Below are positions 1-64,000 of a stretch of DNA of 64,000 nt, piece after piece; the stretch's first letter is position 1, and each line of letters opens with the position of its first letter. A program made the translations under genes and the position numbers. The notes below the pieces were generated by a model. The model had not been told where the DNA came from and searched no databases. It saw only the letters and a program-made list of their open reading frames with translations. The DNA lies in the NCBI GenBank assembly GCA_963695655.1, contig CAVOHG010000001.1:273995-337994 (forward strand), in the 5' to 3' direction. Origin of the DNA: an uncultured Acidobacteriota bacterium. Its GTDB lineage: Bacteria > Acidobacteriota > Vicinamibacteria > Vicinamibacterales > 2-12-FULL-66-21.

Positions 1-136
1 CAATCCACAATCAGTCCTTAGTTGTCAGCAAACGAACTCACCGGTCGCAGCTCTCAGCTCCCAGCACCCGGTTCTTGTCCAACTGGCTAACTGCTAACTG
101 CTGACAGCTGTCAGCAGTCCACTGTCAGCTGTCAGC
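1..136. repeat. heptamer-phased tandem array (TAACTGC/TGACAGC/TGTCAGC units; reverse complement belongs to the NNNCTGA family), cut by window edge
   Basis: Read directly: AACTGGC TAACTGC TAACTGC TGACAGC TGTCAGC AGTCCAC TGTCAGC TGTCAGC in unbroken 7-nt phase at 81-136, with a weaker CAGC-every-7 pattern upstream. Perfect 20-nt palindrome CTGCTGACAGCTGTCAGCAG at 98-117. Ends 6 nt before the argJ stop codon. Confidence 0.8.
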
Positions 137-142
137 TCGATG

Positions 143-1354
143 TCACGTCCTGTACTCCGCGTTGATGCGGACGTACTCGGCTGAGAGATCGCAGGTCCAC
201 ATCTCCGAGCTGCCCGTCCCGCCCGTGCCGAGGTCTACTTCGACGACGATGTCGCGTCCCTTGAGATACTCGGCGGCCTCGTCGGCGCGTTCGTCGTGCG
301 GGGCGCCGCCGCTGAAGAGTTCAACCGGCCCGATGCGCACGGCCGCTCGTTCGAGCACGAACTCGGATCCCGAACGGCCCGCAACCGCGACAAGACGGCC
401 CCAGTTCGGATCGCCGCCGTGGATCGCGGTCTTGACCAGGAGCGAGTTGGCGATGGCACGCGCTGCCTGCCTCGCGTCCTGGCTTGATATCGCCCCGCCG
501 ACCCGCACGGTGATCAGCTTGGTGGCACCCTCACCGCCGCGGACGATGCCGGTCGCGAGCGGCCGGCACACACTCGTCAAGGCCTCGACGAGCAGTGCGA
601 AGTCGGCGTCGAGCAGCTCCACCTCGCTCGCGCCGTTCGCGAGGGCGAAGACGCAATCGTTGGTCGAGCATTCTCCATCGACGGTAATCGCGTTGAAGGT
701 GTCGTCCACGGCGGCCTTCAGTGCGCGCTGCAGCAGTACCGCCTCGACCTTCGCGTCGGTCGTGATGAACCCGAGCATCGTCGCCATGTTCGGCTCGATC
801 ATCCCGGAGCCTTTGGCGATGCCACCAACCCTGAAGGTGCCCCGGCCGGAGTCGATCTCTGCCGCCGCTTCCTTCGGGAACGGATCCGTCGTCATGATCG
901 CGCGGGCGGCATCGCCGCCTGCGGTCACGGCCAGTGCTGCCGCCGCTGCCGTGATCCCGCGCTGCACCTTCGACATATCGAGCTTGACGCCGATGACGCC
1001 GGTCGATGCGACCAGCACCGCCGCCGGATCGCAGCCGAGCGCTGAGGCGGTGAGCTCGGTCATGCGCGTGGCATGAGTCATCCCGTCGGGCCCGGTACAC
1101 GCGTTGGCGCAGCCACTGTTCACGACAATCGCGGAGACACGCCCACCGGACGCTGCCAGTTGCCGTTTCGAAACGATGACGGGTGCCGCGACCGCCTTGT
1201 TGGTCGTGAACACCGCTGCTGCCTGCGCCGGGCTATCGGAGACGACGAGCGCGAGATCGAGACCGCCCTTCGCCTTGATGCCGCAGGCGACTCCCGCGGC
1301 CCGATACCCGCGCGGGGCGGTAATGCCGCCCCCGATCACCCGGACGTTGCTCAC
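143..1354 (-). CDS. argJ: bifunctional ornithine acetyltransferase / N-acetylglutamate synthase ArgJ
   Basis: 404-aa frame with N-terminus VIGGGITAPRGYRAAGVACGIKAKGGLDLALV, self-cleavage region PNMATMLGFITTDA and C-terminus SAEYVRINAEYRT. GTG at 1354-1352 overlaps the upstream stop (GTGA). The 551-aa track ORF is an over-extension. Confidence 0.9.
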   Translation of the reverse strand: MSNVRVIGGGITAPRGYRAAGVACGIKAKGGLDLALVVSDSPAQAAAVFTTNKAVAAPVIVSKRQLAASGGRVSAIVVNSGCANACTGPDGMTHATRMTELTASALGCDPAAVLVASTGVIGVKLDMSKVQRGITAAAAALAVTAGGDAARAIMTTDPFPKEAAAEIDSGRGTFRVGGIAKGSGMIEPNMATMLGFITTDAKVEAVLLQRALKAAVDDTFNAITVDGECSTNDCVFALANGASEVELLDADFALLVEALTSVCRPLATGIVRGGEGATKLITVRVGGAISSQDARQAARAIANSLLVKTAIHGGDPNWGRLVAVAGRSGSEFVLERAAVRIGPVELFSGGAPHDERADEAAEYLKGRDIVVEVDLGTGGTGSSEMWTCDLSAEYVRINAEYRT

Positions 1355-1965
1355 GCGGGCACCGCGTGTGTGTCTTCCTCCGAGGGCGCAAGCACGCTCG
1401 AGGACTGCAGGTGCAGCCGCTCGACATTCGGGCGCCGTGCTCCGACCGTCCGCCCGCCGTAAATCACGGCTGGCGGCGTTTCGGGTCTGACGTGGACACC
1501 GGCACGCAGCGGCAGCGTCACGGCATACTGGCCGCAGTGCCTGAACAGCGGGCACGACGTGCAGTCGTGGGCGATCTTCTCGGGCACCCACATGTGCGGC
1601 ACGATGGTGAAGCCCAGCTTGACGAAGTGCGACGGCTGGTGCGTGAAGGCGCAGAGCGTCGCGAAGCCGCGCGCGGCGCCGGCCGACGCCAGCTCGGTCA
1701 CGAGCCGCGGGCCAATCTGGTTTCCGCGGACGTGTTCGTCGACGACAAGCGATCGCACTTCGGCAACGGTGTTGCTCAACGGCGCGAGCTCCGCGCACGC
1801 AATCACCGACCCTTCGTGTTCGGCGACGATGAAGCGGGGCGCGTGCGCGACGATCTCCTCAATCGTCCGGGGCAGCAGGTGCCCGGATTCGAGGTTCTCG
1901 GCGATCAGCCGGTTCACTGCCGGGGCGTCCGCCTCGGTCCCAGCCCTGAATGTCACCATCGTCAT
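1351..1965 (-). CDS. GNAT-family N-acetyltransferase, short N-acetylglutamate-synthase-like, with Cys-rich C-terminal segment
   Basis: MTMVTFRAGTEADAPAVNRLI...VAEVRSLVVDEHVRGNQIGPRLV (acetyl-CoA-binding Q/RxxGxG/A-like) ...HDCTSCPLFRHCGQ. ATG at 1965 overlaps the argD stop (ATGA) and its own stop overlaps the argJ GTG. Sits inside the arg operon. Confidence 0.75.
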   Translation of the reverse strand: MTMVTFRAGTEADAPAVNRLIAENLESGHLLPRTIEEIVAHAPRFIVAEHEGSVIACAELAPLSNTVAEVRSLVVDEHVRGNQIGPRLVTELASAGAARGFATLCAFTHQPSHFVKLGFTIVPHMWVPEKIAHDCTSCPLFRHCGQYAVTLPLRAGVHVRPETPPAVIYGGRTVGARRPNVERLHLQSSSVLAPSEEDTHAVPA

Positions 1966-3179
1966 GCGCGTGATCCTCCGAATGCCGCATGCAGTGCGGC
2001 GTCCAGCAGTCCGATTGCCTCGTCGATCTCGGCGGCGGTGATGATGTAGGGCGGCAGCAGCCGCACCACGGTTTCGGCCGTCCGATTCACCAGCAGCCCC
2101 TGTGCGAGCGCCGCTTCGACGACCGGCGCGGCCGGCCGATCCAGATCCAGTCCCCACATCAGTCCTGCGCCCCTGACTTCACGCACGCAGGCGTGGCGGG
2201 ACGCGAGCTCGTTCAGCCTTGCCGCGGCGTGGGTCCCGACGGCGGCCACGTGCGTCATCAAGCCCGCATCGACGAGCTCTTCGAGAAATACCAGTGCACC
2301 CCGGCATGCCAGCAGGTTTCCGCCGTAGGTGCTGCCGTGATCGCCAAACGAAGCCGATGCCGCAACCCGGTCGGTGAACAGCGCCGCGGCGATAGGCACG
2401 CCCGCACCGAGCGATTTCCCGATCGCCATGATGTCCGGTCGCAGGCCGAGGACGCCGGAGTAGAACGCCCGTCCGGTGCGCCCGAGCCCGCACTGCACTT
2501 CGTCGGCGATGAGCAGTGCGCCGGTGCGGCCGCACGCGTCGGCGATCGCATCGGCCATTGCCTGTGTTATCGGTCGAACGCCGCCTTCGCCCTGGATTGG
2601 TTCGAAAATCACGGCAGCGGTGCGATCCGTGACCGCAGCCCTGAGCCCCGCTGCATCGTCGGCGGCGACGAACGTCACGCCCGGTATCAGCGGCGCGAAG
2701 GGCGCGCGGTAGTGATCGTCCCACGTGACCGACAACGCTCCCATCGTCCGGCCATGGAACGAACCCTGGAGCGCGACGTATTCGGTGCGCTCCTGGCGCC
2801 CCTCCGAACGCCAGTAGCGGCGCGCGAACTTCAGGCTCGCCTCGACCGCCTCGGCGCCGCTGTTACAGAAAAATGCACGCGGCAGCCCCGAGAGCGTGGA
2901 CAGACGCTCGGCAAGTTCTCCCTGCAGCGGGTGGAAGAACAGGTTCGACGTATGCAGCAGCTCCTGCGCCTGGGCCGAGAGCGCCGCCGCGAGGCGCGGG
3001 TGCGCATGCCCGAGGGCGGCCACGCCCACGCCGGACGTCAGATCGAGATAGCTGCGGCCGTTCGTGTCGAACAGGCGGCAGCCGCGGCCATGATCGAACA
3101 CCACCTGGTTCCGCCGGTACACCTGCAGCAGGTGGTCCTTCTCGATCGCAATCACGTCGGTAGTTGTCGTCATCTTCAT
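1962..3179 (-). CDS. argD: acetylornithine aminotransferase (class III PLP aminotransferase)
   Basis: 405 aa from ATG 3179 (MKMTTTTDVIAIEKDHLLQVY...). Motifs NSGAEAVEASLKFARRY, LLIADEVQCGLGRTGRAF, DIMAIGKSLGAGVPI (PLP-Lys region). Operon context. Confidence 0.9.
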   Translation of the reverse strand: MKMTTTTDVIAIEKDHLLQVYRRNQVVFDHGRGCRLFDTNGRSYLDLTSGVGVAALGHAHPRLAAALSAQAQELLHTSNLFFHPLQGELAERLSTLSGLPRAFFCNSGAEAVEASLKFARRYWRSEGRQERTEYVALQGSFHGRTMGALSVTWDDHYRAPFAPLIPGVTFVAADDAAGLRAAVTDRTAAVIFEPIQGEGGVRPITQAMADAIADACGRTGALLIADEVQCGLGRTGRAFYSGVLGLRPDIMAIGKSLGAGVPIAAALFTDRVAASASFGDHGSTYGGNLLACRGALVFLEELVDAGLMTHVAAVGTHAAARLNELASRHACVREVRGAGLMWGLDLDRPAAPVVEAALAQGLLVNRTAETVVRLLPPYIITAAEIDEAIGLLDAALHAAFGGSRA

Positions 3180-3219
3180 CTCGCTTCCGAGCTTCCGGCT
3201 TCCACCGTGGGCTCCGGCT

Positions 3220-4011
3220 CTAGACGTTCCCTTCGATTCGCGTCCCGACCGCGCTCTCGAACTCCTTGACGCCGCGACCCGCGACGATGGCGATGTTCCG
3301 GACGCCGGCGTCGAGCGCCCGGCGGCAGGCGGCAAGCTTCGCGAGCATGCCCGAGTGCGCGTCCCCGGATGCCGCCATCCGGTCGATGTCGTCCGGGGTG
3401 AGCCGGGCAATCGGCTGTCCCTGCGCATCGAGAACACCGGCCGTTCCACCCGCAATAATCAAGCGGCTGGCATCGAGCGCGGCCGAAAGATGAGCGGCGA
3501 GGGTATCGGCATTGACGTTCAGCAGCCCGCCGTCTGCATCGGCGCCAACGCTCGCGATAACCGGCACGTAACCGCCCTCGAGCAGGTGATGGAGCAGCCC
3601 GACGTCACCCTTGTCCGGCTGCCCTACGAGGCCAAGGTCAACCTGCTCCCCGCTGACCGCCGTAAACATGCCGGCCCGGACCGAACGCCCGAGGCCCCCG
3701 TCAGCGCCCGTGAGTCCGACCGCTGGCGCGCCGGCGCGCCCGACCGCCGCGACCAGTGTCGTGTTCGTCCGTCCGGCGAGCACGCAGATGACGGCATCGA
3801 GTGCATCCGAGTCCGTGACACGCAAGCCATCCACGAACCTGGGCTCTTTCCCTCGCGACCGCAGTTCGGCATCGATCGCGCGTCCGCCGCCATGGATGAC
3901 GACGAGCGGCCCGGATTTCGAAAGCCGGACGATGGCTTCGGCGGCTCCTCGCATCGCCGGTTCGTCCTCGAGCAATTCGCCGCCGAGCTTCAGGACCGTG
4001 ATCATCGGCAA
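3220..4011 (-). CDS. argB: acetylglutamate kinase
   Basis: MITVLKLGGELL...VVIHGGG...GLVGQP...NVNADT pattern of the amino-acid kinase family. Track start 4011 is TTG; ATG at 4005 is the likelier start. Confidence 0.9.
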   Translation of the reverse strand: MPMITVLKLGGELLEDEPAMRGAAEAIVRLSKSGPLVVIHGGGRAIDAELRSRGKEPRFVDGLRVTDSDALDAVICVLAGRTNTTLVAAVGRAGAPAVGLTGADGGLGRSVRAGMFTAVSGEQVDLGLVGQPDKGDVGLLHHLLEGGYVPVIASVGADADGGLLNVNADTLAAHLSAALDASRLIIAGGTAGVLDAQGQPIARLTPDDIDRMAASGDAHSGMLAKLAACRRALDAGVRNIAIVAGRGVKEFESAVGTRIEGNV

Positions 4012-4012
4012 T

Positions 4013-5008
4013 TCAGAACAGGCCCGTCGTTTCGTCGAACCCGAACATCACGTTGAAGTTCTGGATCGCCTGACCGGCCGCCCCCTTGACGAGATTGTCG
4101 ATGCACACCGCCATCACCAGCTGGCCGCCTGGCGCATCGACGCGCCACCCGATGTCACAGAAATTCGTGTGCGCGACATGCTTGATCTCCGGCAGGTCGC
4201 CGCGCGTGAGGCGGACGAACGGTGAGCTGGCGTACGCACCGACCAGCGCGGCTTCGACCGCTGCCGCATCGACACCCGGCCGGAGCCGGGCGTAAATGGT
4301 CTCGAAGATGCCGCGGTCGAGCGGCACCAGGTGCGGCACGAACGTGACGCCGACGCCGACCTCCTGTTCGATCTCGGCAGCGTGCCGATGCGCGAACACC
4401 CCGTAGGCGGAGATGCTGTCGTGGCACTCCGAATAGTGCGTCCGTTCCGTCGGTGTCTTGCCGGCGCCGGAGATGCCGGACTTCGCGTCGATGATGATGC
4501 CGGGTTCGAGCAGGCCGCCATCGACGAGAGGTTTCAACCCAAGCACTGCGGCGGTCGGGTAACAGCCCGGGCACGCCACCAGGCGTGCGCCGTCCAGTTC
4601 GTTCCGGCGCTGTTCGGTCAGGCCGTAGGCGATGCCTGTGGTCGTGGACGGCGAATGCGGATACCACCGCTGCCGCTGCCCGACGTCCCGCAGACGGAAG
4701 GCACCGCTGAGGTCGAACACCCGCGTGCCGCGCTCCACAAGAGCCGGCGCGATGGTGGCGGCGAGCGTGTCCGGCAGACCGAGGAACACGGCGTCGGTCT
4801 CCGTCGCCAGGCGATCGACATCCAGGGGTTCGACCGGCGCATCCCAGATTTTTGCCAGTGCGGGCAGACGCTTGGATTCAGACGCACCGGACGCCATCGC
4901 GATGCGGACGACCGCGTGCGGATGCCGGGCAAGACGGCGCAGGAGTTCCAGCCCGGCATAACCGGTCACCCCCGCGATACCGACCCGGACCGAAGAATAA
5001 CTATTCAT
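4013..5008 (-). CDS. argC: N-acetyl-gamma-glutamyl-phosphate reductase
   Basis: 331 aa. VGIAGVTGYAGLELLRRL NAD(P) fold, active-site region LVACPGCYPTAAVLGLKPL. ATG at 5008. Confidence 0.9.
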   Translation of the reverse strand: MNSYSSVRVGIAGVTGYAGLELLRRLARHPHAVVRIAMASGASESKRLPALAKIWDAPVEPLDVDRLATETDAVFLGLPDTLAATIAPALVERGTRVFDLSGAFRLRDVGQRQRWYPHSPSTTTGIAYGLTEQRRNELDGARLVACPGCYPTAAVLGLKPLVDGGLLEPGIIIDAKSGISGAGKTPTERTHYSECHDSISAYGVFAHRHAAEIEQEVGVGVTFVPHLVPLDRGIFETIYARLRPGVDAAAVEAALVGAYASSPFVRLTRGDLPEIKHVAHTNFCDIGWRVDAPGGQLVMAVCIDNLVKGAAGQAIQNFNVMFGFDETTGLF

Positions 5009-5114
5009 CAGAACCTCTACTTATACAGAGTTATGCACTCTCAATCAATGCAAATCGTTGAACATGGAAGGCGTGGATGCATATGCTGTATAGTAATGAC
5101 CCTGTGCCTGCGCA
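5009..5114. promoter_or_regulatory. divergent argC / argR promoter region with candidate ARG-box-like operators
   Basis: 106-bp conspicuously AT-rich island in GC-rich DNA. Contains ATGCACTCTCAATCAATGCAAAT and GGATGCATATGCTGTATAGTAATG (palindrome GCATATGC at 5079-5086), resembling TGMAT-W-rich ARG-box half sites. No exact consensus match could be established by eye. Confidence 0.35.
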
Positions 5115-5567
5115 ATGAAGTCACACCGGCAAGCGGCCATTCTCGACATCATCGAGCGTGAAGCCGTCACGAGCCAGGAGCAGCTGCGCGAGAAGCTGCG
5201 GGCACGCGGCGTCGAGGCAACGCAGGCGACTCTTTCGCGCGATGTTCGCGACCTTCGCCTGATCAAGCGGCCCGTCGATGGCGCCTACACTCGGGGGACC
5301 CCGGCGATCGCCGCCGAAGGCGCTCCGGCTGACCGGCTGCGCACGGCGGTCGACGAGTACCTTCGCCGTCACGAAGTCGTCGAACAGCTGGTCGTGTTGA
5401 GGACGGACCCGGGCCAGGCGCAGCCGCTCGCTGTCGCCATCGACCGGGCCGGGGTGGGGGAGATCGTCGGCACTATCGCGGGGGACGACACCATCCTGGT
5501 CATCTGCAGGAGCGCCGCGGATGCCGCGACGCTTTCGAGCCGCCTGGCGCAATGGCTGGGCCAGTGA
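5115..5567 (+). CDS. argR: arginine repressor
   Basis: 150 aa. N-terminal winged helix KSHRQAAILDIIEREAVTSQEQLREKLRARGVEATQATLSRDVRDLRLIK and C-terminal oligomerisation/Arg-binding part GTIAGDDTILVI. Confidence 0.88.
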   Translation: MKSHRQAAILDIIEREAVTSQEQLREKLRARGVEATQATLSRDVRDLRLIKRPVDGAYTRGTPAIAAEGAPADRLRTAVDEYLRRHEVVEQLVVLRTDPGQAQPLAVAIDRAGVGEIVGTIAGDDTILVICRSAADAATLSSRLAQWLGQ

Positions 5568-5614
5568 TTCCAGCAAGCGATCGGGCACCGCATTCGGCGA
5601 GTCGTGGGGAAAAG

Positions 5615-6826
5615 ATGCAGCGCATTGTCCTGGCATATTCGGGCGGGCTCGACACCTCGGTCGCGATCCCGTGGCTCGCCGAGAAGTACGGCGCCGAGAT
5701 CATCGCCGTCACCGTCGACCTTGGGCAGGGGCACGAGCTCTCGAACGTCCGCGAGCGGGCGCTGGCGATCGGTGCGCTCCGTGCCCATGTCGTCGATGCG
5801 CGCGAGGAGTTCGCGCGCCACTACATCCTCCCGGCGCTCCAGGCAGGAGCGGTCTACGAGGATCGCTATCCGCTTGCCACCGCGCTCGGCCGCCCACTCA
5901 TCGCGAAGCATGTCGTCGAGATCGCGAAGATGGAGGGAGCCACGGCGATCGCGCACGGCTGCACCGGGAAAGACAACGACCAGGTCGGTCTCGACGTATC
6001 GGCCCGCGCCCTCGACCCCGGCATCCAGGTGATCGCACCGGCGCGGATGTGGGCGATGACGCGGACGGACGAGATCGAGTACGCCCGCGTGCGGAACATC
6101 CAGGTGCCGGCGACGCTCGCCAGCCCCTACAGCACTGACTCCAATCTCTGGGGACGGTCGATCGAGTGCGGCGTGCTCGAGGACCCGTGGCTCGAGCCGC
6201 CCGATGACATCTTCACGCTCACCCGTGCGCCGCGCGATTGCCCCGACGAACCGGCATACCTCGAAATCGAATTCGACGCCGGTGTGCCGGTCCGCACCAA
6301 CGGCATCGACATGCCGCTGCTCGAGCTCTTCGAGAGCCTGGAAACGATCGCCGGCACTCACGGCGTCGGCCGGATCGACATGGTCGAGAACCGGCTGGTG
6401 GGGATCAAGTCGCGCGAGATTTATGAAGCGCCGGCGGCGGTGGTGCTGCACGCCGCCCACAAGGAGCTGGAGAGCCTCGTCATCGCGCGCGATCTCCATC
6501 GCATCAAGCACGACATGGCCAGGCTGTACGCTGACGCCGTGTACAACGGTCTGTGGTTCTCGCAGACTCGCGAGGCCATCGACGCGTTCGTTGCCGCGAT
6601 CCAGCCACGCGTGACCGGCGTCGTCCGCCTCAAGCTGTTCAAAGGTGACTGCCGCGTCGTCGGGCGCAAGTCGCCGTTTGCGTTATACGATCACGGCCTG
6701 GCTACTTACGACAGCGGCGATCGCTACGATCACAGCGCGGCCGAAGGCTTCATCAAGATCTGGGGGCTTCCCATCGAGACGGCTTCCCGCAAGTCCGCTG
6801 CCCGTCGCGCAGCGGCGGAGCGCTGA
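5615..6826 (+). CDS. argG: argininosuccinate synthase
   Basis: MQRIVLAYSGGLDTSV (ATP pyrophosphatase motif), ...AHGCTGKGNDQV-like AHGCTGKDNDQV. ATG 5615 preceded by GGGGAAAAG. The track ORF begins 63 nt upstream inside argR. Confidence 0.92.
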   Translation: MQRIVLAYSGGLDTSVAIPWLAEKYGAEIIAVTVDLGQGHELSNVRERALAIGALRAHVVDAREEFARHYILPALQAGAVYEDRYPLATALGRPLIAKHVVEIAKMEGATAIAHGCTGKDNDQVGLDVSARALDPGIQVIAPARMWAMTRTDEIEYARVRNIQVPATLASPYSTDSNLWGRSIECGVLEDPWLEPPDDIFTLTRAPRDCPDEPAYLEIEFDAGVPVRTNGIDMPLLELFESLETIAGTHGVGRIDMVENRLVGIKSREIYEAPAAVVLHAAHKELESLVIARDLHRIKHDMARLYADAVYNGLWFSQTREAIDAFVAAIQPRVTGVVRLKLFKGDCRVVGRKSPFALYDHGLATYDSGDRYDHSAAEGFIKIWGLPIETASRKSAARRAAAER

Positions 6827-8221
6827 ATGGCGCATCTCTGGTCCGGCCGCTTCGAGGGTGATCCCGATGCGGCGCTGTTCGAATTCGGTGCGTCATTCCG
6901 ATTCGATCGCCGCCTGTTCGAGGACGATGTGACCGGGAGCCGTGCCTGGGCGGAAGCGCTCGAGCGCGCCGGCGTCCTGTCGCATCAGGACGCCCAGGCG
7001 ATTCGAACAGCGCTTCAGGACATCGCGGCGAAGGGCCACTCCGATCCGGGGTTCTTCACGTCGCCGGCCGCGGCGCTGGACGAGGACGTCCACTCGTTCG
7101 TGGAGCGTGAGCTGGTGGCCCGGGTCGGGGATGCCGGCCGGCGACTGCACACAGGCCGATCGCGCAACGAGCAGGTATCACTCGATCTGCGTCTGTATCT
7201 GAAACGTCGGGTCCCGCTGCTTCAGCGCCGAATCACCGCGATCGTTCGCGTCCTCGCCGACCAGGCGGAGGCGTCCGGACAAGTGCTGATGCCGTCGTAC
7301 ACGCATCTGCGTCGTGCGCAGCCGGTCCTTGCCGCCCATTTCTTCCTGGCGCATGCTGCGGCGTTCCAGCGCGACCACTCCCGTTTCGCCACTCTCCTGA
7401 TCGAGGCAGACGAACTGCCGCTGGGATCGGGGGCGATTGCCGGCACGAGCTACCCGATCGACGTGCAGGCGCTTGCCCAACGACTCGGGTTCTCGCGCAT
7501 CGTCGCGAACAGCATCGATGCCACCGGCGATCGGGACTTCGTCGCATCCTTTCTGCACGCGGCCGCCCTCACGATGGTCCATCTCAGTCGTCTTGCTGAG
7601 GACGGCATCCTGTTTACGTCGGAAGAATTCGGGTATTTCGAGCTGGCGGATACCGCGGCAACGGGCAGCAGCCTGATGCCTCAGAAGAAGAATCCCGATC
7701 CCCTGGAACTGGTCCGCGGCAAGGCTGGCCGCGTCATTGGCCGCTCGGCTGGTTGGCTGGCAACGATGAAGGGGTTGCCCATCGGGTACAGCAAGGACCT
7801 CCAGGAAGACAAGGAAGCCCTGTTCGAGGCCGAAGATACCGTTGGCTCGTCGCTCGACGCGACCGCGGCAGTGGTTGCAGGTCTGAAGATCAATGCGAGC
7901 ACGACCGAGGCGGCGGCTTCAGGACTTCTGCTTGCCACCGATGTCGCCGATTACCTGGTCGGCAAAGGGATGCCGTTCCGGGACGCCCATGAAGTGGTCG
8001 GCGCACTCGTCCGGCGCCTGCTCAACGAGCGCAGATCGTTTGATTCGCTGTCACTTGACGAATGGCGCACCCACTCGCCGCTGTTCGACCGAGACGTGCA
8101 GACCGCCGTCACTCCGGCCGCATCGGTGGCGCGCAAGCGCACTCCGCAGTCGACCAACCCCGATGCGGTGGCGACAGCGCTTGGCGAGCTGCGTGCGTGG
8201 ATCGTTCGTGCGGAGGACTGA
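6827..8221 (+). CDS. argH: argininosuccinate lyase
   Basis: 464 aa. Fumarate-lyase signature GSSLMPQKKNPD. ATG directly follows the argG TGA (TGAATG). Confidence 0.92.
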   Translation: MAHLWSGRFEGDPDAALFEFGASFRFDRRLFEDDVTGSRAWAEALERAGVLSHQDAQAIRTALQDIAAKGHSDPGFFTSPAAALDEDVHSFVERELVARVGDAGRRLHTGRSRNEQVSLDLRLYLKRRVPLLQRRITAIVRVLADQAEASGQVLMPSYTHLRRAQPVLAAHFFLAHAAAFQRDHSRFATLLIEADELPLGSGAIAGTSYPIDVQALAQRLGFSRIVANSIDATGDRDFVASFLHAAALTMVHLSRLAEDGILFTSEEFGYFELADTAATGSSLMPQKKNPDPLELVRGKAGRVIGRSAGWLATMKGLPIGYSKDLQEDKEALFEAEDTVGSSLDATAAVVAGLKINASTTEAAASGLLLATDVADYLVGKGMPFRDAHEVVGALVRRLLNERRSFDSLSLDEWRTHSPLFDRDVQTAVTPAASVARKRTPQSTNPDAVATALGELRAWIVRAED

Positions 8222-8247
8222 ATCGGCGAGAGCACGCGAGCAAAAGA

Positions 8248-8285
8248 AACGGGGGGCGCCCGATGCCCCCCGTTCTTTCTTTCTG
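8248..8285. terminator. bidirectional intrinsic terminator between convergent argH and OMP gene
   Basis: Hairpin AACGGGGGGC-GCCCGAT-GCCCCCCGTT (8248-8274), flanked by CAAAAGAAA upstream and CTTTCTTTCTTTCT downstream. Confidence 0.75.
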
Positions 8286-8310
8286 ACAAACTTCGCGCTC
8301 GTGACCGGTC

Positions 8311-8919
8311 TTAGAACTTGAAGGTCACACCGACGGTGCCCCGCCAGAACCGGAAGCTGCCCAGCGAAAAGTCGACGCTGTCCGAGTCGTTGCTCTGCAG
8401 CGATCGGAAGTAGCGGATGTCGCCGCGGATGGCGACGGGACCGCCGAGGATCACGCCGCCGCCGAGGTCGTAAGCCAAGTCGTTCCGGCTCGCGTCCAGG
8501 AACTGCGCCGCGTCATCCACACTCGATTTCAGGAGGCCGATGCCCCCGGATGCGTAGGGGCGAAACGGACCGAGTGGAGCGCCGACCACAAGATTCCCCA
8601 TCAGCGTGGTCACGTTGCCGTCACCGACGAGATTGAAGTTGTCGCTGTTGTCCTCGACGCGGAAGAAGTTCGGCGAGTATCCGAAGTCGGCTTCGAACCC
8701 GATGATCCCGCCGCCCATCCACCCGATGCTGGCACCGTAATTCACCTTCCGCTCGAACTCGTTCTTGAAGTTGTCGCCGATTCCACCAACTTCGGCATTG
8801 CCGCCGAACGTCGCACCGATGAAGGGCGTGAACAGCCAGTCGGCCGACGCTCGGGTTGGAGCGGCCGCGCTCGCGATAGCTATGAGTGACGCCGCGAAAA
8901 AAATCCTGCGCAATGACAT
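8311..8919 (-). CDS. small outer-membrane beta-barrel protein (OmpW/OmpA-like OMP_b-brl type)
   Basis: Signal peptide MSLRRIFFAASLIAIASAAAPTRASA, alternating Gly/aromatic beta-strand pattern, C-terminal ...GTVGVTFKF with terminal Phe. Confidence 0.75.
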   Translation of the reverse strand: MSLRRIFFAASLIAIASAAAPTRASADWLFTPFIGATFGGNAEVGGIGDNFKNEFERKVNYGASIGWMGGGIIGFEADFGYSPNFFRVEDNSDNFNLVGDGNVTTLMGNLVVGAPLGPFRPYASGGIGLLKSSVDDAAQFLDASRNDLAYDLGGGVILGGPVAIRGDIRYFRSLQSNDSDSVDFSLGSFRFWRGTVGVTFKF

Positions 8920-9167
8920 GTGACTCCCTCGTCCTGATTACGGCGGGAAAAGCCCGCGCTCTTCACGCAGGCGACTCGTCCGCAGACGATCACCCGCGTG
9001 AATCAGAACTGCAAGCCACGTACCTCGGAAGGGATTGCAGCAAGCCGAACCATCAGAGACCGCGGCATGGACCGCGGTCCCTGTGGCGGCTGCACAGGGG
9101 TGCGAAACACCCGGCATTGGAATGTGGACGTGCGCCATCCGCGCAATCGTCGGGGACGCAGCTGATG

Positions 9168-10220
9168 CTATTGGGGCGCCCGTTCGATCTCGATCGTCGC
9201 CGGGCCCGACAGACGTACGCTCACGACGGTTCCTGCCGGGAGAGTTGCAGCGTTCCGATCGCCAGCCATCACTGCAGCGGACCCGCCGCCGGCGCCGGCG
9301 GCGCCGCCGATGACGGCACCCTTGCCGCCGCCCAGGATCGCACCGAGGATCGCTCCACCGATCGCGGCTCCGCCGATCTTCCTCGCGCTCTCGTTCGACG
9401 GCGAATCACCTTCGCGGATGATCGTCTCGGTGCGCAGCGGCACCTGCCGACCATCTGCAAGAACGAGGGTGTGGAAGCGGACACCGAGGCGCGCCCGCTC
9501 TTTCATCTTGCCGCCACGCTCCACTACGGTGACAGAACCAAGCACTCGTGATCCGGCGGGCACTGCAACGCGCCCGTCCGAGGTCACGTCGCGCGTGACG
9601 CGCGCTTCGACGCGCTCCTCGATCTGCGTGCGCTCCGACGAGAGCGGCGTCTCCACCTGAAGGCCGAGCACCGAAGACGCCGGCAACACGACCTCGTCGA
9701 ACTGAACCTGTCTGGCGCGCGGCTCGCGAGGTTCGGAGGGACGTTCAGGCGCTGGTTCAGGAGCGGGGGCCGCTGCCTGCGCGTCCGCGGCGGGGCGATC
9801 GGAGGTGGCGTTCACCGGTGTCGCCGGGTGTGCCGCGGCAGGCGTCGGATCGGCGCGCGGCGCCGGTACAGGACGCGGCGGATCGGGCGTGCGGCTCGGT
9901 TCCGGTTTGGACACTTTGGACGGTGCGGCGGCGGGTGCCGCAGGCGTCGGCGTGTTCCGCTCCGCCGAAGGACCAGGACCGGGCGACGCAACATTCCGCT
10001 CCGCTGCGGGCGCTGTCGCCGGTTTCGCGGCGGTTGGGGGCGCCTTGTCGATCACCGCTTCCGTCTCGTTCACCGGTGTGGCAGTCGATGCAGGCGGAGC
10101 GGCATTCGTCACGGCAGGGGGCGGTACGTCCCCGTTCTGCCGCACAGCCAAGTACGCACCCCCCGCGGCCGCGGTGACACAACCGGTCGCGAGCAGCACG
10201 GCAAGAATCCTGGTATTCAT
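9168..10220 (-). CDS. hypothetical exported protein: lipobox-like signal, Pro/Ala-rich spacer, C-terminal domain with glycine zipper
   Basis: MNTRILAVLLATGC..., about 150 aa of P/A/T-rich low complexity, then an ordered domain ending GGAAIGGAILGAILGGGKGAVIGGAAGAGGG. ATG 10220 preferred over TTG 10223. No family recognised. Confidence 0.6.
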   Translation of the reverse strand: MNTRILAVLLATGCVTAAAGGAYLAVRQNGDVPPPAVTNAAPPASTATPVNETEAVIDKAPPTAAKPATAPAAERNVASPGPGPSAERNTPTPAAPAAAPSKVSKPEPSRTPDPPRPVPAPRADPTPAAAHPATPVNATSDRPAADAQAAAPAPEPAPERPSEPREPRARQVQFDEVVLPASSVLGLQVETPLSSERTQIEERVEARVTRDVTSDGRVAVPAGSRVLGSVTVVERGGKMKERARLGVRFHTLVLADGRQVPLRTETIIREGDSPSNESARKIGGAAIGGAILGAILGGGKGAVIGGAAGAGGGSAAVMAGDRNAATLPAGTVVSVRLSGPATIEIERAPQ

Positions 10221-10497
10221 CAACCTACTCCTGAAGCCCGGCTAGAGAGCAAGGCCTGTACCCCAGATATCGGCTCCAGGAGGGACGAAATCCAGCCAAA
10301 AACAGCAATTTGGTGGAACCCTGGCGGCGGGGCCATCGGGCGGGGACAGTCCTTGTCCTCGGGACAGGACCGACACCAGCCGGACTCGAGGAAGCTACCG
10401 AAAATCCACTCGCCGGCCAGGGCATCGCCGTTGCACTATAGCAATCAGGCTCAGGGCCGGCGACTCAGAACCGGCCAGCATCCCAGGGAGGTCGCGA

Positions 10498-11037
10498 ATG
10501 CGCCGCTTGCTAATCGTTTGTGCCGCCGTGGCGGTGTTGGCGCCCCTCAGGGCTGATGCGCTGACCGTTCGTGACGTCATCGAGCTGTCGCGAGCGGGGT
10601 TGGGGGAGGAGACGCTCCTCGCGCTGATCGAGGTGGATCCGTCGGTGTTCCCCATCGACACGGCAACGCTCAAATCCTTGAAGGCTGCAGGAGTAAGCGA
10701 GCGGGTGATCGTCGCGATGGTGCACAGTGCCCGTGTCCGACCGGAACTGCCATCCGACTTCGCTCCCGACGCGCAATTTCCCGCTCAGCCTGTAGCTCAG
10801 CCGGCCGAGCCGCAGGTGGTCGTAATCGATCACCACGATGCTGCACCGCAGGTCAGGGAAGTCCCGGTGGCGGTCCCGGTCTACATACCGGTCGAGCGCC
10901 ATCGGCGGGATCGCGATGGCGACGGCGATGGCCGAGCCCATCACGACGACGGCTCGAGAGGCCACGACAAAACGGCGGAGCCGGTGTACTGGGGCTTTGG
11001 CGGCAAGTTGCGGCCGGACGCCTGGCAGCCGAAGTAA
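10498..11037 (+). CDS. hypothetical secreted protein
   Basis: GGGAGG Shine-Dalgarno upstream of ATG 10498. Signal peptide MRRLLIVCAAVAVLAPLRADA. Asp/His/Arg-rich tail. No family recognised. Confidence 0.55.
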   Translation: MRRLLIVCAAVAVLAPLRADALTVRDVIELSRAGLGEETLLALIEVDPSVFPIDTATLKSLKAAGVSERVIVAMVHSARVRPELPSDFAPDAQFPAQPVAQPAEPQVVVIDHHDAAPQVREVPVAVPVYIPVERHRRDRDGDGDGRAHHDDGSRGHDKTAEPVYWGFGGKLRPDAWQPK

Positions 11038-11040
11038 GCC

Positions 11041-12252
11041 TCACGCAGCGTTCGTCGACCCGGATCTTTCGCGCGCCTTCTTCTTGATCCCCGTCCCGAT
11101 CTTGATCGCCGCGGGCAGAAGCGCGGCAGCGCCGATCAGCAGCTCGCTCGGGCGGACCCCCGGCGCCTTCTTCGGCATCCCGCGATCCAGGTCGCAGTTC
11201 ACGTCGTCAGGGAACGGCGGAACATCGAGCTCCCCCTTGGCCTTGCGTTCCTCGTATTCGCGCTGCGCCGCGGGACCAATCTTTTTCTTTTCGCCAGGCA
11301 CTTTCTCCCCCGGGTTCTTCCCGTGGGGCGATGCGTGCTCGATCTCCGCATTCATCTCCGCTCCGACCAGGATGGCCAGCCCTGACAGGTAGAACCAGGT
11401 CAGTAGAACGATGAACGCGCCGAGTGTCCCGTAGGTCTCGTTGTAGTTGCCAAAAAACGAGATGTAGAGTTTGAACGCAAGTGACACGACAATCCACAGC
11501 ACCGTGGCGACGATCGATCCCGGCGTGATCCACGCCCAGTCCTGCTCGGCGTCAGGGGCGAAATAGTAGACGATGCCGATGGCCGTTGCGACGAGCGCAA
11601 ACACGACCGGCCACTGAAGCACCCACCACGTCCACGTGAAGGCTGCGCCCAGGTGCATCGTGTTCGCGAGATGCTCGGCGAACGTCGGCCCGGCGAGGAC
11701 GAGAGCCATCGACACGAGGACGAACATCGACATGCCGATCGTGAGCGCAAGCGCGGTCAGCCGGACCTTCCAGAGCGGTCTGCCTTCCGTAATTCCGTAG
11801 GCCGCGTTCAGGGTGGTGATGATTGACACCATTGCGCCTGACGTGCTCCAGAGCGTCAGCAGGAACGCGAAGGTCAGCGCGCCGCCATGATTGCTCTGGG
11901 AAATCTTCGTCATCTGGTCCGAGATGATTTTCAGCACGTCGCCGGGTGCGACGCGCCCCAGCATGGTGACGCTCTCGTCGACGAGGTTGGCAACCGGGAA
12001 GAAGCTGGCGATCGAGATGAGCGTCAGGATCGCGGGAAAGAGCGCGAAGAAAAAGTAGTACGCCTGCTGAGCCGCCAGGTCGAAGAGGTTGTCGGTGATG
12101 ACACCTTTGACCGTACGGCGCGCAAGCTCTTTCCAACTGAGCGGCAAATTGCGGATCGCCTGCATGCCCGACCGGAAAGCAAGCCAACTGCCAGCTGGAG
12201 CGGCAGCGGGATCTTCTGGAATGGCCGGGTCGGAGTGTGTCGTGACAGTCAT
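11041..12252 (-). CDS. YihY/BrkB-family inner-membrane protein
   Basis: 403 aa, about 6 TM. Region NLFDLAAQQAYYFFFALFPAILTLISIASFF is typical of the YihY/virulence factor BrkB family. Confidence 0.8.
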   Translation of the reverse strand: MTVTTHSDPAIPEDPAAAPAGSWLAFRSGMQAIRNLPLSWKELARRTVKGVITDNLFDLAAQQAYYFFFALFPAILTLISIASFFPVANLVDESVTMLGRVAPGDVLKIISDQMTKISQSNHGGALTFAFLLTLWSTSGAMVSIITTLNAAYGITEGRPLWKVRLTALALTIGMSMFVLVSMALVLAGPTFAEHLANTMHLGAAFTWTWWVLQWPVVFALVATAIGIVYYFAPDAEQDWAWITPGSIVATVLWIVVSLAFKLYISFFGNYNETYGTLGAFIVLLTWFYLSGLAILVGAEMNAEIEHASPHGKNPGEKVPGEKKKIGPAAQREYEERKAKGELDVPPFPDDVNCDLDRGMPKKAPGVRPSELLIGAAALLPAAIKIGTGIKKKARERSGSTNAA

Positions 12253-12314
12253 GTCTTTCGACCATGCAAGCGGCGCGCGCGGAGGTCGATGCCGTGAACC
12301 GCTATCATCAGCGG

Positions 12315-13410
12315 ATGGACTACGAGTGGGATGCCGTCGTCATTGGCGGCGGCATCATCGGCCTGGCGATCGGGCGAGAGCTCGCGCGGCGCGGCAAACG
12401 TACGGCGATCCTCGAGGAACGGACGATCGCGTCCGGTGCCACGCAGGCGTCCGCCGGCGTGCTCGCGCCGTACATCGAAGCGCCGGGGGAAGGCGCACTC
12501 CACGACCTCACCGTCCGGAGCCTGTCGTTGTACGACCGGTTCATCGCCGACCTTCAACAGGACGCCGGCACCGCCGTCGAGTACCGGCGCCAGGGAACTC
12601 TCGAAGTCGCCAGCTGTCCTGCCTCCGGCGAAAGGCTCAGAGCCGCCGCATCGACGCTTGCTGCCGCCGGCGTGGAGGCCGAATGGATTGAGGGTGCGCA
12701 GGCAGTGCGGCGTGAGCCTGCACTCGCGACCCCGGACGGGGCGCTCGTGGTGCGCGACGCATGGATACGTGAGGGTCTCGCAACTGACCGCTGCGCTCGA
12801 GGCAGCCGCGAGAAGACATGGTGCGACCGTTCTGGAGGGCCGGAAGGTGGCTGGTGTGGAGCCGCGTGCCGCCGGTGGCGTAACGCTCCGCGTCGAAGGG
12901 GAGTGCCATCACGCCAGCACCGTTGTCGTGTCGGCCGGCAGCTGGTCGACGCAGGTCGTCCCGGGCGCCGCGCCGGTGACCCCGATACGGGGCCAGCTGC
13001 TACAGCTTCAGTGGAACGGGGCGCCGATTACACGGGTGCTGTGGAGTGAGTTCTGCTACATCGTGCCCTGGGTCGATGGAACAATTCTCGTCGGCGCCAC
13101 GGTGGAGAATGCCGGCTTCGATCAGCGCACCACCGTTGCCGGCGTGCGTAGCTTGCTCGAGGCGGCGTGCCGGCTGATGCCACAGGCGGCCGAGGCCACG
13201 TTCGTCGCGGCGCGCGCGGGGCTGCGGCCGTCGACTGCGGACGGTGTGCCCCTCATTGGCCGTGCGCCGCTCGATCGCTCGATCGTTTACGCCACCGGCC
13301 ACTATCGTAACGGCGTCCTGCTGGCGCCGCTGACCGCGCAGATCGTTGCCGATCTCGTGATCGACGATCGGCACGATCCCGCTCTCGCGAAGACGGCTCC
13401 TGGCCGCTAA
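12315..13410 (+). pseudogene. FAD-dependent glycine/D-amino-acid oxidase (ThiO-like), one apparent +1 frameshift
   Basis: N-terminal DAVVIGGGIIGLAIGRELARRGKRTAILE in one frame up to about 12758. The DAO-family remainder (HGYVRVSQLTAALEAAARRHG...VTPIRGQLLQL...GHYRNGVLLAPLTA) is in the +1 frame to 13410. The junction near 12756-12762 needs removal of 1 nt. Confidence 0.7.
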
Positions 13411-13413
13411 TCG

Positions 13414-16400
13414 TCAGCGCGAGAACACTGCGGCCTGCGACAGCGCCGTCTGCTGCGCGGTCTGGAAATTGACCAACGAGAGCTGGTACTGGAGGCTCGC
13501 CTGCAGCTCGTTGTCTCGCGCGACCGCGAGATCGCGCTGCGCCTGGATCACCAGGAAGCTCGTAGACATTCCAACTTCGAAGCGCTTCTGTTCGGCGTCG
13601 AGACGCTGTTCGGCCAGCTCGCGGCCGAGTTGCGTGGTGTCGATCCGCTGGCGGTTCTGCTCGACCCGCAACGCCGCATCCCGCACCTCACGCACCGCGA
13701 CGAGCTCAACATCCCGCAGGCGGGCTTGCGCCTGGTCCCGTTCAATCCGGGTCCGTGCCAGGTTGGCCTCTTCCGCGCTCTTGCCCAGCGGATACGTCAT
13801 CGTCACGCCGACCGTCCAGGTCGGGAAGTCTGCCTGAAGCACCTGTTCGAGCACCGTGCTCCACGAGGTGTCCTCGCTCCCGACGATGGTTCCCGGAAAC
13901 CCGCCGGTGCGAAGGAGCCTCGATCCGCCAAGCCCGCTGGCGAGGTACGTTGCCTGCACCCGCACGTCCGGCAGCGTGCCGTTTTTCGCCAGCTTGATGT
14001 TCGTCTCCCCGATCGCGATCTGCGTCCGTGCTTCGACCACGTCGGGACGTTCCGCCAGTGCCCGACGGACCGCGGCGTCGAGATCCGGAGGCGTGCCGGG
14101 CGGCGGGACGACGTCCGCAGGTTCAAGCCGTGCGGTCCAGAAATCAGGGCGGTTCGGGTTGAACACCGTTGTCCGCAGGATATCCTCCGCCTGGAGTGCA
14201 TCCGTGCGCGCGACGATGAGATTCTCGCGCCGCTGAGCGACCTCCGCCCGCGCCGCCACGAGATCCAGCGGCGGCGACTGGCCGACGTCGACTCTGGCAC
14301 GGTTGGTTCGCTCGAGCTCCAGTGCAAGGTCGAGCGAGCGCTGCTGCACGCCGACCGACGCATGCGCAGAGACGAGGTTCCAGTACGCGGTTTCGGCCGC
14401 CGCTGCCGTCAGCGCGATCTGGCCCTGCAGCCGCAGATCCGCAATCGTTCGATTCTGCTCTGCGAGCTCGATCTGCCCCCTGACCGGGTCGGTGCGGAAA
14501 TTCCGCAGCAGCGGCTGAGAGAAGACCGCCTGGAGCGAGGACGTGAGCGACGGCGTAAAAGTCGAGAGCGGGTTTGTCGTCGTGGTCCTGGCGGAATCGA
14601 ACGAGACATCGTACGAGGCCCCGCCCCACGGCAGCAGCTGGTTGACCGCCGCTGAACCGGACCAGTAGGCGGTATTCACCGATGAATCGCCAGAGAACAG
14701 GTTCGACGAGGGACTCTGCTGGCTGTTTCGCAGCAGCGCCGTCGACAGGTTCGGCACGTAGGCGCTCCGGGCCTCCGCGACCCGTTCGGCGCTGATCGCG
14801 GGATCGAGCCGGTTTGCCGCGAGGCCGGCGTTGTTCTCGATCGCGAGCCGCACGGCTTCGTCGCGCGTCAGCCGCACCACGGCTCCGCCCTGCTGCGTCG
14901 CCGCAGTCACCTGCGCCTGCGCCCGGGCCTCCGGCGCGGAGAGCAGGACCGCGGCAAGAATCATGGACGCCGTCGCGGCTGCCGTCCGGGCCGTCCGCTT
15001 CCAGCGCCACAACCTCACCTTCGACAAGTCGTCGAAGAGCGAATACGCCACCGGCGTCGCGACGAGCGTCAGGATGAGCACGAGCGACTGGCCGCCGATG
15101 ATGACGAAGCCGATTGCCCGGTTGGTGGCCGCGCCCACGCCGCTCGACAGCACGAGCGGGATCATGCCGGCGACGAACGCGAACGTCGTCATCAGGATTG
15201 GCCGGAGTCGGTCGCGGCTGGCCTGCAGGATGGCGGCGTCGCGATCCATCCCGCGCTCCCGCAGCTGGATCGCGTGGTCGATCTGCAGAATCGAATTCTT
15301 CTTGACCACGCCAAAAAGCACCAGGAGCCCGAGTGCCGAGAAGATATTCAGCGACTGCCGCGTGATGATGATCGACAGCAGCGCGAACGGCAGCGTCAGC
15401 GGAAGCGAGAGCAGGATCGTCACCGGGTGGAGCCAGGATTCGAACTGCGCCGCGAGGATCAGGTACATGAACACCAGCGACAGCGCGAATGCGAGCAGGA
15501 AGTTCTGCGCTGCCCGCGCGAGCTCACGCGATCGGCCAGCGAACCTGGTGCTGTAGCCCGGGCCCATCCCGAGCGACTCCGCCGCCTGGGTCATGGCTGA
15601 CATCGCGGGGGTCTGCGACACTCCGGACTGCAGGCCCGCGAACACCGTCACCTGCCGCTGACGATTCAGCCTGCTGATCTCGGATGGCGCCGTGCCGGGT
15701 GTGAACCTCGCGATATTGTCGAGGGGCACGCTCCCCAGCCGGCCCGACGGAACCGTCATCTGCCCGATCGCCTCGGCCGACTGCCGATCTCCCTCGACGG
15801 CGCGTACGTGCACCTCGTACTGCTCCCCGCCCTCGTTGTACGTCGTCACCTGATCGCCTCCCACCAACAGTCGCAGCGCCTCCGCCGCGTCGGACACCTG
15901 GATGCCGAGGTCCGCCGCCTTCATTCGATCCAGATTGACGGACAGTTCCGGTTTGCCGACGTTCAGCGACGTATCGACGTCGACGACACCGGGCTCCTTT
16001 TTCACCGCCTCGGCGATCGCGTTCGCGTACCGCTCGAGCGCCTTGAGATCGGGTCCGTTGATCGTGAACTGGATGTCCGCGTTCTGGTTGCCGCCGCCGC
16101 CAATCGTGGCGACCGGGCGAACGCCGGTACGGAGGTTTGTTGTCGCGATCTGCGGCAGCACGTTCTCGCGGACGTCGTTCATCACCTCGAACTGATCGCG
16201 CTTGCGCTCCTTGACGCCCTTGAGCCGGACATACACGGTCCCGAGGTTCTGGGTGCGTGCCGGATCGTCGCCGACGGAAACGAGCGTGTACTCCACCTCC
16301 CGCAGCTGCCGGATCCTGGTGGCGAGCCGATTCGCGATGATCTCGGTGGCCTCCAGGCTCGTGCCTTCTGGCGCCCGCAGCCCGACTTCGAATTCCGACT

Positions 16401-18090
16401 GGTCGTCATTCGGCAGGAAATTCTTGTTCGCGACCATGAACAGCGGCACGCTGCTGAGCAGCACGAGAACCGCGATCCCGGCGATCGCGAGCCGATGCGC
16501 CAGCGACCACTTGAGGATCGCCGTGTACCCGGCATCGAGCGGACGGAAGAACCGGGAATCCTTCGAGTCGTGCTCGGGAATCTCATGTCCGGTTGCGTCT
16601 TCCCGGCGCGGACGCATCTTGATCCAGCGCGCCGCGAGCATCGGCGTGAGGGTGAAGCTGACCAGCAGCGACACCAGGATCGCGAACGACATCGTGAACC
16701 CGAAGCTGGTCATGAAGCGGCCGACGATGCCGCCCATGAATCCAACCGGGACGAAGATCGCGATGAGCGACAGCGTCGTCGCCATGACCGCCAGCCCGAT
16801 TTCGCGCGTCGCCTCGACCGCCGCCTGCGCCGGTGGCCGGCCCTTCTCTTCGACGAACCGGTAGATGTTCTCGAGAACGACGATCGCATCGTCTATGACG
16901 ATGCCGACCGCGAGCGTGAGCGCCAGCATCGTCATCGAATTGAGCGTGAAGCCCTGGTACCAGATCAGGCCGAAGGTGGCGATGATCGAGGTCGGGATGG
17001 CGATGGCCGCGATGATCGTCGAACGCCAGTTCCAGAGGAACACCAGCACGACACCGGCGGCGAGGATGGATCCGAAGATCAGATGTTCGTCGACGCTCCG
17101 GATGGAGGCCTTGATGAACTCGGACATGTCGCGGACGACCCGGATGTCATACCCGGGCGGCACCAGCGGCTTCAGATCCGCGAGCTTCTCGTTCACCGCC
17201 TCGACGACCGCGACGGTGTTCGTACCCGACTGTCGCCGCACCGTCACGAGCACGGTCGGCTCGCCGTTGAGGCTCGCCTTGGTTTCGGCCTCGGCCATCG
17301 AATCTTCGACGGTGGCGACGTCGCGGAGCTGAACCGCGTGCCCGGCCTGCTGCCGGACGACGATGTTGCCGAACTCGGCGACGGACTGGACCCGTCCGCG
17401 CGTGCGGAGAGTCATTGCCGTCGCGCCCTGTTCGACCCGCCCGCCGGGAATCTCCGCGTTCTGCGACTGGAGCGCGCGTGAGACGTCGGTCACCGTCAGG
17501 TTGTAAGCGCGCAGCCGGGCGGCATCGAGCTGGATGTTGATTTGCCGTGAGCGGCCACCGGACACGACCACCTGACCCACGCCGTTGACGCTTTCGAGCT
17601 GCCGCCGCAGCGTCTTGTCCGCGTACTCGGTGATGTCGCGCACCGGCTTCCTCGCCGAAACCGCGAGCGTAAGGACCGGCGCCGCATCCGGATCGAACTT
17701 CTCGACCGTCGGCTGATCGATGGTCCTGGGGAGCAGCGGGAGCACCCGGTTCACCCGGTCGCGCACTTCCTGCGCCGCGATGTCGGCGTCCTTCTCGAGA
17801 AGGAACGAGATGATGACCTGCGAGACGCCTTCAGACGAACTCGATCGGAGCTCGTCGATCGCGCTGATGGTGTTGACCGCTTCCTCGATCTTGTCGGTGA
17901 TTTCGGTCTCGACCTCCTCGGGCGCCGCGCCGGGCAGCCGGGTCGTGACGACAACCGTCGGGAAGTCGACCTTGGGAAAACGATCGAGGCCGAGGCGCGT
18001 GAATGCGAACGCGCCGATGACGGTCAGCGACAGGATGAGGACGCTTGCAAAGACTGGACGTTTGACCGAAATCGCTGCGAGCCACTGCAT
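13414..18090 (-). CDS. RND (HAE1/AcrB-type) efflux permease continuing in frame into a TolC/OprM-type outer-membrane factor
   Basis: Single 1558-codon frame. Residues 1-1042 (18090-14965) are a complete 12-TM RND permease ([20 protein letters not shown]...[13 protein letters not shown]). From ATG 14964 (or GTG 15018) comes a signal-peptide-like [18 protein letters not shown] plus about 500 aa of OMF repeats (...[26 protein letters not shown]...). No stop at the junction. Confidence 0.8.
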
Positions 18091-18110
18091 GGGAGAAGTC
18101 TCTTTATGAA

Positions 18111-18158
18111 AGTCTGAGTCCGATAGCTGATAGCTGATAGCTGATAGCTGATAGCTGT
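18111..18158. repeat. heptamer array AGTCTGA-GTCCGA-(TAGCTGA)x4-TAGCTGT between MFP stop and RND start
   Basis: Read directly. Fills most of the 68-nt gap between stop 18159-18161 and ATG 18090. The units TAGCTGA/AGTCTGA also occur in the 22.2-22.5 kb array. Confidence 0.85.
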
Positions 18159-19358
18159 TTAGCGCTTGCGCACTGCCGTGCCGTCCGCGATCCTGCCCTT
18201 CGGCTCGGCCGCGACGACGTCACCCGCGGCGACACCGCTCGTGATCTCGACCTGGTTCCCGACGGTTTCCCCGAGCGTGACGATCCGCTCCTCGGCCTTG
18301 TCGCCCTTGACGACGTAGACACGGCTGGTGCCCGCGACCGTCTCGACCGCTGAGGCCGGGACGAGGAGGGCGGGGGCGGACTGCGGCTGTTGAATCAATG
18401 CCGTCGCAAACAGTCCGGGCTTGAGACGTCCATCGGGGTTGCTGGCGAGCGCCTCCACCGTGAGTGCGCGCTGATCGGAACGCAGCGACGGCGAGACGTA
18501 ACGCACTGTCGCATTGAAGATCTCTCCCGGGTAGGCCTCGACTGCGACCCGAACCGGCTGACCGACCTTGATGAGCGAAACGGACTGTTCCGGGATCGTG
18601 AGCTCGATCCGCATGGGATCCACGCGCACGATGGTCGCGACACGGGCGCCGCGCGTGACGTAGTCGCCGACGCTGACCACCCGCTCCGCCACCTGGCCCG
18701 AGAAAGGCGCGCGGATGGAGGTGTCGGCCGCGGCCTTGCGCGCGAGCACGACCCGCGCTCTCGCCGCTTCGAGCGAGCGGTAGGACTGCTGCGCAACGTT
18801 CTGCGCCATCTGGTACTGCTGGCGCGCGGCGTCGACCTGCGTCTTGCGCTGGTCGTACTCGCTCTTCGAGACGACCTTCTGTTCGAGCAGCGAGCCGATG
18901 CGCGCGAACTCCGCCTCGGCGAGGTCCAGCGCCGCCTTCGCATTCAGCGCGTCAGGAACACGCGTCGGATCGAACGGCTGGCCTTCGGCGAGCCCGAGCC
19001 GTGCTTCGAGTTGTGCCGCATTGGCTTCGGCCTCGAGCAGCTGCGCCGACGTCTCCGCCGGCGAAATGCGGACGAGCATCGCCCCTTGCGCAACCCGCGA
19101 GCCGCGTTCGACCGGTGTCTCGATGACGCGGCCGGCGGCCTCGGCACTCACTTCGGCCTGCTCGTCCGCGAGCAGGGAGCCAGTTACGCGCAGATAACGA
19201 TCGATCGGCCGGCTTTCGACCGCCGCCGTGGCCACGGCAAGCGGCTCTGGCTTGGGCGCCGCGTTCACCGTGCTGGTATCGCCACCGCAGCCTGCCGCGG
19301 TCGCTGCGAGCGCGATCGCCGTGATACCTGCGAGGACAGAACGTCGCTGAGCTGTCAT
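18159..19358 (-). CDS. efflux RND periplasmic adaptor (MFP, HlyD/AcrA family) lipoprotein
   Basis: Lipoprotein signal [24 protein letters not shown], alpha-hairpin ([17 protein letters not shown]...), beta-barrel/MP domains. ATG 19358 preferred over the track GTG 19379. Confidence 0.85.
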
Positions 19359-19369
19359 GACTGCAAACC

Positions 19370-20032
19370 TCAACTGCACTTCTCAGGAAGAAACGTATGT
19401 GTGATGCCGACCCGCAGCCCGGTCAGTGCGGCTTCGAGCGTGTCGCGCGCGAGCGCGTCGGGATCCTCGCCGGGAGACAGGCGTTCACAGAGCCGCATCA
19501 CCGCGACGCCGTGGACGGCCGCCATCAGGATCCGGAAGACCGCGTCGCGGCTGGTGCCGGGCGGGAAACCGCCGGTATCGATCACCGTCTGGATACCCGT
19601 CGCCATCGTTTCCCGCATCTCGCGCACGAAACCAAAGCGGTTCCAGTCGCGGCTGATCTGAGGGACCGACCGGTCGACGAACATCAGGGCGAAATACTCC
19701 GGGTGTGTCTTGCTGAATTCGTAGAAGCGCTGGAATCCCGAGCGGATGCTGTCGAGCGAGGGCGGCTCCTTCACGAAATCCTGTTCGCAGGCAAACAGGA
19801 GCCGGAATCCCTCCTCGGCGAGCGCGAGGAAGATGTCGTCCTTGCTCGGAAAATAGCCGTAAATCGCTGCCGGGCTGTACTCGATCTTCTCGGCGATTTT
19901 CCGAATCGAGACGTTCTGGTACCCTTCCGCGACGAATAGTTCGCGCGCCGCGTCGAGGATGGCGCGGGCAACTGCCTCCCGCTCCCGCCCCTGCCTTTCC
20001 TTCACCCCCAAAAAAGCCCCCCCGCTGAACAC
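19370..20032 (-). CDS. TetR/AcrR-family transcriptional regulator
   Basis: TetR_N helix-turn-helix AILDAARELFVAEGYQNVSIRKIAEKIEYSPAAIYGYFPSKDDIF. First gene of the efflux operon. The start may be the internal GTG at 20005. Confidence 0.85.
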   Translation of the reverse strand: MFSGGAFLGVKERQGREREAVARAILDAARELFVAEGYQNVSIRKIAEKIEYSPAAIYGYFPSKDDIFLALAEEGFRLLFACEQDFVKEPPSLDSIRSGFQRFYEFSKTHPEYFALMFVDRSVPQISRDWNRFGFVREMRETMATGIQTVIDTGGFPPGTSRDAVFRILMAAVHGVAVMRLCERLSPGEDPDALARDTLEAALTGLRVGITHTFLPEKCS

Positions 20033-20038
20033 ACCAGG

Positions 20039-20069
20039 TAAACAGTGTTTAGCCGACTAACACCGTTAG
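20039..20069. promoter_or_regulatory. two adjacent palindromes upstream of tetR (candidate operator)
   Basis: TAAACA-G-TGTTTA at 20039-20051 and CTAAC-ACC-GTTAG at 20057-20069, AT-richer than surroundings, 7-37 nt upstream of the tetR start. Confidence 0.45.
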
Positions 20070-20105
20070 ACGTGCGCAGGCACGCGATGGTTCCCGGACG
20101 GGTAT

Positions 20106-20423
20106 ATGCTCGATTCCATGGAGAAAATCAGCCCGGAGAGGGCAAAAGACCTATTGCAGAAGCTCCCGGGATGGACCCTGGCAGGCGAAGCGATTTCGCG
20201 GCAGTTTACATTTGCCGGATTCCCCGACGCCGTTGCCTTCATCGTCCGTCTCGGATTTACGGCAGAGGCGGCCGACCATCACCCGGATCTGGCAGTCAAC
20301 TATCGACGCGTGACGGTCACTTACAGCACGCACAGCGAGGGAGGCCTGACCGAGAAGGACTTCGAGGGGGCGTCGGCCGCGAATACCGCCGCAGAATCGC
20401 TTGTCGGGGGCGACCGGCGCTGA
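20106..20423 (+). CDS. 4a-hydroxytetrahydrobiopterin (pterin-4a-carbinolamine) dehydratase
   Basis: 105 aa. LPGWTL...ISRQFTFAGFPDAVAFIVRLGFTAEAADHHPDLAVNYRRVTVTYSTH matches the PCD/DCoH fold signature. Confidence 0.85.
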   Translation: MLDSMEKISPERAKDLLQKLPGWTLAGEAISRQFTFAGFPDAVAFIVRLGFTAEAADHHPDLAVNYRRVTVTYSTHSEGGLTEKDFEGASAANTAAESLVGGDRR

Positions 20424-20429
20424 CGCGGT

Positions 20430-20717
20430 TCAGCCGATGGGGAAGATCGTGTCGAGGCCGTCCGCAGGCCTCGGAATCACGTGAACGCCGACGAGCTCGC
20501 CGACCCGTCGAGCCGCTGCGGCGCCCGCGTCGGTTGCTGCTTTGACCGATGCGACGTCGCCTCTCACCATCGCGGTGACCAGGCCGGCATCGACCTTCTG
20601 CCAGCCGACGAACACGACGTTGGCCGCCTTGACCATCGCGTCCGCCGCTTCGATCATCCCGACCAGGCCGCGGGTCTCGACCAATCCAAGCGCCTCGCCG
20701 GGCAGTTCGTTGGGCAT
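20430..20717 (-). CDS. bacterial microcompartment shell protein, BMC-H (Pfam00936-type, PduA/EutM/CcmK-like)
   Basis: 95 aa. [77 protein letters not shown] aligns residue-for-residue with canonical BMC-H sequences. Confidence 0.9.
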
Positions 20718-20720
20718 ATT

Positions 20721-20898
20721 TCGGTTCGGGGTTCGGGGTTCCGGGGTTCGGGTTCAAGGTCCGATGCTTGAATCGTCGCTTCCGCCTTCAGGCCGACTTC
20801 GCGGCTCCGGCCTTCAGCTACAACACTGTGTGGCTTCCGCCTTCAGGCGGAAGAAACCCCGATTCCGGTACGACTGGAAACTGGAAACTGGTACTCGT
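20721..20898. repeat. composite repeat spacer: (GGGGTTC)n array, duplicated CTTCCGCCTTCAGG motif with a perfect hairpin, (NAACTGG)n array
   Basis: TCGGTTC GGGGTTC GGGGTTC CGGGGTTC GGGTTCA at 20721-20756. CTTCCGCCTTCAGG at 20780-20793 and 20834-20847, the second forming CTTCCGCC-TTCA-GGCGGAAG (20834-20853). CGACTGG AAACTGG AAACTGG at 20871-20891. Confidence 0.8.
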
Positions 20899-20922
20899 AA
20901 CGGAGTAGTTGCGCTCAGTCTA

Positions 20923-22101
20923 CTACGCAATCCGTCCGCGAGCCGACACCTCCAGCTGCTCCACGATCCCGGCGCCGTCAACCAGCCACACATCGTCGAC
21001 CAGGTTCGACACGACGCACGAGTGGTTTGGTACGACGCGTACGAGGTCACCAGGTTTGAGCCGTGAGGGGCGCGAAGATCTGACGACCGCGTGCTCTTCT
21101 GAGAGGCGCTCGATCACGAGCGAAGGATCCGGCGTCACCGAGTCGAGTGCATCGAAGACGATGCCGTGGCCCGGCTGTGGACCCGGTCCGCGGACCAGGT
21201 CACTCGAGAGTGTCTTGCTGCCGCAATCCAGGATGATCCGGTCACTGCCGTGTGTCGTCACGACTCGGGCAAGGACCGTCAATGCGCAGTCGTCCCACGA
21301 CGCGGAGCCAAGGGCGACCTGCATGCGGTCGTAATAAACGTAGTTACCCGGACGCAGCTCAGTAATGCCATCGACTACGGCGCTGAACCGGGCGGTTGGC
21401 GTCGCGCCGACGCTGATCTCGTCCACCTGCACACCGAGCGTCCTGACCTGTTCGGCCAGTGACGTCAGGACCGCCCCCTCGAGCTGCGCTATGGCCTGCA
21501 CTTCACCCGGTGAGGCTGCGGCATATGCGTGCCCGGCGTGACTCAGCAGCCCGCGAAATCGAAGTCCCGGCAGGTTGGCGACCCGGGCGATGAATGCCGC
21601 GGCATCAGGCGCTCCGGGGTCGATTCCGCAGCGATGGAGACCGACATCCACCTTGACCAGGACGTCGACGAGACGACCAGCGGCCGCGAGGCGCGCCGAC
21701 CATTCGCCGGCGACCGCAGGGTTGTCGACGATGAAGGACAGTCTCGTGCGCTCGACGAGCGCCAGCACGCGATCGATGTTGACCGGGTTGAGTGGATAGG
21801 CGATGCGGATGTCCTCCAACCCGGCCGCGGCAAAGATCTCGGCCTCGCCGAGCTTCGCGCAGGTGATGCCGCGTGCGCCGCGGGTCAGCTGCTGCCTTGC
21901 GATGGCGACGCTCTTGTGAGTCTTGGCGTGAGGCCGGAGTGCTCGTCCAGTCGCGTCGACAGCGGCCTGCATCCTGTCGATATTGCGCGCGAGGCGCGAC
22001 TGTTCGATGAGCACCGAGGGGGTTGGCAAGTCCGTGAGGCGCACGGGCCAGTCTAGCGCGCGGGAATCGGCCAGTCCAACACGCGTTGGCAGGGGGTTCA
22101 C
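20923..22101 (-). CDS. D-TA family PLP enzyme (D-threonine aldolase / D-serine dehydratase-like, alanine-racemase N-terminal fold)
   Basis: 392 aa. LPTPSVLIEQSRLARNIDRM...LRPHAKTHKSVAIARQQ (PLP-Lys), C-terminal D-serine-dehydratase-like domain. GTG start at 22101. Confidence 0.8.
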   Translation of the reverse strand: MNPLPTRVGLADSRALDWPVRLTDLPTPSVLIEQSRLARNIDRMQAAVDATGRALRPHAKTHKSVAIARQQLTRGARGITCAKLGEAEIFAAAGLEDIRIAYPLNPVNIDRVLALVERTRLSFIVDNPAVAGEWSARLAAAGRLVDVLVKVDVGLHRCGIDPGAPDAAAFIARVANLPGLRFRGLLSHAGHAYAAASPGEVQAIAQLEGAVLTSLAEQVRTLGVQVDEISVGATPTARFSAVVDGITELRPGNYVYYDRMQVALGSASWDDCALTVLARVVTTHGSDRIILDCGSKTLSSDLVRGPGPQPGHGIVFDALDSVTPDPSLVIERLSEEHAVVRSSRPSRLKPGDLVRVVPNHSCVVSNLVDDVWLVDGAGIVEQLEVSARGRIA

Positions 22102-22107
22102 TTCAAG

Positions 22108-22465
22108 TAACCAGTCGCCAGTCGCCAGTCGCCAGTCGCCAGTCAGCCAGGAGCCAGGGGCCAGGGGCCAGGAGCCAGTAACCAGTAACCAGTCGCCAGT
22201 ATCCGGAAGCCGAGGCGGGAAGCTGAAAAACTGTTAGCTCATAGCTGATGTCTGAGAACTGAGAACTGATTGCTGAGAACTGATTGCTGAGAACTGATTG
22301 CTGAGAACTGAATGCTGAGAACTGATTGCTGAGAACTGATTGCTGAGAACTGATTGCTGAGAACTGATTGCTAACTGCTGAGAACTGAGAGCTGAGAACT
22401 GAATGCTGACTGCTGAAAACTGATTGCTGATAGCTGAAGTCTGATAGCTGTCGGCTGTCAGCTGC
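22108..22465. repeat. bipartite heptamer array: 13 x NNNCCAG (22108-22199), degenerate linker, 35 x NNNCTGA (22221-22465)
   Basis: Segmented by hand. The second block has 35 consecutive 7-mers without any indel, 29 ending CTGA, mostly alternating GAACTGA/TTGCTGA. Fills the whole gap between the DUF1501 stop and the D-TA start. Confidence 0.92.
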
Positions 22466-22466
22466 C

Positions 22467-23700
22467 TCAGAACATCCCGAGTGCCCGCCCTTCCGTAAAT
22501 CCGGGGAACACTGCGTGCGTGTTCGTCAGGCCGAGATGCCCGCGCAGGACTTCCGAGAACACCGTGCGGAAGTCGGTGGTCACGGCGAGGTCGCGGCCGT
22601 CGTGCCGCTGCTCGAGTGCGAGGCCTGGCCATTGCCCATACACGCGGCCGCCGCGGACGCGCCCGCCGAGCACCAGCATCGCGTTCCCGTGGCCGTGGTC
22701 GGTGCCGCGGTTGCCATTCTCGACCACCGCCCGGCCGAACTCCGACATGGTGAGAATCACCACGTCCTGCATGCGGTCGCCGAGATCGCGGACGAGGGCG
22801 GCAAGGCCGCGACCGAGATCGTCCAGCCGACCGGCGAGCTGACCGGTTGCGGCGCCCTGGTTGACATGGTGATCCCAGTTCCCTGACTCTGCGAACGCGA
22901 TCTCGAGACCGACGTTGGCCTTGACGAGCTGTGCGATCTGGCGCAGTGCCTGGCCGAATGCCGATCTCGGGTAATCCGCGCCGTTAGCGGGCGTGTACTG
23001 CTGGGGATTTGCCGCGTCCAACATGCGGACGGCTTCGAACGCTTCCTGGCCGGTCGTGTGCAGGACGCTCGCCGCGGCGGCGGCGTACTGGTCCTCGAAG
23101 GCCGAACGAGTGGTTCCACTCGCGGATCCTCCGCGGATACCGAAGTCGCTGATCTGGCCGATCGCCAGCGCGGGTTCCCTGCCCTGGAGTGCGCGCGGCA
23201 GTTGCGGCGCGAGCGCGACGGCGCGAAACGGGGTTGCGGCCTCGTGCTCGCGGGCGTGGAGAAACCGGTTCAGCCAGCCGTCGGTCGGTACTCTTGATGC
23301 CCGGCGTGGCTGTTTCCATGTAGTCCTGCGCATCGAAATGCGACCGCGTCGCATCAGGAGAGCCGCAGGCGTGCACCACCGCGAGCTGGCCCGCCGCATA
23401 CCACGGTGCCAGCGGCGAGAGCCGCGGGTGGAATCCGAAGAAGCCGTCCAGGTCGATTGCCGCATCCGCGCTGCCTCGCGGTGGTGCGATCGCCAGCGTC
23501 GGTCGCGCCGCATAGTAGTTGCGTTCACCAAACGGCACGATCATGTTCAGGCCGTCGACGGCGCCGCGCTGGAAAATCGTGATCAGCGTCTTGCCGCCGG
23601 GGTTCGCACTCGCCACCGCACGGGCGACGAACGCCGGTGCGAAGCCGAGGCTCACGAGCGCGAGTCCACCGTTCTTGAGGAAGATGCGGCGTGAAACCAT
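22467..23700 (-). pseudogene. DUF1501 (sulfatase-like) protein with Tat-type signal, one apparent +1 frameshift
   Basis: N-terminal MVSRRIFLKNGGLALVSLGFAPAFVARAV...DAQDYMETATPGIKSTD in one frame. DGWLNRFL...NGNRGTDHGHGNAMLVLGG...TDFRTVFSEVL in the next. The junction lies at a tandem GTCGGTCG (23280-23287); deleting one GTCG restores ...KSTDGWLNRF. Confidence 0.8.
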
Positions 23701-23706
23701 GGCCCT

Positions 23707-25320
23707 CTACTTTCGCTGGAATTCTGGCGAGCCGAGCAGCAAGGCGATTCCCTGCGCCGGATCGGCGGCGCGCGCGACCGTGGACCGTGTCGACTCGGCG
23801 ATATCCTCGGCCAGCACGTCCCGTGCGATACCATCGCGTGCCCGGTCGATGGTGTCCGGCGGCCCGGCCGTCCACGGTGCGATGACTCCTTTGACGTCTC
23901 CGCGCGTCAGCGCAACCGCGAAGTTCATACGGTTGAGCAGCGCGCCGGTGTTGACCCATGCGTCGGCGCGGTCCGTGTACCCGGTCGGCGGCTGACAGTA
24001 ATAAAGCGGCATCCCCATCTCCCGCGTCGCGCGGACAAGGGGCTGCGCGTTGTTCGCGTCGAACCCGCTCGCACGGATTGCACTCGCCACGAAGTCGAAT
24101 GGTGTCTTGACCTTGGCGCGATAGGCCGCTGGTGCGAAGAACTCCGGAGCAGTCACGATCGTGCGGACCACGGCCCGGATATCCCCCCGGGTGGCTGCAA
24201 ACGTGGCTGCCGCACGATCGACGAGTGCCGTAGGTGGATCGTCGGCGACGAACCGGCGCGCGAGCTTCGTCGCGATGAACCTGGCGGTGGCGGGATGCGC
24301 CGCCAGGATGTCGAGCACCTGCTCGCCATCGCTCTCTTCACCACCCGCGCGAATGTGATGGCCGAGGACTGTTTTGCTGCCGTCGTCGTGCATCCGCCGA
24401 TCGAAACGAAACGAACCACCCTGCCGGGGTGTCGAAATCGTCCAGCCAGTGAAGGCCCGTGCGACTTCTTCGACGTCATGCTGGGTGTAGCCACCATCGA
24501 CGCCGAGCGTGTGCAGCTCCATCAGTTCGCGAGCGTAGTTCTCATTCAGTCCTCGCGGGCGCTGGGCGGTGCCTGTAGCCTGGGTTGGCCGGCCGCGCCG
24601 AGGGTTCTTCATCTCGGCCTCGGCGGTAGCGCTTTGCCAGTTATCCAGGTAGAAGAGCATCGCGGGACTGCGTGCAGTGGCGCCCAGAAGGTCACGGAAC
24701 CTGCCGAGCACGTGTGGCCGGATCGCGTCGCGTTCGTACTCGGTCAGATAGATCCGCGTCGCCCCTTTGCCAGCGAATACGTTGAAGTGATTGAACCAGA
24801 AATCGACCATCACTTCTTCGAGCTGGCGTTCGCTGTATGCCGCGCGCAGCACCTTCTGTTCGGCAAGCTCAGAAAGGACCTTTCTTTCCTGCGTCATCAA
24901 CGTACGTTCGAGCGGTGTGCGCGAACGCTGGTTCATCGTGGTGACCTCGGGGGCCGCAGTCCCGTCCACCTGCAGGCGCGCCGTGCGCCGCCGTTCCATC
25001 ATGGCGGGCACGAAATAACGCTCAGCGAGCTGCTTCGTACTCAGGTTGAGCGTGAGGAGTGGGCCGAGACGCGTCGCGAGATCGGCGTTGGGGATTGAAC
25101 CCGGGTCGAGCTGCTGGTCGATGTAGCGAGCCAGCCCGAGATGCCGGATTCGCTCGACATCGGCAGGCGCGGGACCGAACCCGATCCGGTTGAGCACGTG
25201 AACGATGGTCTTGTCGTCAGGGTGGGCCGGGACTGCCGAACGTGCTGGCGCTGCCGGCAGCACCGCCGTGCTACCCGCGAACAGCGCGACAGAGAGCCGG
25301 AGTGCAGCTCGTACGACCAT
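23707..25320 (-). CDS. DUF1800 domain protein (usual partner of DUF1501)
   Basis: VDFWFNHFNVFAGKG...SPAMLFYLDNWQS...LMELHTLGVDGGYTQHDV are DUF1800 hallmarks. Signal-like MVVRAALRLSVALFAGSTAVLPA from ATG 25320 (the track start 25356 is possible). Confidence 0.8.
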   Translation of the reverse strand: MVVRAALRLSVALFAGSTAVLPAAPARSAVPAHPDDKTIVHVLNRIGFGPAPADVERIRHLGLARYIDQQLDPGSIPNADLATRLGPLLTLNLSTKQLAERYFVPAMMERRRTARLQVDGTAAPEVTTMNQRSRTPLERTLMTQERKVLSELAEQKVLRAAYSERQLEEVMVDFWFNHFNVFAGKGATRIYLTEYERDAIRPHVLGRFRDLLGATARSPAMLFYLDNWQSATAEAEMKNPRRGRPTQATGTAQRPRGLNENYARELMELHTLGVDGGYTQHDVEEVARAFTGWTISTPRQGGSFRFDRRMHDDGSKTVLGHHIRAGGEESDGEQVLDILAAHPATARFIATKLARRFVADDPPTALVDRAAATFAATRGDIRAVVRTIVTAPEFFAPAAYRAKVKTPFDFVASAIRASGFDANNAQPLVRATREMGMPLYYCQPPTGYTDRADAWVNTGALLNRMNFAVALTRGDVKGVIAPWTAGPPDTIDRARDGIARDVLAEDIAESTRSTVARAADPAQGIALLLGSPEFQRK

Positions 25321-25487
25321 GTGACCTCTCGGCGGGCAGAGTTCCCCCGCGTGCATGCGTGCGTGAACAACTTGCTGAAGCGATGAATTACAAACCTGCG
25401 ACCGGGCGATGCCGCCGGCGAGTCAGTCTGTAGGGTTAGACCGCACGAGAGCCCCCAGGGTTAAAACCCCGAGGCACCGACGGCCGA

Positions 25488-27581
25488 TCACTCGAGGATT
25501 GCGGCGGCGCGGTCGAGCGCTGCGGCGAGCCGGCGGACCTGGACCAGGAGCTCATCGGGGTCCTTCGCCTCCACTGCTTCGGTGACACCGGGCAGCACCT
25601 CTGGCGCGTAGGTCGGTCGCGGCGCGTACACGAGGTGGCGGTACCATGGCCGTCGCGGCAGGCCTTCCTCCGCAAGCAGCGCTCGCTCGACGCTGAGGAT
25701 CCTTCGGTTCGACAACTCGAGTGCTCTGGCATCGTTGCGCGTCAGTGCGTCGGTGCGCATGCGGCCGTATGCCGCAGCCGCACGCTGCATCCGATCGGCC
25801 GCGCGCGTGAGATCCGCAAACGCTGGCGCGGTCGCCTGCGACACAATCGATGGGGGAGCGACCTCGCGGATGAAGCCCTGGATGCGTTCAGCATAGTCCT
25901 CGTAATCGAGTGGTATGGCATCCGCGTTCGCGAGCCGCAGGGCCACGATGCCCCACAGCCGGACCAGTGCTGCGTGATACCTGAAGCCGGGATCGCCAAC
26001 GTCAGAAACCCATCTGTGAGTGTCGTAGAGGGAGTGGTAGACGCTGTAGGGACCGGTGAAGCTGAGGTCCGCGACCGGGATCCCGAGATGGTTCAGGAAC
26101 ACCGTGTAATCGGAGCCGCCACCTACTCGGTTGTCGACCAGGTCTCCCGCTCGTCCGGCAGACATTGACCCGATCTCTCTCGCGCGGCGATCGCGGGTCA
26201 CCGCCGCGACGGAGGGCCCGGTCGGATCGCGAACGGTCTGGGCTGCTTCCGCGATCACACGGTTCAACGCCGGCACTCCGGCTGCGGTGAAGTTCGGCCC
26301 GGAAGCCGCGCTGTCAACGTTGATGTAGGCGACGGCGTTTCGCGACAGCGACCCGGCGTTCTGCTCGCCCCACTCGGTCGACGACGTGAGCGCGAACTCC
26401 TCGGCATCCCAGCTGGCAAAGAGAATCGAGCGTTGCGGCCGCCACCCGGATCGCGTGAGCTCGCCGAGCGTGCGCACCAGCTCGATCAACGCCGCTGTTC
26501 CGCTTGACGGATCCACGCCGCCATAAATCCACGCGTCCCGATGGTTCCCCACGATCACCACGTCGCCTGGTTCGCGGCTGCCGCGAATCGTCCCGGTGAC
26601 CGTCCACACCGGCCTGATGCGCTGATCGATGCGCACCCGCAGGTGGACCATCGCCCCCGTTGTCTGGCGAAACCGCTGTGCGTCGGCGGCAGAGATCGGA
26701 ACGCTGATGATCGTCGGAAGCGACGCGGCTTCGGCGGCACCAATCCGTCGCGCTCCAGGAACGGACGCCCATCCAGGCGTCAGCGGATCGCCAGGAACGA
26801 TGAAGTCGTACGGGATGCCGCCACGCTCGATGACGTTTGACGGCAACGACGATCCGTCGCGGGAGGAACTCTGGCCCGGCAGGGGCTCGGCTTGCACCTC
26901 TGTGTACAAGAGGATGGCGACGGCGCCGTGCTGTTCCGCGGTGAACACCTTCGCCCCTCGATACGTACGGGTATGGAGTACTTGATTCCGGACCAGGACG
27001 ATACGCCCGCGGACGTCGACGCCCCGGCGAGCGAGTGCATCGTAGTCGGCGGCATCGCCGTCTCCCGCATTGACAACTGGCGCCGTCACGTCCCCCGAGG
27101 CGGAGTATGCGTGGTATGGGATGCCCGCTGTTGCCGCCGGTAGCGCCGTGTAACTGTCTCCAGCCAGGGGCTCCTCCTGGAGCGTCGCTCGCCACGCGAC
27201 CGGTGCCGTCATCTCGACCACGACCTCCTCAGGTCGCGGCAGCAGTACGTCGTGTGTGGTGATCTCGACGTCCTCGAGTCCCGCCGCCGCGAAGCGATCG
27301 CGGATGAGGATCATCAGCTCGTAGTCACGATCCGAGCCGGCTGGGTGCGGTTCGCCGGCGAGTACGGCGTGCTCCTCACGTATCCGCGAGGTGTCCTGCA
27401 ACGACAGGAACCGGCGCTCGATCGACGCTTCAATCGCCGCATGCTCGGGCGCGAACCCGAACATCGAGGGAGGTGGCTTCTGCCATCCTGCCGCGGCAAC
27501 GAGTGCGGCGACCGCGAGCGCGGCGACGACGACCACGATGGGGACCATGTGGGTCGCTGGTCGCGGTTCGATGTCAATCAT
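25488..27581 (-). CDS. M28-family zinc peptidase, glutamate carboxypeptidase II / transferrin-receptor-like architecture
   Basis: N-terminal TM anchor, PA-domain region, M28 core (GNHRDAWIYGGVDPSSGTAALIE...FASWDAEEFALTSSTEW), C-terminal TfR-like dimerisation region (RPWYRHLVYAPRPTYA). Confidence 0.8.
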   Translation of the reverse strand: MIDIEPRPATHMVPIVVVVAALAVAALVAAAGWQKPPPSMFGFAPEHAAIEASIERRFLSLQDTSRIREEHAVLAGEPHPAGSDRDYELMILIRDRFAAAGLEDVEITTHDVLLPRPEEVVVEMTAPVAWRATLQEEPLAGDSYTALPAATAGIPYHAYSASGDVTAPVVNAGDGDAADYDALARRGVDVRGRIVLVRNQVLHTRTYRGAKVFTAEQHGAVAILLYTEVQAEPLPGQSSSRDGSSLPSNVIERGGIPYDFIVPGDPLTPGWASVPGARRIGAAEAASLPTIISVPISAADAQRFRQTTGAMVHLRVRIDQRIRPVWTVTGTIRGSREPGDVVIVGNHRDAWIYGGVDPSSGTAALIELVRTLGELTRSGWRPQRSILFASWDAEEFALTSSTEWGEQNAGSLSRNAVAYINVDSAASGPNFTAAGVPALNRVIAEAAQTVRDPTGPSVAAVTRDRRAREIGSMSAGRAGDLVDNRVGGGSDYTVFLNHLGIPVADLSFTGPYSVYHSLYDTHRWVSDVGDPGFRYHAALVRLWGIVALRLANADAIPLDYEDYAERIQGFIREVAPPSIVSQATAPAFADLTRAADRMQRAAAAYGRMRTDALTRNDARALELSNRRILSVERALLAEEGLPRRPWYRHLVYAPRPTYAPEVLPGVTEAVEAKDPDELLVQVRRLAAALDRAAAILE

Positions 27582-27655
27582 CAGGTTGCAGCCCCGCCAG
27601 GTTCAGACCCGAACGATTGTGGCCTGCGCCGATCGAGAAATGGTACAACCACCCG

Positions 27656-28990
27656 GTGCATCAGGTTACGGACACCAGTTCTTGCGAGGGCTTAAAGCGC
27701 GTGCTCGGCCGATGGGACCTGACCGCGGTCGGGGTCAACCAGGTGATCGGCGGAGCCGTGTTCGCCCTCCCCGCGGCGCTGGCCGCGACAGCGGGAGCGT
27801 GGAGCCCGTGGATGGTTGCCGTCGTGGGACTGGCGTCGATGCTGATCGCGCTGTCGTTCGCGGAGGTGGCCAGCCGGTTCGATGGCACGGGCGGTCCGTA
27901 TCTCTACACCCGCGCGGCATTCGGACGGTTTGCCGCGTTTGAAGTGGGCTGGATGCAGTGGTTCACGCGGGCGTCGAGCTGGGCGGCGGTGGTCAGCGTG
28001 CTCGTTTCGTCACTGGGTTTCTACTGGCCGGGAGCGACCGCCACCGCGCCACGAGCGGTGCTCACCACGCTCATCATCGCGTTCATCGCGGCCGTCAATG
28101 TCAGCGGCATCAGGCAGAGCAGCCTGGTGGTCAACCTGCTCACGCTGGGGAAGCTCCTGCCGCTCGCGCTCTTCATCGTCGCCGGGCTCTGGTTCGTGGA
28201 TTGGACGCGGCTGGCCGCCCCCGCCCGAATGTCCGTTGCCGATCTGTCGTCGAGTGCCCTGCTGCTCGTGTACGCATTTGGCGGCTACGAAGTCATCCCG
28301 GTCGTCGCCGGGGAAACACGGAATCCGCGCCGAGACGTACCATTCGCGCTGATCATGACGATTCTCGTCGTCACGTGTGTCACGACACTGGCGCAGGTCG
28401 TCAGCATCGGCACGCTCCCGACGCTCGCGGCATCGACGACGCCACTCGCTGATGCGGCGGCACATTTCATGGGGGCCGGCGGAGCCGCGATGATCACCCT
28501 CGCGGCAGTGCTCTCGACCTCGGGCAACAACATGGGCCAGGCGCTCTCGGGGTCGCGCAACCTGTTTGCGCTGGCGGAGCAGAAGGACCTGCCGGCGTTG
28601 TTTGGACGGATCCACCCGACGTTGCGCACGCCGGTGAACGCGATCCTCGTCACCGCCGCAGTTGCGCTCGCACTGGCGCTCTCGGGGAGCTTCCAGTTGC
28701 TTGCCGCGGCCAGCGCGATCAGCCGCCTTCTCGTCTACGTCGCGACCTGTGCGGCGACGCTGCGCCTCCGCCACCCGCAATTCACGTCGATCGTGAAGCC
28801 TGCCGTGTTCGTCGTGAGGGGCGGGCCGGTCATACCGCTCGCCGCGATCGTCGTCGCTCTCGCGATCCTGGCCGGCGCCAGTCCGTTGCAGCTCGCCTCA
28901 GGCACCACCGCGCTGGTCGCCGGCGCCGGTCTCTACCTGATTGCGGTCAAGCGTCCTGCCGGAGATCGGGTCGCAGTCACTCAGCGCTGA
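27656..28990 (+). CDS. APC-superfamily amino-acid permease
   Basis: About 12 TM. LTAVGVNQVIGGAVFALPAALA...AFGGYEVIPVVAGETRNPRRDVP. Start uncertain: in-frame GTG 27656 or TTG 27617. The track start 27473 would overlap the divergent M28 gene. Confidence 0.75.
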   Translation: MHQVTDTSSCEGLKRVLGRWDLTAVGVNQVIGGAVFALPAALAATAGAWSPWMVAVVGLASMLIALSFAEVASRFDGTGGPYLYTRAAFGRFAAFEVGWMQWFTRASSWAAVVSVLVSSLGFYWPGATATAPRAVLTTLIIAFIAAVNVSGIRQSSLVVNLLTLGKLLPLALFIVAGLWFVDWTRLAAPARMSVADLSSSALLLVYAFGGYEVIPVVAGETRNPRRDVPFALIMTILVVTCVTTLAQVVSIGTLPTLAASTTPLADAAAHFMGAGGAAMITLAAVLSTSGNNMGQALSGSRNLFALAEQKDLPALFGRIHPTLRTPVNAILVTAAVALALALSGSFQLLAAASAISRLLVYVATCAATLRLRHPQFTSIVKPAVFVVRGGPVIPLAAIVVALAILAGASPLQLASGTTALVAGAGLYLIAVKRPAGDRVAVTQR

Positions 28991-29738
28991 TCTGGAGCAC
29001 GTCGCACTTCCACACCGCGGCGGCGAACGCCATCGGTGTCATCAGCGCAAGCACCCAGATGATCAGCGTCAGCACCAGCTGCGCGCCGCTGTTCGGAGCG
29101 ACTGTCGCAAGGACCGGCGCAAAGAGCGCGGCCAGTGCGCCGCCAGCAATCTGGCTGAACAGGATCAACTCGATCGGTCGCTTGAGATCGGCGGGCCCGT
29201 TCTGCTGCAGCTCGCGATGGCTGCGCGCGAGCGACACGATCGCCGTGACCGGCAGCACGATGACCAGGAGGACAGCCAGCGGGAAGCCGAAGACGATGAG
29301 GGCGAGCACGTACGGAAGCTTCAACCCGTCCACGCTGGCAGGGGCGAACCATACGAGCCCGGCGATCGTCACCGGCGCGAGGCAATAGCCCACCGCCATC
29401 TGCACGCCCGACGTTCTGATCCAGGGCCGCCGGCGCGGAAACACCTGCGTGAAGTGGAACAGCAGCAGCGCGCCCACCGCCAGCGCCGCAGTGACCATCG
29501 CTGTCGACGCGACCGGCAGCTTGAGCTGGTCCGTCGACCCACGCAGCCACCAGAAGGTCGGCACACTGAGGGCGACGAAGTTGGCGATCGAGAGCGCGAG
29601 AAATACCCGCGTGCGGATGTCGCGCGTGGCGCGCATCCATGCAGCAGCCCCAACGGCGACATAGATGATCGCCGCAAGTGCCTGGGTGATGCCGTCGATG
29701 CGAGTGAAAACCGGCGCAGGGATCGTCGTCAGGTCCAT
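28977..29738 (-). CDS. hypothetical polytopic membrane protein (7 predicted TM helices)
   Basis: 253 aa dominated by hydrophobic helices separated by short basic loops. No family recognised. Overlaps the permease end by 14 nt (convergent). Confidence 0.55.
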   Translation of the reverse strand: MDLTTIPAPVFTRIDGITQALAAIIYVAVGAAAWMRATRDIRTRVFLALSIANFVALSVPTFWWLRGSTDQLKLPVASTAMVTAALAVGALLLFHFTQVFPRRRPWIRTSGVQMAVGYCLAPVTIAGLVWFAPASVDGLKLPYVLALIVFGFPLAVLLVIVLPVTAIVSLARSHRELQQNGPADLKRPIELILFSQIAGGALAALFAPVLATVAPNSGAQLVLTLIIWVLALMTPMAFAAAVWKCDVLQISAE

Positions 29739-29802
29739 TGAGTCTTCGACATTGTCGGCCCGAAGCGCCGGGACGGCAACCCTGGCAGCCTTTGACCCCT
29801 GG

Positions 29803-31536
29803 TCAGTCGGTCGGGGTGCTGGAGCGGCGGTAGACGATTTTGCCGTCGAAGACCGTGACCGCGACTTTCGCGGCCGAGATGCGCGACGAGGACGCGAGGA
29901 AGATGTCGTTCGAGAGAACGACCAGATCCGCGAGCATGCCGGGCTTCAGCGATCCCTTTCGCTGTTCATCGAACGAGGCGTACGCGGGGACCGAGGTAAA
30001 CGAATCGATCGCGCGCTTGAGGGTGACGGCTTCGGCAGGATTCCAGGGATCCTCCGGCGCTGTCTCGTCGGACCGGGTGACCGCGGCCTGAATTGCCGCC
30101 AGCGGGTTGGGTGACGCGGCAGGCCAGCCGGTCGCGAACGCGACCCGGCCGTGTGCCGCCGAGATGCTCGCGACCGGCCACGCGTGAGCGGCCCGATCTT
30201 CGCCGGTGATTCGATTCCAGGCGTCTAGTCGACCCGGGAATGGCGTCGCCTCATATGGCCGCAGCAATGCGATAGTCCCGAGCCGCGCAAATCTCGGGAG
30301 GTCGTCCGGCTGGAGCAACGCGACGTGTCCGATTCGGTGCCGCCGTCCACGCGCCGGTTTGGGATTCGAACGCTCGGCGTGGGTGTACGCGTCGAGGGCC
30401 ATGCGCACGGCGCGATCGCCAAACGCGTCGAGCGTCACCTGCCAGCCCCGGGCATCGAGCATCCGAACGAGCTTGTTCAACGCGTCGGGAGCGATCGAGG
30501 TGTCGCCCGCGACCGCCGGGGGACCCGGAGATGGCTCGACCAGGGCCGCTTCAGAGGACTCCACAGGACCATCGAGCGCAATCCTGGCGCCGCCGACTTT
30601 GAAAAGCGGGTCATCCGGGTACTTGCTGGAGAGCGACTCGAGCGTGCCGAAGTCCTCAGCCGTCGTCTGCTCACTCACGCCGACCGACGAATAGACGCGC
30701 AGGTTCAGCTCGCCGGCGAGCCGCGCCTCTTCATAGACCGCGAATGCGTCCGGTGTCACGGCGGCGTCCTGCACGCTCGTGACGCCGTTCTCGTGCGCGG
30801 CGGCAATCGCGGTCTGAAGCGCCCGTGCGCGCTGTGCATGCGTTGGCTGCGGGAGGTGGCGCGATGCCAGGGCAACCGCTGATGCCGTCAATACGCCGGT
30901 CGGTTCGCCGGTCCGCGGATCCTTCTCGATCACGCCGCCCTCCGGGCTGGCCGTACGGCGCGTCACTCCCGCGAGTCGTAACGCGTTCGTATTCAGCCAG
31001 GCGGAACGGCCATCGGCGGAGAGCATGTAGGCGGGGCGATCGGGCACCGCCGCGTCGAGCAGTTGCCTGGTCGGCAATCCACCCTTCGCCTGCTGGCTCG
31101 ACCAGCCACGGCCGATGACCCATTCGCGCACCGGGTTCGCCTCCGCCCAGTCGCTGATCCGCGCCTGGGCCTCCTCGATGCTGCCGGCGCCGAGCAGATC
31201 GACCCCGTCGAGCGCGAGCGCACCATCCGTGAACTGGACGTCGGCATCGTTGAAGCCTGGCAGGACCGCGGCGCCGTGCGCGTCCACGACGATCGTCTGC
31301 GGCCGGCGAAGGCGTCCGATTTCGCGGTCACTGCCGACCCGAAGGATCTGGTTACCGCGAATGGCGACCGCCTCCGCCATCTTGCCGGAGCCGTCAGCCG
31401 TATAAACTTTGGCGTTGAAGACGATCAGATCGACAGGGCCGTCGCTGTCGTCACGCTGTGCTCCGACGATCAGGCCGGCAATGAGGGTCGCGGCGACAAT
31501 CGCGACAACGACGTAGGTGGTGAGGCGGGCGGCCAT
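29803..31536 (-). CDS. membrane-anchored amidohydrolase-3 (YtcJ-like) family protein with degenerate metal-ligand motifs
   Basis: 577 aa. N-terminal TM MAARLTTYVVVAIVAATLIAGLIV. Overall YtcJ-like layout, but the usual PGFIDxHxH reads PGFNDADVQF, HAIGD reads DAFGDRAV, and GSDxP reads ATGWPAASPNP. Confidence 0.7.
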   Translation of the reverse strand: MAARLTTYVVVAIVAATLIAGLIVGAQRDDSDGPVDLIVFNAKVYTADGSGKMAEAVAIRGNQILRVGSDREIGRLRRPQTIVVDAHGAAVLPGFNDADVQFTDGALALDGVDLLGAGSIEEAQARISDWAEANPVREWVIGRGWSSQQAKGGLPTRQLLDAAVPDRPAYMLSADGRSAWLNTNALRLAGVTRRTASPEGGVIEKDPRTGEPTGVLTASAVALASRHLPQPTHAQRARALQTAIAAAHENGVTSVQDAAVTPDAFAVYEEARLAGELNLRVYSSVGVSEQTTAEDFGTLESLSSKYPDDPLFKVGGARIALDGPVESSEAALVEPSPGPPAVAGDTSIAPDALNKLVRMLDARGWQVTLDAFGDRAVRMALDAYTHAERSNPKPARGRRHRIGHVALLQPDDLPRFARLGTIALLRPYEATPFPGRLDAWNRITGEDRAAHAWPVASISAAHGRVAFATGWPAASPNPLAAIQAAVTRSDETAPEDPWNPAEAVTLKRAIDSFTSVPAYASFDEQRKGSLKPGMLADLVVLSNDIFLASSSRISAAKVAVTVFDGKIVYRRSSTPTD

Positions 31537-31741
31537 GGCATGTTCCGGGCGCGACGGTCCGACCCGCCCGGCGTCCGGCCTAGGTGTCGCATTCTAGCAT
31601 GCGTGCTGTACGCGAGAGGGGGCAGGCGCTGCACGAGGTTCAGCCGGCCGCACATTTCCGTAAGTGACTAGCTGGTCAAGATGGCTGCCTCGCTCCTCGG
31701 CCGAGCGGCCGACTGGACGGGCGCAAAGAGGGTAGACAAGG

Positions 31742-32680
31742 ATGAAGTTTTCGATTCTCGGATCCGGTGCCGTTGGGGGTTATTACGGTGCACTGCTGGC
31801 GCGTGCCGGGCACGACGTCACATTCGTCGCGCGCGGCGCGCACCTGGATGCGATTCGTGAGTACGGCATCAAGATTCGCAGTGCCTCAGTTGGCGATTTC
31901 GCCGTACGCGCCCGGGCGGAATCCGACACGGCCATAGTCGGGCCGGTCGATATCGTGATCGTCGCGGTCAAGGCATACGACAATTCAACCGCCCTTCCTC
32001 TCATCCGGCCGATGCTCGGTCCGCTCACGTCCGTCCTCAGTCTCCAGAACGGCATCGACAGCGCTGGCGCCGTTGCCGCGGTGATTGGCGAGAAGCCTGT
32101 GATCGGCGGCGCGACGTACATTGCCACCGCGCTTGCGGAGCCCGGCCTCATAGTGCAGACCGGGACACACCGCCGCATCGTCTTCGGGGAAGTCTTCGGG
32201 GCTTTGCCGCGGTTGTCCGGCCGCGTCCGTGAACTGGAGCAGGTCCTTGCCGGAGCCGACATCCAGGCGGAGGCGGTCGATGACGGCCGGGTGCGGATCT
32301 GGGAAAAGTTCATCTTCCTGGCGACGCTTGCAGGGTTCACCGGCGCGTCGCGGCTGCCGATCGGGCCGCTCTGGGCCGATCCCCAGGTGCGCGCCCAGTT
32401 CCTGGAGGGCTGCCGTGAAGTCGAACGGCTGGCCCGCGCCGAAGGAATCGGGATCGCCGCCGATGTGATCGACCGGATCGAAGCCTACGCCGCGGGGATT
32501 CCGGGAACCATGCGGTCTTCGCTGCTGATCGATCTCGCGTTGGGGAAACGCATCGAAGTAGAGGCACTGCAGGGCGCCGTCGTCCGCCGCGCCGCCGCCG
32601 CAGGCGTGCCCGTTCCGATCATGTCGACGTTGTATGCGCTGCTGAAGCCCTTTGCCGAAGGGGCACCCCGATCCGCTTGA
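31742..32680 (+). CDS. panE: 2-dehydropantoate 2-reductase
   Basis: MKFSILGSGAVGGYYGALLARAGHDVTFVARG Rossmann N-terminus, ApbA C-terminal domain (SSLLIDLALGKRIEVEALQGAVV). Confidence 0.85.
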   Translation: MKFSILGSGAVGGYYGALLARAGHDVTFVARGAHLDAIREYGIKIRSASVGDFAVRARAESDTAIVGPVDIVIVAVKAYDNSTALPLIRPMLGPLTSVLSLQNGIDSAGAVAAVIGEKPVIGGATYIATALAEPGLIVQTGTHRRIVFGEVFGALPRLSGRVRELEQVLAGADIQAEAVDDGRVRIWEKFIFLATLAGFTGASRLPIGPLWADPQVRAQFLEGCREVERLARAEGIGIAADVIDRIEAYAAGIPGTMRSSLLIDLALGKRIEVEALQGAVVRRAAAAGVPVPIMSTLYALLKPFAEGAPRSA

Positions 32681-34925
32681 GCACCGCTTCGAACCGCGGC
32701 TGCCCGTGCAGTGCCCGCAGCCCGGGGTCGACGCCGAGAAACACGCACCCGCCGATGTGGAGGTCGACCATGCGTTCGACGTGGTCGAGAGCGTCGTCGA
32801 ACCGGCCGACGTTGTGAAGCACGATCGCGAAGGCAAAATTGATCATCGGCGCCGGCGCAGCAGTCGCGACCGACTCCATCAGTTCGAGGCGCTTGCGCCA
32901 GTAGCCGGTCGCGCCGCCGCTTCGGAACGCCTCGGCCAGCGCCCTGCCGTCGAACGCCACGCCCCAGCAGCGCTGCTGGGTGATGAGTTCGGCGGCCTTT
33001 TCGTATTCGCCCAGCGTTTCGTACGACGAGATCAACACATTTCCAGCCTCTTCGAAGCCGGGGACGATCTCGCGCGTCTTCAAGGCCTCACGCGCGGCGT
33101 CCGCCGGACGCCCGGCAAAGTGATGCATCCACGACACACCGGCATTGATGAACAAGGACAGCGGGTCCAGTTCGCGCGCGTGCAGAACGTGCTCCTTCGC
33201 CTCCTCGTGGCGACCGCAGGTGCCGAGCACGAGACCGTATACCGAGTGCGCCAGCGCCAGCTTGGGGTTGAGCCGGATCGCCATCTGCAGCTCACGCTCG
33301 GCCGCAGGCCAGTCCCAGCCCCAGAACAGCCGCTCGATCCCGAGCGTGACGTGCGAATCCGCGAGGTCGGGGTCGAGCTCGACCGCACGCCGCGCCGCGG
33401 CGCCCGCGCGCGGGAACCCCTCGCCCGGCGGTACGAACCCGTAGTACGCCATCGCGCCGAATGCGTCGCCGAGGCCGGCGTAAGCGAGCGCGTACGCCGG
33501 ATCGAGGTCGATCGCGCGCTCGAAGTGATCGCGCGCGCGCCTCAGACTGTCCTGTGAAAAGTTGTTCCAGTGATAGCGGCCGCGCAGGTATTCCTGATAC
33601 GCATCGGGGTTGACCGTCGCGCGCCGGCGCAGCTTCTTCTTCTGCTCGCCGGTGAGCTTCAGCCGCAGCGACTCTGAGATCTGCCAGGCGATCTCCTCCT
33701 GGACGACGATCAGATCTGTGCTCTTCTGGCGGAACTGCTCGCCCCACAGCTGCGACTCGGTGTTCGTGTCGACGAGTTCGGCCTGGATGTTCAGCACGTC
33801 ACCGTGGCGCACGATTCGTCCGGTCAGAATCGTGCGGGCATTCAGCGCCAGGCCGACGGTCGCGGGATCCGCCTGCAGGCCTTTGTAGCGAAACGCCACG
33901 CTCCGCGGGATCACCCGGATTCCCGACAGCTGTGACAGGCTGTTGATGACGCTTTCGGTGATCCCGTCGGCGATGTACTCGATCTGCGGATCGCCCGAGG
34001 GGTTCAGGAAGGGGAGCACGGCGAGCGACTTGCCGCGTGCGCGCGGCCGTCGGCCGGTCGCGCCGGCAGTCGACCCGCTCAGGAGCGATCTGAGCGCGAG
34101 GGCAAGGTCCTGGCCCGAAGCAAACCGCCTCTCGCGGTCGCGTTCCACGCATCGCGACACCACGGTTCGCAGTTCAGGAGGCGCGAGCGGGTCGAACGAC
34201 GATGACAGCATTGGCCGTGAGTCGTGCATCAGGCTCGCGACGATCTCCTGCGGCGTGGCGCCGTTGAAGAGGCGGCTGCCGCTCAGCATTTCGTAGATCA
34301 GGCAGCCGGCGGCAAAGATGTCGCTCCGTCCATCGACACGCTCGCCCAGCACCTGCTCCGGTGACATGTATCCGAACGTGCCGAGGACAACTCCGAGGGC
34401 CGTGCGTGCGACGGTTCCGGCCTCGGTCGCGCCTTCCGTCAGCTGCAGGCGCTGCAGCGCCAGGCCGAAATCCAGAATCTTCACCCCCTCGTCAGAGGTG
34501 AGAAAGACGTTCTCTGGTTTGAGATCGCGGTGGACGACCCCCTTGCCGTGCGCTGCCGCCAGTCCATCGGCGATAGCGCTGCCGATCCGCGCCGCCTCGC
34601 GCCAGCCGATCGGCCCTTTTCGCAGGCGGCTGCGAAGCGTCTCTCCTTCGAGCAGTTCCATCACCGCAACCGGAAAGCCGTCGAAAAACGCCAGTTCGTA
34701 GATCGCGAGGATGTTGGGATGCGACAGGGAGGCGATGGACTTGGCTTCGGTCTCGAAGCGGTGGCGCATGGCGGGGTCGGACGCGACATGATCCGCCATC
34801 ACCTTGATCGCGACGTCGCGGTCGAGCCGGGTATCGCGCGCCCGATACACTTCGCCCATCCCCCCCGAACCAAGGGGAGCGACGATCTGGTACTGGGCAA
34901 GGCGAAGCCCGGGTGTTAACAGCAT
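32619..34925 (-). CDS. Ser/Thr protein kinase with C-terminal TolB-N-like/TPR region
   Basis: 768 aa from ATG 34925. LGSGGMGEVYRARD, VAIKVM, HRDLKPENVFL, DFGLA, SPEQ. C-terminal half has TPR-like repeats. The 3' end overlaps panE by 62 nt (convergent). Confidence 0.85.
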   Translation of the reverse strand: MLLTPGLRLAQYQIVAPLGSGGMGEVYRARDTRLDRDVAIKVMADHVASDPAMRHRFETEAKSIASLSHPNILAIYELAFFDGFPVAVMELLEGETLRSRLRKGPIGWREAARIGSAIADGLAAAHGKGVVHRDLKPENVFLTSDEGVKILDFGLALQRLQLTEGATEAGTVARTALGVVLGTFGYMSPEQVLGERVDGRSDIFAAGCLIYEMLSGSRLFNGATPQEIVASLMHDSRPMLSSSFDPLAPPELRTVVSRCVERDRERRFASGQDLALALRSLLSGSTAGATGRRPRARGKSLAVLPFLNPSGDPQIEYIADGITESVINSLSQLSGIRVIPRSVAFRYKGLQADPATVGLALNARTILTGRIVRHGDVLNIQAELVDTNTESQLWGEQFRQKSTDLIVVQEEIAWQISESLRLKLTGEQKKKLRRRATVNPDAYQEYLRGRYHWNNFSQDSLRRARDHFERAIDLDPAYALAYAGLGDAFGAMAYYGFVPPGEGFPRAGAAARRAVELDPDLADSHVTLGIERLFWGWDWPAAERELQMAIRLNPKLALAHSVYGLVLGTCGRHEEAKEHVLHARELDPLSLFINAGVSWMHHFAGRPADAAREALKTREIVPGFEEAGNVLISSYETLGEYEKAAELITQQRCWGVAFDGRALAEAFRSGGATGYWRKRLELMESVATAAPAPMINFAFAIVLHNVGRFDDALDHVERMVDLHIGGCVFLGVDPGLRALHGQPRFEAVLKRIGVPLRQRASAAHTTST

Positions 34926-34978
34926 GCAGACCCTGGAAAGTCTCCCATTGTATGCGGCTGCCGACGCGTCGCGCCAGC

Positions 34979-36355
34979 TTAGCCGCGGCCCCGAGGCGAG
35001 GACAGGCGGCGATATTCGGCCATCCCGCCGCGCACACTCATCACTGAACGGAAACCCGCGCGCGAGAGGATGCTGGCGGCCAGCGAGGCCCGGCCGCCGC
35101 TCTCGCAAACGGTTGCGACCGGCTGGTCACGCGGCACGTCGGCGAGCCGCTCGACCAGGTGGCCAACCGGCAGGTTGACGGAGCCTGCGACGTGCCCGCT
35201 CTGCCATTCTGCCGCGGTTCTTACGTCCAGAACGGTCAGTCTGCCGAGAGTCAGCCGCTCGGCCAGTTCCCGAGCGTCCACCGTCCCTGATTCCGCCGTC
35301 GGAAGCCGGGCCGCCTCCCATGCTGACGCGCCGCCCTCGACGTAGCCGATGACGGAATCGAACCCGACGCGAAGCAGTTGACGCGCCGCCTCGGTGGCCT
35401 CGGTCTCGTCCGAGGCAAGGAACACGATGCGGGCGCCGGCAGGAATCACCCACCCCGCCCAATAGCCAACCTTCGGACCGAACGCGATATTGAGCGCGCC
35501 ATCCGGGTGGGACGCGGAGAACGCCTCCGCGTCTCGAAGATCGATGAGAATGGCGCCGTCTTCGAGCGCGCCCTGCGCGGCGCCCGCGTCGATCGCGCCG
35601 ACACCGCGCCATCGCTCGGCGAGTCCCAGCAGCGTGGGGCCCTCACGGTTGATCCTCTTCATCCGGCCGAAATACGGCGGGGTGTCGGGCAAATCGCCGA
35701 GGACGCTCGACACGAATCCGTCACGTGTGGTCGGCCGCAGCATGGGATTGGTCAGCCGCTCGCGCCCGATCGTCGACTGCCGGTCGGCACCGATGTGCGC
35801 GCCGCAGAGCGAGCCCGCGCCGTGTCCCGGGTGAAGTTCCACCGCATCCCCGAGCGCCATGATTTTGCCGGTCAGCGAGTCGTACAGTTCCCCCGCGAGG
35901 GTGCGCATCTGCTCGGGACCGAGCAGGTCCGGCCGTCCGACCGCCCCGACGAACAGGGTGTCGCCAGAAAAGAGGCGTGCGGCCTCACCGCCCCCCGTTA
36001 TCAGCACGCATACGTGTTCCGGCGTGTGCCCTGGGGTATGAAGGAATTCGAGCGTCAGGTCGCCGAGCGGCACGCGTTCACCGTCGCGGGCTTCGTGCGC
36101 CGCGAACCCCAGCGCCGACCCAGGGCCGGCAAGGACCCGCGCGCCGATGGCGGCGAGCTCTCGCGCCCCCGATACGAAGTCGGCATGGATGTGGGTCTCG
36201 ATCGCGGCGACGATCTCGATGCCATACTGGCGCGCGGCCGCAACGTAGACATCGACGTCACGTCTCGGATCGAGGACGACGCCTTGCCGTGTGCGTTCGC
36301 ACCCGACGAGGTACGACGCTTGCGCGAGCCCTTCTTCGAAGAAACGCAGGAACAT
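34979..36355 (-). CDS. MBL-fold persulfide-dioxygenase-like domain fused to two rhodanese domains
   Basis: 458 aa from ATG 36355. ETHIHADFVSG (HxHxDH), HTPGHTPEH, then two rhodanese-like modules, the last with active-site loop VCESGGRAS. The 711-aa track ORF is an over-extension. Confidence 0.85.
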   Translation of the reverse strand: MFLRFFEEGLAQASYLVGCERTRQGVVLDPRRDVDVYVAAARQYGIEIVAAIETHIHADFVSGARELAAIGARVLAGPGSALGFAAHEARDGERVPLGDLTLEFLHTPGHTPEHVCVLITGGGEAARLFSGDTLFVGAVGRPDLLGPEQMRTLAGELYDSLTGKIMALGDAVELHPGHGAGSLCGAHIGADRQSTIGRERLTNPMLRPTTRDGFVSSVLGDLPDTPPYFGRMKRINREGPTLLGLAERWRGVGAIDAGAAQGALEDGAILIDLRDAEAFSASHPDGALNIAFGPKVGYWAGWVIPAGARIVFLASDETEATEAARQLLRVGFDSVIGYVEGGASAWEAARLPTAESGTVDARELAERLTLGRLTVLDVRTAAEWQSGHVAGSVNLPVGHLVERLADVPRDQPVATVCESGGRASLAASILSRAGFRSVMSVRGGMAEYRRLSSPRGRG

Positions 36356-36448
36356 TCGTGGCCAGCAGGGATGATAGCGCGTCCTCCGGTCACAGCCGGG
36401 TACAACATCGGGTAAGATGACGCCTGAGGCGACGCCTCGATCCCCACA

Positions 36449-37279
36449 GTGCCCGCCGTTACTCCGGCCCTTGTCGCAATCGTGATGGCTGCCGGTGTCA
36501 TCGCCGGCGGCCTCGGTTCTCTCCTCGGCATTGGCGGCGGCGTCTTCCTCGTACCCTTTCTGAACGCTGCGCTCGGCATCGACTTCAAAGTGGCCGCCGC
36601 GATCAGTCTTGTCACGGTGATCGCCACGTCGAGCGCGGTTTCCGCCGGCACCGCGGGCCGTCACCTGATCAACCTGCGGCTCGGAATGCTTCTCGAAGTC
36701 GCCTCCGCCGCCGGCGGCATTGCTGCGGCCACGACGATGGCCTATGTCTCGGATGTCGCCCTGGAGCGGGGGTTTGCTGTCGTGGCGGCGCTCATCTCGG
36801 TGCTCATGTTCTCGCGTCTCGAGCGTCGAAACGTCATTCTCGACGGCACCGTCGATCCGGGCATGTTGGGCGGCCGATACTATGACGACGAGAGCGCGGC
36901 GGAAGTAGTTTACCGGGTCAGGCGGCTGCCGGCGGCGCTCGGCGTCTCGTTCGCGGCGGGGAACATCTCGGCCGCGTTCGGAATCGGCGGCGGCATTCTC
37001 AAGGTTCCAGCCCTGAACGCCTGGTGCGGCGTACCGATCCGCGCGGCGGCCGCGACCAGCTCGCTGATGATCGGCGTCACCGCCGTCGCCTCGGTGCCGA
37101 TCCAATACGCCCACGGTTATGTGAACCCGCCGCTCGCCGCCGGCGCCGTCCTGGGTGTGCTGGTCGGATCGAACGCCGGCCTGTGGGTTGGCGGCCGCGC
37201 CCGCGCCAAGTGGCTGAAGCTGCTGATGGCGGCAGTCCTCGCGGCGGTGTCGATGGTCTACCTGCGGAGGAGCTTGTGA
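36449..37279 (+). CDS. TauE/SafE-family sulfite/anion exporter (DUF81)
   Basis: 276 aa, about 8 TM. GGLGSLLGIGGGVFLVPFL and a second GIGGGILKVPAL repeat. GTG start 36449. Confidence 0.8.
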   Translation: MPAVTPALVAIVMAAGVIAGGLGSLLGIGGGVFLVPFLNAALGIDFKVAAAISLVTVIATSSAVSAGTAGRHLINLRLGMLLEVASAAGGIAAATTMAYVSDVALERGFAVVAALISVLMFSRLERRNVILDGTVDPGMLGGRYYDDESAAEVVYRVRRLPAALGVSFAAGNISAAFGIGGGILKVPALNAWCGVPIRAAAATSSLMIGVTAVASVPIQYAHGYVNPPLAAGAVLGVLVGSNAGLWVGGRARAKWLKLLMAAVLAAVSMVYLRRSL

Positions 37280-37584
37280 CCGCGGGGCCCGAGTCCCTCA
37301 GTCAACTCGAACGGCAGCTCGGACGCCTGCTCGTGACCGGCGTAGTCGTCAGCGCCGTGCTCCTCGCAGGCGGATTGGCGCTGTGGCTTCGCGACGCGGC
37401 GGGAGCCTCGACGGTCTGGCTCCTGGACGCCGGCCTCATCGCGTTGATGGCCACGCCGATCTTACGGGTTGTCGTGTCGTTTGCGGAGTATGTCCGCATG
37501 CGCGACTGGTTCTTCGTCGCGATGACGATGGTGGTGCTCGCCGAGCTGACGCTGACCGTGATCGTCGCGTTCCGCCACCACTAG
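37276..37584 (+). CDS. DUF1634 membrane protein (usual TauE partner)
   Basis: 102 aa from GTG 37276 overlapping the tauE stop (GTGA). Three TM helices. LDAGLIALMATPILRVVVSFAEY pattern. Confidence 0.65.
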   Translation: MTAGPESLSQLERQLGRLLVTGVVVSAVLLAGGLALWLRDAAGASTVWLLDAGLIALMATPILRVVVSFAEYVRMRDWFFVAMTMVVLAELTLTVIVAFRHH

Positions 37585-37590
37585 TGGCCG

Positions 37591-38640
37591 CTACGTCGCT
37601 TCCTTCTGCCCGAAAACCTCGGGGCTCGTCGGGATGCCGCCCTGGCTCACCGTCTCGGCGACTTCGTGCAGGCGCGCCTGCGCCGCGGCCCGCATCCGAT
37701 CGAGCAGCGCCGAAATTCGCTGCGCCTGGTGGACCACCGTCGCGAGGTCCTGCTGCAGCTGCGGATCTGGATAGCCGCGCTCCAGCAGATCGCAATGCCC
37801 GATGATCGTCTGCAGCGCACTGTTCATCTCGGCGGCGATCGACAGCGTGAGCTCCGACATCACTTCCATCGAGCGATATTTCCCGACCGCGATCTGCAAC
37901 TGCTGCGCGACGTGCGCGACCGCAAAAATTTCCGCGATGGGATGGAGAATTTCGATCTGCTGCGGCCCGAAGGCTGACAACTGGCGCGAAACCACATTGA
38001 GTGTGCCGACCGCGCGCCCCTTGGTGAGAAGAGGGAGGAGGAGTGCCGAACGCAGACCCGCACTATACAGAACGTTGACGTCGAGGAAGTCCGGTGCGTC
38101 GACGCTCGTATCGTCGATGACGAGCGGCTCGCGCGACTTCACGACCGAACCAATCGCGGTGCGCTCCGCCTTGAAGATGATGTCCGGCCGAGGCCGGGAC
38201 CGCCGCTCCTCCTGGTTCACCCGGGCGGTGTAGGTCTGGAATTCTTCGCCGTTCTCGGAGAGGAGCGCAAGGCCAACGCGATCGCATGCGACGAGCCGCA
38301 CGATGCGCTCTGCGAGCGCCTGGAACGCGAGGGGCACGTCGACCGAGCGCGCGACCACCTGCAGCACCGCGTTCGAGAGCTCGAGCTGCACCACCTGCTC
38401 CAGCGTCTGGATGTGTGCCTGCTCGTGCGCCGCAATCGCGTGCTTGAATTTGAGAATGCGTCGAGTCGAGACGGCTGCCAGCGTGAGGATGACGCCCCAC
38501 GCCGCCGCGGTTTGAAGGACGCTGCCGCGTGAGTCGCCCGGCAACCCCTGCGATGCCCACGCGATCGCCTGGATCACGGCAAACGCGCCGACCACAGACC
38601 ATGTGGCCACGATCGCGCCGCGCGGCTGGTGGAAATTCAT
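37591..38640 (-). CDS. membrane-anchored GAF-domain protein with degenerate HisKA-like helix and no ATPase domain
   Basis: Two N-terminal TM helices, a GAF domain (RIVRLVACDRVGLALLSENGEEF...LLLPLLTKGRAVGTLNV), then SELTLSIAAEMNSALQTIIGHCDLL, where the H-box His position is Ala. The protein ends about 70 aa later. The start may be 38703. Confidence 0.65.
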   Translation of the reverse strand: MNFHQPRGAIVATWSVVGAFAVIQAIAWASQGLPGDSRGSVLQTAAAWGVILTLAAVSTRRILKFKHAIAAHEQAHIQTLEQVVQLELSNAVLQVVARSVDVPLAFQALAERIVRLVACDRVGLALLSENGEEFQTYTARVNQEERRSRPRPDIIFKAERTAIGSVVKSREPLVIDDTSVDAPDFLDVNVLYSAGLRSALLLPLLTKGRAVGTLNVVSRQLSAFGPQQIEILHPIAEIFAVAHVAQQLQIAVGKYRSMEVMSELTLSIAAEMNSALQTIIGHCDLLERGYPDPQLQQDLATVVHQAQRISALLDRMRAAAQARLHEVAETVSQGGIPTSPEVFGQKEAT

Positions 38641-38787
38641 GCCTCCACCCACTTTATTACGATTACCTGCCGCATCGGCTGCATACAGAACTGGACCGCA
38701 CACCCATTCGGCCCCGGACTGTCCGACGCAGGCGCCTCCAGAGACGCAGCGCCGGGTCTGATCGACGGCAGGAGCGGCTGACCGGCA

Positions 38788-41700
38788 CTATACCGCATGA
38801 GGCGCGACTGGCGACCGGTGCTGCTCCGAGTCGAACGCTCTCAGTGCGCGGTCGCGCTCGGCGCCTGGAACCAGCGGGAATGTTCGGAGAATGTGGCTGA
38901 AGTCCGATCGCCCGATCGGATAGAGGCGGGCGACCGCGCCCTGCAGCAGTGCGGCGCTCAGCTGGTCATCCGGGTTGCTGGAGAGGCTCCGCGAGAGGAA
39001 CACGATTCGCTTGAACGCGGGTGCGTCGGGCGCGAGAACCGGAACCCGGAGCCGCTCGACAATCGAGACGGTCACGTGTATGCCGACGCGGAGCCGCACG
39101 AGGTAATTCGCGACGAAGCTGTTGAAGACGCCGCAGAGAAACTGCTGTACATCAGCGTGTACATTCCCTTTCAGGCAGAACAGTGTGTGGGTCGTCACCG
39201 TGTGTGCGGGCACGATGGCGGCAATCAACGTCAGCCGATTCGAAGAGGATGCGACGTCACGATACGCGAGTCGAGGCCGCGAGTACGTGCGATCCTCATC
39301 GAGCAGTGTTCGTGCGATGTGCGCAGGCACCCGGAAACGGGCCGAGGCCAGGTCGACCCGGAATGGCGCAATCTGCTTACCCTCGAGTACCGGGTAGTGG
39401 TCGTGCTTGCCGCGGTTCCCCTTCGAACCCGTGCCCGTCTCGACGAAATGGCGCCTGTCCTCGGTGGCATTGAGTTCTCGACCAAACGCGACGTGCCACC
39501 CCGACACATCGCACAGGGCCGGGACCGAGAAGGTGATGCCCGCTGCAATGCGAAGGTCGTCGTCCGTGCGGAGCTCAGGCACCGCGTATTGCTCGCCGGA
39601 TACCTGTGCCATCAGCGTCACCGGAATCGACACTGCCCGCGGGTCCACACCGACGTCCGGCAGGTCGTCGAGCACGTCAGGTGAACGGACGCCGAACCTG
39701 CACGAGAGGGCAGGGCTCGCGCCATCGGCGGACGCCGTCATGAGCAGGAACTTCAGCGCCCGGTGGATCGGGAACAGCCCGTCGCGGTTCTCGATCGAAA
39801 CGAAGGTGTCGACGCGGGTGCGCTGCAGGATGTGCCGGCGCAGGGCGGCGCAGCCATGGTCGGACGCGAATCCCGAAGGTAAGACGAATCCAACCCGTCC
39901 ACCACTGCGGACGAGCATGAGGCCCCGCTCGAGGAACAGCTGGAAGAGATTGGCGTGTCCCGTCCCCCTGCGAGGCATAGATCCCTGACGAACGCGCGAA
40001 GTCCGTCAGGCCAGCGCCCTCCCGCGACAGCGCGGTGACCGCGGAGCATCTCCCACGGCGGATTGCACACGACGGCGTCGAAACCCGGGCGACGGCGGCC
40101 CGTCTCCTTCGGGCTGCTGAAAGACCTCGGGGAACTCCAGCGTCCAGTGGAAGAACCGTTCACGTTCAGCGATCGCGCGCGCCTTCTCGCAGCAGTGGCG
40201 ACGCCACTCGCGAAGGGAGCGCGGTGCCGCGTCCGAGGACTTCATCGAGCAGGGCGCCAAATGTCGTACTGCGCTGACGCGCGGTGGCAGGCGGCGCGTC
40301 ATCGAACCACGCCGCGCACCAGAGATCGGCTGCCCGTCTGAACCGGGCCAGCGGTGCATCGTCTCGCACGAGCGAAGCCATCAGACGTTCCTTTGCCCTG
40401 ACCTGATCGACCGTGTCTCCGGGATCTCCGGCGAGCGACTCGCGTGCGGCAATCGCCGCGCCGAGCGCATCAGCGGCGGCATCGATCTCGAACAGCGGAA
40501 GCCGTGCCGCCCGGACGCGGGTTCCGCGGCTGGACGGCGGCTGGCGTGCCACGTCGGCGAGCGACGCTCCCGAAAGGCTGTTGCCGGTGCGAAGGTGATG
40601 ATCGAGAAAGGTCAGAGGCCGGTCGGCAGACAGGGTAGCAAGCCAGAGCGACAACCTTCCGAGCTGCACCGCCATCGGGTTGATGTCGACTCCGAAGAGG
40701 CATCGCTGGGCGATGACACGACGGAAGCCAGCGCGCTCGGAGTCGGTCACGTCAGCGGCGGCGACGACGCCGTCGCGAATGAGGGCCGCCTCGTAGGACG
40801 CCGCCAGGAACCGGCAGGCGGCAACGAGAAACGCGCCGCTTCCCATCGCCGGGTCGAGCACTCGCAACGCGAGGATTCGATCGGGCGAGGCCTCTCTGAC
40901 GAGAGGCGCGAGCGTTCGCCTGACGACATACTCGGTCAGCGAACGCGGTGTGTAGAACGCACCTGACGCCTTGCGTTTACCGGCGGGGACAAGCGTCAAC
41001 GATCCGCGTGTGCCGGGCACCCATTCAGGGGCGAAATCCAGGATCCGCTCGTACACGCCTCCAAGCTGCTCGACCCCGAGATCCCCGTACGCGATGCGCC
41101 GCCGCCCCTCTCGCCCGGCACGCGTAGTCAACGCCAGCAGCACCTCCCGCACCGCCCCGTCGTCCAGCGCAACCGACGAGGCCAGCGGCGCCTCGCTGGG
41201 CGAAAAGAGCCGACCGTTGAACGGCGCGACCCGGAGTGTTCCGGCGCGGCAGCCCTTGTGCGCCAGTCGTGAGATGGCCTGCAGCGCCTCCCAGACGCCC
41301 TTTGGCCGGAGCTGCCGTTCGATCGGGCAGTCTCAACGACTCGATCGTGTAGCTGTCTCCGTACGTCGGGTGCCATTTGGGGACCAATCCACGGGCCTCG
41401 GCGAACAGCAGGAACAGGATGCGGTAAAGAACGGTGAGCGACTCATCGAAGAGAACGTCTGCTGGCGGCAGGGTGCGACGGCCGTGAGCACGCGCGAACG
41501 CCGAGACGAGTCGCTCGAGCGCGTCGTGCACGCCGCGTTGAAGCGAAACCCGGACGTCGCTCCGGTGTTCCTCGGAAATTCGAACCGCCCTGTCCAGCCG
41601 CGGAACGGTCGGTCGAGAATGCAGTTGCCTGCAACAGATGCCAGAACAACTTGAAGCTGTCGGGATGCCCGATCGTCACCTCGAGATCGAACTGGACGAA

Positions 41701-42133
41701 TCGCCGGGAGTAAGTTCGGCGCGAGTCGAACACGCGCACGACGGGACCGTTGACGCAGAGGCACCAGCGGACGCCCTTCCCGATGCCGAGCAGCACGGCG
41801 TCGCGCCACGCCGCTCCGGGTTCGCGCCCCCAGGCCGTGACCAGGACGACCGCGGCTTGCAATCCGCCGGCGTGCAGTACGCCTCGCAGGACTCGCGTCG
41901 GTGTCGGCACGTGTCAGGATCGTGCGGAATCCAAGCTCCGAAAAGAGCGGCACGGCGACGCGGTCGTAGACGGCGCGCGCGCTCGAGGCGGGACCCATGG
42001 TGCGAAGAACCGCCGTAATCCAGGCCTGGAGTCGCCGCCGCGGCATTGCCACTTCGTCGTCCGTGGCGACGAGCCGCGCGTGATCGGCCACGCCCTCGTG
42101 CGACAGGAGCGACCCGGACAGCCCGGCAATCAT
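38788..42133 (-). pseudogene. type IIG / Eco57I- or PglX-like N6-adenine DNA methyltransferase, at least 7 frameshifts
   Basis: Collinear pieces in alternating frames. N-terminal ...WCLCVNGPVVRVFD..., LYRILFLLFAEARGLVP, SGAFYTPRSLTEYVV, motif I VLDPAMGSGAFL, FFHWTLEFPEVF, motif IV DAVVCNPPWEML, then an intact 396-aa C-terminal frame (38788-39978). All 7 junctions are +1. Confidence 0.75.
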
Positions 42134-42182
42134 CGGGTGACCGGGTCGACGATGAGAAGGGCGATGAGTTCGACTCGGATCG

Positions 42183-44658
42183 TCAGCGCGTTGTTCCGAG
42201 CCGTCGCAGCGAGGCGCTCCTGCGAGCTGTCTCGAGCAGCGTCCCGGCCGCCCGGCGCCTGGCGCCGAGTGCTTTGAGTGCGCGTCCATCGAACAGGCCG
42301 ACCTGGATCAGTTCTCTCGCTGTGGATGGCACCGCGCGCACTGATGCTCGAGTCGCGCCGCGCCAGCTGCTCGCACCGATGCCGCGGTAGAGCGTGGTCG
42401 CTGCGGCAAGTGAGCTTGCGTGCATTTCCAGGGCGGCAGAGCGGATCGAGGGTTCACGTTCCTTGATCAATGTCCGAACCATTCTCCGTACGCACATGGA
42501 CGAGCGATCCGCCAGATCTCAGGTGTCCGCTGACATGAGTGCTGAGCAGCTCCCGGTACTTCGGTGCGCCCGTTTCACTGTTGAGAGAGACCGAGTGTAT
42601 GAAGATCAGGCCCGGCGGGATCCGGTCGCGACCGGAGCCGAGCGACTGTGGTGAAGATCCCGAAGTCCTCGGCGTGGTTGCCGCGATGCGCGATCTCCAT
42701 ACGCGCTGCTGCGCGATCCGGCCGCGCCTCGGCTCGAGCCTCCTCCCTGAGCGACGGCGCCGCGCTAACCGTACGATCGACGCGTTGGACCAGGCGCCGA
42801 GGTGTCCGGTGCCTGCAAGGGCGTGCCGTCCATGACCGCTGCTGCGACGCGCGATTCGGTCAGGACGTCAGCCAGACGAGAGAGGAATGGCGCTGCCGCT
42901 CCGCCGCTGGCCGCTCGAACCGCGAGCGGCGCGAGCACGAGCCGTTCGGCGGTGTCGTCTGCAACGAAAAGGATTTCGTGAACCCGGCGCTGCTGACCGA
43001 TCCGATCGACTCTGCCGGTCCGCTGCTCGAGACGGGCAGGACTCCAGGGCAGCTCGTAATGAATCACGAGCCGGCAGCCGGAGTGGCTTGGCCCGCCGAG
43101 ATGCAGGTTCAGACCTTCCGACGCCGCATCCGTGGCCAGCAGGAGCCCGCCACGGTTGGCGAACCCGGACACCGTGGTCTGTCGTTCCGCCGGGGACAGG
43201 CCGCCGTGAAGACGCCGCACCTCGTGCCCGGCGGCTACCGCAAGTGCGATACAACTGCTCGAGGGTGTCGCGAAATTCCGTGAACACCAGCACGGGCTCA
43301 CGAACGCGATTCAGAAACCGGAGCAGCAGGCGCTGCTTCGACTCGTGCCGCGCCGCGTTGTCCGCCGACGAGATGATGGCGGAAAGCCAGCGGCGCTCCC
43401 GGCCGACATCCTCCAGACCCGGTGCTGCGAGGACTGCGTCAGGCGCTTCATCCGCCGGCATCCTGATCCGATTCGTCGCTCGAGAGCGGCAGGGAAGGCT
43501 GGTATTCGAAAGCGCGGCGTAGGCACGTCTGCGAGCAGGGCGAGCCGGCGGCGGGCGGAGGCAGCGAGCGAGCCGGCGCTCGACAGCGCCCGTTTCTTGA
43601 GCACGACCGCGGTCAGCCGTGCGTTCGTGTCCTGTCGAGCGTCTGCCTCGCGGCAAACCCGCGACGAATACTCATCGAGCAGGCGGTGCATCCGGCGCTC
43701 GGCATCGGTGGGCGCGACTGGCAACACGACGGTCCGTCTCGCACCTGCAGCTCCGGCATCCGACACGCGATCGCTGGAAGACGAGGAGCGGCGGGCTGTC
43801 GGATCCGACCTCGCCGATTCGGCAGAGTGCGGCGAACTGCTGCGCATCACCGGCGTGCGGCGTCGCGGTGAGCAGTACGACCCGCCTCGCGCGGCACGCG
43901 GCAGCGTGCACCGCGGCGCGGCGGGCCGTACCGAGAGACGCCCCGTGTGCCTCGTCGACCACGACGATGTCCCAGTGGACCTGCTCGAGCGGCTCGAGCA
44001 CTTCCGGCCGCTTGATGAAGTCGAATGACGAGAGATACAGCCCTGGAAGCGTCCACGGATTTACGTCAGGCGGGAGATCACGGCAGACACGGGCCAGCCA
44101 CTCGGCGTCTGCGGTTCTCGCCTCGATCGAGAACTTTTCCGCCAGTTCGCGCGACCATTGCTCGCGCAGGCCGGCCGGCGCGACGACGAGCCCGCGGAAG
44201 GCTTCGTCGCGGGCAAGTTCGGCGAGGACGAGGCCCGGCCTGGACGGTCTTTCCGAGGCCGACGGCGTCCGCAATCATCACCCGCACCGACGCCGTGCCG
44301 CACCATCGCCAGCGCGGGTTCCAGCTGATACGGCAGCAGGTCGATCCTCGTCGCTATTGCAGCCTGCAACCCGCCAATCGGTTGCACATGCGATCCGATG
44401 TCGCGCACTGTGTTCAGCCATCGCAATGGCCGCAGCACTGCGATAGACGACGACCGATGTAGGTGCTGCGGGCGGTCGAAGGGGGCAAGGAATGTCCGAT
44501 CCGACCTGGCCGCGCCCGGATGCGGCTCGCAGCCGGAGCGCTTCGCAGTCCTCGTAAAGTGTCCGCTCCACGAGCGTCCACCGCTCGCCTCGCACGAGGA
44601 GCCGATCGCCCGCGCGCCATGGCTCTGTCGCAACCACCACGGGAGATACGACAGGCAA
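42183..44658 (-). pseudogene. SNF2/DEAH-type helicase, at least 6 frameshifts
   Basis: Pieces in different frames. WRAGDRLLVRGERWTLVE, LLPYQLEPALAM, motif I IADAVGLGKTVQAG, motif II VVVDEAH, motif III LLTATPH, ESKQRLLLRFLNRVREPVLVFTEF, LLATDAASEGLNLH, motif VI EQRTGRVDRIGQ. Ends 50 nt upstream of the methyltransferase ATG. Confidence 0.7.
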
Positions 44659-44828
44659 ACGCGCTGCCTGCCACTCATCATGAGGAACGAGCCGACGCTG
44701 TGAGCTCTAAGTCGAGCGCCGACGAGCAGTTGATGGGAGATCAGCGAAAGAGGACGGTGTGCACGGAGCCGAGCCGAGTCGCAGAATCTGAACTGACCCG
44801 GCGTATGCTGGTTACGAGTTTTTTGCAG

Positions 44829-44933
44829 TCGCCAGTCGCCAGTCGCCAGTCGCCAGTCGCCAGTCGCCGAGTCCCGAGCCCAGCCGAACCCCGAACCCCG
44901 AATCCCCGATCCCCGAATCCCGACAGCGAAGCC
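44829..44933. repeat. 15 phased heptamers: (TCGCCAG)x5 grading into CGAACCC/CGAATCC units
   Basis: Read directly. Lies between the helicase 5' region and the stop (44936) of the coiled-coil gene. TCGCCAG is identical to the 22.1-kb array unit, and GAACCCC is the complement of the 20.7-kb GGGGTTC unit. Confidence 0.88.
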
Positions 44934-44935
44934 CC

Positions 44936-47510
44936 CTACCCCTCCGCCCTCACCTGATCGAGTGCGCGCTTCGAGAGAATGAGTGGCGGCGCGCCGCCCT
45001 GCACGCGCGGAGCGGTCGACGCCGGAACTCGCACCCGTCGGATTCTGCACCCGCGGCCGTAGGTCACGCCGGCCACCTGCGGTGGCACCGACAGCCCGGC
45101 CATCAACTCGCGGATCTCGTCGGCAGGCGTCTCCGCCGGTTTGCTCGCGGCCGAGGGGAGGCCCGAGGCCGGCAGCCGATGTGTACTCGGCGCGGCAAGC
45201 TGCCGGGCCCAGAAGGCGAGCGGCATCAGCCGCAGCAGGGACGGGGCATTCTGAGGGCCGATCCTGAAATCCGCGAACGGATCGGCGGCCCGTGCCGCCG
45301 CGGCCGCCTCGGCCGCGACTCTCGCCCGTTCCTTCCGCGCTCGTTCGCGCTCCGCTTCGGCGGCCTCGATTCGTTGTTGCTCGCGCTCGGCGGCGAGTCG
45401 CTCCTCTTCCCTGGCGGCTGCGGCTTCGGCCTCCAGGCGCAGCCGTTCCCGCTCCGCTGCCGCTTCGGCCTCGAGCCGGATGCGCTCACGTTCTGCCGCC
45501 GCCTCAGCCTCGATTCGCCGTCGCTCGCGGAGCGCCGCCGCCTCGGCCTCGAGGCGCAGGCGCTCGCGTTCGGCCGCGGCTTCGGCTTCGAGCCGCAGGC
45601 GTTCTCTCTCTGCCGCGGCCTCGGCCTCGATGCGCAGCCGCTCGCGTTTCGCGGCGGCCTCGGCCTCGCGTCGCAGATGCTCTTCGCTGGCCGCGGCTTC
45701 GGCAGCGAGACGCACCCGCTCGCGCTCGGCCGCTTCGGCCGCCAGTCTCGCTCGCTCCCGCTCCGCTGCTGCGACGGCTTCAAGCCGCAGCCGTTCGCGC
45801 TCGGCGGCCGCTTCCGCTTCGAGACGAAGCCGTTCACGTTCCTTCGCAGCCTCGGCCTCACGCCGCAGTTGCTCCTTGAGCGCCGCCGCTTCGGCGGCGA
45901 GGCGCGCACGCTCCTCTTCGGCGATCCTGGCGCGCTCACGCTCGGCGGCTGCGATCGCTTCCAGTCGGACCCGTTCGCGTTCGGCAGCAGCGGCTGCCTC
46001 GACGCGGAGTCGTTCCCGTTCTGCCGCCGCCACGGCCTCCCGGCGCGCGCGTTCCTTTTCGGCCGCGGCCAGCGCCTCGAGCCGCTCACGTTCCTTCTTT
46101 GCCGCCGCCTCAGCCTCGAGTCGCTTGCGCTCCTCGGCTTCGGCCCGCTTCCGTTCCGCCGCCGCCCGCGCCTCGGCTTCCTTCCTTGCCGCGGCCTCAG
46201 CCTCGAGGCGCTTGCGCTCCTCGGCCTCGGCGCGCTTCCGCTCCGCGGCCGCCCGGGCCTCGGCTTCTTTCCTTGCCGCGACCTCGGCTTCGAGGCGCTT
46301 GCGCTCCTCGGCTTCGGCCCGTTTCCGTTCCGCCGCTGCCCGCGCCTCGGCTTCCTTTCTTGCCGCGGCTTCAGCCTCGAGGCGCTTGCGTTCCTCGGCC
46401 TCGGCGCGCTTCCGCTCCGCGGCCGCGCGCGCCTCGGCGTCCTTCTTCGCTTTCGCGGCCGCCTCCGCTTCGCGCTTGACACGTTCGGCCTCTGCGGCCG
46501 CGGCTGCTTCGACGCGCCGTCGCTCCTTCTCCGCCGCCGCTGCCTCGCCGCGCAAGCGCTCCTTCTCGGCTGCGGCCGCCTGGCGCCCGCTGCCTCTCCA
46601 CTTCGGCCGCCGCGGCCGCCTCCGCACGGAGGCGCTCCTTCTGCGCCGCGGCAGCGGCCGCGCGCTCCCGCTCGGCTTCGGCAGCAGCCGCGGCTTCGGC
46701 GCGCCGGCGCTCCTTTTCCGCCGCTTTGGCGTCGACGCGCGCGCGTTCGGCCTCCTGCGCCGCCGCCGCTTCCACACGTGCGCGCTCGCGTGCGGCTTCC
46801 TCCTGGCCTCGTGACTGGCTGGTGCGCTGTTCCTGTTCGCGGCGCTGCTCTTCCAGTTCGGCGGCGACCGCAATCGGCGTGGCGGTCACCAGCGGAGCCT
46901 CTGACGAAGCCGGCGCTTCGGCCCGCGCCTCGACGGCTTCTGGAACACTCTCAGTCCGACGCCACTCGAACGGTGACGACCACGAGGAGTCGGACGCAAC
47001 CTCCGCGGTCGTGCCCGCCTCGGCAACAGGTGCATTGCCCGGTCGCGGCTGATCCTGCGCATGCACGGCCCGCGCGATCGTCGTCGGCCCCGCCGCTTTC
47101 AGCTCCGCCGCACGCGTCAGAAAGGTGCCGACTTCGTCCGCGAACATCTTCGGGTCGCAGCCGGTGATGGGCTCTGCGGTCCCCTTCTTCCGCCGAAATT
47201 TCGCCAGCAGGCCACCGGACCCGGCCGGCGCCGCCGCCGGCTCCCCCGGTGACGCGAGCTGCGGGATCGTGTGCGTCTGGACGTGGTCGGCACCGGCGAG
47301 CGTGCGCAGGTGGGCCACCATCTCGTCCTCGTCGCGCGGCGACAGCAGAGCGGTCAGCAGGACGACGTCCGGCACTCGTGCGGCAAGCGCGGCCACCGCG
47401 GCGTCGCGCGAATCGACGACCACGAGCTCCGCACGGATCCGCTCGTGGATCACCCGCGTGAGGATGGCCGCCTGTTTGTGGTCCGGTTCAACTGCGAGTA
47501 CGAGTGCCAC
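44936..47510 (-). pseudogene. FrzS/AglZ-like protein: N-terminal pseudo-receiver domain + very long E/A/R/K coiled coil + C-terminal globular part; one +1 frameshift
   Basis: GTG 47510. VLAVEPDHKQAAILTRVIHERIRAELVVVDSRDAAVAALAARVPDVVLLTALLSP (REC fold, phospho-Asp position is Thr). Repeats such as [29 protein letters not shown] and [13 protein letters not shown]. The two track ORFs (46371-47510 and 44936-46873) join near 46576-46592. Total length is 3n+1. Confidence 0.7.
46107..46455. repeat. four tandem 87-bp (29-codon) repeats inside the coiled-coil gene
   Basis: Unit starts at 46107, 46194, 46281 and 46368 (GCCTCAGCCTCGAG.GCTTGCGCTCCTCGGC...). Shorter 39-bp (13-codon) repeats at about 45290-45900. 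Confidence 0.85.
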
Positions 47511-47574
47511 GTGTGTCTCTCAAGGTTCCAGGTTCAACGTCCGCGGAGAATTCGGGCGATCGCGTCGCTCCGCC

Positions 47575-47832
47575 CTAGACGCGGAGCATGAACAGAACGA
47601 GCACGGCGCCGACGACGGCGAACACGACCATCGGGGCGTTCTCGATGCTCTGGTGCCGGGCGGCGCTGAGCATGACGTTGCCGATGTCGCTGGCGCGGCT
47701 CTGCCAGGAGGACGCGCTGCCCGCCTGCGAGGTGACGACATCGCGGACGCGGACATCGGCCCACATCAGCGCCAGGACGATGACGCCGAACAACGCCGCC
47801 GACAAGGCTCCCTGGCGAACTCCCAGCTTCAT
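47575..47832 (-). CDS. hypothetical small membrane protein (2 TM)
   Basis: 85 aa from ATG 47832. MKLGVRQGALSAALFGVIVLALMW...MVVFAVVGAVLVLFMLRV. Lies 64 nt upstream of the coiled-coil gene on the same strand. No family recognised. Confidence 0.4.
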   Translation of the reverse strand: MKLGVRQGALSAALFGVIVLALMWADVRVRDVVTSQAGSASSWQSRASDIGNVMLSAARHQSIENAPMVVFAVVGAVLVLFMLRV

Positions 47833-48148
47833 AGCAATCACTCCGCGCGAGCCCGAATGCCGCACTGGTCTCGGGTTCTTGATCGCAAGTGATGTGCCGC
47901 AGCACACAAACGTATGTTCGCGCCACTAAACGGCAGCAATTGCGCCCCAGCGCCGGGGGAAGAGCGCCCTGTTATAAGGAGTCCACGAGGCGAAGCGCCA
48001 CCAAAACCGCGGTGTCGCTTACGAAACTGACGACGGCGGCAGGTTCGGCCCGGCGCTGCGCCCGCCCCGTTGTGCCCGCGCGAGCCGACGGCCAATTGTT
48101 GCAGGCAGAACGACTTGCGCGGCGAAATCGGACGGCGACTTCGAGCCG

Positions 48149-48164
48149 TGGCACAGCCGTTGCG
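48149..48164 (+). promoter_or_regulatory. sigma54 (RpoN) -24/-12 promoter upstream of flp pilin genes
   Basis: TGGCAC-AGCCG-TTGCG matches the TGGCAC-N5-TTGCW consensus exactly in the core, 107 nt upstream of the flp-1 ATG. Confidence 0.55.
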
Positions 48165-48270
48165 ATTAGACCTCCCGTCGGCGCGGTAAGTCACCGCGCA
48201 AATTGAAACGCCTGCGGCCGCGCCGCAAGTTCGCATCGCCCAAGGCGGTGCACATCCCCGGGAGGATTCA

Positions 48271-48453
48271 ATGTCTCAGCTCGTAGCCTTCGTCAAATCA
48301 TTCGGGCGCAACGAAGACGGCCAGGACCTGCTCGAGTACGCGTTGCTCGTGGCGCTCATCGCGCTCATCGCCATCGGCGGCGTCACCCTGGCGGGCAAGT
48401 CGGTGAACGTGATCTTCACGAACATCGCCAACGCGCTGACCACGGCGGCGTAG
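48271..48453 (+). CDS. flp: Flp-family type IVb pilin 1
   Basis: 60 aa. Leader ...GRNEDG | QDLLEYALLVALIALIAIGGV (G/xxxxEY processing motif and hydrophobic helix). Confidence 0.9.
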   Translation: MSQLVAFVKSFGRNEDGQDLLEYALLVALIALIAIGGVTLAGKSVNVIFTNIANALTTAA

Positions 48454-48466
48454 TTTCGTCTCGATT

Positions 48467-48494
48467 CCGGTGCGCGGCACGGGCCGCGCACCGG
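48467..48494 (+). terminator. strong stem-loop after flp-1 (attenuator/partial terminator)
   Basis: CCGGTGCGCGGC-ACGG-GCCGCGCACCGG, a perfect 12-bp stem. No U-tract follows. Confidence 0.5.
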
Positions 48495-48538
48495 CTTGAA
48501 GTCGGCCTTCAGCCCGCGTAGAGAAAGGATCAGTCGAC

Positions 48539-48736
48539 ATGAACTCTCACACCGCCGTCGCACTCTTGAGAACGATCGCCGGCCTTGGCCGCAACGAAGA
48601 AGGTCAGGACCTGCTCGAATACGCGCTGCTCGTTGCGCTCATCGCGCTCATTGCCATCGGAGGCGTCACGCTCGCCGGTCAGTCGGTGAACGTGATCTTC
48701 ACCAACATCGCCAACGCGCTCACGACCGCGGCGTAG
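48539..48736 (+). CDS. flp: Flp-family type IVb pilin 2
   Basis: 65 aa. The mature part is identical to flp-1 except K->Q (GVTLAGQSVNVIF). The leader differs. Confidence 0.9.
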   Translation: MNSHTAVALLRTIAGLGRNEEGQDLLEYALLVALIALIAIGGVTLAGQSVNVIFTNIANALTTAA

Positions 48737-48750
48737 TTATTCGTCGACCC

Positions 48751-48775
48751 GAAGGGGCCGGTGCGCCGGCCCTTT
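48751..48775 (+). terminator. stem-loop after flp-2
   Basis: GAAGGGGCCGG-TGCG-CCGGCCCTTTC followed by a T-containing tract. Confidence 0.4.
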
Positions 48776-48817
48776 CGCTCGTTCGTCGTTCGCAGTGAAC
48801 CAGGGAGGACAGTCGCC

Positions 48818-49012
48818 ATGCAGTCGCAAGTTGCCGTCGCCGTGCTCGAGAGAATCAACAACGCGCGACGCTCCGAAGAGGGCCAGGACCTGCTCGAGTA
48901 CGGGCTTCTCGCAGCGCTGCTCGCGGTCGTGGCCATTGGCGCAGTGACGGTCGTGGGCAACACGATCAATACAGTTTTCTGGCAGACCATTGCTGTCGCC
49001 AGCAATTTCTAA
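48818..49012 (+). CDS. flp: Flp-family type IVb pilin 3 (divergent)
   Basis: ATG 48818 with GGGAGG 9 nt upstream. ...RRSEEG | QDLLEYGLLAALLAVVAIGAVTVVG. Confidence 0.85.
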   Translation: MQSQVAVAVLERINNARRSEEGQDLLEYGLLAALLAVVAIGAVTVVGNTINTVFWQTIAVASNF

Positions 49013-49502
49013 CACCGCCTTCGTCGCCCTGGTGGCGTCGCTGGTCGTCGCAACGGTGATCGACATCCGCACCCGCCGGATACCGAACGAACTCACCGCG
49101 TCGCTGGCGGGCGTCGGCGTCGCCCTTGCCGCGACCGGGGTGAGCGGCGTGCCGCTGTGGGCCTCGTTCGCCGGGTTCGTCGTCGGCCTCGCGCTGATGA
49201 TTCCGGGCCACCTGCTCGGAGCAACCGGCGCCGGGGACGTGAAGTTGATGGCCGCGGTTGGCGCGGTCGTCGGTCCTGCAACCGTCGTGACAGCGTTTCT
49301 GTTCACGGCGTTGCCGGTGGAGTCCTGGCGGTGGTGGTGGCGAAACGCCGGGGGCGCCTGGCCGCCGACGATCGCGCAGACGGGAAAGCTGATCGCCTCG
49401 TCGGACGCCGGCAACCCGATCCGGTCGGCACCGCAGGCACACAGGTTCGCATACGGTCCCGCCATTGCCGTCGGCAGTGTGTTGGCGACGCTGGTGAAGT
49501 AA
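48990..49502 (+). CDS. cpaA: A24-family prepilin peptidase CpaA/TadV
   Basis: VATVIDIRTRRIPNEL (first catalytic Asp) and GAGDVKLMAAVGAVVG (second Asp). TTG start at 48990 overlaps flp-3. The start is uncertain. Confidence 0.8.
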   Translation: MLSPAISNTAFVALVASLVVATVIDIRTRRIPNELTASLAGVGVALAATGVSGVPLWASFAGFVVGLALMIPGHLLGATGAGDVKLMAAVGAVVGPATVVTAFLFTALPVESWRWWWRNAGGAWPPTIAQTGKLIASSDAGNPIRSAPQAHRFAYGPAIAVGSVLATLVK

Positions 49503-49589
49503 GAGGGCGGTCGACAGCGAGACGCCTTGGAAGTCGCTCACGACGCGCACCGTCGCGTCCATGTGGAATGAAGGTCAGGGGACACACAT

Positions 49590-50443
49590 ATGCGCAACCG
49601 AATTTTCGTCGTTCTTGCCATCGCCGTTCTCGCCGGAGGCGGCCTGGCGTACGGCACCTACAACATGGTGAACAACCAGCCGGTCAAGACCGTGTCGACG
49701 CCGACGCAGCCGGTCGTGGTCGCGGCCTCGAACCTGCAGCTCGGCGCCGAGCTCAAGGCCGAAGACCTGAAGGTGATTGCGTTCCCGCAGGGGAAGGCGC
49801 CGGAGGGCACGTTCGCGCAGCCGTCCGAAATCGTCGGCCGCGGCCTGATCGTGCCGATCGTCGAAGAACGAGCCGGTGCTGAAAGCGAAGCTCGCGTCGA
49901 AGGAAGCCGGCTCCGGCCTGCCGCCGGTGATTCCCGAGGGCATGCGCGCCGTGTCGGTCCGCGTTGACGAAGTGGTCGGCGTTGCCGGCTACGTGCTGCC
50001 CGGCAACCGCGTCGACGTGCTCGCGACCGCGAATCCGACCGACGCAGCGCTCCGACACGACGACGAAGGTGATTCTGTCGAACGTGCAGGTGCTGACCGC
50101 CGGCACGCGCATGGAGCAGGACCAGGAGAACACGAAGCCGGTGCGGTCACCGTCGTGACGCTGCTCGTCTTCCCGGAGCAGTCCGAGCGCCTCGCGCTGG
50201 CGAGCACGGAAGGCAAGATTCAGCTCGCGCTGCGCAACCCGCTCGACCAGGGTGCACCCGAAACGCCCGGCATCAAGACCGCCGGACTGATGGGCAGGGT
50301 GACCGCGCCGCCAGCTGAAGGCGCTTCGACACGGCAAGCCGCGCCCCGCCATGCCCGTGACGCAGGTCGTCGCCGGCCCGGCGCCGCTGCCGACGGTCGA
50401 GATGATTCGCGGAGACAAGCGCGCAAACGAAGTCATTCGGTAG
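49590..50443 (+). pseudogene. cpaB: Flp pilus assembly protein CpaB/RcpC, 4 apparent frameshifts
   Basis: MRNRIFVVLAIAVLAGGGLAYG...GRGLIVPIVE | NEPVLKAKLAS...GMRAVSVRVDEVVGVAGYVLPGNRVDVLATANP | ...TTKVILSNVQVLTAGTRMEQDQ | VTVVTLLVFPEQSERLALASTEGKIQLALRNPLD | ...VEMIRGDKRANEVIR*. Junctions near 49868, 50035-50060, 50140 and 50345. Confidence 0.75.
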
Positions 50444-50520
50444 TCACCAGCATCCAGTCTCCAGCTTCCGACCGGGAGCGCGGGGCAACTGGCAACTGGG
50501 AACTGGTAACTGGCAACTGT
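50444..50520. repeat. 11 phased heptamers (TCACCAG CATCCAG TCTCCAG ... CAACTGG CAACTGG GAACTGG TAACTGG CAACTGT) between cpaB stop and cpaC SD
   Basis: Read directly. Starts at the nucleotide after TAG (50441-50443) and ends 3 nt before GAAGGAG (50524-50530). The CCAG and CTGG halves are reverse complements. Confidence 0.88.
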
Positions 50521-50536
50521 TTCGAAGGAGACCCTC

Positions 50537-52067
50537 ATGAATCCGCGGGTAACAAAGTTCAAGTCGGCGCTGGCCGCCCTCATCATCGTGATTCTGGTGG
50601 CCGCACCGCAGGCGCAGCAGGCGATGCAGCCGCCGCAGTTCGCGCCCGCGGCGGGCGCTGCGCCGCGGCGGCCGCGCGTGAACCCGCGATGAACGCCCCG
50701 ACCGACATCGACCTGCTGGTCGGCCGGTCTACCGTCGTCAACGTCGGGTCGACGATCGCGCGGGTGTCGCTGACCGTCCCGGATATCGCCGACGCGATGG
50801 TGACCGCGCCCAGGCCAGCTGCTGATTCACGGCAAGCAGCCGGGCACGATCTCGCTGTTCGTCTGGGATCGCGGCGGCGCGATCACGACGTACGAAGTGA
50901 AGGTCCGCCGCGACCTCAGCGCGCTGGTGGAGCAGATCAAGCAGCTGTTCCCCGGCGAGCCGATCTCGGTCATCGGCAGCGGCAAGGACGTCGTCATCTC
51001 CGGCACGGTCTCCAGCCAGTATGTGGTCGAGAAGGCCGCGAGCGTGGCCGCCGGATACGTCGAAAAGGTCGAGAACGTCGTCAACCTGCTGAAGCAGCAG
51101 GAAGGCGTGGCGTCGAACCAGGTGATGCTGCGGGTCCGCTTCGCCGAAGTGAGCCGCAGCGCGGTCCAGGAACTCGGCGCCAGCTTCTTCGCCAACGGTT
51201 TCAAGAAGGACTGGTCGGGACGGATCGCGCCGGCGGGCGTGCCCTCGCCGGAGTTCGACGCTCAGAAGGGGCTGGTCTTCAGCGACTTCCTCAACCTGTT
51301 CGTCTTCAACTCGAAAGAGGGTCTTGGCGGTGTCGTTCGCGCGCTGCAGACGAAGGGACTGTTCCAGAGTCTCGCCGAGCCGAACCTGATCGCGACCAAT
51401 GGCAAGGAAGCCAGCTTCCTCGCCGGCGGCGAGTATCCCTACCCGGTGGTGCAGTCCGGGCAACGGCAACAACTCCGTCACCATCATGTTCAAGGAGTTC
51501 GGCGTCCGTCTGAGCTTCACGCCGACGGTGCTCGGCGGCGACCTGGTGCACCTGAAGGTCCGGCCCGAAGTGAGCTCGCTCGACTTCGCCAACGCCGTCA
51601 ACATCGACGGGTTCCGCATTCCCGCGCTGTCGACGCGCCGCACGGAGACGGAAGTGGAACTGCGCGACGGGCAGACGTTCGCGATTGCCGGGCTCCTGAA
51701 CAACACGCTGACCAACACGATGTCGAAGATTCCGGGCATCGGTGATATCCCGGTCCTCGGCAACCTGTTCAAGAGCAAGGCGCACCAGAAGAACCAGACC
51801 GAGCTCGTCGTCATGATCACGCCGGTCATCATGAAGCGCGGACAGATGGGTGTGTCCGAGGGCCTGCCGGCGCTCGTCGCTCCCTACCTCGAGGCGCCGA
51901 ACAAGACCTACTCGAACCCTGAGCCTTACGTGGGTTCGCCGCGGTTCCCCGCCGACCAAGCCGGCAGCCGAAGGGTGCGGCCGAGAACAACCACTCGACG
52001 CAGCCCGCACCCGCGGCCAAGGTCGCCTCGATGCCGGCCCCGGTGCAGGCGGAGGCGAAGCCGGTGA
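50537..52067 (+). pseudogene. cpaC: Tad secretin CpaC/RcpA, at least 3 frameshifts
   Basis: Signal peptide MNPRVTKFKSALAALIIVILVAAPQAQQ; DIDLLVGRSTVVNVGSTIARVSLTVPDIADAMVTAP | QLLIHGKQPGTISLFVWDRGG...; secretin core LFQSLAEPNLIATNGKEASFLAGGEYPYPVVQSG | NGNNSVTIMFKEFGVRLSFTP...IPGIGDIPVLGNLFKSK...ELVVMITP. Junctions near 50650-50690, 50812 and 51465. The 3' end is uncertain. Confidence 0.75.
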
Positions 52068-52605
52068 CCCGTCCGATTCAGACACCCGCGACGGTGACCC
52101 CCGTCGCCGCGCCCGCTTCCAGCGGATCGACTACCGCCCAGGCAGCGTGCTCGGCGCCGGCACCGTCCGCCGCGCAGCCCGCGAAGGCGACGTCAACGCG
52201 GCCGCGAAGGCGCATCTGCCCCCGCCGCGGCTCCCGCGCCGAAAGCGACGGCTCCCGCCGCCGCGCCGAAGGGACATGAAGGCGCTCGAGCGTCAGCAGG
52301 CTGAGGCCAAGAAGGCGGCGGAGGAGGCGGCACGCCAGAAGGCGGCCGACGACAATCGCCGCGCTGAGGAAGACAAGGTCGCGCAGCAGAAGGCGGACGA
52401 GGATCGGCGCGTCGCCGACAAGCTCGCCAAGGAGCGCGCCGCGCGCGAAGCCGAGGTGGCGCAAGCGGAACGCCGAGATCGCCCGCCGCAAGTCCGAGGA
52501 GGACCAGAAGCGCGACAGGCTCCTCGCCGACGCAGCCGCCCGCCTCCAGGCGGCGCAGGAGGCCTACCAGGCCGAGGTCGACAGAACGAAAGGCTCACAG
52601 AAATG
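51950..52605 (+). other. coding-like Pro/Ala-rich plus charged coiled-coil segment with no single open frame
   Basis: Pieces readable in three frames: AAKVASMPAPVQAEAKPVTRPIQTPATVTPVAAPAS; APAAAPAPKATAPAAAPK; MKALERQQAEAKKAAEEAARQKAADDNRRAEEDKVAQQKADEDRRVADKLAKERAAREAE; NAEIARRKSEEDQKRDRLLADAAARLQAAQEAYQAEVDRTKGSQK* (TGA 52603-52605). Confidence 0.4.
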
Positions 52606-52657
52606 AAGAAGCTGACCTGGGGCGGCTAACACGTCTACACGCCAACCGGAGAGCGCA

Positions 52658-53848
52658 ATGAAGAGACTCACACGGCTCCGTGACGACGAATCGGGAATGA
52701 CCTACGTTTTCGTGGGGCTGAGCCTGATGGCGCTGCTCAGCGCGAGCATGCTCGCGATTGACGTCGGCATGTTGATGACGGCGCGCAGCCAGGCCCAGAA
52801 CTCCGCCGATGCCGGCGCGCTCGCCGGCGCGACGGCGCTGGTCTATGACAGCTGGGCCGACCGGACGGCGGGAGGCCCCGCCGTGACGAGCGCGCTCGGA
52901 GCCGCTCAGGCGAATACGGTGATGAGCAAGGCGGTCTCCGTGACCCCGGCCGACGTCGAGTTCGAGAACGATCCGGCGACCGCCAGTCCCGATCGCGTCA
53001 AGGTGACGGTGTACAAAACCGCGGCGCGGGCGCAGGCCGACGGGTCCGGCGGGCCGGTGTCCACGCTCATCGCTTACCTGTTCGGCACCAGCACGGTCGA
53101 CATCCGCGCCACTGCAACCGCCGAGGCTGCGCCGGCGAACGCCATGACTTGCGTCAAGCCTTTCACGATTCCTGACAAGTGGATCGAGCGGCAGACGGCT
53201 CCGTACGACGCGTCGGATACCTACGATGCGTTCGATAACAAGGGCAATCCGCTGGCCAACCCGGACGTCTACATCCCCGCCTACGACGAAAGCGGGCACC
53301 CGAACGCCGACTATACCGGCTACAACAACGAGCGGGAGCGCGGGACCCGCCTGACCATCCGCGCCGGTACCGGCAACAACATTTCGCCCAGCATGTACTT
53401 CTCGCTCTCGATGTTCGACGATATGGGCGGCGACGACTACCGCTGGAACATCGGCAATTGCAACAAGCACATCTATCACTGGGGCGACGGGCTGGTCCAG
53501 GAGCCCGGGGACATGAGCGGTCCGACGCTGCAGGGCGTCACGGAGCTGGTCGCGAGGGACCCCGGCGCGGTTTGGAACACGTCGACAAACGGGGTCACCG
53601 GCAGCGCGTTCGGCAACCACAGCCCGCGCATTTTCCCGATCCCGCTCTACGACCCGCCGTTCTATGACTCGGGGAAGCGCAACGGCCGCGACGCCACGCT
53701 CAAGACCGCGAACTGGATCGGCTTCTTCGTCGAGGACGTCGCCGGCAAGGACGTGATCGGCCGGATCATCCCCATCGCCGGCATTTACGACAAGAACGGC
53801 CCTGCGCCGAACGCGGCGCTTCCCAAAACGATTCGGTTGATTCGGTAA
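52658..53848 (+). CDS. TadG-like pilus assembly protein (Tad_N / TadE-G-like N-terminus)
   Basis: MKRLTRLRDDESGMTYVFVGLSLMALLSASMLAIDVGMLMTARSQAQNSADAGALAGA is the typical TadG N-terminal membrane anchor. 396 aa. Confidence 0.75.
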   Translation: MKRLTRLRDDESGMTYVFVGLSLMALLSASMLAIDVGMLMTARSQAQNSADAGALAGATALVYDSWADRTAGGPAVTSALGAAQANTVMSKAVSVTPADVEFENDPATASPDRVKVTVYKTAARAQADGSGGPVSTLIAYLFGTSTVDIRATATAEAAPANAMTCVKPFTIPDKWIERQTAPYDASDTYDAFDNKGNPLANPDVYIPAYDESGHPNADYTGYNNERERGTRLTIRAGTGNNISPSMYFSLSMFDDMGGDDYRWNIGNCNKHIYHWGDGLVQEPGDMSGPTLQGVTELVARDPGAVWNTSTNGVTGSAFGNHSPRIFPIPLYDPPFYDSGKRNGRDATLKTANWIGFFVEDVAGKDVIGRIIPIAGIYDKNGPAPNAALPKTIRLIR

Positions 53849-53856
53849 CAACGTCC

Positions 53857-55047
53857 ATGGCACAGCTCGCGGCCTCCATCATCAGTCACGACGACGAGTT
53901 CAAGCGGCAGCTGGCGGCGATGCTGCGGGCCTGCGGAGTGCCGATCGGCATTGTCGAAGAGCGCCGAAGCGGCACCGAGGCCGCCGGCCCCGACCTCGTC
54001 GTCGTCGACATCCGCGGCGATGCCTCGTCCGGGATGGCGGCGATCGAGCGGATGCGCGCCGGGCATCCGGGCGTGGCCCTGTTCGCAGTCGCCGCTGCTT
54101 CCGAACCGGATCTGATTCTCCAGGCGATGCGCGCCGGCGCGAACGAGTTCTTCCCCTGGACCGGTGGGGTCGCGACTCAGGCATCGCGGGCGATGGAGGA
54201 GTCGTTCCACGGCGCTGTGCGCCGGACCGCGGCACGGCGCGAAGCGGTCACCGCGGGCGCGCGCCAGCCCTGCCTGACGCACGTGTTCCTCGGCGCGAAG
54301 GGCGGATCCGGCACGACCACCGTCGCGGTCAACTGCGCCGTCGAACTCGCCCGCCTGAGCAAGCGACCCACCGCCATCCTCGACCTGAAGCCGTGCCTGG
54401 GTGAAGTCGCGTTGTTCCTGGGCGTCCGACCACGGTTCACGGTGCTCGATGCGATCGAAAACCTGCACCGTCTCGACCGCGAGTTCCTGAGCGAGCTCAT
54501 GTCGCGGCACAAGTCCGGCCTGGACATTCTGGCGGCATCCGAGCAGTTCGACCGGCCCAACGCACAGGATGCCGGGGCGATTGAGGAGCTGCTGCGCGTC
54601 CTGGCGCGACTGTACGACTACATCGTCATCGACGCGGGCAACATGATCAACTCGTGCGCCGTCGCCGCGCTCTACGCCGCCGACACGATCTTCCTGGTCA
54701 CCAACCCTGACGTTCCATCGATCCGGAACTCGCAGCGGCTCGTCGATCGGGTGAGGCAGCTCGGCGCCGGGAGCGAGCGGGTAAAGATTCTGCTGAACCG
54801 GGTGTCCGATCAAAACCTGATTGCGCCCAAGCAGATCGAGACGGCGCTCGGGTACGGCATCCACCACACGTTCTCGAGCGACTATCGGACCGTGTCGACC
54901 GCACTCAACTCGGGTGTCCCTCTCGCGCTGACGAACAACTCGGAAATTTCGATGCAGTTCGGCGGCTTCACACGTCAGCTTCTCGGCCTTCAGGAAGACG
55001 TGAAGCCAGAGCCGGAGCGACGCAAGGCATTCCTCGGGATCCTCTGA
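53857..55047 (+). CDS. cpaE: CpaE/TadZ: receiver-like N-domain + MinD/ParA-type ATPase
   Basis: [10 protein letters not shown]...ANEFF receiver-like part. Deviant Walker [28 protein letters not shown]. Confidence 0.85.
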
Positions 55048-55061
55048 TCGGAACCATAGCC

Positions 55062-56405
55062 ATGACCGTGTCGATTACCCCAACTCAAACCGCCGGCGTC
55101 CCGCCGCGCCCAGCGCGCGTCGAGGCACCACGCCCGCAGTATCTCGAACTGAAGGCGAACGTCCACCGCAAGCTGCTGAACCGCCTGAATCTCGAGGCGC
55201 TCGCGTCCGCCGAGCGGCCGCGGGCCGAGGCTGAGATCCGCACCCTGCTCTTCGAGCTGATTGCCGAGGAGGGGATGCCGCTGACGATGACCGAGCGGGA
55301 GGTGATCCTCGGCGACGTCATCGACGAGGTGTTCGGGCTCGGGCCGCTCGAACCGCTGCTGCGCGACCCGGGTGTCAGTGACATCCTGGTGAATACCTAC
55401 AAGCAGGTCTACGTCGAGCGCTCCGGCAAACTCGAGCGGCTGCCGACCACGTTCCAGAGCGACAAGCACCTGATGCGAGTCATCGACCGGATCGTCAGCG
55501 GTGTCGGCCGCCGCGTCGACGACAGTTCGCCGATGGTCGATGCCCGTCTGCCAGACGGCTCGCGCGTCAATGCCATCATCCCGCCACTCGCCGTCGACGG
55601 CCCTCTGCTGTCGATCCGGCGTTTTCCCGCCGAGCGGCTGAAGGCAGAGGACCTCGTCACGATCAAGTCGATGACCCGTCCGATGCTGGAATTCCTGGAG
55701 CACTGCGTCCGCGCAAAGCTGAACATGCTGATCAGCGGTGGCACCGGCGCGGGCAAGACGACGCTGCTGAATGTCCTGTCGAGTTTCATTTCGGAGCGGG
55801 AGCGCATCGTCACCATCGAGGACGCCGCCGAACTGCAGCTCCACCAGGAGCATGTCGCGCGGCTTGAAACGCGTCCGCCGAACGTCGAAGGCAAAGGCGC
55901 CGTTCGGCAGCGGCAGCTGCTGATCAATGCGCTGCGTATGCGCCCGGACCGGATTGTCGTCGGTGAAACCCGAGGCGAAGAGGCCCTCGACATGCTGCAG
56001 GCGATGAACACCGGCCACGACGGCTCGCTGACGACGACCCACGCCAACACGCCGCGCGACGCCCTGACGCGTATCGAGACGATGATCGCGATGGGTGCGA
56101 CGAACCTGCCCGAGCGTGCCATGCGGCAGCAGATTGCGGCCGCGATCCAGATTGTCATCCAGCAGTCGCGCATGAGCGACGGCACCAGGAAAGTCACGAG
56201 CATCTCCGAGATCACCGGGATGGAGGGGGACGTCATCACGATGCAGGAGATCTTCTGCTTCGAAAAGCTCGGGATTACGCAGGACGGCAAGGTGATCGGG
56301 CGCTTCCGCGCGACCGGCGTCCGCCCCAAGGTCTGTGAGCGGCTGAAGGCATCCGGGGTCCACCTCGCGGCTGACATGTTCGAGGGCGTGACGGAGGTGC
56401 GGTGA
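55062..56405 (+). CDS. cpaF: CpaF/TadA secretion ATPase
   Basis: Walker [15 protein letters not shown], Asp box [11 protein letters not shown], Walker [13 protein letters not shown], His box [13 protein letters not shown]. Confidence 0.92.
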
Positions 56406-57388
56406 TGGCAGCCGCAATCCTCGTTCTGCTCGTCTTTGGCTTCGGTGTCGCCCTCGTCATGGGGCTGTACTTCGGTGCCACGAAACTGCCCGGCATGTTA
56501 CAGCAGCGCAAGGTCGATGCCCGTCTGCTGGAAGTGTCGCAACCGGTCGCTGACGAACCGGAGCCGGGCAGCACGAAACTGCTCGTCAAGGCGCGTCACG
56601 TCGGCCCGGTACCCGCGCTCGACCGCATGGTCGCCGACTCGACGAGACTGTCAGGGATCGGCGGCTGGCTGGAACAATCAGGGCTGAAGGTGAGTGTCAG
56701 CGGCGTGCTGATCATCGCACTGTTGAGCGCCGGCGTCATGGGGCTCGTCGCGGCGCTGGTCACGCGTGCGCCACTGGCGCTGCCGTTCGGGGCCGCGGCC
56801 GGGTTCGCGCTCCCGTTCCTCTTTTTGAAGGTCAAGCGCTCTCGGCGGCTGCGTGTATTCGAGGAGCAGTTTCCCGAAGCGCTCGACATGATCTCGCGCG
56901 CGCTCAAGGCCGGCCATGCGTTTGCGACGGGGCTGAAGATGGCGGCCGACGAGTTGCCGGAACCGGTCGGCCCCGAGTTCCGCAAGACGTTCGATGAGCA
57001 GAACTTCGGCCTCCCGCTGAAGGATTCGCTCGACAACCTGGCGAAGCGCGTCCCCATTCTCGACGTGCGATTCTTCGCGACGGCGGTGCTGATTCAGCGG
57101 GAGACGGGCGGCAACCTGTCGGAGATTCTCGAGAACCTCGGACACGTCGTGCGGGAGCGGTTCAAGATCCTGCGGCAGGTGCGCGTTTATACCGCGCACG
57201 GCCGGTTCACCGGGTACGTCCTGCTGGCACTGCCGGCTTTCCTGGGCATCGCCCTGTCGTTCATCAACCCCGATCATATGAACATGCTGTTCCGCGAGCG
57301 CATGGGACAGATGATGTTGATCGGGGCGCTTGTGATGCAGACCATCGGGTTCCTGTGGATCAAGCACGTCATCAAGATCGAGGTGTAG
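56402..57388 (+). CDS. tadB: TadB (type II secretion system F-family platform protein)
   Basis: 328 aa. T2SSF domain ([26 protein letters not shown]...[17 protein letters not shown]). Start overlaps the cpaF stop (GTGATG). Confidence 0.88.
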
Positions 57389-57389
57389 C

Positions 57390-58307
57390 GTGTCGATGCT
57401 GCTGCCGCTGCTCGCATTCATTTTTGGCTCTCTCATAATCGCCGCTGCGGCGATCGCGCTGATGCCGAAGCCGGCGACCAGTATCGATCGCCGGATCGAG
57501 GAACTCACGAGCGCGCGCGCCACTGACGTCGACGCCACGCCCCGGTTCGACTCGATGATTGCCTTCTTCAAGCGCGTCGGCGAGAAGGCGCCCCGCTCGG
57601 CAAAGGAGATGGGCTCGCTGAGGCTGCGGCTCGTCCAGGCAGGGTATCGGCGCCACGAGGCGTTGACCATCTTCTTCGGCATTCGCGTGGTGTTTGCGCT
57701 GGCGTTGTTTTCGCTGTTTTCGACGTCAGTGCTTGCGCGCCCGAACATGACGCTTGCGCTCGGCGGGCTTGGCTTTGGCTACGTGCTGCCCGGCATGGTG
57801 CTCGCCCGGATGGCCAAGCGTCGCGCGCACCGGATCCGCCTCTCGCTTGCGGATGCCCTCGACCTCCTGGTGGTCAGTGTCGAAGCGGGTCTCGGCCTGG
57901 ACCAGGCGCTCTCGCGCGTCGGCATGGAGCTCGAGTTCGCCTATCCCGAGCTGTCGGACGAACTGCGGCTCATCAACCTGGAGCTCCGCGCCGGCAAGCC
58001 GCGAGCCGAGGCACTGCGCAATCTCGCCGATCGGACGGGCGTCGATGACTTGAGTGCGCTCGTCACGATGCTGATCCAGACCGACAAGTTCGGCACCAGC
58101 GTCGCGCAATCGCTTCGGGTGTATTCAGAGACTCTGCGCACGAAACGCCGTCAGCGCGCGGAGGAGGCGGCGGCGAAGACCGGCGTCAAGATGGTTTTCC
58201 CGCTGGTGTTCTGCATTTTCCCGGCGATTTGGATCGTGACCATCGGACCAGCCGCCATCAGATTCGTGACCGTGCTCTTTCCGCTGGTCGAGAACTCGCG
58301 GAAGTAG
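57390..58307 (+). CDS. tadC: TadC (type II secretion system F-family platform protein)
   Basis: 305 aa. LADALDLLVVSVEAGLGLDQAL...LIQTDKFGTSVAQSLRVYSETLR. Confidence 0.88.
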   Translation: MSMLLPLLAFIFGSLIIAAAAIALMPKPATSIDRRIEELTSARATDVDATPRFDSMIAFFKRVGEKAPRSAKEMGSLRLRLVQAGYRRHEALTIFFGIRVVFALALFSLFSTSVLARPNMTLALGGLGFGYVLPGMVLARMAKRRAHRIRLSLADALDLLVVSVEAGLGLDQALSRVGMELEFAYPELSDELRLINLELRAGKPRAEALRNLADRTGVDDLSALVTMLIQTDKFGTSVAQSLRVYSETLRTKRRQRAEEAAAKTGVKMVFPLVFCIFPAIWIVTIGPAAIRFVTVLFPLVENSRK

Positions 58308-58337
58308 CGCGACGCCCGCTCCACAGGTGCCATTGCG

Positions 58338-58697
58338 ATGTTGATTGCCAGAAACCTCAAAAACGGTGTCGTGGTCGCCGACCGTGTCGGCGTGGCCGAC
58401 ACGCGGGCGACCCGCGCGGTCGGCCTGCTCTCGCGGCGGGGACTCGAGTCCGGCGAGGCACTGTGGATCGTGCCGAGCCGCGGGGTGCACACCTGCGGGA
58501 TGCATTTCTCGATCGATGTGCTTGCGCTCGACGAAGCCGGTACCGTCATCGACCGCGTCGTCAACATGAAGCCGTGGCGCATCCGGTTGCCGAGACGGGG
58601 TACGGCCGGCGTTCTCGAGCTCCCGGCGGGCACCCTCGATGCTTCGGGGACCATGCTCGGCGACCGCATCGAACTCAGTAGCGCGGCCCTGGCGTAA
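58338..58697 (+). CDS. DUF192 domain protein
   Basis: 119 aa. RAVGLLSRRGLESGEALWIVPSRGVHTCGMHFSIDVLALDEAGTVI...VLELPAGT is the DUF192 (COG1430) pattern. Confidence 0.75.
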   Translation: MLIARNLKNGVVVADRVGVADTRATRAVGLLSRRGLESGEALWIVPSRGVHTCGMHFSIDVLALDEAGTVIDRVVNMKPWRIRLPRRGTAGVLELPAGTLDASGTMLGDRIELSSAALA

Positions 58698-58726
58698 GTT
58701 GATCCCGGTTCAATAAAGGTTTTCTG

Positions 58727-60061
58727 ATGAGCACTGCGACAGAAGCACCTCCCGTGCGTCGGACCGTCGCGGCCCCCGAGCCGCCGCCGCCTCCGGCCAC
58801 TCTGGAAGCGACCGGTCTCAATCCCGACACGCTGTCGCAGCTCCTGCTGAAGAGCCTCATTGCCGGGGAAGCGAGCGGCACCGGGCTGGCAGACAAGCTG
58901 CGCCTGCCTTACTCGGTGCTCGAGACGCTGGTGGAGCATGCCCGCATTGAAAAATTGATCGAAGTGCGCGGGTCGACGGGAACCGGTACCGCCGGGTACC
59001 GGTACGTGCTGACCGACCTCGGGCGCGATCGAGCGAACCAATTCCTCGACATCTGCCGGTACGTCGGCGCGGCGCCGGTGCCGCTCGCGCAGTACAACGC
59101 CTACGTGCGGGCGTGCATGGCGGCGCGTCCATACCTCGACCGGGAGCGCCTGTCCACCGGGTTCGAGCACCTCGTGGTGAACAAGGGGATGTTCGATCAG
59201 CTCGGGCCGGCGGTGAATTCGGGAAAGGCGCTGTTCCTATACGGCGCCCCCGGCAACGGCAAGACCGTCGTCGCGGAAGGCATCGGGCGCGCGCTCGGGG
59301 GCGAGATGTTCATCCCGGTTGCCGTCGATGTGGATGGCCAGCAGATTACGATGTTCGATCCGGTCAATCACCAGGCGGTCACTTCGGCGGCCGAACGTCA
59401 GAGCGTCATCACGGCGGCCGCTCACGATCGACGTTGGGAGCGGATTCGCCGGCCGGTCGTGGTCGTCGGCGGCGAGCTCACGCTCGAGATGCTGGATCTG
59501 ACGTTCAACCCGATTTCGAAGTTCTACGAAGCGCCCATTCAGATGAAGGCGAACGGCGGCGTGTTCGTGGTCGACGACTTCGGGCGCCAGCGCATTCCTC
59601 CGCGGGACCTGCTCAACCGCTGGATCGTGCCGCTCGAGAGCCGCGTGGACTTCCTGACGCTGCACACGGGGCGGAAGTTCGAAGTGCCGTTCAACGTGTT
59701 CATCGTATTCGCCACGAACTTGAAGCCCGAGTCGCTCGCCGACGAAGCGTTCCTCCGTCGCATTCCGTACAAAATTCTGGCGCAGAACCCCACCATCGAT
59801 GAGTATTGCCGCATTTTTGAACTGAATTGCAAACGGCGGAATCTGCCGTTCGATGCGGTCATGGTGCAGTATCTGGAGCGCACCTATTACAAGCCTCGAG
59901 GGCTGCAGATGCGTGCGTGCCACCCACGCGACCTGCTCGACCAGGTCGTCGACATCTGCAGGTATCAGAACCGAGAACCGGTGATCACGCGAGAGCTGCT
60001 CGATGCGGCGTGCGGCAGCTATTTCATCGAGGAATCCGAGTCACAGGGAGCAGGGGCATGA
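58727..60061 (+). CDS. AAA+ ATPase with N-terminal winged-helix-like domain
   Basis: Walker A LFLYGAPGNGKTV, Walker B GGVFVVDDFGRQ, sensor-1 FIVFATN, Arg-finger region FLRRIPYKI. The N-terminal about 100 aa look wHTH-like. The precise family was not recognised. Confidence 0.7.
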   Translation: MSTATEAPPVRRTVAAPEPPPPPATLEATGLNPDTLSQLLLKSLIAGEASGTGLADKLRLPYSVLETLVEHARIEKLIEVRGSTGTGTAGYRYVLTDLGRDRANQFLDICRYVGAAPVPLAQYNAYVRACMAARPYLDRERLSTGFEHLVVNKGMFDQLGPAVNSGKALFLYGAPGNGKTVVAEGIGRALGGEMFIPVAVDVDGQQITMFDPVNHQAVTSAAERQSVITAAAHDRRWERIRRPVVVVGGELTLEMLDLTFNPISKFYEAPIQMKANGGVFVVDDFGRQRIPPRDLLNRWIVPLESRVDFLTLHTGRKFEVPFNVFIVFATNLKPESLADEAFLRRIPYKILAQNPTIDEYCRIFELNCKRRNLPFDAVMVQYLERTYYKPRGLQMRACHPRDLLDQVVDICRYQNREPVITRELLDAACGSYFIEESESQGAGA

Positions 60062-60738
60062 AGCGGATGGCCCTTACCTTCCCGACGACGTTCGCAGCCG
60101 CGCCGCCGGACACCGGCGGGCTCACCGGCCGTGCCGATCGTCTGGCTGACATCACGGCGCGAGCCGGTGTCATCGTGCTGTTCTCGCTGATGGCGATGCG
60201 GCTTGGCGCCGACTTCGTGGCAACGGGCCGCACTACGGGGCTGCTGCTGCTGCTCAGCGAGCTGCTTGTCGTCGTGATGACCGTTCGCCGTCGGTCGGCC
60301 GCGGCGGTGGACCGAAGCGTGCAAGCCCGGTTGCTCACGCTCGCGTCAATGCTCGGGCCGCCGCTGCTGCAGCCAGCCGACGTCACCGCGATCGCGCCGG
60401 AGTCGACGACCGTGGCGCTCTCGATTGTCGGACTGGCCGTTGTGATCGCCGGCAAGGTGACGCTCGGACGCAGTTTCGGTCTGATTCCCGCAAACCGGGG
60501 CATCGTGTCCACCGGTCTTTATCGCCTCGTTCGCCACCCCATTTACCTCGGTTACCTCTTAACGCACCTGGCTTTTCTCGCGGCGAACCCTTCGCTCTGG
60601 AACATCGCGATCCTGATTGGTGCCGATACGGCCTTGCTCGCCCGGGCCGTGTGCGAAGAGAGGACGCTCGCGATCGATCCGAGGTATCAGGCGTATCGAT
60701 CGGCAGTCCGATGGAGAGTGTGTCCAGGCCTCTTCTGA
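60058..60738 (+). CDS. ICMT/PEMT-family membrane methyltransferase
   Basis: 226 aa from ATG 60058 overlapping the AAA+ stop (ATGA). Multi-TM. GLYRLVRHPIYLGYLLTHLAFLAANPS...EERTL is the isoprenylcysteine carboxyl / phospholipid methyltransferase signature. Confidence 0.75.
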   Translation: MKRMALTFPTTFAAAPPDTGGLTGRADRLADITARAGVIVLFSLMAMRLGADFVATGRTTGLLLLLSELLVVVMTVRRRSAAAVDRSVQARLLTLASMLGPPLLQPADVTAIAPESTTVALSIVGLAVVIAGKVTLGRSFGLIPANRGIVSTGLYRLVRHPIYLGYLLTHLAFLAANPSLWNIAILIGADTALLARAVCEERTLAIDPRYQAYRSAVRWRVCPGLF

Positions 60739-60775
60739 CCTGCCCGTCCACAACGGCAGCTCACCACTGGTGGCA

Positions 60776-61066
60776 TCACATATGGGGGACGTCCCCCCGG
60801 AGCATGGCGACGGTCGCGCCGAGGTGAGTCCCCGGCGCGTCGTCGAATGCACTCACGAGCGGGTGGCGCTCGAGCGCGGCCTGGACGATGCCGCGCTGGA
60901 CGCCGGTGCCGCGGCCGTGAATCAGGCGAACCTCGCGCAGACCGGCGGCGTGCGCCGCGCGGACATACTCGTCGACAACTGAACGGATGTCGCGCGGGTG
61001 GAAGGCGTGGAGGTCGAGCGAGTCTTCGATCGGGATGTGGACTGGAGGGTCGGGGTCGTCCGTCAC
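60776..61066 (-). CDS. Smr-domain protein
   Basis: 96 aa. LDLHAFHPRDIRSVVDEYVRAAHAAGLREVRLIHGRGTGVQRGIV is the Smr (MutS2 C-terminal-like) domain pattern. Confidence 0.75.
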   Translation of the reverse strand: MTDDPDPPVHIPIEDSLDLHAFHPRDIRSVVDEYVRAAHAAGLREVRLIHGRGTGVQRGIVQAALERHPLVSAFDDAPGTHLGATVAMLRGDVPHM

Positions 61067-61070
61067 CGCG

Positions 61071-61490
61071 TCAGGCCACCCTCGACGCGGGTGCGGGCTT
61101 GACTCGCGCCGGCGTGCCTGGCCGCCCCGGCTTCTCGTACGACGCCGTCACGACCGTGCTGATCCCGCCGCGCACGGAGAAATCCCCGATGACCGTCATG
61201 CGCCTGGGCTTGCACACCTCGACGAGTTCGTCGAGGATGCGGTTCGTCACCGCCTCGTAGAAGATCCCCTGGTTCCTGAACTCGACCATGTAGTACTTCA
61301 GCGCCCGCAGCTCCAGGCAGAGCTCGTCGGGGACGTAGGTGATCAGGATTTCGCCGAAATCGGGAAGGCCGGTCTTGGGACAGACGGACGTGAACTCCGG
61401 GCACCGGATCTCGATGTCGTAGTCGCGCTCGGGCTTGGGATTCGGGAAAGTCTCCAGCGTGCTGCTCGGCATGTCACAAAATTGTAGCAT
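61071..61490 (-). CDS. queF: NADPH-dependent 7-cyano-7-deazaguanine (preQ0) reductase
   Basis: [68 protein letters not shown] (QueF motif E(S/L)K(S/A)hK(L/Y)(Y/F/W) and catalytic Cys). The second ATG at 61472 is the likelier start. Confidence 0.88.
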
Positions 61491-61527
61491 TTACGGCCTT
61501 TTTTTCATGTCTGCGGGCGTACCGCGA

Positions 61528-61557
61528 TTGACACCGTAAAAGACCGCGGGCTAGGAT
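61528..61557 (+). promoter_or_regulatory. sigma70-type promoter for the HU gene
   Basis: TTGACA (61528-61533), an 18-nt spacer, TAGGAT (61552-61557). Implies a 5' UTR of about 160 nt before ATG 61725. Confidence 0.45.
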
Positions 61558-61724
61558 GTGGCTCGATTCCACCAGTCGGCTCGAGTGTTTCGGCCCGGTC
61601 GCGACCTGCGAACGAACGGGTGCTGCACGCGAGACGGCGGGCTACATTTTTTCCGCTGCCGCCGCACGCGCGCACGGCCGTTATGCGGGTCTTACTGAGC
61701 GCGCCCAAGCAAGGGGAATAGCCG

Positions 61725-62024
61725 ATGGCAGAGGCCCGCAGGATGGGCAAGTCCGAACTCTTTTCGCATTTCGCGGATCGCTTCGAAGTGAAGCGGACGC
61801 AGGCGCGGGAGTTCTTCGATGAACTGAACACGCTCGCGGAGAAGGAGCTGAAGCGGTCCGGGGAGTTCGTGCTGCCCGGGATGGTGAAGCTGGTCGTGCA
61901 GAAGCGCAAGGCGCGGATGGGACGCAACCCCGCCACCGGCGAGGCGATCAAGATCCCGGCGAAGACCGTGGTCAAGGCGCGGATCGCCAAGCAGCTGAAA
62001 GACACCGTTCTGCCCAAGAAGTAG
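61725..62024 (+). CDS. HU-family nucleoid-associated DNA-binding protein
   Basis: 99 aa. MGKSELFSHFADRFEVKRTQAREFFDELNTLAEKELKRSGEFVLPGMVKLVVQKRKARMGRNPATGEAIKIPAKTVVKARIAKQLK (the RNPxTGE arm is typical of HU/IHF). Confidence 0.88.
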   Translation: MAEARRMGKSELFSHFADRFEVKRTQAREFFDELNTLAEKELKRSGEFVLPGMVKLVVQKRKARMGRNPATGEAIKIPAKTVVKARIAKQLKDTVLPKK

Positions 62025-62048
62025 CGGGCACGAACGTCTCGCTCCCCC

Positions 62049-62094
62049 GGCCCCTGGCGCCGCCGGCGCGCCGCCAGAGGGCCGTTGTTTTTTG
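62049..62094 (+). terminator. intrinsic terminator after the HU gene
   Basis: Imperfect GC-rich hairpin GGCCCCTGGCG...CGCCAGAGGGCC followed by GTTGTTTTTTG. Confidence 0.6.
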
Positions 62095-62097
62095 TCG

Positions 62098-62164
62098 AAC
62101 CTCGCAGAACCTCGTAGAACCCGCAGAACCCCGTAGAACCCCGTAGAACCTGTAAAACCTGTCG
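62098..62164. repeat. tandem 9-10-nt array (GCAGAACCTC GTAGAACCC GCAGAACCCC GTAGAACCCC GTAGAACCT GTAAAACCT)
   Basis: Read directly. Lies between the HU terminator and the stop codon (62165) of the convergent histidine kinase. Confidence 0.8.
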
Positions 62165-63961
62165 CTAACCTGCGACGAGCATCGGCCGTGCCGTGGTGCG
62201 CGGGAAGTCGAGCACGAAGGTCGTGCCCTTGCCCACCTCGCTGGCGACGGTGATCTGTCCGCCGAGCTGCTCGACGATCTTCTTCGAGATCGCGAGTCCG
62301 AGGCCGAGACCGCGCCGCTTCGTCGTCACGAAATCCTCGAACACCTGCGCCAGGCGCTCCGGCGGAATCCCGCAGCCGGTGTCGTAGATGCGGACCTGCA
62401 CGCGTTCGGCCTGCGCCTCGGTCGCGACCACGATCAACCCGCCGGGCGCGGTCGCCTGGATCGCATTCAGGATCAGGTTGCGATACACCCTCCCGAGCGC
62501 GAACACGTCGCCCTCGATGAACACCGTCTCCGTCGTCAGCTCCGTCCGGAGCGTCAGCCCGGCGGTTTCGGCGTGCTGTTCCATCGCCTCGGCGGCATCC
62601 GCGACGGTGCGGTTCAAGTCGACGGCAAAGCGTTCGAGCGGGATCGGCCGCGCGATGTTGCGCAGGTCGTCGAGCACGCGCTTGACGATGACCAGTTCGC
62701 GTTCGACGGTTTTGCGGAACGTCTCGCGGTACTCGACGTCCTCGTACATCTTCTGAATCAGCTTGCAGCTGTTGCCGATGTTCTGAATCGGATGCGACAG
62801 ATCGTGCACCAGGCCGGCGGCGATGCGGCCGAACATCGCCTGGCGTTCCTGCTTGCGGACGTTTTCCTGCAGCTCGACCAGCCGATCGGCCATGGAGTTG
62901 AAGGCGTCGCCGAGCTGGCGGATTTCGTCCTGTCCGGAGGGGACGACGCGTTCGTCCATGTTGCCATCGGCGATCGCGCGCGTGACCCGCGTGAGCGCGA
63001 AGATGCGCTGGATGAACGATCGTCCCCACACCCAGCCGAGCACGACTGTGCCGAGCGTTGCGAGAGCGATGGCGCGAGGGAGCTGGCGCTCGAGCGAGTG
63101 CGCGACGGCAAAGGCATCACTCGTGGGCTGCTCGATGAGGACCGTCCATTGCGGGTTGGTCACCGACGCGGCGACCGCGAGCAACTCCTCACCTCGTGCG
63201 TTTGTGAACTTCGCAGACTCTCTCGACTCCGCATCGCGTCGCAGAGCATCGGCAAGCTTTCTTTCGGACGGTGATGCCGCCGCGCCGCGCGCAATCAGTC
63301 CCTTGTCGTTCGGATTCCCGTGTGCGAGCAGGCGCGCCCCATCGTCGACGAGAAGCGCGTAGCCTTCCCGCCCCACCTTGATCTTGTCCACCGTTCGCCA
63401 GAGTTCCTCGAGGGATATCTCCGCGATGATCCAGCCGGGGTCGTCCGTGCCTCCCGCGAGCGGAACAGCGATGGTGGTCGTGGGCAACCCGTCAGAGTCG
63501 AGGTGAAGGGTAGCCACGTAGAAGTCATTGGGCTTGCCTGCATGGCTGGCAGACGCGGGGATGGTCAAGGCGGTGGCGCCGACGCGGCTGGTCGCGCGCA
63601 CGCGGCCGGTGGCATCGAACGCGGTAATTTCCAGGAATTCGTCGAAATCGAGCACATGATTCCGCAGGATTCGTTCCTGCTGCCAGGGCTCGAGCTGCGT
63701 GCCTTTCAGCTCAGTGCCGATCGAGGAGAGCACACGAAGGTTGTTGTTGAAATAGAGCTGAATGAGCCCGGCAACCTGGTTGGCGACCGCCTGGTTTCCG
63801 AGTTTGACCGATTGTTCGGTTCCATCCCGCAAGGACCGCACCGACCACAGTCCGTACCCCATGAGCGGCAGGACTGCAGCCGTTGCGATCAGCAACACAA
63901 AACGGCCGGTGATCCCTCTCACCGGCTCGCACTCGTGGCATCGGCAAGGTGCCATTGCCAC
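62165..63961 (-). CDS. sensor histidine kinase (periplasmic Cache-like domain, HAMP, HisKA, HATPase_c)
   Basis: 598 aa. TM1 FVLLIATAAVLPLMGYGLW, an extracytoplasmic domain of about 250 aa, TM2 + HAMP (RIFALTRVTRAIADGNMDERV), H-box AAGLVHDLSHPIQNI, N/G boxes NLILNAIQAT, DTGCGIP, GLGLGLAISKKIV. Confidence 0.88.
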   Translation of the reverse strand: MAMAPCRCHECEPVRGITGRFVLLIATAAVLPLMGYGLWSVRSLRDGTEQSVKLGNQAVANQVAGLIQLYFNNNLRVLSSIGTELKGTQLEPWQQERILRNHVLDFDEFLEITAFDATGRVRATSRVGATALTIPASASHAGKPNDFYVATLHLDSDGLPTTTIAVPLAGGTDDPGWIIAEISLEELWRTVDKIKVGREGYALLVDDGARLLAHGNPNDKGLIARGAAASPSERKLADALRRDAESRESAKFTNARGEELLAVAASVTNPQWTVLIEQPTSDAFAVAHSLERQLPRAIALATLGTVVLGWVWGRSFIQRIFALTRVTRAIADGNMDERVVPSGQDEIRQLGDAFNSMADRLVELQENVRKQERQAMFGRIAAGLVHDLSHPIQNIGNSCKLIQKMYEDVEYRETFRKTVERELVIVKRVLDDLRNIARPIPLERFAVDLNRTVADAAEAMEQHAETAGLTLRTELTTETVFIEGDVFALGRVYRNLILNAIQATAPGGLIVVATEAQAERVQVRIYDTGCGIPPERLAQVFEDFVTTKRRGLGLGLAISKKIVEQLGGQITVASEVGKGTTFVLDFPRTTARPMLVAG

Positions 63962-64000
63962 AGGTTGCCGAAGACGTCGGGGCTGGATTCGTCGCCCACG

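Follow-up and report, generated by a model that had tools for sequence, protein, structure and literature searches.

The intergenic gap between the DUF1501 gene and the D-TA-like gene in the window (the whole analysed DNA stretch of 64,000 nucleotides) consists throughout of hypervariable 7-base tandem repeats, and we propose that it is probably filled by back-to-back heptanucleotide microsatellites of the STRR or long-SSR type, driven by slippage. The host is a soil acidobacterium of the order Vicinamibacterales. The arrays sit between the DUF1501 stop codon and a probably leaderless D-TA-like promoter. In the proposed mechanism, replication slippage or unequal exchange would create them, lengthen and shorten them and make them homogeneous again, by 7 nt at a time and here by 14 nt as well, together with a lineage-wide bias toward 7-nt units that would be typical of Vicinamibacterales intergenic DNA. 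The arrays are non-coding, and they are neither a structured RNA nor a mobile element. A sequence-specific function is most probably absent, and the role of the arrays would be at most that of a variable-length spacer between the upstream ORF and the downstream promoter. The features of the locus are as follows.

22467 to 22469, minus strand: DUF1501 stop codon TGA, bounding the spacer upstream when read on the gene strand; relatives keep the ...GMF* end
22221 to 22465, minus strand: array 2, 35 in-register heptamers without indels (TRF period 14/28/42, score 225)
22200 to 22220, minus strand: linker of 21 nt (3x7), a degenerate GCTTCCN-like heptamer mini-array
22108 to 22199, minus strand: array 1, 13 units (TRF period 7, 12.7 copies)
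22074 to 22079, minus strand: candidate -35 element TTGGAC, 18 nt ahead of the -10; the surrounding block is conserved among 89-97% identical relatives
22050 to 22055, minus strand: candidate -10 element TAGACT, 5 nt before the GTG start
22042 to 22044, minus strand: probable GTG start of the D-TA-like gene (the codon is GTG in 88 sequences and ATG in 26)

Array 2 reads NNNCTGA on the plus strand and TCAGNNN on the gene strand, where its first bases lie within a few nucleotides of the DUF1501 stop codon and it forms an untranslated tract of 245 nt. Its units include GAACTGA, TTGCTGA, AAACTGA and others, and 28 of the 35 end in CTGA, rather than the 29 counted in a preliminary description of this DNA. 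The centre is a homogeneous (GAACTGA TTGCTGA)n and the edges are degenerate. The alternation of GAACTGA and TTGCTGA, already noticed in that description, produces a 14-nt super-unit (TRF period 14, 11.3 copies), and identical unit pairs at lag 2 number 12 compared with 4.4 when the unit order is shuffled (p<1e-4). Array 1 reads NNNCCAG on the plus strand and CTGGNNN on the gene strand; in NNNCTGR notation, its orientation is opposite to that of array 2. Its units are TAACCAG, four copies of TCGCCAG, TCAGCCAG, GAGCCAG, two copies of GGGCCAG, GAGCCAG, two copies of TAACCAG, and TCGCCAG. The heptamers had been called perfectly phased, which holds for the 35 units of array 2 but not for array 1, where the single 8-mer TCAGCCAG (22143-22150) introduces one 1-nt phase shift. 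Across the 21-nt linker, array 2 and the second part of array 1 share one register.

The constant 4-nt core within phased heptamers, another feature noted earlier, is evident from the per-position entropy, which is 0 bits in the CCAG core and 0.2-0.6 bits in the CTGA core, compared with 0.8-1.85 bits at positions 1-3. In the interior of array 2, the inferred substitutions number at least 8 at the three variable positions and 1 at the four core positions, and in array 1 at least 5 and 0, respectively. Four phased CTGA cores gave 23 matches and four phased CCAG cores gave 10, whereas both gave none in 100 dinucleotide-preserving shuffles, and a chance origin of the phased arrays is excluded. The gap was also correctly said to hold no gene. 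TCAGNNN is free of stop codons in all frames, while the plus strand carries TGA in all three, which explains, as had been argued, why a spurious minus-strand ORF of 132 aa (22234-22632) spans the array; this through-reading ORF has no Pfam match.

The D-TA-like gene encodes Ala_racemase_N and D-ser_dehydrat domains. Its start had been placed at 22101, but judged from the sequence it is most probably the GTG at 22044-22042. Most tblastn matches start near residue 20, and a TAnnnT motif ends 5-8 nt ahead of the GTG or ATG codon in most Vicinamibacterales orthologues. An exact look-up of the 392-aa D-TA ORF gave no match, probably because the true start lies 19 codons downstream. The D-TA-like mRNA is probably leaderless, and with such a start and the predicted promoter the arrays would precede the promoter (from about -64) rather than form part of a 5'UTR. 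The end of array 2 is about 180 nt ahead of the D-TA-like start. A scan inside the array found no sigma-70 promoter or intrinsic terminator on the gene strand, and no intrinsic terminator was predicted in 20300-23800, compared with 1.8 expected.

Several other identities were rejected. The whole window gave no Rfam match at the gathering threshold, and the folding z-scores of the two strands (+0.33 and +0.62) show neither to be more stable than shuffles, which argues against a structured RNA. The MFE structure of the sense RNA pairs UCAG with CUGG cores, at a stability no greater than that of shuffles (z = +0.33), and a long inter-array hairpin seems doubtful, since duplexes between the arrays gain no energy over controls with shuffled variable positions (p = 0.44 and 0.89), and these positions add no complementarity. 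A coding sequence was also rejected, as ORF 22234-22632 belongs to no family and overlaps the 3' end of DUF1501 in another frame. There are no inverted repeats within 22108-22465 and no palindromic hairpin unit, which excludes REP, BIME and MITE elements. CRISPR does not fit either, because the 7-nt units here are contiguous and lack spacers, whereas CRISPR repeats measure about 23-47 nt and alternate with unique spacers of comparable size. The preliminary description had likewise set REP/BIME and CRISPR aside.

Close relatives were obtained through an exact look-up of the BMC shell protein, while a metagenome scan yielded no relative with a protein identity above 76%. The locus is present at 89-97% identity on seven contigs, each from a different sample. 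Six of them extend to the spacer, namely five long contigs from ENA and one short contig from JGI that starts inside it, and all six contain arrays there. The stop-to-promoter spacer measures 386 nt in the window; in the five long relatives it is 327, 216, 215, 288 and 184 nt, and the mix of variants changes from one sequence to another. Core and orientation are preserved in relatives with differing copy numbers, and the layout stop-(TCAGNNN)n-(CTGGNNN)n-promoter is kept at 89-97% identity. The TCAG part ranges from about 1 to 29 copies, but several relatives are indel-noisy long-read assemblies, in which copy numbers are approximate and exact unit steps blurred. Relative L165 has almost no TCAG units here and a longer GGCTTCC-like run at the linker position. 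Length variation among relatives was seen at other array sites as well. At more distant orthologous loci, the spacer is about 15-25 nt long and array-free, and intermediate lengths were also seen; this marks the arrays as lineage-specific expansions that the operon does not require. In the array-free relatives, the D-TA promoter overlaps the 3' end of DUF1501.

Within the window, period-7 repeats occur at six further sites (37-138, 18114-18167, 20717-20756, 20873-20901, 44818-44925 and 50475-50523). The same unit types had been said to recur at all six. CTGA/CCAG-type units are present at five of them, but 20717-20756 and part of 44818-44925 form a separate G-run family (GGGGTTC). The arrays at these sites are listed below.

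37 to 138, no strand assigned: mixed short heptamer arrays CAGCTCC, AACTGCT and GCTGTCA, shortly past the argJ stop at 143
18122 to 18157, minus strand: (GATAGCT)x5, TCAGCTA on the gene strand, running from the stop of an HlyD-family gene, upstream of an RND pump gene
20717 to 20756, minus strand: (GGTTCGG)n, GAACCCC on the gene strand, abutting the ATG of the BMC shell-protein gene
20873 to 20901, minus strand: (ACTGGAA)x2.7, CCAGTTT on the gene strand, about 20 nt past the D-TA-like stop codon
44826 to 44923, plus strand: (CAGTCGC)x6.7, then (CCGAACC)x5.6, shortly past the stop codon of a minus-strand repeat-protein ORF (44936-46873)
50484 to 50519, plus strand: (GGCAACT)x5, CTGGCAA-type on the plus strand, between cpaB-like (SAF domain) and cpaC-like (BON + Secretin) genes

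The unit at 18122-18157 is of the array 2 type, with 3-4 copies in relatives L162 and L164, and the (CAGTCGC)x6.7 unit at 44826-44923 is identical to the array 1 unit. The arrays at 20717-20756 (3-11 copies among relatives) and 44884-44923 (GGGGTTC/GGGGATTC) have a run of at least three G per unit and are of the G4 type, and the only G-runs in arrays 1 and 2 are two GGGGCCAG units.

The period-7 pattern extends across the lineage. In 1.49 Mb of sequence from relatives (Acidobacteriota), with genes called by a home-made codon-score caller, there are 132 period-7 arrays, 110 of which (83%) lie in the intergenic 11%, compared with 4, 4, 16, 16 and 2 intergenic arrays of period 5, 6, 8, 9 and 10. 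Their density is about one per 11 kb of sampled sequence, beside all kinds of genes and not only at contingency loci. Under a strict threshold, arrays were found at 33 of 58 Vicinamibacterales loci and at none of 21 outgroup loci, and dozens of unrelated MAGs and metagenome contigs carry them too, both at orthologous positions and elsewhere. The 110 intergenic arrays comprise 75 distinct units, so it is the period that stays constant and not the unit sequence. CTGA-containing units are enriched (16 compared with 5.6 expected). Arrays within 6 nt of a stop codon number 22 of 64, against 8.9 expected. Moreover, the arrays follow a lineage-wide strand rule, being G-rich on the sense strand after stops and C-rich on it before starts; the ratio of G>C to C>G on the sense strand is 22:13 for stop-proximal and 6:21 for start-proximal arrays (p=0.002), and 16:4 and 2:8, respectively, away from the D-TA locus. 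Stop-codon abutment and the strand rule hint at selection or a directional mechanism, and arrays 1 and 2 themselves run counter to this rule of composition. Clustering of the variation into a few positions gave no signal in the 8 testable arrays of the lineage (p=0.46).

The pattern had been considered not to be what slippage produces. However, the 14-nt unit, the homogeneous centre with degenerate edges and the spacer lengths, which differ about two-fold at 89-97% identity, are the expected products of slippage or unequal exchange. The only feature beyond a naive slippage model is the invariance of the 4-nt core, since uniform mutation with slippage does not predict variation at positions 1-3 alone.

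This invariance is also where other explanations begin. The arrays may be functional cis-elements that serve as multimeric DNA- or RNA-binding platforms, on which a factor of the lineage reads the CTGR core every 7 nt and the free positions act as spacers. For comparison, the HutP site has UAG triplets 4 nt apart. The near-zero core entropy, the core, orientation and bipartite order kept in relatives despite copy-number turnover, the recurrence of the cores at five other window sites, the lineage-wide enrichment of CTGA units, and the non-random placement and strand rules of the arrays all speak for such a platform. We regard it as improbable, however, in view of the 75 different units among the 110 intergenic arrays, the clustered variation that is not general in the lineage, the array-free orthologous spacers of other relatives and the wide range of TCAG copies, and no candidate binding factor was found. 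A broader form of this idea, which we consider rather unlikely, is that some factor reads or writes the 4-nt core in a 7-nt register, either as a DNA/RNA-binding multimer or through a repair or replication activity, and that the arrays are traces left by a common system rather than mere by-products of passive slippage. The inverted order kept amid copy turnover, the stop abutment and the motif families that turn up in several phyla (ACTGG/CCAGT, CTGA and GGGGNTC, in Vicinamibacterales, cyanobacteria, Beggiatoaceae and Xanthomonas) would fit this reading.

Two further possibilities concern the expression of the flanking genes. The stop-proximal (UCAGNNN)n could be a Rho-loading, rut-like platform at which transcription of DUF1501 stops, shielding the leaderless promoter further downstream from read-through. 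The 245-nt untranslated tract has C>G (TCAGCAA and TCAGTTC contain 2 C and 1 G each), a YC dimer every 7 nt and no excess structure, the surroundings are devoid of predicted intrinsic terminators, and the downstream gene appears to own a promoter. Yet stop-proximal arrays of the lineage are mostly G>C on the sense strand, the opposite of rut, the promoter overlaps DUF1501 in array-free relatives, so that insulation is not required, and TCAG units are nearly absent from the L165 spacer; such a platform is thus unlikely. Alternatively, copy number might tune D-TA expression like the rheostat of hmw (ATCTTTC)n, through promoter-upstream geometry or an RNase III-processed UCAG:CUGG hairpin. Here, copy number does differ between close relatives, the NNNCTGR tracts are inverted, UCAG can pair with CUGG on the sense RNA and is paired in the MFE structure, and there is the precedent of hmw expression that is inversely proportional to the number of repeats (PMC12721329). 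This explanation appears very unlikely to us, because the arrays precede the inferred -35 instead of separating promoter and start, the fold and the inter-array duplex are no better than their shuffled controls, and arrays occur beside all kinds of genes. Finally, an artefact of long-read metagenome assembly or sequencing is extremely improbable. Many genes are broken in the window and in L161-L165, which is typical of indel noise, and the 8-mer of array 1 could be such an error, but the five ENA assemblies, which come from other samples, have arrays at this very position, the JGI contig starts inside an array, and further arrays are found in dozens of unrelated MAGs and metagenome contigs. 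Slippage-driven microsatellites remain our preferred explanation of the gap.

In practice, arrays of this kind break short-read assemblies and generate spurious ORFs, and they could act as strain-typing markers.

Compared with known heptamer repeats, the present arrays have familiar counterparts. The STRR (short tandemly repeated repetitive) heptamers of heterocystous cyanobacteria, which Mazel et al. reportedly described in 1990, are said to be CCCCAGT, TTGGTCA and CAACAGT. The earlier comparison with STRRs was a fair one, as both are tandem intergenic heptamers with several unit families per genome, and the CCAGT/ACTGG motif of one STRR family is present here too (CCAGTCG, AACTGGN). STRRs differ in host phylum and G+C, the host here being an acidobacterium, and canonical STRR units are the consensus of none of the 110 intergenic arrays.

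The same description knew of no equivalent in GC-rich non-cyanobacterial genomes, but the literature does contain such repeats. Intergenic GGGAATC arrays were reported in Xanthomonas (Rehm et al. 2015, PMC4692102), and TAACTGA arrays, often with other heptamers, in Beggiatoaceae, Cyanobacteria and Bacteroidetes, with up to 43 copies and 7-nt indels between strains (MacGregor 2015, PMC4679880). Taken together, these reports agree with the present arrays on intergenic placement, strong length variation between close relatives and mixtures of heptamers. The TAACTGA unit is nearly that of array 2 (GAACTGA or AAACTGA) but not identical, and TAACTGA is the consensus of only 1 of the 110 lineage arrays. 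In the BOGUAY genome (Cand. Maribeggiatoa, Beggiatoaceae), TAACTGA stands a few nucleotides upstream of starts in forward orientation (PMC4679880), whereas array 2 comes after a stop codon and has its CTGA strand antisense to the genes on either side. The quadruplex-forming GGGAATC and GGGGA(C/T)T repeats of Xanthomonas and Nostoc (PMC4692102) resemble the present ones in being intergenic in a GC-rich non-cyanobacterial host, in their usual placement between genes of the same direction and in their differing lengths among close relatives. They also share with the Vicinamibacterales the rule of G-rich sense strands after stops and C-rich ones before starts, which makes it more plausible that such arrays stem from a general property of bacterial replication or gene boundaries. 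In contrast, arrays 1 and 2 have no G-runs apart from the two GGGGCCAG units; therefore, G4 formation does not apply to them.

The hmw1A/hmw2A (ATCTTTC)n tracts of Haemophilus influenzae are also strain-variable heptamer SSRs, with 11-63 copies, and are the only ones among the compared systems with an experimentally shown mechanism (PMC12721329, PMC8262952). There, the transcribed tract lies between promoter and start and forms a hairpin with a G-rich arm that is cleaved by RNase III (PMC12721329), whereas here the inferred promoter is downstream of the arrays, which showed no selected pairing.

A general class to compare is that of the LSSRs, the long simple sequence repeats of prokaryotes (Mrazek, Guo & Shah 2007), as relayed by PMC4679880 and PMC4692102. 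Like the present arrays, they are mostly intergenic head-to-tail 7-nt units that run longer than chance; in these accounts, heptamers are their dominant class and polymerase slippage is their proposed origin. According to PMC4692102, which cites Mrazek 2007, heptamers are an over-represented SSR class in many bacteria, and longer repeat runs are commoner in large genomes with >60% G+C. Acidobacteriota, including Vicinamibacterales, are outside the ten LSSR-richest genomes as relayed by PMC4679880, and our literature search found no description of heptamer arrays in Acidobacteria. The period-7 scan of relatives, a check already proposed in the preliminary description, adds the Vicinamibacterales, an abundant but little-studied soil lineage, to the few bacteria with intergenic DNA known to be rich in heptamer microsatellites. 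The arrays differ from LSSRs in their unit variants around a fixed 4-nt core and in the 14-nt higher-order unit. In all else, with a unit within 5-11 nt, uninterrupted apart from one 1-nt indel, longer than chance, length-polymorphic among relatives and excluded from coding DNA, they correspond to LSSRs, and this is a new host lineage for heptamer repeats rather than a new kind of element.

The spacer between the DUF1501 gene and the D-threonine-aldolase-like (D-TA) gene is occupied by two heptamer arrays, laid out as follows.

22467-23531, minus strand: DUF1501 gene, upstream of the spacer
22221-22465: array 2, 35 heptamers with zero indels, NNNCTGA on the plus strand
22200-22220: linker of exactly 21 nt (three unit lengths), resembling a degenerate GCTTCCN stretch
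22108-22199: array 1, 13 NNNCCAG units (plus strand)
22079-22074, minus strand: candidate -35 element (TTGGAC), proposed from sequence
22055-22050, minus strand: candidate -10 element (TAGACT), likewise proposed
downstream of the spacer, minus strand: D-TA gene, with Ala_racemase_N and D-ser_dehydrat domains

Both arrays lie where the preliminary description had placed them. Since both flanking genes lie on the minus strand, the gene-strand order is stop, (TCAGNNN)35, linker, (CTGGNNN)13, and the arrays are mutually inverted when read as NNNCTGR units. The perfect phasing claimed for the whole 360 bp holds for array 2, which has no indel, but not for array 1, which has a single 1-nt phase shift because one of its 13 units (TCAGCCAG) is an 8-mer; 28 of the 35 heptamers in array 2, rather than the 29 counted earlier, end in CTGA. 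The reported alternation of GAACTGA and TTGCTGA was confirmed by 12 identical unit pairs at lag 2 vs 4.4 in shuffled order (p<1e-4), and Tandem Repeats Finder gave array 2 a period of 14 with 11.3 copies. A search of the window for four cores in phase gave 23 matches for CTGA and 10 for CCAG, vs 0 for each in 100 dinucleotide-preserving shuffles. Per-position entropy was 0 bits in the CCAG core of array 1, 0.2-0.6 bits in the CTGA core of array 2 and 0.8-1.85 bits at unit positions 1-3. At least eight substitutions were inferred in the three variable positions of the array 2 interior vs one in the four core positions, and in array 1 at least five vs 0.

The same unit types had been said to recur at six other sites in the window. 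Six more period-7 sites were found (37-138, 18114-18167, 20717-20756, 20873-20901, 44818-44925 and 50475-50523), five of which carry CTGA/CCAG-type units; 20717-20756 belongs instead to a G-run family (GGGGTTC/GGGGATTC) that also makes up part of 44818-44925. A similar kind of position, between convergent genes, is taken at 62097-62160 by a non-heptamer tandem array of period 10/19/29 (GAACCTCGTA-like). Among the heptamer arrays of the spacer between D-TA and the neighbouring BMC shell-protein gene, a REP-like short palindrome (CTTCCGCC-TTCA-GGCGGAAG) occurs at 20779-20798 and 20834-20853; the surrounding block is duplicated in two relatives (L166 and L167), and the palindrome core CCGCCTTCAGGCGG is also found in seven unrelated Vicinamibacterales loci (L013, L052, L053, L083, L099, L103, L133).

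Using a sample of 142 Acidobacteriota sources (the window, genome loci and metagenome loci; 1.49 Mb in total), with genes called by a home-made codon-score caller, we detected 132 period-7 arrays; intergenic DNA, 11% of the sequence, contained 110 of them (83%). Other periods were rare there, with only 4, 4, 16, 16 and 2 arrays at periods 5, 6, 8, 9 and 10. At a stricter threshold, 33 of 58 Vicinamibacterales genome loci contained arrays, vs 0 of 21 outgroup loci. The 110 intergenic arrays comprised 75 different canonical units, and what is constant across the lineage is the 7-nt period, not the unit sequence. Of the 64 arrays in co-directional spacers, 22 started within 6 nt of the upstream stop vs 8.9 expected (p<2e-4), and the sense-strand ratio of G>C to C>G was 22:13 for stop-proximal vs 6:21 for start-proximal arrays (Fisher p=0.002). 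Both rules hold without the D-TA-flanking arrays (16:4 vs 2:8, p=0.004); arrays 1 and 2 do not follow the strand-composition rule. Clustering of variation in few positions gave no signal as a lineage-wide trait (8 testable arrays, p=0.46), and the core-plus-variable pattern may be specific to the unit family of arrays 1 and 2. In certain arrays that abut a stop codon, the units resemble Shine-Dalgarno motifs (AGGAGNC, CGGGAGN, TAGGAGT, GAAGGTA; relatives' loci L022 3950-3986, L040 1607-1634, L158 852-893 and L052 5204-5239); these arrays fill the entire stop-to-start spacer, as if the ribosome-binding site had been multiplied.

Seven contigs from other samples were found by exact look-up of the BMC shell protein; they share the synteny of the window at 89-97% nucleotide identity. 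Six of the seven reach the D-TA/DUF1501 spacer, one of them a short JGI contig that starts inside the array, and all six carry arrays with matching cores, orientation and bipartite order. The arrays are polymorphic: the stop-to-promoter spacer measures 386 nt in the window, and the five long relatives have 327, 216, 215, 288 and 184 nt, with counts of 29 down to 1 for TCAG and 18 to 7 for CTGG across the set, although exact unit counts are approximate because several close relatives are indel-noisy long-read assemblies. Variant mixes also differ (TCAGTTC x6 in the ENA contig L163; CCAGTTT x5 replacing TCAG units in L165), and the 4-nt core persists. Unit number likewise varies in the D-TA-to-BMC spacer (3-11 GAACCCN) and the HlyD-to-RND spacer (3-5 TCAGCTA). 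Loci of more remote relatives have the D-TA promoter overlapping the 3' end of DUF1501, and their D-TA-to-BMC spacer is only 15-19 nt (TAGTAGAMT, 8-11 nt, ATG); intermediate spacers of 45, 49, 104 and 172 nt occur in the window's wider clade. The arrays are thus lineage-specific expansions of spacers that were minimal at first, and the operon does not keep them as conserved functional elements.

The closest genomic relatives all belong to Acidobacteriota, order Vicinamibacterales (top D-TA identity 80%). When about 140 orthologous loci were aligned, the long D-TA ORF had GTG as its 20th codon in 88 sequences and ATG in 26, and in most of these a TAnnnT motif (TACACT, TAGACT or TAAACT) ends 5-8 nt upstream of that codon. 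On this basis the true D-TA start would be the GTG at 22044-22042 (minus strand), with a leaderless mRNA, and in that case the arrays, from about -64 on, would be upstream of the promoter and outside the 5'UTR. The signature of leaderless genes is strong upstream of both the D-TA and BMC genes (window 22042-22079, minus strand; relatives' loci L001-L160). Dozens of loci have TAGTAGAMT, in which the D-TA stop overlaps a -10-like box, 8-11 nt before the BMC ATG. Among other genes, TAnnnT peaks sharply 6 nt before the predicted start (62 vs about 3 background) and occurs at 5-9 nt in 112 of 717 genes.

Several genes of the window deserve mention. DUF1501 appears frameshifted, with a TAT-type N-terminus (22984-23700, minus strand) overlapping the remainder (22467-23531) in another frame; this is probably long-read indel noise, not a pseudogene, and many fragmented genes also occur in the ENA relatives L161-L165. 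The lone 95-aa BMC-domain protein (20430-20717, minus strand) is 100% identical in the seven contigs (L161-L167), whose DNA is only 89-97% identical, and throughout Vicinamibacterales its conserved gene neighbourhood includes the D-TA-like enzyme and a pterin-4a-carbinolamine dehydratase. A single 1558-aa ORF (13414-18090, minus strand) joins a full AcrB-type pump (ACR_tran) to an outer-membrane factor (OEP) domain, either by gene fusion or by a stop codon lost to sequencing error; relatives have the two called separately. A 645-aa ORF (44936-46873, minus strand) without a Pfam match contains about 400 aa of Ala/Glu/Arg repeats (DNA periods 39, 87 and 174 nt) and may encode a coiled-coil protein.

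An Rfam search of the whole window returned no family at threshold. Folding of the spacer gave no gain in stability over shuffles on either strand (z = +0.33 and +0.62), no inverted repeats were found within the arrays, and a consensus scan of their gene strand gave no promoter or terminator. In the sense RNA the UCAG and CUGG cores can pair, and the minimum-free-energy structure joins both arrays, but the duplex energy was no better than with shuffled variable positions (p = 0.44 and 0.89), and a selected inter-array hairpin is not supported in the window. Relatives' arrays often form inverted pairs (CGGGACT.../...AGTCCCG, CCCTAAT.../...GATTAGG and TCGCCAG.../...AACTGGA; L014 6711-6829, L017 1418-1570, L001 ~9850-9930), which, unlike the window's pair, could form long hairpins. 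A coding role was rejected: the 132-aa ORF at 22234-22632 (minus strand), rightly called spurious before, has no Pfam family and exists only because TCAGNNN holds no stop codon in any frame.

We consider that the arrays are probably heptanucleotide microsatellites that slippage or unequal exchange has created and remodelled, in array 2 by steps of 14 nt as well as 7 nt. The lineage, strongly biased to 7-nt units, would tolerate them only in non-coding DNA, and they would then be functionally neutral. This reading does not account for the invariant 4-nt core. A platform for a protein or RNA that reads the core every 7 nt is conceivable though unlikely. That the spacer serves as a Rho-loading or insulator tract is quite unlikely. 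The C>G composition of its sense strand and the lack of structure and translation there speak for this idea, but Rho loading runs contrary to the G>C trend that stop-proximal arrays show across the lineage. An expression rheostat resembling that of H. influenzae hmw seems improbable, being weakened because the arrays would lie upstream of the promoter. An assembly artefact is scarcely credible for arrays that recur in six contigs from other samples.

The heptamer feature is real and statistically robust, and it adds a new host lineage to those of an already known type of repeat; our literature search found no description of heptamer arrays in Acidobacteria. Its interest rests on high array density, on replication of a positional rule, on the clean gradation that links minimal spacers with the 386-nt array, and on the unexplained invariant core. 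The earlier view that no equivalent was known from GC-rich non-cyanobacterial genomes was wrong because heptamer SSRs are already a described class. In the work of Mrazek et al. (2007), as summarized in PMC4679880 and PMC4692102, heptanucleotides outnumbered every other long-SSR class in most genomes, and the authors suggested a connection with the stretch of DNA that the polymerase contacts. GC-rich Xanthomonas carries intergenic GGGAATC arrays (Rehm et al. 2015, PMC4692102), and arrays in which TAACTGA is repeated up to 43 times, together with other heptamers, occur in Beggiatoaceae, Cyanobacteria and Bacteroidetes (MacGregor 2015, PMC4679880). Among these reports, only the (ATCTTTC)n tract of H. 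influenzae hmw has an experimentally shown mechanism (PMC12721329). The G>C/C>G positional rule of Vicinamibacterales is the one that Rehm et al. (PMC4692102) describe for the G-rich heptamers of Xanthomonas and Nostoc.
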